From positions 53,754,001-53,818,000 of the forward strand of contig OX597830.1 of the NCBI GenBank assembly GCA_951406725.2: 64,000 nt of DNA, written 5' to 3'. Both the position numbers and the translations under genes were made by a program. Shown in pieces: positions 1 through 64,000 of this stretch. Source of the stretch: Octopus vulgaris (taxonomy: Eukaryota). Positions within the stretch are counted from its first letter, which is position 1; each line of letters opens with the position of its first letter. The notes beneath the pieces are model-generated. The model did no database searches and was not told where the DNA came from. It saw only the letters and a program-made list of their open reading frames with translations.

Positions 1-60
1 ATCCCTTTGTCTGTCCTTGTTTGTCCCCTCTGTGTTTAGCCCCTTGTGGGTAGTAAAGAA
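1..60 (+). mobile_element. 3' tail of Nin/Deu-domain SINE
   Basis: TTTGTCTGTCCTTGTTTGTCCCCTCTGTGTTTAGCCCCTTGTGGGTAGTAAAGAAA matches the tails of fuller copies at 39000-39230 and 62830-63250. Confidence 0.75.
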
Positions 61-73
61 ATATATATATATG

Positions 74-126
<53 letters not shown>

Positions 127-132
127 ATATAT

Positions 133-680
133 AGGGTTATTCCATAAATAATGTGGGTTTTTTTATACTTCTTTTACTTTTCAAAATTAAGATAAAGTTC
201 TTTTTTAATCTAAAATATATTCTTCCTCATTTTCTACAATGCTCTTTCATCAATCTGGTAGTCTTGCAAGACCCCTCTTCAAAAATTCACTTGTCTGTGA
301 CGGAAAATACTCCTCCAATACTGTTTTGACTTTGTCTACAGAATTCATGTTTTTTCTGTCCAAATGATTTTGAAGATTGCAGAATAAAGGATAATCAGAT
401 GGAGCAATGTCTGGTGAATATCATGGGTGGGGTTTCATTTCCCATTTAAACTGCTCCAGCCTTCGGAATGTGATCCTCACTGTATGTGGCCAAGCATTAT
501 CCTGATGGAAGAACATCTTTTATTTTGAAACCAAAGATGGTGGCTTTTCTTCTAGTGTTGACTTAAGCCACTCAAACTGCTTGCAGTAGATTTCCTTTGT
601 TATCATTTAGTTGGGGTTTAAAAGTTCAAAGTGGACTAAACCTTTCATATCCCACCAAACAGATAACAAAACCATATTTT
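133..680 (-). mobile_element. mariner transposon 3' fragment with one TIR
   Basis: Degenerate FHQDNAWPH and HP-YSPDIAPSDY motifs on the - strand. Terminal AGGGTTATTCCATAAATAAT abuts a TA microsatellite. Same family as 5140-5582. Confidence 0.85.
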
Positions 681-881
681 AGCCTGGGGTGCTGGACTAC
701 AAGCCCTGGGATAGGTGGTGCGTAGTCAGTTTCATGTCAGGGGATGTGGGAAATACTATGTGAGAGCAGGGCAGAACAGGTCCCTGCAGAGGGATCTGCA
801 TGGCTACTCACATCTTGTATGTAAAAAAAAATGGATAGGGAGAAGAGAAAATGACCAGTAGGAGCTGCAAGACAGATAATG

Positions 882-931
882 GTGCCCAGATGGCCCCACA
901 AGGCACAAGTCTTGTGGGGTCATCTGGGCAC
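882..931. other. GC-rich 21-bp stem hairpin
   Basis: GTGCCCAGATGGCCCCACAAG-gcacaagt-CTTGTGGGGTCATCTGGGCAC; one G.U pair, otherwise perfect. Confidence 0.85.
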
Positions 932-1019
932 TTTGACTTGCTAACAACACACATCCACAAGAAGTGGATGGTTTGTAAGATGGAGTGGGGAGTGCAGACT
1001 GCAAAAGGGGTGGGATTGG

Positions 1020-1268
1020 ACGACCTTCTTTCAATTTCATCTATCAGGTCCAGTCATAAAGCTTTGGTCAACTTGGGTCCTTAGTAGTAGACACTTGCTG
1101 AAGGTGCTACACAGTGGAACTGAACCTGTAATTGTGTAGGTGGAAAGAAAACTTCTTAACCAGACAGCCATGCCAGCAGTTTTGCCAGGAACAACATAGG
1201 TACGGGTATGGGCATATTAAAGGAAGTGGTTATATATAGATGTAAGTTAAAGGGTGTGTTTGTGTGTA

Positions 1269-1300
<32 letters not shown>

Positions 1301-2295
1301 ATGTATTAAAAGGAGTGTGGAATATATAACACACATGGATGTGTTAATGAGTGTATATATATTTTGGGTGTGTGTATGTGTGCATTTGATTGTCATAGCA
1401 ACAATAAAGCACACTAGTAGGTGTATATAGAAACACTTCAGAGTTGAAGAGTAATAACTAAGTGGACAGAGTGGTGGTGGTGGTGGTGGTGGTCATGGCA
1501 GTATTGTCTTTTAATTACTTCCAAGCTGTAGCTTCAAACCTACTCTAAGTAGTTTGATATGTTTGTGGGCAGAGCATAAGTTTTGAAGGACTATTAAACT
1601 TATCTTTGCATTTAGCTGATGTTGAGGCTTTCAGCTGTTGCTGGATGAAAGCCCCAACATCCCATCGCTAGTTGCACACTTAACTGTCTACAGTGCCCAA
1701 TTATGGACTGGATGAAGTTCTCCAGTGGTCAGGTGATTGATTACTCCTGTTATTGGCATTGGTTTTAGAGGTGAATTATTTTAAAAAGTGTTTTCCTGGG
1801 CACAAACATGGTTGTGTGACTAAGAAGTTTATCTTTAAAGCTGTATGGTCCTATGTTCAAGGTTCAATCCCACTTCTTCCCACTTGGGTTTGATCCTACT
1901 GCATGACACTTAGACAGACAAGGATCTTCTACTGTAACTTTGAGAATCTTTGTAGATGGAAAACTATATGGAAGCTTGTTAGAGAGATAATTCTTGTTTT
2001 TGGCTGATGATCTTAATCTATAGCCTGGTTTAACCACACAGCCTGACATTTTATGTATGGAAACTGTACTGAAGACTATTGGATATGTGTGTGTGTGTAT
2101 TTATGCATATTTGTCTCTCTCCACATATATGTGTGTGTTTGACTAGCTTCTTTTTAGTTTCTGTCTACCAAATTCACTCACAAGTCTTTGGCCTGCCCTG
2201 ATGGTGTAATCAAAGATAGTTGCTCAAGGTGCAGTGCAGTAGGACTAAACCCAAAACAATATCATTGCAAAGTAAAGTTCTTAACTACGCAGTCA
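1020..2295. mobile_element. degraded CORE-type tRNA SINE fragments (1020-1175 -, 1800-2085 +, 2145-2295 -)
   Basis: Similarity by eye to the intact copies at 4305-4730 and 11035-11422. Confidence 0.6.
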
Positions 2296-2749
2296 TAGTT
2301 CTGTTCTGTATCATACAATCTAGTCTTAATTTTCATATCTAACAATACAATTCAGATGGAACAAGGTTGAAGTCTGGGGCTGTCAATGCGACCAATATCA
2401 TCTGTTGATTGCAGAAGTTAATTTTAAAGATTTTATCGTTTGGTATGACAGATTTGACCTTAAATAAGACACGCTTAAAGTAGTTTGTGATTTATTTAAA
2501 GTGTAATTTTTTATTGCTGTAATTCCTGCAGTGTAAAGTTGTGTTGCTGTGTTTTGTAGTGTGTCACTTGTGCAATAACTGTCCCACACCACTTCACCGC
2601 TCAAGATGATGGATAATGTGACACTATCCCATTGAGAATGATCAACGAGCCCTTCCATTTGTTTAAGTGAACTGATTTACTAATTGAATTATCATGTAAA
2701 AGGTTCTCTCTCTCTCTCTCTCTCACACACAGACACACACACAATGATA

Positions 2750-3165
2750 TATGCTTGGCTATGTAGTTAAGAAGTTTCCTTACCAACCACTTTTTCAGGT
2801 TCAATCCCACTGCATAGCATTTTAGGCTTGTGTCTTCGACTGTAGCCTCAGGCTGACCAAAGCCCTGTGAGTGGATTCGGTTGATGGAAACTAAAAGAAG
2901 CCCATTGTGTATATATATATGTGTGTGCGTGCTTGCATATGTGTGTTTTTGGTTCCTTGTCTCAATATTGCATGGTTGTAAATTAACTTCACTCTCATAG
3001 AAACTGTGCCTTTCATTTCTAATCTTTTGTGAAATTGTTACATTACTTGGAGACAGATGAGGGTTGGTGACAGGAAGGGCATCCAAGCATAGAAAATTTA
3101 CTCCAACAAATTCTGTGTAATCCATGCAAGGATGGAAATGTATGTTAAAGTGATGATGATGATGA
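2750..3165 (+). mobile_element. tRNA SINE with CORE-like body and RTE-type (GAT)n tail
   Basis: TGGCTATGTAGTTAAG A-box, GGTTCAATCCC B-box, AGGAAGGGCATCC tail motif, ends in (TGA)n. Confidence 0.65.
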
Positions 3166-3194
3166 TATCTATATCTAATACATATATATATATA

Positions 3195-3531
3195 CTAGCA
3201 GTATTGCTCGGCGTTGCTCGGGTTTGTTTTGACCCTTTAGAATTGGAATTATGTAGCTTCTTATTCTCTTTAAGTGAACATTTTTCTGGTTGAAATACAC
3301 TGAAAAATGGCGACACAGCAGTAAAAAAATCGTAAAAAATAGGGATTTTCATAGAAAAAAAGCACCTTTTTGATGTAAGTAATTTTTGGTGTTAACATGG
3401 TCTGATTTGAAACCTTCTTCTATCACACTCTCAATTTTGGTCAACTTGCACCCCAGGGTCTCGGAGGAGATAGTGCTAGTTGAAGGCTACCAAACCTGCC
3501 ATACACAGACAACTTCAGCTTTATATATATA
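3195..3531 (-). mobile_element. non-autonomous Helitron
   Basis: Reverse copy of 15381-15772 and 38546-38939, with subterminal hairpin and CTAG end. Confidence 0.75.
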
Positions 3532-4304
3532 GTTGGTGTTTTGGGTTTCATTCTCAGTTGAGATAGTACCTATACTCTTGATATCTAGATGATGTAAGAA
3601 TTAAGTATACTTATACTACCTAACAAAATACTTGAGGCAAATTTGAACTCAAGTTCTGAGAGTTGGTATTTGTAATGCTGAGCCTAAATACTTCTTTGTG
3701 TGTGTGGAGGAGGGTGGAGGGGGGTAGATTGGTGAAAGAGGGACTTCTTGTGACTCTTTTTGGCCTATGTTCACTTAATGGAAGAAGGAGAAGACATCAA
3801 ATGGTGTTCCTATGTTCCTTTTGGCTATAGGACTTAACAGAAATAGTCTAAAGAAGTTGCTATTGATATTTGGATTTTATTTCCAGGAAGGATTTTGAAA
3901 TTGTCTTTAGCAAGTCTAGTGGCTATCGCAGAATTAGTAATAGGGAAGTGGACAGGACTGTGAAGGTTGAGGTGGGTCTTTTTCTCTACAGCCAAGCCCT
4001 CATCAAGTGTTTTCAAGTGCTACACAAAGAGGAAGGTGAAAGTCGTGACAGAGAGTGCTGCGTTTCTGTAAATTTGCTGAAAATTAGATTCAGCTGAATG
4101 AGTTCCATCCTGAACATGCAGTTATAGGTCAGGAACTAGAAGAGGTTTTTGGAGAGGGCACATATGCGTGATAACCACTGTAATCTGAGATCTGTTGGGA
4201 TGTTGAGGTTGGCCCTATGTAGCTGTCCCTCTCTTGACATACATTGTATAATTTTGTTATTTCATTTCATATTCATTCAAGCAAGGAGAAACAAACTTAA
4301 AATT

Positions 4305-4462
4305 ATAGGTGTAGGAGTGGCTATGTGGTAAGTAGCTTGCTTACCAACCACATGGTTCTGGGTTCAGTTCCACTGTGTGGCTCCTTGGGCAAGTGTCTTC
4401 TACTATAGCCTCGGGCCTACCAAAGCCTTGTGAGTGGATTTGGAAACTGAAAGAAGCCTGTC

Positions 4463-4506
<44 letters not shown>

Positions 4507-4730
4507 GTATGTGTGTGTGTATATGTTTGTGTGTCTGTGTTTGTCCCCCCAACATCACTTGACAACTGATGCTGGTGTGTTTAGGTCCCTGTAACTTAGC
4601 GGTTCGGCAAAAAAGACCAATAGCATAAGTACTAGGCTTACAAAGAATAAGTCCTGGAGTCGATTTGCTCGACTAAAGGTGGTGCTCCAGCATGTCCGCA
4701 GTCAAATGACTGAAACAAGTAAAAGAGTAA
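4305..4730 (+). mobile_element. CORE-type tRNA-derived SINE, full length
   Basis: GGAGTGGCTATGTGGTAAG A-box, GGTTCAGTTCC B-box, CCTTGGGCAAGT CORE-like motif, internal (TA)/(TG) tract, GACTGAAACAAGTAAAAGAGTAA tail. Confidence 0.85.
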
Positions 4731-4784
4731 AGAGAGTGGTGGTGTTTTTCCCCCAATCCAATCATCATCAAAATTATCATTGTC

Positions 4785-4985
4785 ATCATCACCATCATTT
4801 AACATCCATGTTCCATGCTGACATGGGTTGTACAATTTGACAGGATTTGACAAGTCCAAGGACTCTGTCATGTTCTAATGTCTACTTTAGCAGGGTTTCT
4901 ACAGTTGGATACTCTTTCTAATGCCAACCGTTTTACAGTGAGTATTGGGTGGGTTTTTTTTTCGTAGCGCCAGCACTAGTGAGTT
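4785..4985 (-). mobile_element. RTE-tailed repeat fragment
   Basis: (CAT)n TTTAACATCC...ATGGGTTG...GGATACTCTTTCTAATGCCAACC, shared with many copies in the window. Confidence 0.65.
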
Positions 4986-5139
4986 CAACTGAGTGGGGCT
5001 ACAGAAGATTAGGAATCAGCTTTGCAAGAGGTGAAAGTATGAGAGAAGTGGCCGTAATAGATTTGGCTTCTTGCTGTAGATAAAATATATACTAGTTGAG
5101 TACAGGGGTTAATGTAATCGACCAACTCTTCTCCTCAAA

Positions 5140-5582
5140 ATGAAAGGTTTAGTCCACTTTGAACTTTTAAACCAAATGATAACAAAGGAGATCTACTGCG
5201 AGCAGCTTGAGTGGCTTAAGTCAGTTCTAGAAGAAAAACGACCATCTTTGGTTTCAAGATGAAAGATGTTCTTCCATCAGGATAATGCTTGGCCACATAC
5301 AGCGAGGATCACATTCCGAAGGCTGGAGTATTTTGAATGGGAAATGATGCCCCCACCCACCATATTTGCCAGACATTGCTCCATCTGATTATCATTTATT
5401 CCGCAGCCTTCAAAATCATATGGCTGGAGAATATATGAAACCTGTAGACGAGACCAGAACAGTACTGGAGGAGTATTTTTCAAAATGAAGGAGAATATAT
5501 TTTAGATTAGAAAAGAACTTTATCTTAATTTTAAAAAGTCAAAAAGTATAAAAAACCCGTATTATTTATGGGATGACCCTAT
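5140..5582 (+). mobile_element. mariner transposon 3' fragment with one TIR
   Basis: FFHQDNAWPH and degenerate HPPYxPDIAPSDYHLF. Ends ATTATTTATGGGATGACCCT followed by TA. Confidence 0.85.
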
Positions 5583-5762
5583 ATATATAACACAAAGTAA
5601 GTTAGGGGTTATGGGTGTAACCCACTAAGGGATAGTATTTATCCAATATACTGTTGGTAAAGTACCCAGATTCTTAATACACAAATGTTTTTAATTGCAA
5701 TGCAATTAACTTATTTATTGTATTAAACGGGTGAAGGTAAAGAAATATTTTTGCCGTAAATT

Positions 5763-5915
5763 TATAATACAAATAAGAAAATGGAGAAACAAATTTAGTT
5801 TGTTCATCAACTTTCGGATATTAGAATGTTGGATTATTTATTAATCCAACATTCTAATATCCGAAAGTTGATGAACAAGCTAAACTTGTTTCTCCATTTT
5901 CTTATTTGTATTATA
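5763..5915. repeat. ~150-bp near-perfect palindrome
   Basis: TATAATACAAATAAGAAAATGGAG...GTTGGATTA tttat TAATCCAAC...CTCCATTTTCTTATTTGTATTATA. Confidence 0.9.
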
Positions 5916-6428
5916 CACACACACACACACACATATTTATAAAGACTTGTAGGGTGTAATTTTAGGCAGATTTTGCTGCTATATCTAGAAGGTTGAGTGA
6001 CAATGTGGAGACTTCTGTCACCTGTCTTGTGTCATATATTACACACTGCACAAAATGATTAGAAAAAGATGTCAGAGGTGAGAGAAGCCCAAGGCATTTT
6101 TAAGTAATTAAAGTTTTCTGTCACTCAAAACTGACACTGACCAATGAGCAACTAACAGAACTAATTTTATTATTACTGTTTTGTTGTCATGGCAGTGGAT
6201 GATGTGAACACAAACTGAACAGCCTATTTTGTTGTAAACATATTGGGTGAAGCAAAAAAAAAGAAAAAGAAAAAAAGACAAAAAACTTGCACATTTTGTA
6301 GATTCACCTTTTTTGGTAAACATTTCTGCAGCAAATGTACAGTGAACTCCATTTTGAATCATGATGGTAACTAAGAGAAAAAAGGGGTTATACATGAGGT
6401 ATATGATGACCCCCCCATTACCACCGCC

Positions 6429-6648
6429 TTAACCCTTTTGTTACTGTATTTATTTTGAGATGCTCTGTGTTTCTTTCAATTACTTTAAATATAACAAAGA
6501 ATTTAGTAAAATAACTTGGTTATCATTCAGTTAGTGTTAGGAACATAAATTGTGACTAAGATTGTGGAAGATTTTAATTCAAAACTTATGAAAACAAGAT
6601 ATTTGTACTCAGAGACGGTTACAGCCGGATTGGTAACAAAAGGGTTAA
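6429..6648. mobile_element. piggyBac-type TTAA MITE
   Basis: TTAA|CCCTTTTGTTAC ... GTAACAAAAGGG|TTAA. Related copies at 8729-8957, 48975-49175 and 60721-60941. Confidence 0.8.
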
Positions 6649-8219
6649 CCTTACTAGTACCACAACTGCACGTAAAATATGGTGTTTTGTTTTTTCTGTT
6701 GCACCCTGTATTTCTTCACATGTTTACAAAATTACCAACAAAACAGTATGGTAGCTTATGAAGAGATAAATGTATAGATTTATGTCTATATGTATTTAGT
6801 CTTTTTGAGGGTCTTTTTGGATACTTGCGCAATGAGAATTGAACTGACTGGTTTCCTTTTTTTTAATGCAAATAAGTTTATGCCCAAGAACAATTAATTT
6901 ACATAAAGGTATGGGGGTTGATAGCTTAAGTGTGGGTGATAGATTCAGAGCTGGTTTTGAATATACTGAGGGTTAGGGTGTAGTGATGGTTATGAACATA
7001 GGATTATCACTGTAATGTGGGGTTATAAATATAGCTTAAGTTATGAATATAATATAATTACTATCCACTTTTGCATGTTAGCATGGGTTGGATGGGTTTC
7101 AGTATCTCATTATTTTGAGTCCTTTGTAATCAAAGCAAGAGAAAAACCCTACAAAAGCATATTCTTCCTGACCCCTGAAGGCAAAGTGTCCTTTTCCAGT
7201 TGTCCCCGTCCAATCTCAAGACACATCACTCTCATCTGCCTTTCAATAAATTCAGTGGGAGACTGCACTTCTCTCTCCATCTTTAGTTTCCTTTTCAAGT
7301 TGAACTTGAAAAAAGTTGTTGAGAACCCTGGCCAAGGGCAAAGTTGTCTGTTTTCAATTCAGCAATTTCAATCTGATTTCCCACATAACTTTTTTTTGTC
7401 AAAGTCATCAGATATATAAAACTGCTTTGCCCTTCTAGGCCATAAAAAGGTGGCTGGACAATCTTCACAATGGATTCAGCCAACAACTGGAATTGTCCTA
7501 CACATGATAACAGCTATTCAACACAATACCACAAGCCAGCAATTCTTGGGCACTGATATTTTAATGATAATAGTCATTCATCAGTAAAATCAATTCTAGA
7601 TTATCAGAGACAGGTGATATATATATTGCCTGGTTAAACAAAAGTACTTCTGACCTCACATATATTTACTTACACTGTAAAATTATGCACCATGAATTTG
7701 CAGGATATTCATACAGACTCACAAGCTGTTACATGCATATGCATATATATATATATATACACATACACACACACACATAGTGTCTCTTTCTCACTCATAG
7801 ATGCATACATATATAAACATATTTCTGTGAAGTACTGGAGGCGATGACATCCACTTATCTCTCCCGCCTCAAACTTGCTGGCCAGTTTCATTCCTAAATT
7901 TGAAACCATTATTATTATAACGGTAGAATTACTAGTATTGCATTATGTCTTTTAGATACTTAGCTTGAACACGTGAAGGTCCGAGTTCAAATCTGCTGGA
8001 ATTCATTTTTGTGTTTCATCCATCTGGATCTCATGAAATAAGTATATATTCTACATTTGAGATTTCTAGTAATTATTCTTATAATTATTTTTAATTGGAC
8101 ATTTGTCTTAAAGTTTATGTGAACAAATTTAGAACAGCTAAAAAAAGATGTTTTTATGTTAATATTTCTTTTTTAATAATTCTTACAAAGCTTGTTTATA
8201 TTCCATAGAGCGCATGCTT

Positions 8220-9310
8220 TTCTAAACTCTTTTGTTACCATATTTCTTTTGAAATACACCGCATGTGTTTCAGTTAATTTTGGAAACAATCATGAACTTT
8301 GTAAATTAAGTTCGCTTTCATTAATTTAGTGTTTGGAACATAGATTTTTTTTTCAAAGGTTTTAATTTAGATCAAATTAAAATGGGAAGTTCGTAACACA
8401 GAACCAAGGGTGGTCTCTGGTGGGTTGTTTATGAAGGATCAAAGAATGGAATTCTACTAAACCCTTTTGATGCCAACCAGACTGATAATGCCCTTGATTC
8501 CATAATGCAAATGTCCTGTTTTAAAGTGATCTAAATTAAAACCTTCCATCAAAATTTCTTGTTAATTTATGTTCCAAATACCAGATTAACCCCTTCGTTA
8601 CCATATTTTTTTCCTGAAATACACTGCCTTTGTTTTAGTTGATTTTGATGACTTTGTCGTTGCTTAGCTTGGATTTAGAACATAAATTAACATGGACTTT
8701 TGGTGGAAGGCTTTCATTTAGATCGCTTTAACCGGTTTAATTACTGTATTTATTTTGAGATGCTCTGTGTTTCTTTCAATTACTTTAAATATAACAAAGA
8801 ATTTGCTAAAATAACTTAGTTATCATTCAGCTAGTGTTAGGGACATAAATTGTGACTAAGGTTTGATGGAAGATTTTAATTCAAAACTTATGAAAGCAAG
8901 ACATTTGTACTCAGAGCCAGAGCCGGTTTCAGCCGGGTTGGTAACGAAAGGGTTAACCTTTTAGCATTTAAACTGGTCATATCCAGCACAAAATATTCTC
9001 TCTGTTTTACATTCAAACTGACTAGATCCAGCCTTTCACACCCAGCCTGAAATGTTCTAAAAATAAACATTCGCAGCCTTGATAATGCATGATTAATTCA
9101 AAACTGAATAATTATAGCATTACACTTGACAGAGTAAACTGACTGCTAAAGGGTTCAAACATGGAATTTGTATCATAGCCCCTAGGCCAGTCCCAGGTGG
9201 GTTGATATCAAAAGGGTTAATAAGGACAGTTATGTTACTAAATTCTTCATTATTTCAAAATTAATTGAAACAAAGGCTCTGTACTTCAATATATATTCTG
9301 ATAAAGAGTA
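8220..9310. mobile_element. nested cluster of TTAA piggyBac-type MITEs
   Basis: Multiple TTAACCC/GGGTTAA ends. Bodies are related to 6429-6648, 42410-42630 and 45940-46545. Confidence 0.7.
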
Positions 9311-9433
9311 AATAATGACATTTACACCCTTTTCTTTCCTTTTACTAACTCCTCCTCATGCTCATTCTTCCCCCTCACTCCTTATATCGTCCCTCAAACT
9401 GCCATTTTTCTATATATGTAAGGAAGGAATTAC

Positions 9434-9544
9434 AACCGTGTTTCGTGGTCTGCTACCACAACAGCTCCTTTATAGGATCCAGTTAGCTCAAGACATCATC
9501 AGGAGGAACCACGTCCGGTTTCGGCCCCTACTCCTCTACCGTTT
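9434..9544 (-). ncRNA. type III hammerhead ribozyme-like motif in a GC-rich ~280-bp insert (~9416-9690)
   Basis: On the - strand: AAACG-GUA|GAGGAG-loop-UUCCUC-CUGAUGA-(GUCU..GCUA/UAGC AGAC stem II)-GAAA-CACGGUU. Stem I is 6 bp and the core is intact; stems II and III have bulges. Confidence 0.55.
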
Positions 9545-10171
9545 TGACGTGGCGCCCCCCCCCCACTCCTTTCGGAGGTGTCTTCATCTCTGGTGTTGGG
9601 TGCATGTCTTCTTTCTTCTTTCTTCTGTTCCCTGGCCTCTACCAGTTCTATTTTTGAAGAATTTGAAAGATAAGCCGACAGTAAAATATTTTTTCTGAAG
9701 TTGTGTAGTTTTATTTATTTATTTCAAATACTTACCAGTGTAATACTAGGGTCAGTTTGGTCGACTAATCTCTCCTCTCTCCCTTATGCTTATGTTAGAA
9801 ATCATTGGAATTGTGTGAAAGAAAGGAGGGAAGGGGTGGAATTTCGAGTGAGGGTATTGTGTGTGATGAGTGAGAGGAAAAGCATGAGTTAATATTGTGT
9901 GTGTGTATGTGTGTGTGTGTGAAGAGATGGAATATTGTGTGTGTTTGAGGAAGAAAAAAGTGAAGATAATTCTGTGGGGAGAAAGAGAGAGAGAGGGGAG
10001 AAACTAAATGCAAAAAAATGGAGAATCAGATGAAAATTACTTTGTGAAGAAATCTGTGTGAATAAGAATATGTTGTGGTGTTGGCTAATGTCAAGCAAAC
10101 ACCACATTGCTTCATGATGCTGGTTTCAGATTACAATCCTGCATTGGCAAAGGCTTATCAATAAAGCTTAC

Positions 10172-10267
10172 CTTATCCATTTTAATCTGATTGCAAAAGC
10201 TCAGTTGTGGACTGAGATGGTTCCTGGTTTGGCAAAGTAAAGAAGTTTCAGACACTTTACTGAATGT
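10172..10267 (-). CDS. candidate 96-nt exon, open in phase 0 (TFSKVSETSLLCQTRNHLSPQLSFCNQIKMDK), or a first exon ending ATG GAT AAG
   Basis: Strong donor AAG|GTAAGC, acceptor TTTCTACAG|, non-repetitive sequence; no homology recognised. Confidence 0.35.
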
Positions 10268-11034
10268 CTGTAGAAATTTGAAGCTACCAGGATGACTAAA
10301 GTGTCAAGTTTTTTCTTTTCTTTTCTTCTTTTTTTTTTTTATTTTTGGCAACAAATAAGAGAATAGTATAGATTGTAAGTATATTATATGAAACCAATCA
10401 GGAAATGTTGGAATATAGTGTTTGGCACACACAAAAAAGAAAAAGATAAAATTGAAATGTATCTTATACTTTAGGGTCTATTGGTTTAATTTTTTAATCT
10501 TATTTGGTTCTGTTTTCAATATTGCTTTGAGTTATGATAGCTTTATCATTTATTGTTTTTGCCATCGATGTTGTCATCATCATCATCATCATCATCATTA
10601 TTGCTATCATTGTGATGATTGTTATTGAGTGTTTTTCTAGACAAAGCCAGTGTGGTAATATTTATTCCAACTTAAAAGTGGATGTTCTTTCAGAACAAAC
10701 TAGACTGCAGTAGTTTGTTCTATCAGATCATGCACGTTTAAATGGGGATAAATATTATCTGTTGGTATTAATATTGTCTCTGTTGCTAAAATATATTTTT
10801 TTCAAAAAGTCTGTGTGATGTGGGAGCTATTTGGCTGCTGTCTCTGGCAAGTGTGGAGTAACTACATCCAGTTCTCCCACATTGGTATAGGGACAACAAC
10901 AACAACAGTGGTGATGGTGGTAGTATGATGTCCCAATAGAGACTTTGTTGATGATCTGATAATGATTTGTTGAACATGGTGATGATAGTATGGTAATGAT
11001 GATGATATGATGAACATGTAGAAACTTCATCAAT

Positions 11035-11422
11035 AGGCGCAGGAGTGGCTGTGTGGTAAGTAGCTTGATTACCAACCACATAGTTCTGGGTTCAGTCCCA
11101 CTGCGTGGCACCTTGGGTAAGTGTCTTCTACTATAGCCTCGGGCCGACCAAAGCCTTGTGAGTGGATTTGGTAGAGGGAAACTGAAAAGAAGCTCGTCGT
11201 ATATATGTATATATATGTGTGTTTGTGTGTCTGTGATTGTCCCCACAACATTGCTTGACAACCAGTGCTGGTGTGTTTACGTCCCTGTAACTTAGCGGTT
11301 CGGCAAAAGCGACCGGTAGAATAAGTACTAGGCTTACAAAGAATAAGTCCTGGGGTCGATTTGATTCAACTAAAGGTGGTGCTCCAGCATGGCTGCAGTC
11401 AAATGACTGAAATAAGTAAAAA
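11035..11422 (+). mobile_element. CORE-type tRNA-derived SINE, full length
   Basis: GGCGCAGGAGTGGCTGTGTGGTAAG...GGTTCAGTCCC; same family as 4305-4730. Confidence 0.85.
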
Positions 11423-12343
11423 AGTAATACTATAATGATGATGATACGATAATAGTATGATGATGATAATGATGTTGATGATGTCAATGATTATGATGAT
11501 ATGACAGTGGTGTGATGATAATGGTGTTAGAATTAAGTTATTATTTAACTAAGCCAGTGGCTTATATTCAGTATTCTTGGTTCCATTCTTAACAAAGTGG
11601 CAGAAGCAAGAATGCAGTCTTTGTTCTTGTGAAGAAAAGCTTTCTTCACTGTTCTGCTGCTCTCTGCACATCAAACAAACAAACCATTGCTCCAACAACA
11701 ACAACCACAACAACAAAATTCTCGCTTTTATTGGTTTCTAAATTGTCTCTTGTCCTGTTCTACGACTTTCATTTGACCATTTCTGTCTATTGTTTAGCAT
11801 TTTTGAGACAAATGCCATATTTTCCCCTTTGTCTGCTTCAAGATAATTAACAAAGCCTCAGCCTTTAAACAATCATTGTATTGAAATTGGTTAATGATAA
11901 TAATAACAATAATAATAATAATAATAATAACAATAATGATTTCTTTATTAACCATCTGTTTTATGGTTAATAAAGAAAGCATCATCATCATCATCATTAT
12001 TCATGGATACTTTTACAATGAATGTTGAATAATTTCCTTCCCCTGCTCTCTACCAGTTTGGTGACACAAATGTAATTTTGGGTTCCTAATTCTATTGTAA
12101 ATATTTTCTCTTTTTCCTTTTCCCATTGCTGTTCATCATCATCATCATCATCATCGTTGTTGAGGTTACTTTATAGTTGTTGTCATTGATATTTTTAATT
12201 AAAAGCTTTGCTAATTGCGTTTTAATATTACAATTTCTAAAGCTAAGAAATTGTTCTGTTTGGTGCTCTGACACACGTGTTTACCTCAGCATGCCTGGCT
12301 GGCAATGTGTCTTGCCCTTTCCTATATTTCAGTGGTAAGAATG

Positions 12344-12394
<51 letters not shown>

Positions 12395-12477
12395 TGCATC
12401 AGGGCATTATTTTGAAGAAATGCTGTTAGGCATTCTGTCTGTTGCACTAGAGTCTGTCAGTCCATTGACTTAATAAT

Positions 12478-13120
12478 AATCCTTTCTACTACAGGCACAA
12501 GGCCTGAAATTTGGGGCGGGGGTAGTTGATCACATGGACTCCAGTACTTGACTGATACTTATTTTATTGACCTTGAAAAGACGAAAGGCAAAGTTGACCT
12601 TGGCGGAATTTGAACTCAGAATGTAAAAACAGATGAAATACCACTAAGCATTTTGCCTGGTGTGCTAACAATTTTGCCAGCTCGCTGCCTTACTACTACT
12701 ACTTTCTACTATAGGCACAAAGTCTGTGGGTCCATCAGTCCTAGTGCTTCACTGGTACTTACTTTATCAACCCTGAAAGGATGAAAGGTAAAGTCAACCT
12801 TGATGGAATTTGAACTCAGAATTTACAGACGGATGAAATGTCAATAAGCATTTTGCCCAGCATACTAACAATTCTGCCCGCTCACTACCTTAATAATAAA
12901 ATAATAATAAATGTTTCAAATTTTGGCACAAGGCCAGTTATTTTAGGGGAGGTAGTTAATTATATCAACTTCGGTACTTGACTGGTACTAATTTTATTAA
13001 TCCTGAAAGGATAAGAGGCTGAGTCAGCCTTGGTGGAATGTGAACTCTGAATGTATTCGAGCCAAAACAAATGCAAATTTGTCTGACGTGCTAATGATCC
13101 TGCCAGCTTGCTGCCTTGAT
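12478..13120 (-). mobile_element. three tandem Nin/Deu-domain SINE copies
   Basis: Repeated GGTACTTATTTTAT..CCTGAAAGGATGAAAGGCAAAGTCAACC..GAATTTGAACTCAG..GCCAGCTCGC units separated by (AAT)/(ACT) tracts. Confidence 0.75.
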
Positions 13121-13159
13121 AATAATTTTAATAATAATAATAATAATAATAATAATTAT

Positions 13160-13714
13160 AATGCCCTGATGCAGTACCAGACAGTGGCTCTCATGGCTTC
13201 TGATCTTAACTGATTGAAAGTGTTATCATGTACATTGTTTTGTCTTGGTGTAAAAGATTGGCTGCAGCAAATATTCTGCTCAATACCACAGATTTGCTTG
13301 TCAGTTGTTTGACCATAATGAGTTGAGCATGTCCCTTAGTGGCTGACGATATGCATCTCTGATCACGAGCAGAAGTAGTGGGGGAGCATCATAGCCATGT
13401 GTTGCGAGGGATTCTTTGGGGTTTGAATAATTCACCTCTGGAAAAAAGTGTTTCGTTCAACATCCTTAAACAACCCTTATTCAGGGACCTTTTGAGTGGG
13501 ATGGGTTACTCAAACTGAAGAAAATTCTAACTGGGCCCCCACCTGCAAGGTCATGTGTTGTTTATCTTGATATGAGATCACCATGTCGCGCACATATGGT
13601 TGTGATGCATGTGCCTGGTGTACCCTTATCAGACGGGTAGTCATGATGGGTATACTGGGCTTCACATATTTTACCCCAGTGTCACTTTGATGGCATGCAC
13701 TGCTCTCTCACTCA
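13160..13714 (+). mobile_element. ~555-bp retroposon-like repeat embedded in (AAT)n
   Basis: Second copy at 55360-55865 with the same 3' end GCACTGCTCTCTCACTC-(AAT)n. Confidence 0.7.
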
Positions 13715-14680
13715 ATAATAATAATAATAATAATGGTTTCAAATTTTGGGGGAGGGGTTAAATTAATTACATCAACCCCAGTGTTCAACTGGTACATTGT
13801 GTATTTTATTGACCCTGATAAGGATGAAATGCAAAGTTGACCTCAGCCAGAAAAATGATGATGATAATATTCAGTGTGCTAAATACATCTAATATTGTTA
13901 TCAAACAGAAATCAACACTACTTGGCGCTGCTAATAATCCTGCAAAACACACACACACACCCTATCTGAAGTCATGTGACTTAATGGAAAGTACTGAGTC
14001 TCTCCCCAGCCAAGACTGAAGCCATGCTAGAAATTAATAATTATGATACAGTGAAAAAGTGTTGTAAAGTTAAGAAAAATGTTAAAAATAAAATGGTGAG
14101 TGTAATTTTGGCAGCATCCTACTTATACAACAGGAAGACTAACATTAAATATTTATACTTTTGTTGCAGTGTAAGTTGTACATATTTTACCATTCTAGCT
14201 AATATTCACTGTTGTTTTTTTTAAGTTCCTTTGAAGAATGGTAAGATGGATGGATAATATTGTCTGCTATTTAGAAAATGGTCATTAACAAAATAACACC
14301 AAAATAAATACAAATTATATAAATAAAAGAAAAAAATTAATATAAACAAAAAAAAAGATGTATAAAAGATTAAGAGAAAAAAATTTGGAGTGCCACTTAA
14401 TTTATAATTATTTATAGTAAGAGGGAGAGAAATAGAGAGTGTGTTTGTGGTGTGTGAGGGGGAAGGAGAGAGAGGTAGTGAGAGAGGGAGAGGAATGTTT
14501 TTGTGTATAAGAGAGAGAGACAGTAAAACAGTGGGAGATGGAGAGATAATGTGAGGGAATGCGTGTGTGTGTCAGAGAAAGAGGAGGAAAGATAGGTAGT
14601 GAGAGAGAAGGTGTGTATGCTTTTTGTGCGAGTGAGGTAAGAGGAAAGAATCAAAAAGTACATGAGAAAGAGATAGACTG

Positions 14681-14718
<38 letters not shown>

Positions 14719-14771
14719 AGAAAGGCAGAATCTTGTATGTATATGTGCGTGCGTTTCTCTCCCAGTCTGTG

Positions 14772-14809
<38 letters not shown>

Positions 14810-15380
14810 ATATTGAGTGAAATAGAGAGAGAAATAATAATGGGAAGAGAGAGAGAGAGAGAGGAAATTCTTCAGTTTAATGATACCAAGATCTACTAAA
14901 TTATATAAAACAGAAAAATATAGTTTCATTTTCTATATTTGCCACTATACATACAATAACAACACTTTCTACCACAGACACAAAGCCTGATGTTTTAGGG
15001 GAGGCGACTGGTTGACTAACTGGTACTTGTTTTATTGACCCCGAAAGGATGAAAGGCAGCCGAAAGAAATTCTATTAAGCATTTTGTCTGGCACTAATGA
15101 TTCTTCCAACTCACTGCAATATTAATAGCAGTTTCAAATTTTGGCACAGGGTTGGTAGTTTTTGAGGGGAGGGGTCAATTACATCAATCACAGTACAAGA
15201 CTGATACTTATTTTATTGATCTCCCCCAGTACATGACTGGTACTTATCGTATTGATCCAAATAGATGAAAGGCAAAGTCGATTTTGGTGATATTTGAGCT
15301 GAGAATGGAATGATGGATGAAATTCCACTGAGCATTTTGTTCAGCATTAACTATTCTTCCAGCTGGCTGCCATATTAAGC

Positions 15381-15772
15381 TCTCTCTATATAAAGCTGAA
15401 GTTGTCTGTGTATGGCGGGTTTGGTAGCCTTCAACTAACACTATCTCCTCCGAGACCCTGTGTCGCAAGTTGACCAAAATTGAGAGCATGATAGAAGAAG
15501 GCTTGCTCTTCCTTCTGTAGAAGAAAAAATTCAAATCGGACTATGTTAACACCTAAAATTATTTACATCAAAAAGGTGCTATTTTTTCTATGAAAATCCC
15601 TGTTTTTTAACGATTTTTTGACTGCTGTGTCGCCATTTTTTGGTGTATTTCAACCAGAAAAATGTTCACTTAAAGATAGTAACAAGCTACATAATGCAAA
15701 ATTTTTACTTTTCAAAAATTCCAATTCTAAAAGGTCAAAACAAACCCGAGCAATGCCGGGCGATACTGCTAG
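15381..15772 (+). mobile_element. non-autonomous Helitron
   Basis: 5' TC start, 3' CCCG-AGCAATGC-CGGG hairpin followed by CTAG|T, no TSD. Confidence 0.8.
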
Positions 15773-16305
15773 TAATGTTAATAATGATTTCTTTTATCTT
15801 TTAGTTTATATACATCATTTTATGAAAGGCAAAAGAAAAATTATTAATATTATAACAGCAAGTTGGAAGACTAATAATAATGGTTTCAAATTTTGGCATA
15901 AGGCCAGAAGTTTTAGGGAGAGAGATCTAGTTTGTTACATTAACACCAGTATTTGACTGGTACTTATTTTATCGATCTTGAAAGGATAAAAGGCAAGCTG
16001 ACCCAACTGAGATTTGAAATCTGAAAATAAATAAATTGACCTAAAGCTATAGTGGTTGGATTTCCTCAAAGAGCTGCATAGTAGAACTGAACCTAATGTT
16101 TGTGTGTGTAAATATATATATATTCCCTTTTTTCCTGAGCGCCTAATAATACTTTAATTGTTCCACCTCCTTGCGTTGTTGTCTTTTTTGTTTTCTTGTT
16201 TGGATTAACTTATATATATATATATATATATATATTACAGAGATGTACTTGCATAGTAAGTGACCTGATCTGAGTCATGTGCTGAAACAAAAGCAATTGC
16301 AGCAT

Positions 16306-16563
16306 GGAAGGTGTTTATAAGCCATTTAAAAAATACACAGAAACCGTTAGATTCACTTCAATATTTAAATTTAATTTGTCAAAATATTTTCGTTGGTTTG
16401 AGACTGTGACCTGTTCACTGACAAAATTCTGTGCAGCATGGAATTTTGTCAGTGAACAGGTCGCGGTCTCAAAGGGATGAAAATATTTTGACAAATTGAA
16501 TTTAAATGTTGAAGTGAATATAACGGTTTTTGTGTTTCTTAAATGGCTTATAAACACCTTCCA
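16306..16563. repeat. ~255-bp fold-back inverted repeat
   Basis: GGAAGGTGTTTATAAGCCATTTAA...CACTGACAAAATTC [loop ~16430-16440] GAATTTTGTCAGTG...TTAAATGGCTTATAAACACCTTCC. Confidence 0.9.
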
Positions 16564-16586
16564 CAATTCAATTGTGTGTGTGTGTG

Positions 16587-16587
<1 letters not shown>

Positions 16588-16621
<34 letters not shown>

Positions 16622-16847
16622 GTTTAACGTCCGTTTTCCGCGCTAGCACGGGTTGGACGGTTTCGACCGGGGTCTGGGGAGCTCGGGACTGCCCCAGGCT
16701 CCAGTCTAGTCTGGCAGTGTTTCTACAGCTGGATGCCCTTCCTAACGCCAACCACTCCGCGAGTGTAGTGGGTGTTTTTTTTACGTGCCACCTGCACAGG
16801 TGCCAGAGGGGTCTGGCATCGGCCACGTTCGGATGGTGCTTTTTATG
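16588..16847 (-). mobile_element. young RTE-tailed SINE/LINE 3' end, 5'-truncated
   Basis: (CAT)n CGTTTAACGTCCG...GGATGCCCTTCCTAACGCCAACCACTCC; CpGs retained. Confidence 0.8.
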
Positions 16848-17727
16848 GGGGGGGGTGCAGAAATATAGGGGAGCACCAGTGGGAGGGGTGGTTCAGAGGA
16901 CAGGTACTAGTCAAGTAGAACGTAGGATATCGAGAGAGGGGTAATGCATGGTGAAATAGCGTATTGAAGAGGGGGTTCAAAGAGTAGACACCTATAATGG
17001 TGGTGGGGGGTGCAGAAATATAGGGGAGCAGCGTATTGAAGAGGGGGGTTCAAAGAGTAGACACCTATAATGGTGGTGGGGGTGCAGAAATATAGGAGAG
17101 CACCAGTGGGAGGGGTGGTTCAGGGGACAGGTTCTAGGCAAGTAGAACGTAGGATATCGAGAGAGGGGGTAATGCATGGTGAAATAGCGTATTGAAGAGG
17201 GGGGTTCAAAGAGTAGACACCTATTATGGTGGTGGGGGGGATGCAGAAATATAGGGGAGCACCAGTGGGAGGGGTGGGCACCAGTGAGGACAGGTTCTAG
17301 GCAAGTAGAACGTAGGATATCGAGAGAGGGGTAATGCATGGTGAATAGCGTATTGAAGAGGGGGTTCAAAGAGTAGACACCTATAATGGTGGTGGGGGGT
17401 GCAGAAATATAGGGGAGCACCAGTGGGAGGGGTGGTTCAGAGGACAGGTTCTAGGCAAGTAGAACGTAGGATATCGAGAGAGGGGTAATGCATGGTGAAA
17501 TAGCGTATTGAAGAGGGGGGTTCAAAGAGTAGACACCTATAATGGTGGTGGGGGGATGCAGAAATATAGGGGAGCACCAGTGGGAGGGGTGAGCACCAGT
17601 GGGAGGGGTGGTCCAGAGGACAGGTTCTAGGCAAGTAGAACGTAGGATATCGAGAGAGGGGTAATGCATGGTGAAATAGCGTATTGAAGAGGGGGTTCAA
17701 AGAGTAGACACCTATAATGGTGGTGGC
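16848..17727. repeat. tandem array of a ~157-bp GC-rich monomer (5 full units plus one 72-bp deleted unit)
   Basis: TGCAGAAATATAGG recurs at 16856, 17011, 17083, 17242, 17400 and 17557. Confidence 0.95.
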
Positions 17728-17730
17728 GCG

Positions 17731-18272
17731 CCGCGAAGAATCGGCAGCCAATTTCTATAAGGGAGATAGATCTTAAAATATCAATAACGATAACTAGTGA
17801 ATTATACAGAATATGCAGAACGAGGCGAGGCGAGGCTGAAATAGTAAACAGAGTGGCGACTAGGGGGATCAGAATAATAATAATTAATAAATAATAATAA
17901 TAAATAGAGATACGGATGAATTAAAGTTCAAAGATTTCTTATCTTGAGATCACTTCGTTTACGGACAGACTTGGCAAAAGGAATTCGGAATCAAGAATGA
18001 GGCAGTTTACTAGCTTAAGTATGCATAGCCATGGCGGGTGGTAGGAAGAGAGGAGTCCAGACAGACGACAATGTAACAAGAGGGGGAGAGAAGGGAAGAG
18101 AAAAGAAAAACCCCGCGAAGAATCGGCAGCCAATTTCTATAAGGGAGATAGATCTTAAAATATCAATAACGATAACTAGTGAATTATACAGAATATGCAG
18201 AACGAGGCGAGGCGAGGCTGAAATAGTAAACAGAGTGGCGACTAGGGGGATCAGAATAATAATAATTAATAA
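17731..18272. repeat. 160-bp identical direct repeats (17731-17890, 18113-18272), period 382 bp
   Basis: CCGCGAAGAATCGGCAGCC...GGGGGATCAGAATAATAATAATTAATAA present twice with no visible mismatch. Confidence 0.95.
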
Positions 18273-18642
18273 CACACATAAATAATCATCATTAACTCCA
18301 TTTAATGTCCACTTTTCCATGCACGGGTCACCTGGAATTTATTGAGGCAAATTTTCTAGGGCTAGATCTCTTCCTATTACCAACTCTTCTCTTGTTTCTC
18401 TAAGTAAGGTAATATTTCACCATAGCTGGACATGTTCTTCACAGCTCATTGGAAATGAGTGACCTCACTTGTATGAGGACGATTCTCATTTCCAACTATT
18501 GTGCATGCATGCATGCATGTGCACACACACGTTCGTGCATGCACACACACATTTGTGCATGCACACACACGTTCGTGCATGCACAGACACATGTTTGTGC
18601 ATGCACACACACGTTCATGCACACACACACATGCACACATAT

Positions 18643-19192
18643 ATCATTAAGAAAGAAATGTCCGATTTTCTTGTGCACCAAATTTGACAGTCATTAACTC
18701 AAATGTTTTGTTCTGACAATTCTTTGTTTTGCATCCTTGAAGAATTACATATGTATGCATTAACCAATTAGGTGAAATGATGAGTGATCTTGCAATCAAA
18801 CAACCGAGATTGGTCAATAAAGACACACCAATTCTCTTGCAAGACAATGCTCGACCACATGTTGCACAAAGAACATTACTCAAGTTACAGGAACTGAACT
18901 TGGAAGTACTCTGTCATCCACCATATTCACCAGACCTTGCACCAACCGACTATCACATTTTCCAGGCATTAGACAACGTTTTGCAAGAAAAAAACATCAA
19001 ATCTGAAGAAGATGCGAAAACAGCCTCTTATGATTTCATCACCTCTTGCTCCCCAGAATTCTTTGCTGCCAGCATAAATAAGCTACCAATAAAATGGCAA
19101 AATTGTGTTGATAATTTAGGTGCATTGCTTTTTGTTGAGATAAAGTAAAATAAACTTTCAGTTTAAAATCAGACATTTCTTAATGATCTGAT
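18643..19192 (+). mobile_element. internally deleted mariner with both TIRs and the C-terminal part of the DD34D transposase (ORF 18777-19148)
   Basis: LQDNARPH...HPPYSPDLAPTDYHIF. TIRs CATTAAGAAA..ATGTCCGATTTT and AAAATCAGACATTTCTTAATG. Confidence 0.9.
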
Positions 19193-19195
19193 ATA

Positions 19196-19229
<34 letters not shown>

Positions 19230-19729
19230 TGTGTGTGTGCGCATGTGTGTGTGCGCGTGTATGTATGACTTGGTCAGTGACTGAAACTTAGCAATTTCAA
19301 TAAAATGTAGACACACATATGACTGAACTTTACGCTATTTCAATGCTGCTCCCATTTTTTTGACTCACTTCTTGGCAGTTTTCCAAAATAACAAACCAGT
19401 CACTTCAGCAAGAACGAAGAAATCGGATGAATGCCCCCCCTTTTTTTTGTTTATTTTGGTTTTTTGCTTCCTTCTCCCTCTTCATCTGTCTCCCTCTATC
19501 TGTTTCTCTCTCTTCTCCTCCCTCCTCCTCTCTCATGCTCTTTATTAATTTATTTACAAATCAGATATTTTTTTTTCTTTTCCTAGAAAATGTTTTTCAC
19601 ATACATAATTTACAGGAAATTATTTTCATAAACAATTACTTTTTCTGTTTCTCCTAACTTCGTATTGAAAAGAGAAGAGAAGCGATTATCCTCATATAAT
19701 AATAATAATAGCAATAATAATAATAATAA

Positions 19730-20890
19730 TGATTTCTGATTTAGGCTAAGGCCAGTAGGTTTGAGAGAAGGGGACAAATAGATTACAGTGACCTAGTACT
19801 TGACCGGAACTTATTTTATAGACCCTGAAATGATGAAAATCTAAGTTGACTTCAGCAGGATTTGAACTCAGAATATGAAGAGCTAATGATTTCTGATTTT
19901 TGGCAGAATGCCAGCAAATTGAAAGGAGAGGGGTCAGTCACTATCATCAACCCCAGTACTTGACTGGTACTTTTATTGATCCCAAAAGGATATAAAGTAA
20001 TGTAAAGGCTACTCTCCTTCGCCTTAAAACTGTGTCGTTGCACCTAAACCAGAAGTCATTGTTCTGAATCTTTACATTCCGAGTTCAAATTCTGCTGAGG
20101 CCTATTTTGTTTTTCATCCTTTCGGGGGTGGGGGTTGATATAATTGACCTGTCCCCCTCCCCTCAAAATTGGTTGCCTTTTGCTGAAATTTGCAACCATT
20201 ATTAAAAGGTGGTGAACTGGCAGATCTGTTGGCACAGTGGACAAAATACTCAGCAGCTTTTTGTTCTGAGTTCAGGTTTCACAGAAATCGATTTTGCCTT
20301 TCATCCTTTCAGGGTCAGTGAAATAAACTACCAACTGAGTACTGGGGTAATGTAATCAAGCAGCCCCCTCCCCCCAAATTTCAGGCTTTGTATCCATGGT
20401 AGAAACTATTATAATAATTTTATTATTTGATGAAAACTCTCAGCTTATTGTTATTATGGTTCATGTGAATGGGCCTACTCTGGACATTCACTTGTAAACC
20501 GGTGGAGTTGTGACGGAGAGGCACCAGCTGAGGGGTAACCAGGATGTGTGGGGTTCTTTGGTTGCCCCTTTTAGGAATTTTACTGTTATTTTTTTTACAT
20601 GACTTTGTACTAAATCCCACTTGTCCTTTCTGTAGTATTGTTCCTATGTATTTTGTGTTCAGCTCTTGTGGCCAATAAAAAAAAATGTTTTTATCATAGC
20701 AATCTGGCAGAATCATTACTGCATCAGACAAAATGCTTAGCAGGGTTTCTTCCAGCTCTTTATGTATTGTGTTCAAATTCTGCCAAGGTCAACTTTGCCT
20801 TTCATTGTTTTGGAGCCAATGAAATAAAGTACCAACCAAGTTGATACAACTAACTCCTTCCTCTAAAACTGTTGGCCTTGTGCCATATAT
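19730..20890. mobile_element. cluster of Nin/Deu-domain SINE copies in both orientations
   Basis: GAGTTCAAATTC B-box and GCCTTTCATCCTTTC..GTACCA domain repeated. Confidence 0.7.
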
Positions 20891-20894
20891 AAAG

Positions 20895-21360
20895 ACACCA
20901 ACATATCTAACCTCATTATTATTAATGTTTACTAATGTGTTCAAGACACACCATTTGATATACAAACATTAAAAATACTAAAGTTTTAAACCTTTGACAA
21001 GATACTCCACTCCACATGAATATGTCAACAGTGTTGTTTACTAGTGTTTAACTTTAGACAAGGCACACTACTCTACTTTATACAAATGCATTGATATATC
21101 TAACACAATGTTTCTATAGTGTTAAACCTTAGACAAGACACACCACTCTACATATACACAACAACATATCTAACACCATTAGTATTAAGTTTACTAAAGT
21201 AGTAAGCCTAAGACAAGACACATCACTCTATTTTATATAAATGCAATGATATCGCTAACACCGTTAGTATTATGAATATTAAAGTATTTAACCTTAGGCA
21301 AGAGTTACCACTCTACTTCATATAAAAGCCCTCAACATATCTCGCACCATTTTGTATCAC
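20895..21360. repeat. old, diverged tandem repeat (~6 units of 56-85 bp)
   Basis: CAAGACACACCAC-like anchor at ~20942, 20998, 21059, 21134, 21214 and 21299. Confidence 0.7.
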
Positions 21361-21784
21361 AGATTATAAGGATTTCATAATAAATTTGTGGTCCTTTTTT
21401 TTGCTTTCAATATATATATTTTTTAAGAAACCTAAATCAATCTTCCCCTCTGCCCCCACTCTATTTCATTTCCACCCACCTGCTCAATCTGAAACACTTG
21501 ATATAATATAATACGCAGCAACAGATATTTTCCGAGCTCGTATTTCTTCATGACTTAAAAATAAATTTGAAAAGAGATCTCATTATCTTTATTCACTCTT
21601 ATTTTTTGTTTGTTTTATTTCATTTGTGTGTGTGTGTGTGTTTGCATCATCATCATCATCATCGATGTTGCTGTCACTACCACCACCACTATCTCATTAT
21701 TACCATCTTCATCATCAGCACCACCTCTACCATCACCACCATTATCACTACCACCTTACCATAATCATCATTGTCATTACTATC

Positions 21785-22220
21785 ATTGGCAGAATTGCTA
21801 GCGTGTCTGACAAAATGCTGAATGGCATTTCTTCCAGCTCTTTATGTTCTGAGTTCAAATTTTGCCATGGTCAACTCTGCCTTTCATTTTTTTAGGATCC
21901 TTAAAATAAGTACCAGTTAAATACTGGGATCAATGTAAATCAACTTGCCCTCTTCCCCCACTATATTTCAGAGCTGTGCCTGTAGTGGAAAGACTTAATA
22001 CCATTATTATAATGGTGGTGAGCTGGCAGAATGGTAAGCATATCGGACAAAATGCTTAATTACATTTCTTCCAGTTTTCATTCTGATTTCAAATTCTGCC
22101 AAGGTTGACTTAGCCTTTCATCTTTTTAGGATTGACAAAATAAGAACCAGTTGAATACTGCAGTTGATGTAATCAACTAGCCCTTTCTCACCAAATTTCA
22201 GGCCTTGTACCTAGTAAGGA
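21785..22220 (+). mobile_element. two Nin/Deu-domain SINE copies
   Basis: TGGCAGAAT..GAGTTCAAATT..GCCTTTCAT..AATAAGTACCAG. Confidence 0.7.
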
Positions 22221-22244
22221 TTATTATTGTTGTTAATTTTAGTT

Positions 22245-22543
22245 TGTTACAGTTCGAAAATTTCAGATATGAGGAATTATGTACATTATTTACATTTGAC
22301 GATATTTGTCCTCATCTTGTTTGTTGTTAACACAACGTTTCAGCTGATATACCCTCCAGCCTTCATCAGGTGTCTTGGGGAAATTTCGAACTTGGGTTCT
22401 CATTCCTAAGGTATTTTTCGATGTTGTTATTATTATTATTATTATTCAGGTCACTGCCTGGAATCGAACTCGGAATCTTGGGGTTAGTAGCCCGCGCTCT
22501 TAACCACTACGCCATATGCCCATGGGCATATGGCATAGTGGTT
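22245..22543 (-). mobile_element. tRNA-headed SINE-like element carrying a hammerhead ribozyme, with a 5' fold-back
   Basis: Head 22521-22449 GGGCATATGGCGTAGTGGTTAAG (A box)...GAGTTCGATTCC (B box), then (AAT)n spacer, HHR at 22374-22329 and AT-rich tail. The first ~20 nt of the head are duplicated in inverted orientation (palindrome 22502-22543). Confidence 0.85.
22329..22374 (-). ncRNA. minimal type I hammerhead ribozyme
   Basis: GACAC CUGAUGA A GGCUGG agggUAUA UCAGCU GAAA C GUU|GUGUU: stem I 5 bp, stem II 6 bp, palindromic ACGU stem III. Confidence 0.8.
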
Positions 22544-22564
22544 TATGTTGTTAATATTTTTATT

Positions 22565-22780
22565 AGGGCAGCAAACTGGTAGAATTGTTAGCATGCTGGG
22601 CATGATACTTAGCAGCAATTTCATCAGTCTTTCCGTTCTGAGTTCAAATTCTGCAAGGGTTGACTTTGCCTTTCATCCTTTTGGGGTTAATAAAATAAGT
22701 ACCAGTTGAACACTGGGGTCAATATAATTGACTTATCCTTTCTCCCCAAATTGCTGGCCTTGTGCCAAAATTTGAAATCA
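22565..22780 (+). mobile_element. Nin/Deu-domain SINE, complete (donor flank of the 26712-27137 duplication)
   Basis: GGGCAGCAAACTGGTAGAATTG...GCCTTTCATCC...TGCCAAAATTTGAAA. Confidence 0.75.
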
Positions 22781-23242
22781 ATATAAATATTGTTATTGTT
22801 GTTATATCAGTGAAATTGTTGTGGCCAGTGCCAGTGCCACATAACTGGCATCCTCTGAACGTTGGCCCTCACAGAGGCAGTGACAGTGGCTGAGACCTTT
22901 GGCGGTATACTGTGCTTAAGAAGACCTGTCAAGCCAAGTGAGATCATAGCTGTAGCCAATGCTGGTGCTACGTAACTGGCACCCATGCCGCATCCAGCCC
23001 TAGAAACCATGCCAAATCAGATTGGAACTTGGTGCAGCTTACCAGTTTTTAGGCAAGCCATCCAACCCATGCCAGCATGGAAAATGGATGTTAAATGATG
23101 ACGATGATGTTCTCATGGTGGTGATGGATTTTGAGAATCTTTAGAGTTTTGGTTAAAAATATCTTGAGGTATCTAGTTTCAACTGTAGATTCTGAGTTCA
23201 AAGCCTACTGGCACCAGCTCTACCTTTTATTTCTTGGAGAAG

Positions 23243-23276
<34 letters not shown>

Positions 23277-23619
23277 GTCAATAAAATAAGTACTATTAAG
23301 TACTAGACTACCCCCACCTCTCCTTAAAATATTCTGGCCTGGAGCCTAAATCAGAAATCATTATTTATGTTACTGTTTTTCTTTATGTTATTTTGGTTGC
23401 TGCTGTTGTTGTTGCTATTTTCTACCTCCTCTCTTCATAAATGTTAATAAGAAATTATATAAATAGCCAACGACAACAACACCAACTCCCTCCAATTCTA
23501 TCATTACCATTCTCTCTTAAGAAATTAGAGCAGACTTCTTAGATTTCAATCATCACTGCAAATGCTAGAAAAAAGGATTTTTGTCTGTTTACCTGTGTTT
23601 TTTAAAAATCTTTTATCTG

Positions 23620-24300
23620 TCTTTCACTTTGTCAGTCTCTCTTTATCTCTCTCATTTTCTTTGCATGTCTCTTTGTCTCTCTCCCTTTCCCTCCTTCCAT
23701 TCCCCTCCCCCTTTCCTTCCTTCATTTCCCCTCTCCCTTTCCCTCCTTCCATTCTCCTCTCCCTTTCCCTCATTCCATTCCCCTCTCTCTTTCCCTCATT
23801 CCCTTTCCCTCCTTCCTACTCCTCTCTCTTTCCCTCATTCCCTTCCCCTCTTTCCCTCCTTCCTACTCCTCTCTCTTTCCCTTCCCCCTCTCCTTCCTTC
23901 CTTCCTTCCCCCCTTTCCCTCCCCTCATTTCTTCCCCCCCTTTCCCTCTCCTCATTTCTTCCCCCCTCTTTACCTCTCCCTCCCCTTCCTCCCTCCCCAC
24001 CCATCTACCTCTCTCCCTCTCATTTTCTTCTTTTTGTACCTGCATTTGTATCTATATGTTATATCATATATTTTTTTTTCCTTGTTTTTAAATTTTCATA
24101 TTTTTCTCATTTCTCTCTTTCTTTGCCACTCTTTCTCTTAATTTGCTTTCTTCCTCTCCCTTTCCTCCACCCCCACCCAACCCCCGATTTATCTTTTTCT
24201 TTCTCATTCTTTTATTACTTCCCTCTCTATTTATCACTCTCTTTCGCCACACCCTTTCATCACTCTCTCCCTTTCTCCTCTCCCTCTCTCTCTCCTTTAG
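23620..24300. repeat. long polypyrimidine low-complexity tract
   Basis: C/T-rich run; similar tracts at 29780-30260 and 33780-34070. Confidence 0.9.
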
Positions 24301-24630
24301 AATTTTCTTGTATTTTCATTTATATCTATATTTTCATAGCATACATGTATCTACTCACACACACACACACACACACACAACACACACCAAGCGATATATA
24401 TATATTTTCTGTGAGAGAGAGAGTGAATCAATAAATACTATACAAGTTGTTCAGACTCCTGTCAGATTCCACAGTGTTACACCTGGCACCTTTCGCCACA
24501 AGCACACACACACACGGACCATACGTGTATTTTGCAGTGAGAATGTGCTAATTGGTTTTGGAATTGTCAATAATATTCCTTTCCGAAATATGTTTAAAAG
24601 AAACAAAAAAGATCAAGAAGGCATGCCCAT

Positions 24631-24662
<32 letters not shown>

Positions 24663-24704
24663 TCACCTGCTTGAACACTTACATAAACTCACATGTATAC
24701 ACGA

Positions 24705-25003
24705 TCGTGAGGTTGTGAGCTCGAATCCCGGACCGGGCTGCGTGTTGTGTTCTTGAGCAAGGCACTTTATTTCACGTTGCTCCAGTTCACTCAGCTGTAG
24801 AAATGAGTTGCGACGTCACTGGTGCCAAGCTATATCGGCCCCTTTGTCTTTCCCTTGGATAACACTGGTGGCGTGGAGAGGGGAGGCTGGTATGCATGGG
24901 CGACTGCTAGTCTTCCATAAACAACCGTGCCCGGACTTGTGTTTTGGAGGGTAACTTTCTAGGTGCAATCCCATGGTCATTCATGACCAAAGAGGGTCTT
25001 TTA
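24705..25003 (+). mobile_element. V-domain-like tRNA SINE
   Basis: B-box-like GAGCTCGAATCCC followed by GTGTTCTTGAGCAAGGCACTT. Related degenerate copy at ~61100-61390. Confidence 0.6.
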
Positions 25004-25359
25004 TACACATAAATATATACATAATAATAGGGCTGAGGGGTAAGTGCCCCAGCACAGCATCCTATATACTCAATAAACATGTATGTAATTGAGTTGGAAA
25101 GAAACTTCCAATTAACTGAAGTTATCCATGCAATTAGTAAACAAAAACTTCCTCTGAAGGTGCTTATTGAAAAAAAAAAAGTAGCACCAATGAGAATAGC
25201 TAAAAGTAAAGTCTTTGAAAAATAAGCATGGTGCAGATAAGGGTCAATCTGGTCTTTGAAGTCAGCTGGCAACAGCGATGCACATGTTCCAGTCTTATTA
25301 GCCTCTTTAGCAATGGGTAATAAGTGAGCATTTATAAACATAATGTTGTGTCAGTACAT

Positions 25360-26036
25360 ACTGTGTGTGTGTGTGAGCATGTGCACTTTTGTTTGTCCCC
25401 CACTGTTGCTTGACAACCAGTTTTGGTGTGTTTATGACTGCATAACTTAGCAGTTTGGCTAACGAGACTGATAGAATAATTACCAGACTTAACAAAAAAT
25501 AAGTACTGGGGTCTATTCATTCAACTAAAAAAGATTTCTTGAAGGTGGTGCCCCAGCATGACCACAGTCTAATGACTGAAACAAGTAAAAGATTAAAAAA
25601 ATATGTTACTTTGTTACTTGTTTCAATCGTTTGACTGTGGCCATGCTGGAACACCACCTTTAATTGAGCAAATCGACCACAGGACTTATCCTTTGTAAGC
25701 TTAGTACTTATTCTATCGGCCTCTTTTGCTGAACCACTAAGTTACGGGAACGTAAACACACCAGCATCGGTGTGTGTGTGTCAAGCGATGTTGGGGGGAC
25801 AAACACAGACACACACACGTATACACACACACACACATACATACATACATTATATATATATATATATATACACACACACATATACACGACGGGCTTCTCC
25901 GTCTACCAGATCCACTCACAAGGCTTTGGTCGGCCCAAGGCTATAGTAGAAGACACTTGGCCAAGGTGCCACGCAGTGGGACTGAACCCAGAACCATGAG
26001 GTTGGTAAGCAAGCTCCTTACCACACAGCCACTCCT
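25360..26036. mobile_element. tail-to-tail CORE-type SINEs (25360-25600 +, 25610-26036 -)
   Basis: Similarity to 11035-11422. Confidence 0.8.
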
Positions 26037-26356
26037 GTGTATGTGCGTGTGTGCTGAAAAAGTTTGGCATTGGCTCATATAGTCCAAGGTTTGTTTTCAC
26101 ACTGAGCATGCTATTGGCTTGCATCCTGTGTGACAGGTAACAGGTTGAACAATATGCCTTGAGTAATACCTGGTAGGGAGAAAACTGGGAGTAGTCCATC
26201 ATGTGTGCGCATGTGAATGTGTTTCCTTTGTCTTGACACATGCATACTGTTCATAAATGAAGCATCACCGTTTATACAAATGACATCATTTATTTGCAGT
26301 TCTCTGCACAAGCATGCCTATGCTTTTTGTTGCTCAATAAACTAGAGAAATATTAA

Positions 26357-27137
26357 CCTTATTTACATTATTTACATTTGACAGATATTTGTCCTCATCT
26401 TGTTTGTTGTTAACACAATGTTTTGGCTGATATACCCTCCAGCCTTCATTAGGTGTCTTGGGGAAATTTCGAAACCTGGGTTCTCATTCCTAAGGTATTT
26501 TTCAATGTTGTTCTTGTTATTATTATTATTATTGTTATTATTATTATATGGAATCGAACTTGGAATCTTGGGGTTAGTAGCTCGCGCTCTTAACTACTAC
26601 GCCATATGCCCATAGTGTAGTGGTTAAGAGCGCAGGCTACTAACCCCAAGATTCTGAGTTCGATTCCAGGGAGTGACCTGAATAATAACGATAATAATAA
26701 CATCGAAAAATAGGATGAAAGGCAAAGTCAACCCTTGCAGAATTTGAACTCAGAACGGAAAGACTGATGAAATGCTGCTAAGCATCATGCCCAGCATGCT
26801 AACAATTCTTCCAGTTTGCTGCCCTAATAAAAATATTAACAACAACATAAACCACTATGCCATATGCCCATGGGCATATGGCGTAGTGGTTAAGAGCGCG
26901 AGCTACTAACCCCAAGATTCCAAGTTCGAATCCAGGCAGTGACCTGAATAATAATAATAATAACAACAACAACATCGAAAAATACCTTAGGAATGAGAAC
27001 CCAGGTTGAAAATTTTCCCATGACACCTGATGAAGGCTGGAGGGTATATCAGCTGAAACGTTGTGTTAATAACAAACAAATATCCGTCAACTGTAAATAA
27101 TGAACATAATTCCTCATCTCTTAAATATAGAACTGAA
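26357..27137. mobile_element. compound HHR-SINE locus: - copy (26357-26611), inverted head (26612-26711), then inverted duplicate of 22245-22679 (26712-27137)
   Basis: Direct sequence comparison. The HHR is mutated in the - copy (CTAATGA, CAAAA) and intact in the + copy. Confidence 0.85.
27022..27067 (+). ncRNA. minimal type I hammerhead ribozyme
   Basis: GACAC CTGATGA AGGCTGG AGGGTATA TCAGCT GAAA C GTT|GTGTT; predicted cleavage after 27062. Confidence 0.8.
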
Positions 27138-27453
27138 ATAAGAACCTATTGCTTAGAAACAGGAAAAGGTTAATGGCAAGAAGAACATCTAGCCACCGAA
27201 AATTTTGCTTTGAGGAAATCTCATCTTACCCATGAAGACATAGAAATGTAGACATTAAAATGGTGATGATGAAGACTTTTAAATTTTGGTTGGTTGGTTG
27301 GCATGACTTACAAGTGATCAGTTTATATATATATATATATAGAAATTGAGGGATTGTAATGATGCTGGTTATGAAGATCTGTGTGTGTGCCTGACCCAGT
27401 GTGTGTGTGTGTGTGTGTATATATGTGCACACATACATACATGCACACCCTTC

Positions 27454-27488
<35 letters not shown>

Positions 27489-27633
27489 GCACACACACAT
27501 ACATACATACACACCCTTCCGTATGTGTGTTTATACAAATATATATATATGTACTGGAGAATTAATGATGATATATGTACATGCACATACACAGATTTAT
27601 ACTCTCTTACATTTACTCAGTTGCTCACTGATG

Positions 27634-27664
<31 letters not shown>

Positions 27665-28184
27665 ATACATGCACACATATGTATTTATATACATATATAT
27701 ATATATATATTTACATGCATACATGGACATGATGGCCTTGTTGAAGTGTTTGATTGCGGATTCATGGTCTGTGAGTTTATATTCAGTATAGGTATTTTGT
27801 TGGATTCCTGAACTAAACACTAAATTCCACATTCCCATCGGTCACACACATGTGAGCGGTAGCACAGTAATTATGAGATCTTGTGGAGAATCTATGATGG
27901 CAGGGTTTGTTTTTCATCTATTTAAAATGGGTTCGTATAAGATTTTGTGGGGCTTACCCGAGCAAAATGGTAAAGTTGGGGTTCTGCTATAGTATTTTAA
28001 GGATCCATGATAACATTTTGATTTAGATTTATTTATTTCAAGAAACAGCAAGGTTTCTAATGTTTTGCATAGTTTAGCAAGTTTCCAGCTGTTGAAACAT
28101 GTTCTCTCAGAGTGCTGGTGCAAAACTAAACGAGTGAATGTGTGAAAAACAAAATAGGAATTTTGCAAGTGATAGCAATAAAAC

Positions 28185-28753
28185 TATTGGTTTGTCCGCA
28201 AAGTTCGTGCCGATTTTTAAAGGAAAGAAAAAGGTCAATAAATACTTGCCATTACATTTTTAATCAACCAAATATGAACCATTTTGTTGCACAATGGGTC
28301 TCCATTTTTCCTTTAACTTAAAAATACCCTCTTCCCAGAATTGAGGGGGTTTCATGGCAAAGAATTCATCAAGGTATCTTTTTACGTCATCCAAGGAATT
28401 GAAACTTTTACCATTAATACTATTCTGCAGAGACCTGAATAAGTAGAAATCCGAAGGAGCAATATCTGGTGAATATGGAGGGTGGGGTAACACATCCCAG
28501 CCGAGCTGCAGCAATTTTTGTCTGGTTCCCAAATCATCAAGTGCCGAAAATGAACTTTCTCATCTTTTATTTTAAAGGGTTACAGAATTAACACAGGTTA
28601 TAGGAACGTAAGCCTTTTTCCACGAAAAGATAGCTTAAACTGTACTCTAAATGGAGGTGTAGTCAAATCCTATTTTATGGACTCAAACATGTTCTAAAAT
28701 AAGTCAAAAGATAAGCTACTATAAATTGGCACGAACTTTCCAGGCAACCCAAT
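28185..28753 (-). mobile_element. internally deleted mariner with both TIRs (ORF 28260-28532)
   Basis: LGWDVLPHPPYSPDIAPSDFYLF. TIRs TATTGGTTTGTCCGCAAAGTTCGTGCCGATTT and AAATTGGCACGAACTTTCCAGGCAACCCAATA. Confidence 0.9.
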
Positions 28754-29054
28754 ACTGTTTAAACTTGAAATGGTAATGGGGGTCCACCAGAATAAAGCAG
28801 TAATCAAAGGTGTTCATAGGTAAAAATAAGGACCAAATAAAAATAATAAACATCAGCAGCACTTTTTCTGTCAGCAGGGGCTATTAAGAAATTATCGAGA
28901 ATCTGTGAGCTAAAGTTGGGAATTGTAAAGTGTGCAACCTTTTAAAAGCTTGGGGTCTGGGAGAAAGGGTGAGAATCATCTGCTATACATACTCACTGAA
29001 TCTGTTAGAAATAGCAGCCAAATCTTTTGTGAAATGCCTACCATCCCTTGTATA

Positions 29055-29400
29055 ATCATCATCGTTTAACGTCTGCTTTCCATGCTAGCATGGGTTGGAC
29101 AATTTTGACTGAGGGCTGGCGAACCAGATGGCTGCACCAGGCTCCAATCTTGATCTGGCAGAGTTTCTACAGCTGGATGCCCTTCCCAATGCCAACCACT
29201 CCGAGAGTGTAGTGGGTGCTTTTTACGTGCCACTTGCACGGGGGCCAGTCAAGCGGTACTGGCAATGACCTCACTCGAATCTTTTTACACATGCCACCGG
29301 CAGAGGTGCCAGTAAGGCGACACTGGTAACGATCATGCTTGAATGGTGCCCTTTTATGTGCCAAGGCACGGGGGCCAGTCAGGCGGTACTGGCAATGACT
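29055..29400 (-). mobile_element. RTE-tailed repeat with internal subrepeats
   Basis: Same family as 16588-16847, 41935-42265, 52568-53250 and 63600-63980. Confidence 0.8.
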
Positions 29401-30644
29401 TCTGTCTGTCTGTCTGTCTCTCTGTATGTCTGTCTATCTATCTATCCCTATCTACACATCACACACACACGTGTGCATGCACTGTTGTGTATGTAGGGGC
29501 CCCTAGTGCATTGCCCTTCTCAGGGTCTATAGGCATTAAGACAACCTGGGTTATGCTAGGGTGTTTTTGATGATAGATCGATAGGGCTTTTCTGTTTTGA
29601 TAATAGATTGTTAATAGACTGGGTTTAAGCTGGAGCTAGTCCTTCTTTCTCTTTACATATGAGGGAGCCTCAACAGGGGTCACTTAATCTGTTAGAAATA
29701 ATCACAAGGGACTAAGAATTAATTACTTTCAGTTAATGTTTTTCTGCTTAGCATTTACCTTCTGCTATCTCACCTTTCTCTCTGTTGCCTCCACCACCTC
29801 TCTCTCTCCCCCCTTGGAGCTCTCCCCTTCCCTGTCTCCCTCAGGAGCTCTCCCCTCCTTGCTCTCCATTTCCCCTCCCTCTCTCCCCCTCTTCCCCTTT
29901 TCTTTTTCTCTCTTTCTCGCTTACCATTCTACCTTCCCTCTCCCTCCCACCAACTATCTTCTCACCCTCTCCTTCAGACCAGCTCTCCTCTCTCCCTCCC
30001 TCTCCCTCATACCAGCTCTCCATTTTTCTTTCTTTCTATCCTAGTATCTAAAATTGTTGTTCATTTCCCCCCCTTCCTTTTTCCAACTCTTCTCACACTA
30101 CCACAAGCTGTACCTCAAAACCAGTTATTCTTTCTTTATTTCGTCCTGTTTTTCTTTCTCTACTTTGTCCTCTCTTTTTTTTTTCACCTGTCTGTCTGTC
30201 TGTCTCTTTTTTTCTCTTCCTACTTTCACTCTCATACATTTTCCCACTATATCATCACTCTCTGCTCTCATCCACTCGGCTACCATTTCATAACTTAGTT
30301 TTAAACCACTATCATTCTCCCCCCCCCCCCTCCCCAACCCATCCCTGCCACACACCTGTACTGTCATCTTCTTGACACCAGCTTCTTGCCATGTCTCCTT
30401 TCAAGTAAACCAAAGAGGAGAGGGAAGAAAGGGAAGTTCTACTAAATTCGCTCTCATTCTCTTTTCCTCCCCCACCTCCTCTATTGGAATCGGAAACCGA
30501 AATGACGATCGTTTTACAATCAATTAGTTTAGAAATAGAATAAATCAACGAAATATGAGAGTTGATGCGCATACATGTACGCAGACGTATACATGTCCAT
30601 GTGAATACACATGCATATACATAGATACACACACAAATGTACAT

Positions 30645-30707
<63 letters not shown>

Positions 30708-32296
30708 TAGGTATAAGAAACACTGCTAGATATTATTATTCACAGCAAACCTGTATACATGTCTGTTTGTGTGTGTATGCATATGTGTATGAAGGTTCTT
30801 GGATCAAAGATCAAGGCGACCAGAATTCCAAAGAGGTTTCGATACGAGTTAAAGGTAACTGCAAAGTGAATTAAGCTGTATTTTATAGATTTAATGTTTT
30901 AGGAAAGAAAATCTGTTTCTGCTAATTCAGTAGCTTTTCTGAAACAGTGCCTCTGAGTGTGTGTGTATATGTGTGTGTATATGTGCACACTCATGCACAG
31001 TACATCCAAGAATGGAAGTTTATTATATTTGTTCTTTCACTACAGTTGTTTCAAGAAACATGGTTCAGATACATCATGACTACAAATCATCATCATCATC
31101 ATTTAACATCTGTTTTCAATGCTAGTATGTGCTGACCAGCTGGAGAACTGCCAAGGTTCCGATTTTCTCATTTTGGCATGGGTTTTACAGCTGCATGCCC
31201 TTCCTAATGCCAACCACTTCACAGAGAGCACTGGGTGCTTTTTATGTGGCACCAGCATGGGTCCTTAAAAGCACCCACTCTGTGAAGTGGTTGGTGTTTG
31301 TCCATGTTCATCTCATCAAAGATCAGAAAAGCAATACAATTTACACTTGGAAAATTATGATATATATATATGTGTGTGTGTGTGTGTGTAGTTATTTGTT
31401 AAGACCTTAGGATGAGGAGCATTGTATGTAAAGAGAGAAGATGAATGTTCTAGCATGCAGCAAGCAATAGGGTAGGCCAGTATTGAAAATGGAGATTAAT
31501 TTATTTGTATTAAATGAGGTTATTATTGTATTAAGAATAAAACTTGGATGTACCGTGTCAAACCAATTATCTGGCAAGCTTGGGACTACAAGTGTCCCAG
31601 ATTTCTGAATTTTTGGGGTCCTGGAGACAGTCTAATATACTTAAAATATAAAATAAACTATGAAAGGAAATAGCTAAATTATATTTAAATTAATAGACTT
31701 CTAAAGCAGGGTCTGTTTGATGCTTTTTAATCTACTTAAAATTCTTAAAATGTATCGTACTGTACAATACAGAGGGGGGGGGAGGCAAACATCACGCACC
31801 AAAACATTTGGCATTTTATTTATATTACATTATTTTTATTCATTTTGTTCATCATGTACAAGTATTTGTGTATTCAGCATTATTCTGTCTTTTTTATTCA
31901 ATTTTTTGGAAGAATGAAGTATGTCTTTGACAATTCACGATCATGTTGAACCTATTTTCATTATCATCATCATCGTTTAATGCCTGCCTTCCATGTTGGC
32001 ATGATTTTCTGCATGTCATTTTGGCCCACCCTGGGATGAAAATTATTTGAAGCAAGGTAAAGAATATGGCTTTACTTAACAAATACATGTACAAATTAAT
32101 ACAATTCTAAAGCATAGTATGTTTAATCCCTATTAATCCACTTAAAAAAGTGAAGAACAAAGCTATTTTTTAACATACCGTATGCAAGTTAGCCAACTTC
32201 AAAATCAAGATCTTTTTACTCAATATTAGACATAGTATCTTGCACAGTACTGCACAGTATTCTTGGATTTCTGGAAGTCAGATAAGAGGTCTGGTA

Positions 32297-32340
<44 letters not shown>

Positions 32341-32440
32341 GTTCAGCAAAATTTAGATTCAGATGAATATGGTACTTAAGTCAAATGCACCAGAATTTTG
32401 TATGGTATTATCCATATAAATCCATGGGGTGATTATAATT

Positions 32441-32586
32441 AAAATAAGCAACAAGTATATCCGAGGTACGATTGTTTCATGCTACTTCATTTTATTAAAC
32501 ACTGTAATACTTACAGTGCTTAATAAAATGAAGTAGCATGAAACGATCGTACCACATTACCTCGGATATACTTGTTGCTTATTTTG
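32441..32586. repeat. ~145-bp fold-back palindrome
   Basis: AAAATAAGCAACAAGTATATCCGAGGTA...CACTGTAA tac TTACAGTG...TACCTCGGATATACTTGTTGCTTATTTT. Confidence 0.85.
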
Positions 32587-32762
32587 AGTATATATATATA
32601 TATATGTCAATAGACATTAAAAAGAGCAACACAGATATGGTATTAGTTTAAAGGTTGAGACATTGAAATAATGAGAGTGGAGTGTCTTAACATTTCAGAT
32701 GTTAGTCCATCGTCAGAAAAAGAAAATGTTAGGGAGAGAGAATAAGAAAGAAATAATGAATA

Positions 32763-33128
32763 TCTCTCTCTATATATAAACGGCAAAATGTCTGTGTGCG
32801 TGTCCTTTATATAAATCCACAATTTTTCAGTTAGAGGGCTTGCACTTTCTATGGTCATTCAAAACCGTCCAAGGGTGCTCGTGCACATCTTTACATTTCC
32901 CCAGTCACCCCACAAAGCCATTAAAAAATCAATAGAAGTGACTTTTTTGTGAATTTTCTATCCAAAACCCAATCAAAATGCCTGAAACTTGGTACGCCAA
33001 TTGAATGCCAGCTAGGTGTATGTGATTGGTCGGAGATTTGGACAGTACTCGTGTGTATGTGAGCACGCATGCAGCTGTATATGCATGCACTAGCACTATA
33101 ACCCAGCAACACCGGGTCATAGTGCTGG
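32763..33128 (+). mobile_element. non-autonomous Helitron, second subfamily
   Basis: A|TCTCTCTCTATATATAAA start; ACCCAGCAACACCGGGT hairpin followed by CTGG|T (CTRR). Confidence 0.65.
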
Positions 33129-33619
33129 TATATAATAAAAAATTACAAGAAAATTATTACATTTAGATTAAAATTACAAAATTGCTAAATTATACACATA
33201 CATTGATGCCTATTTATGTATGTATAACAAACACATACCTATAATATAAATGAGTAGTATGATTTTGTTTTAAGTTCACAAGTATCAGTATGTATAGTAT
33301 ACTAACTACTGTTGACTAGCAATACTAATTAGCATTAGTTTATGGACTATAATGTACCAATTAGTACTGACTATTGTCTGTAATGTAATAACTCATGTTT
33401 TCTAGTGTCTGTAATGTTAGTAACTAGTACTGACTAGTATGCATATTGTGCTATAATACTGTAGTGTTGAAAATGGTGTTTGGTACCGCAGATCGGTAAG
33501 GGGAGAGAGACACATAAGAAGCAACCAGCAAAAAGACAGAACTATCGACAAACAGGCAGATTGAGAACTACACAAGTGGGAGGGGCAATTGTTTCTCTAA
33601 TTTCTTTTCATATTGACAG

Positions 33620-33704
33620 GTCCACATGATACAAGTGTCATCACAGTTTAGTTTCCAGTTCTGTTGTTGCACTTTAAACTTATTGAATCTCCCTGCAGGT
33701 GGCG
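33620..33704 (+). other. candidate non-coding (5'UTR) exon
   Basis: Acceptor TTTCTTTTCATATTGACAG| and donor GCG|GTATGT; unique sequence. Confidence 0.3.
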
Positions 33705-34236
33705 GTATGTTTATGGGGGTGGATGGATAGGAAACTTGTTGTGTTTCTTGATTTTGATTTCTCTCTTTAAAGTACTCTTCACTCTTGCTTGTTTAGTTGC
33801 CTCCACTTCATCTCCTCTGTTCCTCATCATCATCATCTCTCTTCTCCCTTATCCTCCTTTTCTGCCTTCCTCTTCTGCCTCCTCCTGTGTCTCTGTCAAC
33901 TGGCCTTTTTTCTTCTTTCTCTCGTTCTTCTGTTCCTCCTGCTCCTACTAACCTCCACCCAAAACCCACCATTACTTCCACCACCACCATCTGCCCTCCC
34001 TCTTCCCTATTCTTTTTCTTTTTGTCTTATTTTCCTATCTCCTCCTCCTCCTTCTTTATTTAACACCCACACTTTCTTTATAATATTCCAGACAGGGAGA
34101 GAGTTAAGAGAGACAGAGGGAGAGTGAGAGAAGGGGAACAGAAAGAGGGAAAGAGCAAATAGAAACAAGTAGAGAGAAAGATAGTGAGTTATAGTGAAAG
34201 AGAGAGAGACAGAAAGCTAGTTATAGTGAGAGAGAG

Positions 34237-34287
<51 letters not shown>

Positions 34288-34979
34288 GTTTCTGTGTGTA
34301 TAGAGAGATAGATAAAATATATTTTATTTCCCACATTTTAATATTCTTCCTTCTATGTCTTAGCTTTGAGGTGGGAAGGAACATTTACACTGGTTTTTTT
34401 AATACTTGCTTTGTTTTATTTTTTAGTTTTTTTGTTGTTGTTTTGTATCTGTTTTGTTAATGATCTTCACTTGATCTTCACACTCTCATAAACACACCTG
34501 TTACTCATCCCAGAGTGCATGACATCCGCTTCCCCGACACATATTTCTATAATTATTTGCAAGCACTTTACTGAATTTCAGATTCAATTAGTTATTAATT
34601 TATTAACTCGTGGTATTCATCATCATCATTTTCACATCTGCTTACCATGCTGGCATGAGTTGGAATGGTCATCGCGGTCTTCTCTTATTTGGAGCTGCTA
34701 CTTCCGTATACACACATATATACATATACATATATACACACACACACATATATATATACATATACAGCCAAACCCACACCCCACCCATGCTTTCCCCACT
34801 CTCGCCTCCCCCACCTTCCAACAACATCACACCACACCACACTACACCATACAACATTACACATCACATCACAACACACCACCCACACACCCATCCCCAC
34901 ATTTTCACACCTACACATACATATATGCACACGTCCAGACCATCAGCCCTCTTTCACACGCACATACATACTCTCTTAT

Positions 34980-35237
34980 ACACACATGCACCTTCGTGTT
35001 GGGGGTCATCTTTACTTTGTTATCTCCCCTACTTTCCCTTCTGTCCGAGTAAGTCGCCATGATAGATCGTTAGCCACTACACACATTTTTACTCTCCTTG
35101 TTTTTTCTGTGTCCCTTCCTGTAGAAGAGCGTAGGCTCGAAGCGTAAAAGACTTTTTCTATTCCCGAGCGTTATACTAATACATCTGTTTGTTTTGTACA
35201 CCACCTGTCTTCGTCTTTTGTTTTTTTCGTAAACTCT

Positions 35238-35240
<3 letters not shown>
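34980..35240 (+). mobile_element. probable Penelope-like terminal-repeat remnant with degenerate HHR-like motif (~35113-35150)
   Basis: CTGTAGA A GAGC gtag GCTC GAAG CGTA AAAG. CpG-rich insert that ends in a TA microsatellite. Confidence 0.4.
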
Positions 35241-35320
<80 letters not shown>

Positions 35321-35448
35321 TGTATATATGTGTGTGTGTATATATGTGTGTGTGTATATGTGTGTGTGTGTGTATGTGTGTGTGTGTGTATGTGTGTGTG
35401 TATGTGTGTGTGTGTGTGTATATATATGTGTGTGTGTGTGTGTATATA

Positions 35449-35480
<32 letters not shown>

Positions 35481-36540
35481 GTATAAGGAGCTGTGTAGAT
35501 CCTTTACAGTAGGAAACCTGATGTGTTCTCGCTCTTTCTCTTACACATTATTGCATTGTTCCATAGTGTAAATCTACCTCCCTGTCTACTGTAGTGTTAC
35601 TCAGTCAAAAGGGATCTTAGCCTTGTAGGTTGCATAGTGACCTCACTAATGGTGGTGCCATGAAAAACGTGCCAGGTACATGCTGTAAAGTGGTTAGCAT
35701 TAGGAAGGGCATCCAGCCACAGAAATCCTGCCAAAGCAGACACTGGAGCTTGACGCAGTCATTGAATCTGTCAGATCCTGTTAAGCTGATGATAATTATA
35801 CATGTATTGACACACAAAATGTTTCTGTGTGTGTGTATATGTATATCTATCCAATTATCTATGTATCTATCGACACGTACATGCACATACATATAAAGAT
35901 AGATACAAAGCTAAATAGCTAGAAAGATAGTCATTAGTGTATTGTGTGTGTGTGTTGTCTTCTTCAATAGCATTTGATGGTTTACAGACAACAAACTTGT
36001 ATGACATCCATTTTAATGAGTTGCAGTGAATTTATTCAAAACTACTGGATTAATGATTCTATTCCTGGAACACACAAACAAAACTTCTAATTAAACATAT
36101 TTCATTAACAGGTTCCACATTTCTCCTCCCACTCTGCCCCTTCTCCCTCTCCATTCTCACTCATTTTTCTTTCATTCTTTCCTCTAATCTATCTAAATAT
36201 TTCTCATGTCTCTCTTTCTCCATCTATCCTTCCATCCATCCATCTTTCTGTTTCTTTCTCCATTTAGCTATATCTGTCGAGCGCTTTATCCTTCCTCTGT
36301 CTCTCTCCATGAAAAAATCTGTTCATACTTTGAAGTGTAAAAGTCTCTTCCATTATACCCCACTCAAGAACAATGGCACTCCACTCAACAGCATCTTCAC
36401 CAAACTCAACAGCCACCATACTCCACTCAATAACAGCCAATAAAAAATTATGTATTATAGAATCAAAGGCCACATTATACTATTACTACATACTACACTT
36501 TTACTACACCACATTATACCAAATAAGACACTACACTATA

Positions 36541-36940
36541 TTACATTATTTACAATTGACGGATATTTGCCCTCATCTTGTTTGTTGTGAACACAACATT
36601 TTGGCTGATATACCCTCCAGCCTTTATCAGGTGTCTTGGGCAAATTTCGAACCTGGGTTCTCATTCCTAAGGTATTTTTCGATGGTGTTGTTATCATTAT
36701 TATTATTCAGGTCACTGCCTGGAATCGAACCCGGAATCTTGGGGTTAATAGCACGGGCTATTAACCCCAAGATTCCGAGTTCGATTCCAGGCAGTGACCT
36801 GAATAATAATAATAATATCAAAAAGCTGATGAAGGCTGGAAAGTTGTGTAAACAACAAACAAGATGAGGACAAATATCCACCAATTGTAAATAATGTAAA
36901 TAATGTACATAACTCCTCATCCCTTAAATATACAACTGTA
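36541..36940. mobile_element. head-to-head inverted pair of HHR-SINE copies (36541-36752 -, 36755-36940 +)
   Basis: Same family as 22245-22543. Inversion centred in the tRNA head (GGGGTTAATAGC acgg GCTATTAACCCC). The HHR is mutated in one copy and deleted in the other. Confidence 0.85.
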
Positions 36941-37329
36941 CTATATTACACAACCACACCACAGTACCAGGCTTTTGGGGTTTAGTACTAAGCTCCACTT
37001 ATGTGGTAGGAAGCTGTAAGTGGTGAACTTTTCCCCTTGGCTAGAACACCATAACACAGGTAACACTTACAAGGAGCTCTGGTGGTATGTGATACCTATT
37101 TCTTTCAACAGCTATGTTGAGGACAGTCTGTCTAGAATCTCAGGTGTCCTGCTTACACAAGCATATGAGCTGCATGTAGTTCAGGTATCTTAGCCACACA
37201 ACCACTATATTGCCTCCCCTCCACATACACATTCAAGAAGAAAACGGTTTGAGTCATCGAAGAATTAACACTCTTCCTCTACCTCACTCACTCACTCACT
37301 TACATGCATGCATGTATACGCACATGCAC

Positions 37330-37361
<32 letters not shown>

Positions 37362-37518
37362 AGTAGTTATTTCCATAGAAAGACCATTCGAAGAACCATG
37401 AAAGGAAATACTTTGGTTGCTTTTGCTTCAAAGACTTTTTAGAATCATGCTCTTATTTTGTTTGATTGATTCCTGATTCTGTATTCATCATGAACCAACA
37501 GCTCTGGTGTGATTAGAA

Positions 37519-37549
<31 letters not shown>

Positions 37550-38033
37550 AATAAGCAGTGAATACATGATATATTTCGTGTTACTCTGAAATAAATAATA
37601 TTTTAATAAAGAACATTATATATAAAATAAGTCAGTCATTATTGTTGTTATTAAAAACACAATGGAGTAACAAGAACTGGTACTGTTGGACCAAATACTT
37701 TATTGGTGGTGATCTTGTTATTTACGCCTTGGTCAAATCAGGTATGAGCCATTTTGGCATAGTTGTTTTGGCATTACCTATTTGGTTCTGCTGATTCAAT
37801 GCTGACTTACTTGGCATTAGATATTTTCTTTTCTTTTGTTCTCTCTCACTTTCTCTCCCCATTTGTGTGTGTGTGTATATAATAATAATTTGAGGGAATA
37901 TTACTCCTAACTTATTTTGCACATTACTTAATCATCGGTATATTATTGTTATTTTATATTTAATATTTCTATTATATGTAATTTTCTAGATGGTGTAATT
38001 TAATTGTTCATTTTGAATTGATAAAAGGTGTTT

Positions 38034-38074
<41 letters not shown>

Positions 38075-38545
38075 TTGTGTGTATATATACACATACACAT
38101 ATGTTTCATGTGTATGGAAGAGAGGGAATGTTTATGTCAGTTGTATTTAATTCAATTAATAAATCATGTGTGCCAGCATGTGTGTATGTTTGTCTCCAAG
38201 GCCAAACAGGCTGAATGTCCAGTCAGCCGTGCCAAATTGATCAACATCCAAACAGCTGCACCCAATTATCTCCTTCCAGATTGAACAGACATTTGACTGA
38301 AAGTCTTTCAGCTCTGACAATCCTGCCCTTTGTTCCTAGCAAGACTGAAGAGTCATTTCCACCTTATTATATTCTCCATTTATTTTGCTATTCACTTCTA
38401 TAGAGTGCTCTGAGTGTATTGTAACAAGGTGTCTGCACCAAAGAGATTTTCTTGTATCTAGCTTAGCTACAAAATCTGCAAAATTCTACCCTGGCTTACC
38501 TCTGTTTGCTAACCACTTTGCTGGGCATACTGGGTGTATAGGTAA

Positions 38546-38939
38546 TCTCTCTATATATATAAAGCTGAAGTTGTCTGTGTATGGCGGGTTTGGTAGCCTT
38601 CAACTAACACTATCTCCTCCAAGACCCAGCAGCACAAGTTGACCAAAATTGAGAGTATGATAGAAGAAGGCTTGCTCTTCCTTCCGTAGAAGAAAAAATT
38701 GAAATCGGACCATGTTAACACCAAAAATTATTTACATCAAAAAGGTGCTTTTTTTCTATGAAAATCCCTATTTTTTACGATTTTTTGACTGCTGTGTCGC
38801 CATTTTTCGGTGTATTTCAACCAGAAAAATGTTCACTTAAAGAGAATAAGAAGCTACATAATGCAAAATTTTTACTTTTCAAAAATTCCAATTCCAAAGG
38901 GTCGAAACAAACCCGAGCAACACCGGGCGATACTGCTAG
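38546..38939 (+). mobile_element. non-autonomous Helitron
   Basis: A|TC ... CCCGAGCAACACCGGG hairpin ... CTAG|T; inserted in an AT dinucleotide. Confidence 0.8.
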
Positions 38940-38999
38940 TAATAGATAATAATAATAGTACTAATGATGATGATGATAATTATTATTATTAATTTATTT

Positions 39000-39230
39000 A
39001 GGCAGCGAACTGGCAGAACTGTTAGCACGCTGGGCGAAATGCATAGCCGTATCTCGTCTGCTGTTACGTTCTGAGTTCAAATTCCGCCGAGGTTGACTTT
39101 GCCTTTCATCTTTTCGGGGTCGATAAATTAAGTACCAGTTATGTACTGGGGTCGATGTAATCGACTTAATCCGTTTGTCTGTCCTTGTTTGTCCCCTCTA
39201 TGTTTAGCCCCTTGTGGGTAATAAAGAAAC
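39000..39230 (+). mobile_element. Nin/Deu-domain tRNA SINE, near full length
   Basis: GGCAGCGAACTGGCAGAA..GAGTTCAAATTCC..GCCTTTCATCTTTTCGGGGTCGATAAATTAAGTACCAG. Confidence 0.8.
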
Positions 39231-40989
39231 AGATAATTATTATTATTAATTTGTAAGTGAAGCAGGAGAGCCGTAGCAGTAAATGGATCATGATATTGTT
39301 GATTATGTTGACTGATCACTGCCTTATTCAACTGGTTTTTATTTTAGCAGAGACTGCCCGGAAGTATGACATTAGAACAACACAAGTAGTAGCAGTGCTA
39401 CTACTACTAATAATAATAGCAATAATTTCTTTATTTATCACAAGGGGAATGGATAGGTTTGGAGGATTACAAGAATAAATTATGTTAGCTTCCTCATTCC
39501 ACCCAAGAGGGTTTCCATTGAAGGATTGCATAAGGGAGACAGGGCACGGAAAAACCCATATAACAAGAGAGGATTCCTGACAGAGAGCGAGAAAAGTTTG
39601 TGTGTTAGTATCTGTGACACTGCTTAATTAATAAATTATAATTGGACAGAGTTGGGAGGGAGAGCAGAGCGATGTTAGAACGGGGAGTAAACAGGAAATT
39701 CAATGTAATTTACCTAACAGAAAATCTCTCAACATTATTAGAAATTAATAATAATAATAATAATAACTTCATAAAATGTGTGTATTGTTTTGTTGTTTTC
39801 AAAGCACATACACACACACAGAGGAATATACATTTACACACACATCTACATTATACACATACACACGATGTATTTCATTAAGTAACTTTCTTTGATTAAA
39901 TCTCTTTGTCTGTCTGTCTTTCTTCAAGGAAAATATGTTTGCATATAATTTATATCTGTCTGCCTATCTATCTCTATATCTAGCCAACTAGTGATCTACC
40001 AAACTATCTTTTAGTCAATGGATACATACATTATGTGCACGCATATATACACAAATGTACATAGACAAGATCATCTCTTGCTAGAAAAAAAAAATCAGCT
40101 CTCCTCAAGATTATAGAATTTGTGGCAAAAAAAAAAATCCTATTGAAAACCAGAAGAATACAAAAACAAGTTAAAGCCATTGACAAATGCCCAGTGGATA
40201 TTTTACTGAATGAACTGTGATGGTATAGTTAAAAACTGAAAAACTGAAGCCATTTTTGGTGCCTGTGTAATTGGAATTGAATGTTTAGTCTTCATATAAG
40301 AGTCTGGTAATGTGGTGGAGAGAAAAAGAGATATAGAATAAAGGAGGGATAGTAGGAATAGAGAATATAAGAGAGGAGGAGTAGAGAATGCATTGGCGAC
40401 AAAGAATAATTGAGGGATAGAAGAGAGAATGTATGAGGAAGAGAAAGAGACAATAAGAGAGGGAAGGAGGAATAGAGAATTTGTAAGAGAGGGGTAGAAG
40501 TAGACAATGTACCTGGAAGTGTATAAGAGGTTGAAAGAGAGTAACAGTAAATGAGAGAGAGGGAAGGATAGAGAGAGACAGAGATAGTGTTAGAAGTTCT
40601 GTGTTCTTTCTTTTGTTTATGTCTCTCTAACTGAAAAAATGTTTAAAAAGTATAAGAACAAGAGAAAAGAACAGATAGATTCCCATAGCTGTGGGGTCAT
40701 CAGTGGGGATGGTCCTCTCTTGGAAAGGTTTATGTAAGATTAAAACATTCACATTTTTATACAAACTCATGCATATCCATCTGTATGTCTGTTGATGTGT
40801 ATAGAAAAGTATTTGTGTGTGTATGTGTTATTTTACTAGTTTCAGTCACTGGATTGCAGCCATGGTGATGGAATGTCTTTATGGTTTTTAGCTAGTCATA
40901 ATGTATTATTTCAGCATGGTATTTATTTCATTGAGTCGAGTGTGAGAGAATTGTGGAGTCTGGTCTATTGGAATGTAAGAGGACAAAGC

Positions 40990-41390
40990 TGAGTATGATC
41001 TGTTGGCATGTGAAAGGGAAGAGCTGAGTGTGATCTGTTAGCATGTGAAAGGGAAGAGTTGAGTGTGATCTGTTAGCATGTGAAAGGGAAGAGTTGAGTG
41101 TGAGCTGTTAGCATGTGAAAGGGAAGAGTTGAGTGTGAGCTGTTAGCATGTGAAAGGGAAGAGTTGAGTGTGATCTGTTAGCATGTGAAAGGGAAGAGTT
41201 GAGTGTGATCTGTTGGCATGTGAAAGGGAAGAGTTGAGTGTGATCTGTTGGCATGTGAAAGAGAAGAGTTGAGTGTGAGCTGTTGGCATGTGAAAAGGAA
41301 GAGCTGAGTGTGAGCTGTTGGCATGTGAAAGGGAAGAGTTGAGTGTGAGCTGTTGGCATGTGAAAGGGAAGAGTTGAGTGTGATCTGTTG
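40990..41390. repeat. 35-bp minisatellite, ~11.5 copies
   Basis: Unit GCATGTGAAAGGGAAGAGTTGAGTGTGATCTGTTA at 41006, 41041, 41076 ... 41356. Confidence 0.95.
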
Positions 41391-41934
41391 TATTTGCAAT
41401 GCAATTTTCCTTTTTTTTTTTTGTTTTTTCTAAGTTGCTAAGAAAGGAAGGGACTCTTGCAGACATTCCACTGGGACTGGATAATGTCGATGAGGCCCAT
41501 GTGTGTAGATTCTTCTTTTCAGATTCTACCTGGTGGTTATGGTTCATGTTCAGTTTGAAGATGGTATTCTAAAAGTTCGCAGTTGTGGAGCAGAAAGGCA
41601 GGAAAGGAGAGAAATGTTTTCTGTGGATAATGAGTGATGAGGTACAGTAAGAGTGGATATAAAGAGAAAGATTGATGTAGATGGAAGGGATTAGGCAATT
41701 AGCTACTTGAAGGGGCTGTTGTAGTTGCAAGAGAAGAGAGGGGACACAGTGTGCCTGTAAGCAAGATATTGTAATAGCTCATGTATGAATCTTTGCTAAT
41801 CAATTTTATGGCCTTTCTTTTGAATCTGTGTGTGTTGTAGATTGGCTGAATTGTTTAGAACGTTATTTGGCAATCAAGAGGTCCCGTTTCAATTCTGCTG
41901 CATGGCATCTTGCATGTCTTTTAGCGTAACCACA

Positions 41935-42265
41935 ATAGTTAAGACACCCGTGCCGGTGACACGTAAAAAGCACCGTCTGAACGTGGCAGATGCCAGCGCC
42001 GCCTGACTGGCGTCCGTGTCGGTGACACGTAAAAGCACCAACTGATCGTGGCCATTTGCCAGCCTGCTCTGGCCCCCATGCCGGTGGTACGTAAAAAGCA
42101 CCCACTACACTCACGGAGTGGTTGGCGTTAGGATGGGCATCCAGCTGTGGGAACACTGCCAAATCAGACTGGAGCCTGGTGCAGCCTCCTGGCTTCCCAG
42201 ACCCCGGTCGAACCATCCAGCCCATGCTAGCACGGAAAGTGGACGTTAAATGATGATGATGATGA
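41935..42265 (+). mobile_element. RTE-tailed repeat
   Basis: GTGCCGGTGACACGTAAAAAGCACC subrepeats, ends GGACGTTAAA(TGA)n. Confidence 0.8.
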
Positions 42266-43626
42266 CAGGGTAATTCAAAGCCTTGGAATGAAATTAGGCC
42301 ACCAGAAACTGTGTCGAAGCCAAGCAGATGGACTGGGCCTGAAATTCGAAAGGTATTACCTTCCTTGTCACATGCTGTGTGTGTTATGTTGATTCTACCT
42401 GAGGGTTATGTTAACCTTTTAGCATTCAAACCAGCCATACCTGGCCTCAATAATCTACCTGTTTTATGTTCAAACTGGCCAGATCTGGTCTCTCACACTG
42501 ACCCTATCATACCATTCTAAAAGTAAACTACCACATCATCAAAATCCCAAAGCTACAAGATAATGATTAATTTAAAACAGTATGAATAGGCATCACATTT
42601 GGCAAAGTAACCTGAATACTAAAGGGTTAAGTGTGTGTGTGTCTGGAATTCTCAATCACTTACATTAATTCAAGGCGTTTACTACTTTGGTTGGTCAAAC
42701 AATTGGATTCACTCTGATAAGATCATTGGAGGTCTGTTGAAATTCCATGTGTGTGTGTGTGTGTGTGGCAGTGGTGCCATCATGTGAGTCGTACTCTGAT
42801 GAAGATCTTATTCAGTAATGTAACAGAGAGTAGGTTTCCACCCTGGACAATGCTTTTAGTGTGGCACTTTTGTGTTTGTTGTGTAAGACTATCGGCTCGG
42901 GACCCACAAGGATGGGAATGGGCAAACTTGAGAACTGCCATGGGTGGCACACACTCAGGGTATGTTACTGGTCTTATTTTAAATGACATATCTACACAAG
43001 TGTGCCTGCCCCTCCAACTTTGTTTCCTCATAACTTCTAGAAAAATGGATATCTTTTAATGAAAGTATCTACAAATACTTTTGCAGAAAGTGTAGATTCT
43101 GACTATATTAGAATTTATTGTGAAATCTTTTTTTCTGAGGGTGGAGAGAGGAGTTTCAGAAAATTCACAAAAGTTGACTTTGTTTCCTCATAACTTCCAT
43201 GTTTTTTTTTTAATGAAATTTACTACAAATACCCTGCAGATGCTGTTGATAGATTACGATGGTGAAAAAATAAAATTGTCTGGCACACATAGATACATAC
43301 TGACACATATCACAATTTTTCAAAGAAATTTCAAGTTTCATTTTGGGGACTATAGGTGACAAAACAAAAACTGCCAGAAAGAAAATAACAAACAACTTAA
43401 AACAAAACCCCAAAAATTATTTGTTTTTTTTTTAAATATTTCTTTGTTCTTTTTAAAAATGTGAAGCAGAAGATAATGTAAGAGTATGTGTATGTATATT
43501 TAGGTGTGTATGTGCATGTAGTAGTGTATGTGTGTAGTTGTGTATGTATACTTATGTATATGTGTGTGTACATTTGTGTATATATTTGTGTATGATTGTG
43601 TATATATGTTTGTATGCATGGTTGTA

Positions 43627-43679
<53 letters not shown>

Positions 43680-43855
43680 TATATGTGTGCATGTATTTTA
43701 TGACCTTTGATTTAGTTTGTGTAGAGGTTACAGGTTATTTTTTTTTTCTAGTTTTTTTTTTTCCTAAAAATGTTGTTTGACCTTTCTAATTATTCACTGT
43801 TAAAAGTGGGGAAACTCTCCCATTAAAGAACTTTGTTCTGATTCCTTTCTAACAG

Positions 43856-43920
43856 GATGTGATTGGCTTGGAGGGAATTAATTACAGACAATTCCCACAC
43901 AGTTTGAAACTGCTGAAATG
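43856..43920 (+). other. candidate 65-nt exon (likely 5'UTR)
   Basis: Acceptor TTCTGATTCCTTTCTAACAG| and donor ATG|GTAAAC; unique sequence between microsatellites. Confidence 0.3.
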
Positions 43921-44271
43921 GTAAACAGCTGTTTACTGATAAATATTACTGTACATGGTGTGTGTGTGTGTGTGTGTGTGTGTTTGTGTGTGCATATATA
44001 TATATATACACATGTACACAATGCATATTCATTAATGTCTGAGCAGATGTGGTGGTATGTTAGTGTACAGAAGTTACTTCTTTGTTGTAGAGCTTTTGTA
44101 TTGTGAGAAGACAGATGCACTTCTCCCCATGTCTCTCTTTTATCTTTTTCACACTTTATATATATATTTATATATATATTTATTTATATAGATATGTGTG
44201 TGTGTGTGTGTGTATGCCTGCATATGCTTAAATATATATGTTTGTAAAAATATGTATATATTGTATATTTT

Positions 44272-44304
<33 letters not shown>

Positions 44305-44944
44305 GCATGCATATGTATGTCCATTTTGTGTATGATATTTTTGTGTGGAGATATGTGTATATACACATAAGTTTATATACATACTCACACACATATATGT
44401 AATAGAAATGTGTAAGTGTGTATACACATCCCCACACACACATACATACATACATACATACATACATACATACATACATGCATATATCTAATAGATACAC
44501 AGATCTCTCATACACACACTTAGAGCTATTTCTTCTTTGGTGTTAATTAACTTAGAACTGCAACCCAATAATAATTAATATGATTAGGTACAACAAATGT
44601 GATTCTGAGGTTAATTCTATAATAGGATGGGGGAGGGGAGTGATCACGGCACTATTGAGTGTTAACTACTTTTGGAATAATTAGTCACTGTTGCTGTAGA
44701 TTGGCAGAATGATATAAAGATAAACTGCCTTGTGGTATTTAGTTACGGCTCTGTAGGATCTGAGTTCAAATTCCTTTCATCCTTCCAAGGTATCTAAGAA
44801 TCCAGGATTTCCGATTGGCAGAGTCTTTTCCCATCTTAATATCATCAATGTTTCCATCTAGCTCAACTTTGCATTTTGTCCTTCCAAGGTATCTAAGAGT
44901 TCAGGATTTCTGATTGGCTGGATCTCACCCCTTCTTAATATTAC

Positions 44945-45715
44945 CATTGTTTTTCAAGAGAAACGTAAAGGGCCATGAATGCTAAGGACATGTGTAAGCT
45001 TGGAAGAAATGAAGCTAGTATGATCCGCTGGATGTGTAATGTCAGTGTGCATGCACAAGAGAGTGTAAGTGCCCTGAAAGGACATGGGATGAGGTGGTGA
45101 AGCATGACCTTCGAACATTGGACCTCACAAAGGTAATGATGGAAGTCCGGTACCTTTGGAGATATGCTGTGATTGAGAAGACCCAGCAACTAAAGTGAGA
45201 TGGCAGCTACACATATCCAGCCCTATTAAGAATAACCTTGATGCATCAGGCAATATGATATGCTTGAGAAGATCTGTTGAGTCAAGTAAAACCTATATTG
45301 TAGCTGTGGCCAGTGCTCCCTGATTGGCTCCCATGCCAGTGGCATGTAAAGGGCACTATCTGAATGTGGCTGATGCCAGGTCTGCCTCACTGGCTCCCAT
45401 GCCAGTGGCATGTAAAAAGCACCGATGAATTGTGACCGATGCCAGTATCCCTTGACTGGCTCTTGTGCCAGTGGCTTGTAGAAAGTACCATCTGATTGTG
45501 ATTGATGCCAGGCTCACCTGACTAGCTCTTGTGCCAGTGGCACATAAAAGCACCCACTACACTCTCAGAGTAGCTGGCATTAGGAAGGGCATCTGGCTGT
45601 AGAAACATTGTCAGATCAGATTGGTGCCTGGTGCAGCTGCTGGCTCTCCATCCTCAGTCAAACCATCCAACCCATGCCAGTATGGAAAACAGACGTTAAA
45701 TGAGGATGATGATGA
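44945..45715 (+). mobile_element. 3' end of an RTE-clade LINE (decayed ORF C-terminus, 3'UTR subrepeats, (GAT)n tail)
   Basis: AMNAKDMCKLGRNEASMIRWMCNVS reading, contiguous with the repeat tail found throughout the window. Confidence 0.75.
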
Positions 45716-45939
45716 AGTTAACCACTAAATGTATAAAATTGGGTTAAATATTTTAATTAAACTGTGAAGCTTAGTGTTGCATTTATTTGTCATTGTGTAT
45801 GTTAAATCCTTCTTATTGACATTTTTGAGCAGAATTATACTGACTATGCATTTCAGTTAATGAAGGTTTAGAAACTATTTCAAAATAATCAAGAATTTGG
45901 GAGTGGGTTTAGTCTCTAACAGCTAACATTATTATACTT

Positions 45940-46545
45940 TATTAATACTTTTGTTACCATATTTCTGTTAAAACACACTGCCCTTATTTCAATTACTTTT
46001 TGAATGAAATGAAGAATTTTGCAAAATAGCTTTGTCCATTATTCAGCTGGTATTTGGAATGGAAATTAGCTGGGAAGTTTTAACTCAGATCACATTAACC
46101 CTTTTCATACCAACCCACCTGAGACTGCCCTTGGTTTTATGATATAAATTTTATACTTTAAAGTAATCTCAAATAAAACTCCATCAAAATTCGATGTTAA
46201 TTTATGTTCCAAACCAGCTTAATAATGACATTATTTTACCAAATTCTTCATTATTTTTAGAATTAATTGAAACAAAAGCAGTGTATTTCAACAGAAATAT
46301 GGTAACAAAAGGGTTAAGATGGGAAGCTTGTATAATAGAAAAGAGTTAGTCTCAGGGAGTGGGTGGGTGGGGTATATTAAAATGGTAAAATTAATGTTCG
46401 GCACATAACATAATGGGGAAAAAAATGGTTTTCGCATAAAATTATTGTAGAGCATTTAAATTCAAAGAATCACTTTAAAATGAGCAGTTTTGTGTAATAG
46501 AGGCAAGGGCGGTCTCAGCCGTGTTGGCTTCAAAGAGTTAAATAA
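45940..46545. mobile_element. nested TTAA piggyBac-type MITEs
   Basis: TTAACCCTTTTCATACC...GGTAACAAAAGGGTTAA at 46096-46317 inside a related element. Confidence 0.65.
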
Positions 46546-48529
46546 CATTGACACAGGCTATTTTATGGTTCATAACTTGGCTTTTCGCCATTAAAAATTT
46601 GGAATATATTTCCAACAGATTCCAATTTGTTTTTCAGACTCTCTTTACTTTCTCTGTTTTATCAAGAAAGTTTATTTTTTAAAAAATTTTTTTGCATGTT
46701 GAAAATTTTAAATAGAATTTGAGGAATTTCATTTTTTAAAAAAAAAGTTTTTGACATCTTTTTTTCTCTAAGTTGTTGACAGAATTAAAAATCTGACAAA
46801 CAGCTTGTTTGATAATTAGTTTAAGCTTATGTTCAAGGAGGAAAAAAAACACAACAAAAACAAAAAAGAAGAAAATTATAAATAGTTTACATATAATTTG
46901 CATAATTCCAAAATGAATTCATCATTTTCTGAAGTAAAATAAAAAAAAAAAATTGAAATGAAAATCAATTTGAAATTTGTTTATAACATTTAAGTGGTCT
47001 TAACTTTCTTAATGGCTGTTGTTGTTTAACCCCAGGCCAATCCTGACCAAGCAGATCTAAGGATCAAAGTTGTTCCAGCGATGACCATTCTACTTCTTGT
47101 TCTTAGACATAGTGTATCTTAGATTACATTATCCAATGTATCGTTCCATTTATTTTAAATCGTTTATTGTGACTTGAGGGAGATTTGGTTACTATTTCTA
47201 GCTAAGGAGAGGTCATGTAGAGGATCTATTTTCAGTTCTGTACAAATTTGCTTTGAGTAGCACAGTTGGTTCAGACACTATAATACAGATAAGAGTTACT
47301 GGGGAAGTTACTTGTGACATATTATTTCCTATCCAGGGGCAGTCGAGATTTACTTGATGTTTATTTTGAAAACATTAAGCCAATGCTGATCAATGACTTT
47401 TACCAATCCTTTGACATTTCTGCAGGTATTTTCATGTTGGCATCAGCTGCATATTTGCTCAAAGAAAATATGGGGAAAAATCAGAAATTGTTTTGATGGA
47501 TCAGAGCAAAAAAAACACAAGGGTGGATGTTAAAACACTACTGAGAATGATGATGATGATGATGGTGGTGGTGATGAGGATGATAGAAATGGTGATAATG
47601 ATACTGATGAGGGGATGATGGAAATTATGATGATGATGATTTTTAGCAACATGGTGAGGATAATAGTTTCCATAATGATGATGATGATGATGAAAGCAAA
47701 GATGATTGTAAGCAGGATGAAAATGAAAGTAATAATGATAGTGCTAATAGTGTTGTTGTTGATGATGATGATGATGTCTTAGTATGTTAAGCATTGATTG
47801 AAAATGAGAAAAAAAAAAATTCCTTTATGCTTTTATGCGAAAGAAAACGTTAGAAAAAAAAACAAAACAAAGCAAAAAGAGAACAAAAAGAAACCTCTAC
47901 CACCACGACCACCACCACCAAACACTTGATGAAACAGCTTGTCTAACAAAAAAACAAGACAATAACAAAAAACAAATCACAACAAACATGAAAGCTATCA
48001 AAGGATACAGTCGAAGCCCTTTCAAGTCTATAGTTCCTGGCAGTATTGTGTAATGGCTACGGCTAGATCTGCAGTTATCTACATATGTATAATTATACAT
48101 ACATACATACCTCTATGAATAACTACAGACCTCCCAACCTAACTACCCACACATCTATCTACCTATAGACCTATTCACATACATAGGACTATAGTTATAG
48201 ATGCATAGATACTTACATATCTACCTATCTCTACCCTTATAGTCCTTCCTGTATACATAGAGCTATAGTTATAATTATATGGGTACATTTATACAGATGT
48301 TTATACATATATACCTACCTGTATATCTAACTGCATATGCAGAGCTAGAGCTGCATTTACATACCTATTTTGATACCTACCTCTGGACTTATAACTAGAG
48401 CTATGTACCCACATACACACATATAGACATACATATATATATGTATGTCTATGTGTGTACACACACATGTACATGCACACATGCATGCATATAGACATAC
48501 ATACATCTATACATATAGGCATGCAAACT

Positions 48530-48785
48530 TGATGATGTCTTTTTGGTCTAGAAAGGAACATAGGATATTCCAGTTGAACTGCATCCTTCAAAACTTCCAT
48601 GCTTCCTGAGATTCACCAACACTACACCTGATTTTCTCCCCTCCATACACATGCAAGCATGTATCTGACTCATACACTGTTCACTTCCCAGACATTTGTA
48701 CATTACTGCATATTCTTTATATGCACTTTTGACAAGTTGTGGTGCACCTGAGCACTGGATACAATAATTTCATTATTATTATTTT
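48530..48785 (+). mobile_element. probable CR1/L2-type LINE 3' tail
   Basis: Ends CACCTGAGCACTGGATACAATAATTTC(ATT)n; family assignment is tentative. Confidence 0.4.
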
Positions 48786-49399
48786 AAATTTTGAATATCT
48801 GCATTTCTCTATATTTCTTGTTTTGAACATGAAGAAGACAGACACTCTGTTGAAATATTGTTCAGTTCAATAAACCATGTGTTTTATTATTTATCATATT
48901 GTACCATTTTTATAGTATTTACCTTCATGAAGAGTTATGTCAGAAGTGTTAGCATGCTGGATAAAATGCTGAACCATATTTATTTTGAGATGCTCTGCGT
49001 TTCTTTCAATTAATTTTAAATATAACAAAGGATTTAGTAAAATAACTTAGTTATCGTTAAGCTAAAATTGTGACTAAGATTTGGTGGAAGATTTTAACTC
49101 AAAACTTATGAAAACACAACATTTGTGCTATAAAGCCAGAGGTGGTTTCAGCCAGGTTGGTATGAAAAGGGTTAAGGGAATTTCTTCTGATTTTATATTC
49201 TTAGTGCAAATCCCACCAAAGTGCCTTTCATCTTTTAGAGGTTGATAAGATATTACCTGTCAAGCATTGAAGTTGATGTAATCAACTATCCCCCCCCCCC
49301 CACAATTTCAATCCTTGTGCCTATAGTAGAAAGAAATGCCATTATTATTATTTGAAGGTGCAGGTTCTTGAATCATTTCTCTGAATTTCATGTTACTAT

Positions 49400-49790
49400 T
49401 TTTTTTTCTTTTTTCTTTATGCCTTTAACCCTCCAATGCGAAGTATAGGCCACTTATAATTGAATTCCATGTCGCATAATTTTTCACTTCAGTACTTATA
49501 CTCTGCCATGAATGTCCCCCCTTTCTCTAGTTCCTTCTGTGTTGATCTCTGCCACGAGTTCTTAGGCCTACCTCTTCTATATCCATCCGGTTTCCACTGT
49601 AAAGCACTTTTCGCTACATTTGGTGTGTCTTTTCTAATTGTGCTACCAATCCACTTCCACTTTTTCTTAAATATTTGCTCCCTTATTGAAACTGCATTTG
49701 TTCTTTGCCATAGCTCCATATTGCCTATGTGTTCGGGCCATCTAATTTTAAGTATACTAATATTACAAACAATTAATGAAGGGAAGCAGT
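49400..49790 (-). mobile_element. RTE-type LINE ORF C-terminal fragment
   Basis: ILKIRWPEHIGNMELWQRT...WKWIGSTIRK...ALQWKPDGYRRGRPKNSW. Confidence 0.85.
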
Positions 49791-50073
49791 GTGATAATAC
49801 ATAAGCAAAAATACACATAAACACATCAAAATATCATTAACCACAAAAAAAAAAACAAACTTGTTAGAGAATGCATCACACATTCATCTATTCACATGCA
49901 AAAGCAATTAGTATTTTTAAGTCTAAAATAATATATTTATGTAAAACACATAAAAGCATGCACGATTTTTTGCATGTAGAAGAATAATTATATGACATAC
50001 CATGTTTGTGCACGTAGAACATTTGATTAAATGAATGTCTCAAGACACATATCACCTGCTGGATGTGTAACAA

Positions 50074-50274
50074 TTAAACAGAGGATCGTGTGACCCATTT
50101 TACAAAGATTTTTTGGCGACCAGTCAAATCTTGATAAGTAATCATACTTTGATGTTTATAAATATTTTCCCCTGTAATATTGGTCAGGGTGATTCCCTCA
50201 ATCAGTTGTTTAATAATCAACTGGTGCTCAGAGTAGTGATTTTTATAAGCTTCAGCGTCTGATAAAATATGCAT
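50074..50274 (-). pseudogene. possible decayed hAT (Buster-like) transposase fragment
   Basis: LTNITGENIY and LTGRQKIFVKWV resemble the hAT TTGEDIF and MTGRHKGFV motifs; judged by eye only. Confidence 0.3.
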
Positions 50275-51533
50275 ACTCTAGTTTATGCATTGAGTACTTT
50301 TTCATTGGAAACACAAATGTACAGCTATCTATCTATGCACCTCGCCCCCTTCTTTGTGTCTGAAAGTTAAGGTGAAAGCAAAATAATTTAATTGCAAACA
50401 CATCATCATTATCGTTGTTGTTATTCATCAGAGCCTTAAAGTGCATATGAATTCCATAGTGTAGTAGTAGCAATACCATTAACTCCTATACCATGGTTTG
50501 TTGTACAAGTTGCAGGGGTAGGAGGATGATGACTATGAGTAGATAGTTGTTTATGTGTGTGTGTGTGTGTGTGTGTGTGCTTGGATATGTATGTAAGCAT
50601 GTGTAGGGGGTGATTTCAATAAAATTCTTTGGCTTTTCACAATTCTATTTTAATCTTTAATGGCTTTCATCCACTCAAAATGGAATTAATTTCTGAACAA
50701 TTCAGCAGAAACTATTGGAATAACGAAAAAAAATATTAAAAAAAGGCAAGATTAGAAACAGTAAAGTCTTTTGTATGTGAGTGTGTACATGTGTGTATGT
50801 ATGTATGTATGTATGTATGTATGTATGTATGTATATAAGTATGTATGCATATATGCATGTATGTATGTGTATAATGTATTTCTGAACATACATGTTATAA
50901 AAAGCTATTTGGTGCCACTTTAATTGTTGGCACTCTGAGTTTCGTGTTGTTGGTTAAGTTCAAAGTAATGATTAAGCAGCTCCATAAATGTTCATCAATC
51001 CACACACACACACACACATGCACACACACACACATGCACATGCACACACACACACATGCACACACGCACACATATTCAACACATTGATCTTTATGGAGTG
51101 AAACTTCAAAATCCACTGATTATTATTATTATTTTCACATTATATCCTATCATCATCATCATCATCACGGCTACCACATCTATTATCATTATTATCATTT
51201 ATATTTGATCTTGCAAAAACTGAACCCCCCCCCCCCAAAAAAAAAACAGACTGAATTAAAAAATTATTTTTATTTTATCTATGTAAGTATAAAAGTGGGG
51301 AGAGAGAGCGAGAGAGAAGCAAATGGAAGGATGTTTGAAGTGAAGAAGTGTGAGCCATATCTCTAACATTGGAATCATTTTTAAGATTTCCGTAAAATAT
51401 GTATTGAATTCAGAAAATTCACCTTGAAAAATAAACTGGGTCACATCATTTTTTGCTCACTTTAAAATTTTTTTTCATTTACAACTTTTTGTATACATGT
51501 ATATGTTTATAGATGCTTATATATAGTTATATA

Positions 51534-51586
<53 letters not shown>

Positions 51587-51753
51587 GTGTGTGTGTGTGT
51601 ATGCATGTACTTTTGTAAGTGCATGTGTATATGAAAGTGTACAGTTTATTTTTACCAAAACCAGAGTGCTCACTTTAGTATGTAAGTGTGTGTGTGTATA
51701 TGTATGTATATATATATATATATATATGTATATAGTGCTCACTTTAGTATGTA

Positions 51754-51793
<40 letters not shown>

Positions 51794-52567
51794 CTAGCTG
51801 TTGGACCCGGTGTTGGTCGTGTTTTCTGTGTTAAAGATTAGCCCACCTTTGACCTTGTATTAAATAAGCATTTCCTTAGAGACTATTCTATCGATTTTGT
51901 TGAAATTTTACACATGAAAAAATGCAAAAGCTGCAGGAAAAATAACATCGTTATGGGAAAAAAAGGCAAAAAACTGTCTTTTTGAAACCCACCACAGTCT
52001 GAGTGGTTGGCGTAAGGAAGGGCATCCAGCTGCAAAAACTTTGCCAGATCAGATTGGAGACTTGTGCAGCCTTCTGGTTCACCAGCCCTCAGTCAAACTA
52101 TCCAACCCATGCCAGCATGGAAAGTGGACATTAAACGGTGATGATGATGATGATAGAGGGTGTATTTCAACAGAAGTATGGCTACAAAAGTGTTAAATAA
52201 ATGTCTTGATATGAAATTAGGTCTTCAGCAGCTCAGTGGTAATATATTAATAGCTAGAATTGTAAGTATGGCAAGACTAACCAATTTGATTTTTATTCCA
52301 AAGTACCAAAGAGGTATAATGACACTTAATATTTATTAAAAACTGATATATGACTGAAATTAATTATAGCTATTTGTTCATAACTAATGATATATTGGTT
52401 TCTCAAATGATATAAATTTATGTATTTTTAGAAGTGAAATAAATTGTGACTTCTAAGAAAATCATGAAAATACTCTGTATACTTTGTAAATAAATAGCAG
52501 TGATTAGGATGTCTAGAAATATGTATGTGAATATAGTACGTATATATATATATATATATATATATAT

Positions 52568-52856
52568 CATCATCATCATCATCGTTTAACGTCTGTTTTC
52601 CATGCTAGCATGAGTTGGATGGTTCGACCGGGGATCTGGAAAGCCAGAAGGCTGCACCAGGCTCCAGTCTGATCTGGCAGTGTTTCTACAGCTGGATGCC
52701 CTTCCTAACGCCAACCACTCCGTGAGTGTAGTGGGTGCTTTTTACGTGCCACCTGCACAGGTGCCAGGCAAGGCTGGCAACGGCCATGATCGGATTGGTG
52801 CATTGGCACGGAAGCCAGTCGAGGCGGCACTGGCATCGGCCACGATTCGGATGGTG

Positions 52857-52891
<35 letters not shown>

Positions 52892-52962
52892 TATAATACA
52901 TATAGGTCTGTGAATATGATATGCATATATGTATGTGAATATAATACATATATATGTATGTG

Positions 52963-52997
<35 letters not shown>

Positions 52998-53250
52998 CAT
53001 CATCATCATTTAACACCCACTTTCCATGCTAGCATGGGTTGGACGATTTGACTGAGGTCTGGCGAACCAGACTCCAATCTGATCTGGCAGAGTTTCTACA
53101 GCTGGATGCCCTTCCTAACGCCAACCACTCCAAGAGTGTAGTGGGTGCTTTTACATGCCACCAGCACGAGGGCCAGTTTGGTGGTACTGACATTGGCCAT
53201 GCCCAAATGGTGCTTTTTATGTGCCACCTTCAGAGGAGCCAGTCCAGCGG
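52568..53250 (-). mobile_element. two RTE-tailed repeat copies separated by a TA microsatellite
   Basis: (CAT)n..CATGCTAGCATG..GGATGCCCTTCCTAACGCC twice. Confidence 0.8.
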
Positions 53251-54045
53251 CATTAAATTCTGTTTATTATATATTTTTTAAAGTTTATATGAATTGAAAA
53301 AAAATATTCATAATGGAATATGTGACTGGGTGGGTGGTTGCATATATTAATTTGTCTACTGTTAATGAAATGAATTTTATTCTTGTTTTAAAAAATTTGC
53401 AGCAATTTCGAGATGAGAATGTTTTAGCTAATTGGTAGGAAGTGGAGGACAGGAGGTGGGGGACAGGAGGTGGGGGACAGGAGGTGCAGTGGTAAATGTC
53501 GAATATTTGTTGTAAAAACATTTGTAAATTGTAAGAAATAAGTTGTTTTTTTTTCTTTTAATTTTTCATGTAGCAGAAAGCCACTAATTCTGGAGAATGC
53601 AGAGAGGTGGTAGGGGAGTTCAACAAACACTCACATCATCTCATCCTCATCCACTCCTCCTTTTCTTCCTCTTCCATTCATCCCTCCTCCTCTGCCTCAT
53701 CTGCTATCTCTTCTTCCCCCTTCATCACCTGCTCACACTTGGTGGATTATTTTATTTTATTCATTTATCCTGGAAAATGGAACGAAAGGCAAAGTTTAAC
53801 CAAACTTGATTTTAAACAGAGTATATTATTACCTGCCGTAAGAAAACAAGAATTCACAATCACCTTGTGGTGGTACCTTTATGCTGCTAAGTAGCCTGGG
53901 CTTTTGAGAGTCAAGTGTTGAGTGAATACAATATGAAGTCTTGATTCTTCTACTTGAATATATGAATATATATAATGATATACACACATATATATATATT
54001 TATAGATAAAACTTACTTAGAAATGGATGCGTGCATTCTGTCATA

Positions 54046-54226
54046 TAATAACAAATTAATAAATAAAACATATGCATATATACATACATATATGTACGTA
54101 CCTACATCTATATGTATATATATACATGCATATATGGGTACAGGACACCAAATATATACATATAGATGTAGGTACGTACATATATGTATGTATATATGCA
54201 TATGTTTTATTTATTAATTTGTTATA
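54046..54226. repeat. inverted repeat with ~75-bp arms and ~30-nt loop
   Basis: ATAACAAATTAATAAATAAAACATATGC...GTACGTACCTACATCTATATG / CATATAGATGTAGGTACGTAC...GCATATGTTTTATTTATTAATTTGTTAT. Confidence 0.9.
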
Positions 54227-54332
54227 TATATGTGTGTGTATGTGTGTGTATATATATTTATATATATATATGTGTCTGTGTGTGTATATATATTTATATA
54301 TATATATATGTGTCTGTGTGTGTATATATATT

Positions 54333-54402
<70 letters not shown>

Positions 54403-55359
54403 CACATTTCCCTACTCATTCTTATGCATATTTAAATGTATGTGTGTTGTGTATCATTATCATCAAAAAAATTATTTATATGTACAAGCATAAACACACA
54501 CACACACATACACCTTCCACCCAAATATATATGTATATAATTGCGTGTGTGTGTGTGTAGAAATGATGATGATAATATATTACATGATCTCTATCAGTTG
54601 ATCTCTTGGCAAGCAGCTTTGAAAAAAAGGAACCTAAGGGAGAGAGACAGGGGGGGGGAGAGATAATACAGGATGATAAGGAGGAGAGGAGGGTTCTGAC
54701 AAAAGATTCTAAAACAGAATAAAACATAAACACGCAGCATGCTATTTGAAATGTAAATTTTATTATTATTAACATCCAATTTAATCACTTAGGAACCTCT
54801 GTTTCTGTAAAATATATCGAGATAAAAGTTTAATGGAAGCAACACCATACAAGAATGTCACATCTTTCATTGAATTTCATCTTTTGTTTTAGACTTCTGC
54901 GCATTTTAAAAATATTTCTATAGTTTGTTGCTTTCGTTTGTTTTTTTTTCTCTCTCTCTTGTTCCCTTTGATGTCTCTTCTGCACTTTAATTGTAAATAA
55001 AACATTAGATATATCACCAAATTTTCTAAAATATATCTCTGTATGTGTTAGGTTTTCATCCCTTGTCCACATACCCTCAGTTTTTTGTTTTGTTTTTGCA
55101 AAAATTTTAAATTATTTATAAAATCTATATATTTTTTTTAAAAACTTTTATGAGGACTTCTATAGATTTCTTTTATGCCTTTTAAAATATTATTGATAAC
55201 AACAACAATAATTATGGTTTCAAATTTTGGCTCAAGGCCAGTAATTTTAGGTGAAAGGGTTTAGTTGATTATATCAAGTCCAGTACTTGACTGGTACTTT
55301 ATTTTATCAACTGCAGAAGGATGAACTGCAAAGTCAGTACTGGCAGGATAATAATTATG

Positions 55360-55865
55360 CATCTCTCATGGCTTCTGATCTTAACTGATTGGAAGTGTTA
55401 TCATGTACATGTTTTGTCTTGGTGGGTTACAGCAAATTTTCTGCTCAATACTGCAGATTTGCTTGTCAGTTGTTTGACCATAACCATTTGAGCATGTCCC
55501 TTGGTGGCTGGTGATATGTGGGTTTCTGATCATGAGCAGTAGTATGGAGGAGCATCATAGCCATGTGTTGAGAAGAATTCTTTGAGATTTGAATAGTTCA
55601 CCTCTGGAAACATGGGTGTTTCATTCAACATCCTTAAACAAATTTTATTCAGGGATCTTACTCAACCTGAAGAAAATTCTAACTGGGCCCCACCTGCAAG
55701 GTCATGCACTGTTTATCCTGTTATGAGATCACCATGTCCCATACATATGGTTGTGATGCATGTGCCTGGTGTACTTTTGTCAGATGGCTAATCGTGATGG
55801 GTATACTGGGCTTCGTATATTTTACCCCAGTGTCACTTTGATAGCATGCACTGCTCTCTCACTCA
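55360..55865 (+). mobile_element. second copy of the 13160-13714 element
   Basis: Collinear from CTCTCATGGCTTCTGATC to CTGCTCTCTCACTC-AATAAT. Confidence 0.75.
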
Positions 55866-56643
55866 ATAATGATAATAATAATAATCCTTTTTACTATATG
55901 CACAAGGCTTGAAATTTGATTTGTTGGGAGAAGGGGATTGTTAATTACATTGCCCCTAGTGCTTGATTGGTACTTATTTTATTGACCCCAGAAGTATGGA
56001 AGGCAAAATCAACCTTAGCAGAATTTGAATTCAGAATGTAAAGAGCTAAAAGAAATGCCACTAAGCATTATGTCTGATGCTCTAACAATTCTGCCTGCTC
56101 ACCACCTTAATAATAAGTAGAAGAAAACATTACTGTGCGTATGAGACCAAATGCATGAGGGCATATGGCCTAGTGGTTAGGACCAGATGGTGTAGCCTGT
56201 GTCTTTGAGCAGAGCACTGAGTATCATATACTATTGCTGGTGTAGTTCTCTCTTCCTGCAGCTGTCACATTTTCAGTGTTCTGCTGGAAGGGCCAACAGA
56301 ATGTTTATGTCTACTCACACCTGCACAGGCACCTAAAACAATTAATGAAAGCAAAGTACTTGTTACCTGGTCGTATTCGTTGCAAGTTATAGATACACAT
56401 GCTTTATGACAGTGTATATATTCCAGTCTTAGAATACATTTACCTGTATTTCTATGTATAAGAGGTGACTAAAAGGGATGACAAGAGGACAGTCACCTAG
56501 TCATAAAACACTCATTCAGAAAACATGCCCAACCCATGCCAGACTCTCTTCTTCCAATTGTCCATTTTTTACTGATCTTACCAATTCTTTCTCTTCCTAT
56601 TGCAGGTAGAATGATGTACTGTTGTGCTGAGAGGCACTAAGGA

Positions 56644-56738
56644 ATGCCTGTTCTAACAATGAGTCGAGTACCAGTTATAAAATCCAAGTCCATTGGCAGC
56701 AAACATAGCCAACTCATTGATGAAGAGGAAAATCTATG
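56644..56738 (+). CDS. first coding segment of an unidentified host gene (exon 56606-56738): MPVLTMSRVPVIKSKSIGSKHSQLIDEEENL, ends in phase 2
   Basis: Strong acceptor TTCTTTCTCTTCCTATTGCAG|, strong donor TG|GTAAGA, in-frame upstream stop then GGAATGC start, protein-like composition. Confidence 0.6.
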
Positions 56739-57041
56739 GTAAGATTATTATTATCTATCATTATCATCATAATCATCATTTTGACATCCACTTTATCATG
56801 CTTGCATGGGTCAGATGGAATTCATCAAAGCAAGTTTTCTACATCGGAATGTCCTTGTCACCAACACTTACCTGATTTCAAGTGAAATGATATTTCCCCA
56901 AGGCTAGACATGTTTTCGTTGCAGGCTATAAACAAAAAACACTGTTTGTATGATGGTGGCACTTGTTTACAAACAACAATTGTGTGATGTCAAGGTAAAG
57001 GGGAACACACACACACACATACACATCAATATACATACATG

Positions 57042-57120
<79 letters not shown>

Positions 57121-57220
57121 GTATATACACATACAAGGTGTGTTATAAAAATCTGCCTTGACTTGTGTCTCCAAAGCAAGAATCTATTAGCTTGTACCTT
57201 TATACTGTACATTAAATAAT

Positions 57221-57267
<47 letters not shown>

Positions 57268-57496
57268 CAATAATATTATTGATAATGTTTATTATTGATA
57301 ATATGATTCACTCCCTGATAGTAAACTGCAGTTTCTGCGGAATTACTTGTGGCACACATGGGTGATTGAGGAGGAATGCAAGATCTCATTCGTCTGTTTG
57401 AATTTGGAACTACTGGTTCTTGGATTTATGCTGTCCGATGGCACTTGATCGAATACGTTTATTAATTATCAGTGCTCTTGAATTTAAAATTGAAAT

Positions 57497-57570
57497 ACTA
57501 TACTGATGACGGGAATAAGTGAGTAGAAATATGATTTTACATCTTTTTAACTCAGAAACGTGTATATAGT
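57497..57570 (+). ncRNA. type I hammerhead ribozyme-like motif in a probable Penelope-like remnant (~57280-57745)
   Basis: ACUAUA CUGAUGA [extended stem II incl. UGAGU/ACUCA] GAAA C gu GUA|UAUAGU; perfect 6-bp stem I. Confidence 0.65.
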
Positions 57571-57746
57571 TAATCAAAGCCAGGTGGATTCATTAGTTTT
57601 TTCTCTTTACCTGCGGGAGTTGAAAGTATTACTGTCTGGGAGATATCTTATGTTAGTGGAATAGTATTTAACTGCTATTTTTAAATTTTGGTATGTGGTG
57701 AAGCAATTTTTGCCGAACCCTAATTATAATTAGGCTTATAATTATA

Positions 57747-58770
<1,024 letters not shown>

Positions 58771-58899
58771 GAACCAAACACTGATATAATTATTTCACCT
58801 GATTAGATTAGAATGTGTACTCTTGCTTCTTGTATAAGAGACGTGTTCCACTGTCAAACAGTCCATTTGCTGCCAACACTATCTCTGCTAAAAGTTCAG

Positions 58900-59600
58900 T
58901 ATTCTGTGACCGATGACATGCAGACATACACCATTGCTGTGGCACCTTCAGAAATTTCTGGATGAAGAGCAGATGCAGTTGCGCTTTGGCACAGTTTTAT
59001 TCTAAAAAGCTCACATCTTTGAGGTTACAGTCCTAGATTGAATGAAGACCAAGACTGACTATCTGGCATTGGCAATGATGCCAAATGCTCACAAACTTCT
59101 CTCAGTCAGGTAGTGGGATTTCCTTGTTGGCTTTTTAACCAAGAACTAATGATAGGAAAGAGTGACAACATACTTGGAAAAGTGGGGGGGTGACGAATCA
59201 ACTGGCTGGTCTGTTCCAGAGAATTTTCAGTTTGGAGACTATAGACAATGTCCAGAACTCTTGAAGTAGCAATGCTATGGGGGAATAGGGGAGGCATTGC
59301 TGTTTTGAGATAAACATTACAGGCAACGAAGTGCCATTAGCTGTATGGCATGAACTCATTCAGCATACAAGCATTGTTGACTTGTAGAGTTTTGTAGTTT
59401 TGTGAAGCAACTGTTGTTACATATATTTAGGTCCTTCTTAGAGATCATCTCACTGGCTCCTTTTGTCCAGGAAGGGCAGGCAATTTTCCTCTATCTGGAT
59501 GTGATAGTAAAAGGGATTAATTGGTGGATGTGACTGAAAAATGACTGAGGGCATACACACTCCTTTAGTTAACCCCTTATCAGCTTTTATCAACTTTTTC
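58900..59600 (-). mobile_element. possible highly decayed LINE fragment
   Basis: Coding-like composition with frameshifts; no clean motif. Confidence 0.25.
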
Positions 59601-59954
59601 AATTTCCACTTAGGGTGGAGAGTGAGAGTTTAGAGGGAGATACTGCTCTGATGTATTTTTGTTGAAAGATAACTCTGAGTGTGAAGGGCAAACATGAGCT
59701 AAATGAATGAGTTTATTCATAGCACGCACTTGTAACCCAAAAAGTGATAGGATGGAGAAGGCATTAACCTTTGTTAGTCAGTGTAATCCTGGATCCTAGG
59801 TGGAACTCTTCACATTTGGGGACTCATATCAAATATGTATCCTATCACTAGTTGTATTTATCCTATTCACTACAGTTCACATACGTGTGTGTGTGTGTGC
59901 TGACATACATAACATACTTGCAGGTGCATACAAATGCATATTTACTTTTGTGTT

Positions 59955-59985
<31 letters not shown>

Positions 59986-60720
59986 ATACAGATAGATATA
60001 TACACACATACATAGATACACACACACACACACACACACAGAAGCACCTAACATAAAACCTATTTTCTGTAGTCACAAAGGGCGCACAAAAGAATTAAAA
60101 GTGAAGTTTGATATTCTTTCATGTTCTGTTTGTGTCTCCATAAAAGCTTTGTTCCAATCCATAAAATGTGTTCTGTGTGTAGTCTTAGATTAAGTCATTC
60201 ACAGACAGTTCCATTATTCACCAAATACACCCTATATCTTCTTGCTGTTCTGTGTCTCTCTGCATACTTTCCATGTGTGAATGTGTGTGTGCATGTGTGT
60301 ACGCACACTTTGTGCAGTGTATTGAGTTCTATATCAGATAATGTTTGTTATTGTGTTAAGATATTATTTTAAATGTATTTTACAGCTCTGAAGTGAGTGA
60401 GCTGGCAGAATTACCAGCATGCCGGTCAAATGCTTAGCAGCATTTCGTCTATTTTTACATTCTGAGTTCAAATTCTGCCGAGGTTGACTTTGCCTTTCAT
60501 CCTCTTGGGGTTGATAAAATAAGCACCAATCAAGCACTGAGGTCAATGTAATCAACTTACCTCCTCTCCCTAAATTGCTGGCCTTGTGCCACAATTTGAA
60601 ACCAATATATTTTACAGCTGTCCCATTACTATATCTCTATCTACACACACATGCACACACCCGTACATATATATTGTAGCTTATGTTGGTTTTCTCTTTT
60701 TCTTTTTGTGGCTGTGTAAT

Positions 60721-60941
60721 TTAACCTTTTCGTTACTGTATTTATTTTGAGATGCTTTGTGTTTCTTTCAGTTACTTTAAATATAACAAAAAATTTAGTA
60801 AAATAACTTAGTTATCATTAAGCTGATGTTAGGAACATAAATTGTGACTAAGCTTTGGTGGCAGATTTTAATTCAGAACTTATGAAAACAAGACATACTC
60901 AGTCAGAGGCAGTTTCACCCAGGTTGGTAACGAAAGGGTTT
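60721..60941. mobile_element. piggyBac-type TTAA MITE
   Basis: TTAACCTTTTCGTTAC...GTAACGAAAGGGTT; same family as 6429-6648. Confidence 0.75.
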
Positions 60942-62829
60942 AGAATCTTGCTTGCCAACCATGGGCTCTCATGTTCATTCCAGCTTCATGACACCTTGGG
61001 CAAGTATCTTCTACTACAACCCCAAAGCTGACCAAATCGTTGTAAATGGATTTGATAGATAGAAACTGGAAAGAGCCTGTCATGTGTGGGTGTGTAAGGG
61101 TGCATGGCCGAGTGGTTAGGGTGTGGTGATCGCGAGATTGTGGTTTCGATTCCTGGGCCAGGTGATGCATTGTGTTATTGAGCAAAACTCTTCATCTTAT
61201 GTTGCCCCATGATCACTTTGACATCTGATGTATGACACATCATGCATCTGAACAGGCAGTGGCAATTTGGACAGGGTGGGCTAATGTAGAGCGTAGGCAT
61301 TTGATCACTGTAAACAAATCTTCTGCGCAGCGGGTTGTTCAGCAAGAAATTGCAGAACCCTCATCTATCATCTATGACAGGAGAGTCCATAACATGTATG
61401 TATGTATGCATATGTACATTTGCAGTTTGTGCATGTGCTTGTGTGTCTGCATACATATGTGTGCACGCATCCACATACACTTGTATTTAAATTAATAATT
61501 ACAATAACAAGGAAGACAAGGCAAAGATTAAGCCTCTGTATGGACACTCAAGCCTCCAGAAATAGCAGCTAAATCTCAGTGTAATTGCACACTCTTCCAT
61601 CTTAAAAGGGAGAGATACATTAGATACAAACATGTCTGCACCTCCTCCCCTGCGAAAAAAAGGAAATGAAAATAGGATGGTCACAATGTGATGTTATGGC
61701 TAGAATTTTTTTGATCACAGGTCTGCTGAATCAAAGTTGACCTGGATTCAAACAAAAAAGGGCATAGTTTGTTATTTGTTGTTGTTGTTATAAGCTCTAA
61801 CATGCTCGACCCTTGCCAATACAAATACACATATAGTGGCCATCAAAGCTCCATACCTCTCTGTACCTACCAGTTAATCTTTGTAAACTACATCCCACAC
61901 ACTGATTCAGCATTCCTGTATCTGTGTGACCTTTCACACTCTGGTGGGGGTCTGATGAACAATGTCAATCTCATTAACCTCTCCATATTATTGTTCATAA
62001 CTTTCTTTCTTCGTTAAAGCAGGTATTTTAAATAATTGAAGTAAGTAGGAGCTATGATCTTAGCAGTTTCTCTCTGAGCTCTGAAATTTCTGCTGCTACC
62101 GACCAACCTTATTTGACCTCCAACTAACATAAAATCATGAAGTCAGTACTCAACTAAATGTGGGCACCCCACCACTGCCACCGCCACCACCACATGCACA
62201 ATTGTCACCCTTGCTGTTATTACTGCCGCCACCACCACCAAGCATGATCTTGACTTTTTAAATTGGGTAGACCTCATGCTTTTACAAATATGTCATTAGC
62301 TGATGTAGTGTTTATTATTATTATTCTTTGTTTCGTATACTTGGATTACTTTCTTTTAGTTAGTGGAATGCAGCTTTGAAGGGTTTAGTTCAACAAATTG
62401 ACTTCAGTATTTATTTTCGGTCTGGTACCTATTCTATCAGTCATTATCATCATCATCATCATTTAACGTCCATTCCCCATACAGGCATGGGTTGGACGGT
62501 TTGACCAGGGCTGGTAAGCTGAGGAACTGCATCAGATTCCTGTCTGATTTTGCATGGTTTCTACTGCTGGATGTCCTTTCTAATGCCAACCACTCTGAGA
62601 GTGTAATGGGTGCTTTTGCATGCCATTGGCACAACACCAGTATCTGCCATGACTATGATTTCACCTGGCTTGACGGATCTTCTTTTTTGAGCACAACATA
62701 TTGCCAAAGGTCTTGGTCACTTGCCATTGCCTCCATGAGGCCTAGCACTCAATCACGTGTCACCGGCACGGTTGGTAGTTCCACGACACCAGCATTGGTC
62801 ACATTGCTTTTGTGAGGCCCAGTGCTCGA

Positions 62830-63250
62830 AAGGCGGCGAGCTGGCAGAATCGTTAGCATGCCTAGCGAAATGCTTAGCAGTATTTCAGTTGCCGTTACAT
62901 TCTGAGTTCAAATTCAGCCGAGGTCGACTTTGCCTTTCATCCTTTCAGGGTCGATTAAATAAGTACCAGCTACGCACTGGGGTCAAAATAATCGACTTAA
63001 TCCCTTTGTCTGTCCTTGTTTGTCTCCACTGTGTTTAGCCCCTTGTGGGTAGTAAAGAAATAGGTATTTCCTCTGCCGCTACGTTCTGAGTTCAAATTCT
63101 GCTGAGGTCGACTTTGCCTTTCATCCTTTCGGGATCGATTAAATAAGTACCAGTTACGCATTGGGGTCCATATAATCGACTTAATCTGTTTGTCTGTCCA
63201 TGTTTGTCCCCTCTGTGTTTAGCCCCTTGTGGGTAGTAAAGAAATAGGTG
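62830..63250 (+). mobile_element. Nin/Deu-domain SINE with tandem partial duplication
   Basis: Full copy 62830-63062 immediately followed by a copy lacking the head (63063-63250). Confidence 0.8.
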
Positions 63251-63366
63251 CTTTTCATGTGTCACTGCTCTTTTGTTAAACTGCCCAGTGATGTAAACAA
63301 ACCAACACCAGCTGTCAAGCAATGGTAAGGGACAAATAAACACAAAGACACACATACAGACATGTA

Positions 63367-63398
<32 letters not shown>

Positions 63399-63599
63399 AC
63401 AAGCTTCTTTCAGTTTTCATTTACCGTTCACTCACAAGGTATTGGTTGGCCCAAGGCTATAATAAAATACACTTGCCCAAGATATTTGTTTATTTTTGCT
63501 TTTGTCCTCTCAGCACAACATTTTACAACTATGATATAACCCGATCATATACATCACCTAGAAACAAGTACAACAGACCTGATAACATGTACCAAGCTT

Positions 63600-63980
63600 T
63601 TGCTGGATGCCCTTCCTAACGCCAATCACCCCGAGAGTGTAGTGGGTGCTTTTTACTTGCCACCGGCACAGGGGCCAGTCAGGCAGTACTAGTAATGACC
63701 TCGCTCGAATCTTTTTACACATGCCACTGGCGACATTGGTAGCGATCATGTTCGAATGGTGCCCTTTTATGTGCCACCGGCACAGAAGCCAGTTGGCTGC
63801 TCTGGCAACGATTACGCTTGGATAGTGCTCTTGACACCCTACTAGCACGGGCACAAGTGCTAGTAAGGCGACGCTGGTAATGATCACACTTGAATGGTGC
63901 CTTTTATGTGCCACTGGCACAGAAGCCGGTTAGCCGCTCTGTCAACAATCACACTCGTATGGTGCTCTTTGCACCCCACT
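63600..63980 (-). mobile_element. RTE-tailed repeat with ~55-70-bp internal subrepeats
   Basis: GGATGCCCTTCCTAACGCC followed by repeated GGTGCCCTTTTATGTGCCAC units. Confidence 0.75.
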
Positions 63981-64000
63981 ATACTGTTATTTTGTATATC

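Follow-up and report, generated by a model that had tools for sequence, protein, structure and literature searches.

A Penelope/Poseidon-type element of Octopus vulgaris with a tRNA-derived, hammerhead-bearing terminal repeat and SINE-like solo copies

The genome of Octopus vulgaris holds a Penelope element whose terminal repeat (pLTR) begins with a tRNA-derived head and which has shed SINE-like copies of this repeat, as seen in its anatomy, its coding partner, its insertion footprint, a sharp 5′ end, a loss of T runs from the reading frame and a deletion scar at the predicted ribozyme cut. The solo copies include a repeat at 22.3 kb of a 64,000-nt stretch (contig OX597830.1, positions 53,754,001 to 53,818,000 of assembly GCA_951406725.2; hereafter the window), which a sequence-only reading had taken for a tRNA-headed SINE that captured the terminal repeat and ribozyme of a Penelope element (PLE). 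Our main reading, to which we give a probability of about 0.62, is that the unit represents the pLTR of an autonomous Penelope/Poseidon element, now extinct, and that its solo copies likely come from the element's own RNA, likely started by Pol III at the head. It is from the sequence of the copies that we infer this use of Pol III, a single-RNA model of copying and cleavage by the ribozyme in vivo.

Results

All the parts named by the sequence-only reading were found in their place on the minus strand by inspection of the window. We number the unit from the head along the minus strand, with position 1 at window 22520. The copy at 22250..22520 (minus strand, unit positions 1-271) is a solo pLTR of Penelope/Poseidon type, in the long-end form with a tail. 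It opens with a decayed tRNA-derived head (22448..22520), which, in alignments to eight genomic tRNAs, scores best with those for Arg, Ala and Thr, and which carries an A box (TGGCGTAGTGG, 22504..22514, unit positions 7-17) and a B box (GAGTTCGATTCC, 22460..22471, positions 50-61). There follow an (AAT)n/(AAC)n tract of widely varying length from copy to copy (about 22424..22446, positions 75-97) and an ATG, the candidate start codon (22401..22403, position 118), which opens a frame that, when the family majority is translated, passes ribozyme and tail and is continuous with the ORF of the element. The minimal type I hammerhead lies at 22329..22374 (positions 147-192) and consists of a 5-bp stem I, an extra A, a 6-bp stem II and a palindromic AACGUU that replaces stem III; we took the features of the descriptor from the accessible text of PMC4209133. 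Its predicted cut falls between 22334 and 22333, that is, after unit position 187. The AT-rich tail reaches about 22250, and its last part (22250..22275) is optional, lying between two classes of 3′ ends at positions ∼246 and ∼271, all of these features being on the minus strand.

The three loci reported earlier (22.3, 26.4-27.1 and 36.5-36.9 kb) are real and all turn out to be compound. The locus at 22.2-22.5 kb holds a single copy and a 20-nt fold-back of the start of its own head (22522..22543, plus strand), which builds a palindrome at 22502-22543; the target-site duplication is 10 bp long (left copy 22228..22237, plus strand; right copy 22546-22555), with 12 unrelated bases between the left duplication and the end of the element. 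The target of this insertion was an older, far more abundant tRNA-type SINE that fills the window (21787-22230, 22548-22800 and many other places), which also holds a 35-bp minisatellite (40990-41390, 11.5 copies, 96% matches). At 36546..36939 two copies lie head-to-head, one with a short and one with a long end, between the repeats of an 11-bp duplication, and the ribozymes of both are damaged. The compound insertion at 26356..27135 is made of an inverted copy with a broken ribozyme core (26356-26613, minus strand), a head-only piece (26612-26712, plus strand), ∼140 nt taken over from the sequence flanking the 22.5-kb copy and joined to the other pLTR piece at a short match (26709-26850), and a full copy with its fold-back and an intact core (26870-27135, plus strand). 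The captured ∼140 nt derive from the older SINE flanking the 22.5-kb copy, and altogether 26709-27141 is a 91% reverse copy of 22244-22682, lying within a new head-to-head insertion. The template may have been a read-through RNA of the solo copy, or else the new cDNA may have copied nearby DNA; as the flank of a solo copy was copied here, solo copies may also serve as templates, and, if read-through RNA was indeed used, they can be remobilised.

The unit is not a chance pattern, since in the 2.8-Gb genome of 227 contigs its exact 20-22-mers number 4,356 for the head, 6,729 for the ribozyme and 11,770 for the tail, versus 0 matches genome-wide for the reversed-pattern controls. We estimate roughly 30,000 pieces from the tail matches at a non-CpG divergence of ∼5%, bearing in mind that exact-pattern counts vary with mutability (tail and ribozyme differ 1.75-fold though only about a tenth of the pieces end between them). 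In a random sample of 10-kb tiles, 4 of 60 contained a piece, which is too few for statistics on ends. General models are silent on both parts: Rfam at E≤10 gave neither a hammerhead nor a tRNA match on 22200-22600, ARAGORN called zero tRNAs across the window, and the 46-nt ribozyme folds no better than its shuffles (z -1.07). We therefore base the tRNA call on the two boxes (A and B) at the 5′ end, their 43-nt spacing and the local similarity of the head to the eight genomic tRNAs (scores of 47-64, against a shuffle mean of about 28 and shuffle maxima of 39-55), and the ribozyme call on core nucleotides and stems. The earlier assignments of a tRNA-type head and of a Penelope-type minimal hammerhead, which fits the PLE descriptor, are upheld. 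The core nucleotides are intact at the 22.3-kb copy, where the first pair of stem II is a G-U through CpG decay (G-C in the family majority). The conservation of the core held up beyond this copy: the family majority has the conserved core, an extra base after position 9, G10.1-C11.1 and a palindromic 15.2-16.2, and, of 279 spanning copies, 151 have the full set of core bases. Dimers, which had been proposed as the cleaving form, are not preferred over two monomers by the energy model. The top Rfam tRNA matches include many genes resembling tRNA-Lys(TTT) whose acceptor and T arms vary (L171-L194), possibly heads of a Lys-derived SINE; the motif scan also returned two more, unrelated hammerhead-like motifs, one near a locus edge (L049/L098) and one on the minus strand (L034).

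The whole unit belongs to an autonomous element. At several loci, the common sequence before the head translates as the end of a Penelope endonuclease, and at one locus the tail continues into a Penelope N-terminus. Among the endonuclease-bearing loci, 29 of 30 continue into the head, 27 of them from position 11 or earlier, and locus L145 is near full-length, with an inverted pLTR, tail, ORF, pLTR and a 12-bp duplication. A further 20 long copies were collected as well. The layout is pLTR, a single ORF with RT and a GIY-YIG-type endonuclease, and again pLTR, and the first part of the ORF contains the ribozyme and the tail. Given the 29 loci, L145 and the continuity of the ORF, we conclude that the unit is a pLTR and that the tRNA head belongs to the autonomous element. 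A Penelope element with this tail was thus found in the same genome, as the sequence-only reading had suggested looking for, yet its idea of a SINE that captured a Penelope repeat is not supported in that form: the element itself carries the entire unit, head included, as its pLTR, where a SINE would share a mere 3′ tail with its partner, and the supposed SINE tail is coding sequence, the 3′ half of the unit being the start of the ORF in the translation of the family majority. The RT domain matches Pfam PF00078 (E 5.5e-10). As PF01541 gave no score for the endonuclease, its assignment leans on motifs: we named it by what we take to be a GIY-YIG-type motif in L145 and in the majority translation, and its position follows the layout common to metagenome relatives. 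The assignment to the Penelope/Poseidon type is a probable one, drawn from the absence of a Neptune-type cysteine linker and from an N-terminal motif.

This family appears extinct. No active intact copy was found among 124 scored protein matches to the C-terminal 321 aa, all of which are decayed or partial, and the copies show a non-CpG divergence of about 5%. The 30 endonuclease loci include no head-less sister family, although such a search favours close copies and distant sisters could escape it. Eight Poseidon-like relatives from metagenomes (34-45% identity) have ordinary T runs and gave no A/B-box match to a simple pattern in their short 3′ flanks. Neptune-type PLEs, which gave the top GIY-YIG matches, were rejected as the partner, since their hammerhead differs (U3-A8) and they do not resemble the unit, and served as controls. 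They are young (L092-L101, L037-L060), with intact 781-codon frames, insertion into (TA)n and the variant hammerhead ∼75 nt from the 3′ end, and their many identical endonuclease matches suggest recent activity.

The copies end sharply at the head. Exact 20-mer counts rise from 859 at about -200 and 929 at -31..-12 to 4,356 at +3..+24; as such counts depend on mutability, we inspected loci directly. Among the first 30 head matches on contig C1, 24 end within ∼7 nt of the head and six run upstream, three of which look like mutual duplicates; 3 of the 30 have no downstream tail, being interrupted by other repeats or lying beside an inverted partner. Out of 100 tail-anchored pieces, 25 end at -16..+3 and five extend past -300, the limit of the reference. 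Loose ends also accumulate 8 nt ahead of the head in contigs from four runs with four organism labels, and in three of these runs contigs bridge from the ORF end to the head by at least 31 nt. A start near -7 places the A box at about +14, as is usual for SINEs. Solo copies are about 4-5 times as numerous as ORF-bearing ones. At two loci (L212 and L155) the copy starts at the head and extends 350-900 nt into the ORF, so that RNAs with their 5′ end at the head included the ORF. We best read the solo copies as products of the element's own RNA that are SINE-like in look.

A sharp end may also arise in another way. The element could be a Pol II element in which the tRNA-like piece is an old, SINE-type passenger insert of the pLTR, transcribed from or near this piece or from further upstream, with reverse transcription stalling and folding back at a palindrome at the head start (GCCC-NN-GGGC). 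The D. virilis Penelope has a TATA-less internal promoter in its pLTR (PMC2377424), and palindromes are described at inverted junctions and at the 5′ ends of pLTRs (PMC3846280), each in the accessible text. Many head-end copies do carry a fold-back of 15-25 nt, the short palindrome could by itself stop the enzyme, and a tRNA head followed by (AAT)n resembles a simple SINE. Against this, the palindrome has a stem of just 4-5 bp in intact context, ends lacking a fold-back sit at the same place as those with one (L278, L304, L155, L212), this place is where a SINE RNA starts relative to its A box, and no independent head-plus-(AAT)n family was seen among the 30 head matches. We regard this Pol II explanation as unlikely and favour a Pol III start of the RNA at the head.

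The footprint of insertion was read from 60 loci on contig C1, chosen by position from the exact tail pattern. Of these, 31 are head-to-head, and a target duplication of at least 8 nt flanks 22 of the 31 (shifted control, 1 of 31). Half of 100 tail-anchored pieces (50) have their 3′ end at 230-252 and 47 at 267-282, and one long and one short end are paired in 29 of the 31 head-to-head loci. An inverted, 5′-truncated partner, a one-sided tail of 30-40 bp and a short target duplication are the marks of PLEs, so that the mobilisation by Penelope machinery proposed earlier is borne out by head-to-head arrangement, one-sided tails and duplications. We infer that the two classes of 3′ ends correspond to two start sites of reverse transcription, and their near-strict pairing suggests that the sites are used one per target strand. 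This footprint agrees with the described layout of PLEs (PMC8557442; accessible text of PMC3846280) and with the two internal start sites of reverse transcription shown in vitro for the Anolis element PAc (PMC11167929, accessible text). Two further observations concern junctions. Locus L091 (G000:C2, about 2,734,200-2,736,000) is a tandem array that lacks the head, with eight to nine ∼220-bp units from the 3′ part, which are joined at a match between the end of the tail and the base of the (AAT)n tract; its cut sites are damaged and its look is retrozyme-like. At L147, L152, L160 and L164, repeated template jumps lead to one ORF position ∼240 nt past the tail that resembles the ribozyme cut sequence, and in L147 and L164 the joined piece starts at or next to the predicted cut.

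The simplest model for these copies is a single RNA that begins at the head of a pLTR, crosses the ORF as far as the following pLTR and is primed internally at either junction. The upstream pLTR would start this RNA ∼7 nt before the head; the RNA would pass ribozyme and tail into the ORF and, without T runs, could reach the next pLTR. The protein would bind the pLTR-ORF junction and nick both target strands about 10-13 nt apart, as modelled on the Anolis PAc, and, again after PAc, reverse transcription would begin internally in the RNA at a pair of sites ∼25-34 nt apart, with one for each strand. Priming at the first junction would give a copy of 270 nt back to the RNA start, that is, a solo copy, and priming at the second would give ORF-bearing copies, the two cDNAs joining head-to-head.

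The sequence-only reading implied instead an independent Pol III SINE with master copies of its own, which borrows the Penelope protein and shares the head through recombination. The excess of solo copies, the 140 nt of solo-copy flank carried from 22.5 kb to the 26.4-27.1 kb locus and the head-less array of the 3′ part (L091) would fit such a SINE, as does the mobilisation in trans of host sequence between solo pLTRs in Adineta (PMC3846280, accessible text). It has to contend, however, with the head on nearly every endonuclease-bearing copy, with a head-less parent that did not turn up in our search, with the copies that start at the head and read into the ORF (L212, L155), and with the need of the PAc template for ORF sequence beyond the start sites (first 172 nt), which the solo copies lack (accessible text of PMC11167929). 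A distinct family of mini-elements (pLTR, short ORF, pLTR) was likewise rejected: the breakpoints of such pieces are scattered from ∼400 to 900 and do not make one family. An independent SINE is in our view quite improbable, and the element's own RNA remains the preferred source of the solo copies.

Which polymerase made this RNA is addressed by the T runs. The sense strand of the 2,646-nt majority unit contains zero T4 runs, versus 2.6 in codon shuffles (118 of 3000 as low, p about 0.04) and 3.3 expected under Neptune codon usage (70 of 3000 as low). Words with four T in five are also scarce (3 versus 14.3 expected, p about 0.001, 1500 shuffles), in a test that is one of ten statistics and was picked after the T4 result. 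Seven control ORFs (two Neptune-type and the five longest of the eight metagenome Poseidon-like ones) show no loss (p 0.19-0.98), the controls other than Neptune being more T-rich, and real copies carry 0.28 T4 per kb versus 3.4 in Neptune copies; the majority sequence itself was rebuilt from decayed copies, with cover down to 5. Since G4 runs are also absent, words with four A in five are mildly low (141 versus 165, p 0.008) and poly(A) signals are few (2 versus 5.3 expected, p 0.06), a general avoidance of stop signals is possible, and the low poly(A) signals would suit the Pol II explanation above; against it, the loss of T-rich words far exceeds that of other words. In RNA-seq of a related organism (three runs of one study), strand depths are equal, pLTR depth is far above ORF depth and molecule ends do not pile up, which fits passive read-through of many copies. 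Uncapped Pol III RNA makes a poor message, and the decay of the head, which neither Rfam nor ARAGORN called as a tRNA, also speaks against Pol III. We lean, from the place of the 5′ ends and the loss of T runs, towards Pol III as the polymerase that probably transcribed the template RNA; that it would transcribe the element from end to end is possible, with the odds slightly against.

The predicted ribozyme cut coincides with neither end of the unit, in agreement with PAc (accessible text of PMC11167929), but it is marked by a scar. Among about 310 covering pieces there are 43 small deletions starting at 184-187, 34 of them being one 3-nt event, whereas the more repetitive AAC tract next door has six 3-nt deletions. 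Without alignment, a 13-nt interval over the cut is shortened in 52 of 272 copies (including a few that lose the adjacent ACA instead) and in 18 of 111 of the position-picked set, against 4/200, 1/237 and 4/145 for control intervals (0.4-3%), and matched sites with 2-nt microhomology in the same ORF show one 3-nt deletion in 3,241. A scar-bearing subfamily was ruled out, as no diagnostic base is linked to the scar. The scar is found with either allele of other variable sites, and the two partners differ in it in 23 of 27 scar-carrying head-to-head pairs (overlapping loci may count a pair twice), which argues that it recurs per event. At the cut itself, 5′ ends show only a weak excess, with 11 of 281 pieces ending at 187-191, or some two times the background.

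Such deletions would follow if the hammerhead cut the RNA in some events and the enzyme jumped the break on a 2-3-nt match, which would remove 1-6 nt; the 3- and 5-nt deletions are those expected if the start of the 3′ product jumps onto the end of the 5′ product. Alternatively, and for this step alone, the site could be a hotspot of DNA slippage or of quasi-palindromes, with a ribozyme that is silent in vivo. The cut does lie in short GT/GTT repeats between the palindromes AACGTT and GTTAAC, about 25 Neptune copies judged by eye carry no such scar, and a U at position 17 makes a weaker cut site. Minimal hammerheads of PLEs cleave poorly in vitro (accessible text of PMC4209133), and in Anolis PAc insertion does not need cleavage and zero reads end at the cut, according to the accessible text of PMC11167929. 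A hotspot does not, however, sit well with the neighbouring tract (6 against 34 deletions), with the matched microhomology sites, with the rarity of the 2-nt deletion that would perfect the palindrome (2 events), nor with the equal age of copies with and without the scar (5.3% and 4.7% divergence). We consider a mere hotspot unlikely, and the scar likely records hammerhead cutting in the cell. The fullest version of our reading, an autonomous coding element that would be read end-to-end by Pol III, with a 2.3-kb frame purged of terminators, a SINE as by-product and copies that record cleavage in vivo, is put forward tentatively, as a whole that we think rather more apt to fail than to hold.

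Discussion

The closest relatives of this element are Penelope/Poseidon PLEs such as PAc (PMC11167929), Penelope of D. virilis (PMC2377424) and those of Adineta (PMC3846280), here and below as the accessible text of each paper describes them. It shares with them a single ORF with RT plus a C-terminal GIY-YIG-type endonuclease, free of a Neptune-type cysteine linker, as well as pLTRs, an inverted and truncated partner, a one-sided tail, duplications of ∼10 bp and a hammerhead that overlaps the start of the ORF, as ribozyme and ORF start do in PAc (PMC11167929). Unlike them, the octopus pLTR starts with a tRNA-derived A/B-box head at which most copies stop, the ORF is devoid of T runs, and a deletion scar marks the predicted ribozyme cut. 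The promoters of PLEs in these three papers are of Pol II type, including the TATA-less, LINE-type internal promoter of the D. virilis element (PMC2377424).

Pol III promoters and hammerheads have met before, which qualifies the earlier remark that no description of the combination was known. The Schistosoma repeats SM-alpha and Sj-alpha are short and dispersed and have a Pol III-type promoter followed by a type I hammerhead (accessible text of PMC6765202), so that a SINE-like repeat of this kind is in print; for a tRNA-headed pLTR of a PLE the literature that we searched gave no precedent. According to the same text, these repeats are non-coding and often tandem, with canonical hammerheads that free monomers and no autonomous partner named, unlike the octopus unit, which belongs to a coding element and has its predicted cut inside the copied unit. 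Non-LTR retrozymes (PMC7229834; bioRxiv 10.64898/2026.07.22.740005, accessible text of both) are likewise short type I hammerhead repeats from PLE pLTRs, and the one head-less tandem array with units of about 220 bp (L091) recalls them. They consist, however, of tandem units and circular RNAs, whereas the octopus family carries a tRNA head and is mostly single or head-to-head, and the cut sites of this one array are damaged; the words "SINE" and "Pol III" have 0 matches in the accessible text of PMC7229834.

A promoter derived from a small RNA inside a terminal repeat is known from the TRIMp3 elements Cassandra, Helenus and Ajax, and the RNA of Cassandra runs from one repeat to the next (PMC10886601, accessible text). 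These are non-autonomous LTR elements of 0.3-1.3 kb, while the octopus head sits in the repeat of the coding element itself; autonomous partners of TRIMp3 must use Pol II, according to the same text. A precedent in way of working, for an autonomous, ribozyme-bearing element whose RNA is no normal capped Pol II message, is R2 (accessible text of PMC6765202 and PMC2377424). R2 relies on a borrowed rDNA promoter and has its 5′ end set by an HDV-like ribozyme, whereas the octopus element would have an internal promoter and has its ribozyme within the ORF. The literature that we searched, mostly outside subscription papers, supplements and Dfam/Repbase, holds no PLE with a tRNA-derived pLTR, no autonomous element read by Pol III and no scars at ribozyme cut sites. 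A tRNA-headed Penelope family is not described in the accessible text of the octopus repeat papers PMC13282606 and PMC8967140, and the repeat libraries in the supplements of PMC13282606 or PMC8557442 may already hold it.

Pol III promoters are usually taken as a mark of non-coding passengers. If the reading is true, an element that is autonomous yet has a tRNA promoter and no terminators in its ORF would contradict the rule that autonomous partners must use Pol II (accessible text of PMC10886601), and would illustrate one way in which a SINE can arise from a coding element. The minimal hammerheads of Penelope elements are weak in vitro (PMC4209133) and dispensable for insertion, with no RNA ends at the site (PMC11167929, accessible text of both); a scar in roughly one copy in six would be a fossil read-out of their cutting in the cell that can be searched for in any genome. 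Thousands of copies in the octopus genome would be mislabelled as SINEs.

Follow-up and report, generated by a model that had tools for sequence, protein, structure and literature searches.

The window, that is the whole stretch of DNA analysed, comprises 64,000 nt of the Octopus vulgaris genome (GCA_951406725.2, contig OX597830.1, 53,754,001-53,818,000, forward strand). Its GC content is 37%, it has 0 Ns, and microsatellites and short repeats are abundant in it. Three loci, at 22, 26 and 36.5 kb, are occupied by a family of short repeats, and a profile built from copies A-D detected seven arms in the window, all of them at these loci. The letters A, B, C and H denote the copies so marked in Table 1, D and E being the arms of the comparison locus at 36.5-36.9 kb. 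Next to copy A lies a complete SINE, putatively of the Nin type.

Table 1. Repeat copies, captured flank and TSDs at the three family loci of the window.
Feature	Positions	Strand	Description
TSD-like repeat of A, left copy	22224..22245	+	degenerate; exact 10-nt core at 22228
Copy A (donor)	22246..22523	-	tRNA-like head and AAT tract, then a body that includes a minimal hammerhead motif, and a tail of ~33 nt
Inverted arm of A (fold-back)	22524..22543	+	20 nt; palindrome centre CATG
TSD-like repeat of A, right copy	22543..22563	+	carried along into the duplication
Nin-like SINE	22565..22780	+	complete, head-to-head with A; fragment up to 22679 is the capture source
TSD of composite, left copy	26347..26363	+	degenerate, ~16 nt; 5-nt overlap with arm C
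Arm C	26359..26613	-	family copy, inverted, tail-less
H	26608..26711	+	forward head, joined to C at palindromic fold, ends at junction
Captured donor flank	26712..26849	-	~115 nt of Nin-like SINE and ~23-nt spacer
Copied fold-back	26850..26869	-	20 nt, within 60-nt run identical to A (26841-26900)
Copy B	26870..27135	+	head, then body with hammerhead motif at ~27023-27066, and tail of the family type; carries a deletion of 11 nt
TSD of composite, right copy	27135..27150	+	14 matches to the 17-nt left copy
Comparison locus	36535..36950		arm D inverted, tail-less (36542-~36760); arm E forward, tailed, with internal deletions

Head-to-head inverted arms with a palindromic junction were found at all three family loci (3/3), the inverted arm of A being only 20 nt long. 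A, B and E carry the ~33-nt tail; C and D lack it. In the body, a hammerhead-like core has one additional base ahead of stem II, and a palindromic CG takes the place of stem III. The minimal hammerhead pattern is intact in two of the five arms tested, core bases having been lost in C and D, and monomer minimum-energy folds contained hammerhead stems I and II in two of four copies, dimer folds being uninformative. A minimal hammerhead motif has been described for PLEs (PMC4209133), and in the type-I form set out in that paper there is likewise an extra base between residues 9 and 10.1, a palindromic 15.2-16.2 and a short helix I; the octopus motif, itself a predicted one, differs in A and B, where G-U stands in place of the G10.1-C11.1 pair. 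An inverted arm, a one-sided tail and a palindromic junction form a Penelope-type signature (PMC8557442, PMC3846280). From the minimal PLE hammerhead combined with these three features the family appears, by analogy, to work like a non-autonomous Penelope passenger, and it is not filed here as a PLE.

ARAGORN predicted 0 tRNA genes and Rfam, applied to the whole window, returned nothing at gathering score; at E<=5 the region 21.5-28 kb gave 63 matches, all below gathering and mostly to miRNA hairpin models, with no hammerhead or tRNA among them. The putative tRNA origin of the family head is based on A- and B-box-like motifs that were recognised by eye. Also in this region, at 25542-25660, is a MITE-like inverted repeat of ~120 nt with long arms, to which miRNA models match below the gathering score. 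At ~280 nt, repeated and without an ORF for RT or GIY-YIG, the family element has the short (<700 bp), non-autonomous and repeated character by which a SINE is defined (PMC3531059). With its tRNA-like head and Penelope-type features at 3/3 loci the family may be a PLE-mobilised SINE.

The body carries a 42-codon open frame at 36539-36664(-). A first search with the 42-aa frame gave no match and a second gave 25, two of which are named Octopus bimaculoides records, so the family occurs in octopus. An autonomous partner was sought among these matches, and an RT or GIY-YIG domain was present in 0 of the 16 scanned out of 25; one long match (P0023) is a tandem-repeat protein. In O. bimaculoides, an annotated isoform of dystrobrevin beta has a stretch related to the frame as its N-terminal part, which suggests exonisation or mis-annotation. 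A literature search found no paper on a tRNA-headed, hammerhead-bearing, Penelope-type octopus SINE; the family may already have an entry in a repeat database. PMC13282606 reports for O. vulgaris numerous SINE families that are unclassified, and Penelope families with recent activity, its main text making no mention of hammerheads, and Penelope goes unmentioned in the accessible portions of PMC4758252, PMC3531059 and PMC9223172.

Two of the family loci are connected by a longer match, in inverted orientation and over a distance of about 4.0 kb. Global alignment of 26712-27138(+) with 22246-22679(-), coordinates that are good to 1-2 nt, gave 401 identical columns out of 420, with 19 substitutions and seven indel events (one substitution and one gap being terminal), and BLAST gave E=1e-176. 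An earlier note had described the second segment as the reverse complement of 22245-22679; the inverted duplication is confirmed, but the match is one of 95.5% and inexact. What was copied comprises the element, its 20-nt fold-back and 135 aligned nt of flank, together with part of a Nin-like SINE that breaks off at 26712/22679. A 22-nt pattern across the fold-back occurs at two places in the window, in A and B only (0 expected), and the Nin/head junction occurs once. Divergence between A and B climbs from flank to tail, with 2/135 differences in the flank, 3/92 in fold-back and head, 1/29 in the AAT tract, 8/131 in the body and 5/33 in the tail. Four clustered changes in B lie at 27008-27021, and three of them convert an 8-nt palindrome into a perfect 10-nt one.

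The sequence TCAGCT had been taken for a marker of the pair. It is not private to A and B: a CpG at this site is lost from all four window copies that cover it (TG, TG, CA, CA), and TCAGCT is one of the two states produced by the decay; an independent Octopus bimaculoides copy has Leu at this codon, and most other relatives listed have Pro, the DNA state being inferred from the protein. Within the body it is the only variant that A and B have in common, it recurs elsewhere, and the probability of sharing it by chance is ~0.18. The separate family member beside which the copy was said to have landed is likewise not there as an intact copy; it consists of the inverted arm 26359-26613 and a head truncated at the junction (26608-26711).

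That the duplication is an artefact of assembly is hardly credible. Inverted Penelope-type structures are known to trouble short-read assemblies (PMC8557442), and one 160-bp repeat with 100% identity does occur elsewhere in the window; against an artefact are the 19 substitutions and seven indel events, some of them polarised to each lineage, the inverted orientation, the unlike outer flanks and the 0 Ns. The 160-bp repeat is direct (17731-17890 and 18113-18272) and represents either an echo of assembly or a duplication that took place locally and very recently. Another inverted pair, 134-648/5140-5579, was considered as a parallel case and rejected, as it appears to be two old transposon relics with weak matches to the mariner-like fragments of the window.

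The 22-kb locus had been named as the donor, and this holds for the flank and the fold-back. With the 22-kb SINE the captured Nin-like fragment shows 97.4% identity, compared with 74.6-83.9% for 13 other matches (83.5% for the best near-full-length one), and eight bases common to the fragment and the 22-kb SINE are each found in at most one of ten other copies. The donor SINE runs on beyond the cut point at 22679. TSD-like repeats lie on both sides of A (4/400 nulls reach the score, a figure to be read with caution as the repeat is AT-rich), one of them inside the copied part, and together with the complete Nin-like SINE they identify the A locus as the donor of the flank. It is very improbable that B derives from a flank-plus-element copy dispersed elsewhere: such a chimera would account for the variants of B that are absent from A, but the complete Nin-like SINE and both TSD-like copies place the origin at A, a chance return to within 4 kb has a probability of ~1e-5, and no third flank-bearing copy was found in the 64-kb window. 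The look-alike at 56.1 kb was rejected as a third chimera, having a different head, lying 50 nt from another SINE and being without the fold-back. At 56156-56260(+) this different tRNA-like head has the first ~20 nt and the CATG leader in common with the family and stands head-to-head with a Nin-like SINE. Nin-like SINEs also form same-strand clusters at 12.5-13.1 kb, 19.7-20.8 kb, 21787-22780 and 62.8-63.2 kb.

The boundaries of the insertions were examined with an end-anchored TSD test, the nulls of which were 400 AT-matched real windows, and an unanchored test with 3000 nulls. For D..E, where the TSD is an exact 11 nt at 36535 and 36940, the score was reached by 0/400 and 14/3000 nulls respectively; for C..B by 2/400 and 43/3000; for B alone by 86/400 and 236/3000. 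The C..B repeat pairs 17 with 16 nt, with two mismatches and one gap, whereas the candidate for B alone is a weak one of 8 nt with one mismatch. On the contrast between 2/400 for C..B and 86/400 for B alone, the insertion that starts with C most likely has its right end where B's tail ends, and a single TSD-bounded composite (26359-27135) that includes B is a better reading than one in which B is a newcomer beside that insertion. It is possible that B has a short TSD of its own, of 5-8 nt.

These tests bear directly on 5' transduction, a process known in SVA and L1. The earlier note had read B as an independent 5'-transduced retrocopy of A, primed at the 3' end of the element and lying beside C and H or forming their right edge. 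As in SVA and L1 an upstream flank is contiguous with the element in a second place, the match is unbroken from flank to tail, the direction of donation is clear, and a 5-8-nt AT-rich repeat flanks B. This is nevertheless not the best reading and we regard it as improbable. The flanking repeat is non-significant (86/400) and shorter than TSDs elsewhere in the family (11 to ~22 nt), B's right flank matches the left flank of C (2/400), H would be without body and tail unless these came from B, and the landing is local. B's tail is moreover of family type and not of donor type, there are ten B-only substitutions to one A-only, and the element part of B may be of other than donor origin.

Whether all of B comes from A was examined by counting derived substitutions against a majority reference in which six positions were set by hand, with the AAT tract and tail excluded. 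The counts were 2/201 for A, 11/202 for B, 9/202 for C, 4/68 for H and 12/176 for D, those for D and H including changes next to fold junctions, and A is thus the copy closest to the family majority. A differed from B (p=0.02) and B was similar to C (p=0.82), with p=0.06 for A against C. In the element part A-only and B-only substitutions stood at 1:10 (binomial p=0.012); counting the changes in A's tail singly gave 5:10 (p=0.30), and merging clusters and adding indels gave 2:8 (p=0.11). Changes polarised to B numbered 0-1/155 in flank and fold-back against 10/202 in the element (p=0.006-0.027), and a change point between A and B at 27004 separated 6/286 from 13/134 (32/2000 permutations). This evidence loses its significance once clustered changes are merged, the flank-versus-element comparison going to p=0.02-0.14, the change point (changes within 8 nt merged) to 525/2000 and the relative rate to the p=0.11 already given. 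Of the differences in the flank, the two that can be polarised both fall to A; a further one is ambiguous, and another reflects slippage of a microsatellite.

Two head variants, at 26901 and 26922, are common to B and C and absent from A, with a chance probability of 0.05-0.24, and D and E likewise have variants in common. B's tail is of the family type seen in E and in the independent O. bimaculoides copy and differs from that of A. The cluster of changes in A's tail (22250-22270) and its one private body change, at 22392 (in 22378-22395), jointly make an internal inverted repeat perfect, which suggests that a single templated event produced both; this may be a case of quasi-palindrome correction, or A may belong to a young subfamily whose stem is stronger. 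The element part of B looks older than the donor A, and the sequence comparisons lean towards B as a putative mosaic of donor-derived and older sequence, with a crossover that would lie between ~26870 and ~27003. Faster mutation of long inverted, hairpin-forming DNA may mimic the greater age of B.

A DNA-level event, the outcome that the earlier note had set against its own reading, is now the leading model. We think it somewhat probable that a Penelope-type inverted SINE insertion was later patched from its neighbour A by template switching started at homology. A tRNA-headed, minimal-hammerhead, non-autonomous element would first have inserted at 26.35 kb in the usual Penelope-type form, giving two arms head to head within a single ~16-bp TSD, the inverted one without a tail and the forward one with a tail. 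A break that arose later, close to the middle of this long inverted repeat, would then have been repaired by one-sided invasion (gap filling), the right-hand end invading A, the nearest suitable family member, through element homology. Copying would have run across A's head and fold-back, then across one copy of its TSD and on into the Nin-like SINE for ~115 nt, before release and joining to the left-hand end with 1 nt of microhomology. The variants common to B and C would mean either that these two began as sister arms or that conversion from arm to arm took place later; if H was the first partner of C, they require extra conversion or parallel mutation. The truly donor-derived portion of the 430-bp match would be about 160-290 bp.

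One-sided invasion or gap filling is an established repair mechanism, and it explains the products at the two junctions. On the left the captured flank is joined with 1 nt of exact microhomology, which is within chance, and on the right the junction is hidden in family homology. Gap filling also explains the 4-kb distance between A and B, the probability of a random landing within 5 kb being ~1e-5 or less. Of captures inside animal transposons 56.9% had their parent <15 kb away, in most of these cases <5 kb away, and the median microhomology was 2 bp (PMC8277862). The single-copy Pack-TIR capture by gap filling described there likewise involves donor DNA <5 kb away, an intact outer TSD, short microhomology and an apparently single copy. 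Its host, however, is a TIR DNA transposon, not the palindrome of a Penelope-type SINE, one junction here appears to use long family homology, and the prior presence of the host element is here suggested by divergence. An RNA template would leave identical junctions.

An RNA-templated route by a Penelope-type reverse transcriptase is possible and rather unlikely. It could take the form of one composite insertion, in which B is copied from a read-through transcript of A, the template is switched to another head and the product is joined to C, all within one TSD, or that of an enzyme that nicks a resident element and copies nascent A-locus RNA into it. Such a route fits the single outer TSD and the TCAGCT common to A and B. 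It also matches the account of PMC11167929, in which cleavage and extension take place on both strands, the tail is set by two start sites, RNA in uncleaved form is the main template, initiation can be non-homologous and nicking within an element's own pLTR is proposed; with uncleaved RNA usable, the intact hammerhead of B is compatible with it. Host DNA captured between pLTRs within a TSD has been described (PMC3846280). Against this route, it requires a transcript antisense to the Nin-like SINE and a cis mechanism for the 4-kb distance, its single-event form leaves unexplained both the lower divergence of flank than of body and the family-type tail of B, and published captures have a pLTR as their upstream direct repeat where here there is a 3'-cut head only.

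A host exon or transcript that might supply the read-through RNA was sought with Pfam in 149 of 175 candidate frames and one extra, and none was found among these 150 frames. Above the cut-off the scan detected one RT fragment; below it there were one DDE fragment and further weak matches. Decayed RT fragments and decayed fragments of a DDE, putatively mariner-like, transposase lie at 18741-19148, 28260-28559 and 57748-58761. As to pairing between the copies, the A-B duplex has a calculated energy of -695.8 kcal/mol and the composite's self-fold, with partners a few hundred nt apart, one of -407.6. A dsRNA of A and B would be possible on paper, as for any inverted repeat pair, and B's own inverted arm is a much nearer partner than A. 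The composite is most likely neutral repeat debris, and no function is proposed for it.

The closest counterparts to the architecture of the composite are the Penelope-like insertions and pLTR captures of Adineta vaga (PMC3846280, PMC8557442), which likewise have an inverted tail-less arm, a palindrome at the junction, an outer TSD, a tail of 30-40 nt at one end and host DNA between the repeats. Unlike these, the octopus family has a tRNA-like head and no RT/GIY-YIG ORF, and in the octopus composite the upstream direct repeat is 3'-cut and the captured DNA comes from 4 kb away. Under the patch model that we prefer, the event is a further case of a known process, the capture of nearby DNA inside transposons, and it shows that two repeats may match at 95% without interruption and yet be mosaic, in imitation of transduction. 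The family, in which a tRNA-like head is combined with Penelope-type ends, is of more interest than the single event. It is doubtful that Penelope-type enzymes insert a tRNA-headed SINE as two cDNA arms and can copy a neighbour's nascent read-through RNA in cis; if they do, local 5' transduction and local clustering of family members would be at work in octopus. Were the RNA route true and recurrent, it would provide a natural read-out of how inverted Penelope insertions are assembled, a step described as unresolved by the cited papers, and a route for local shuffling in octopus genomes.
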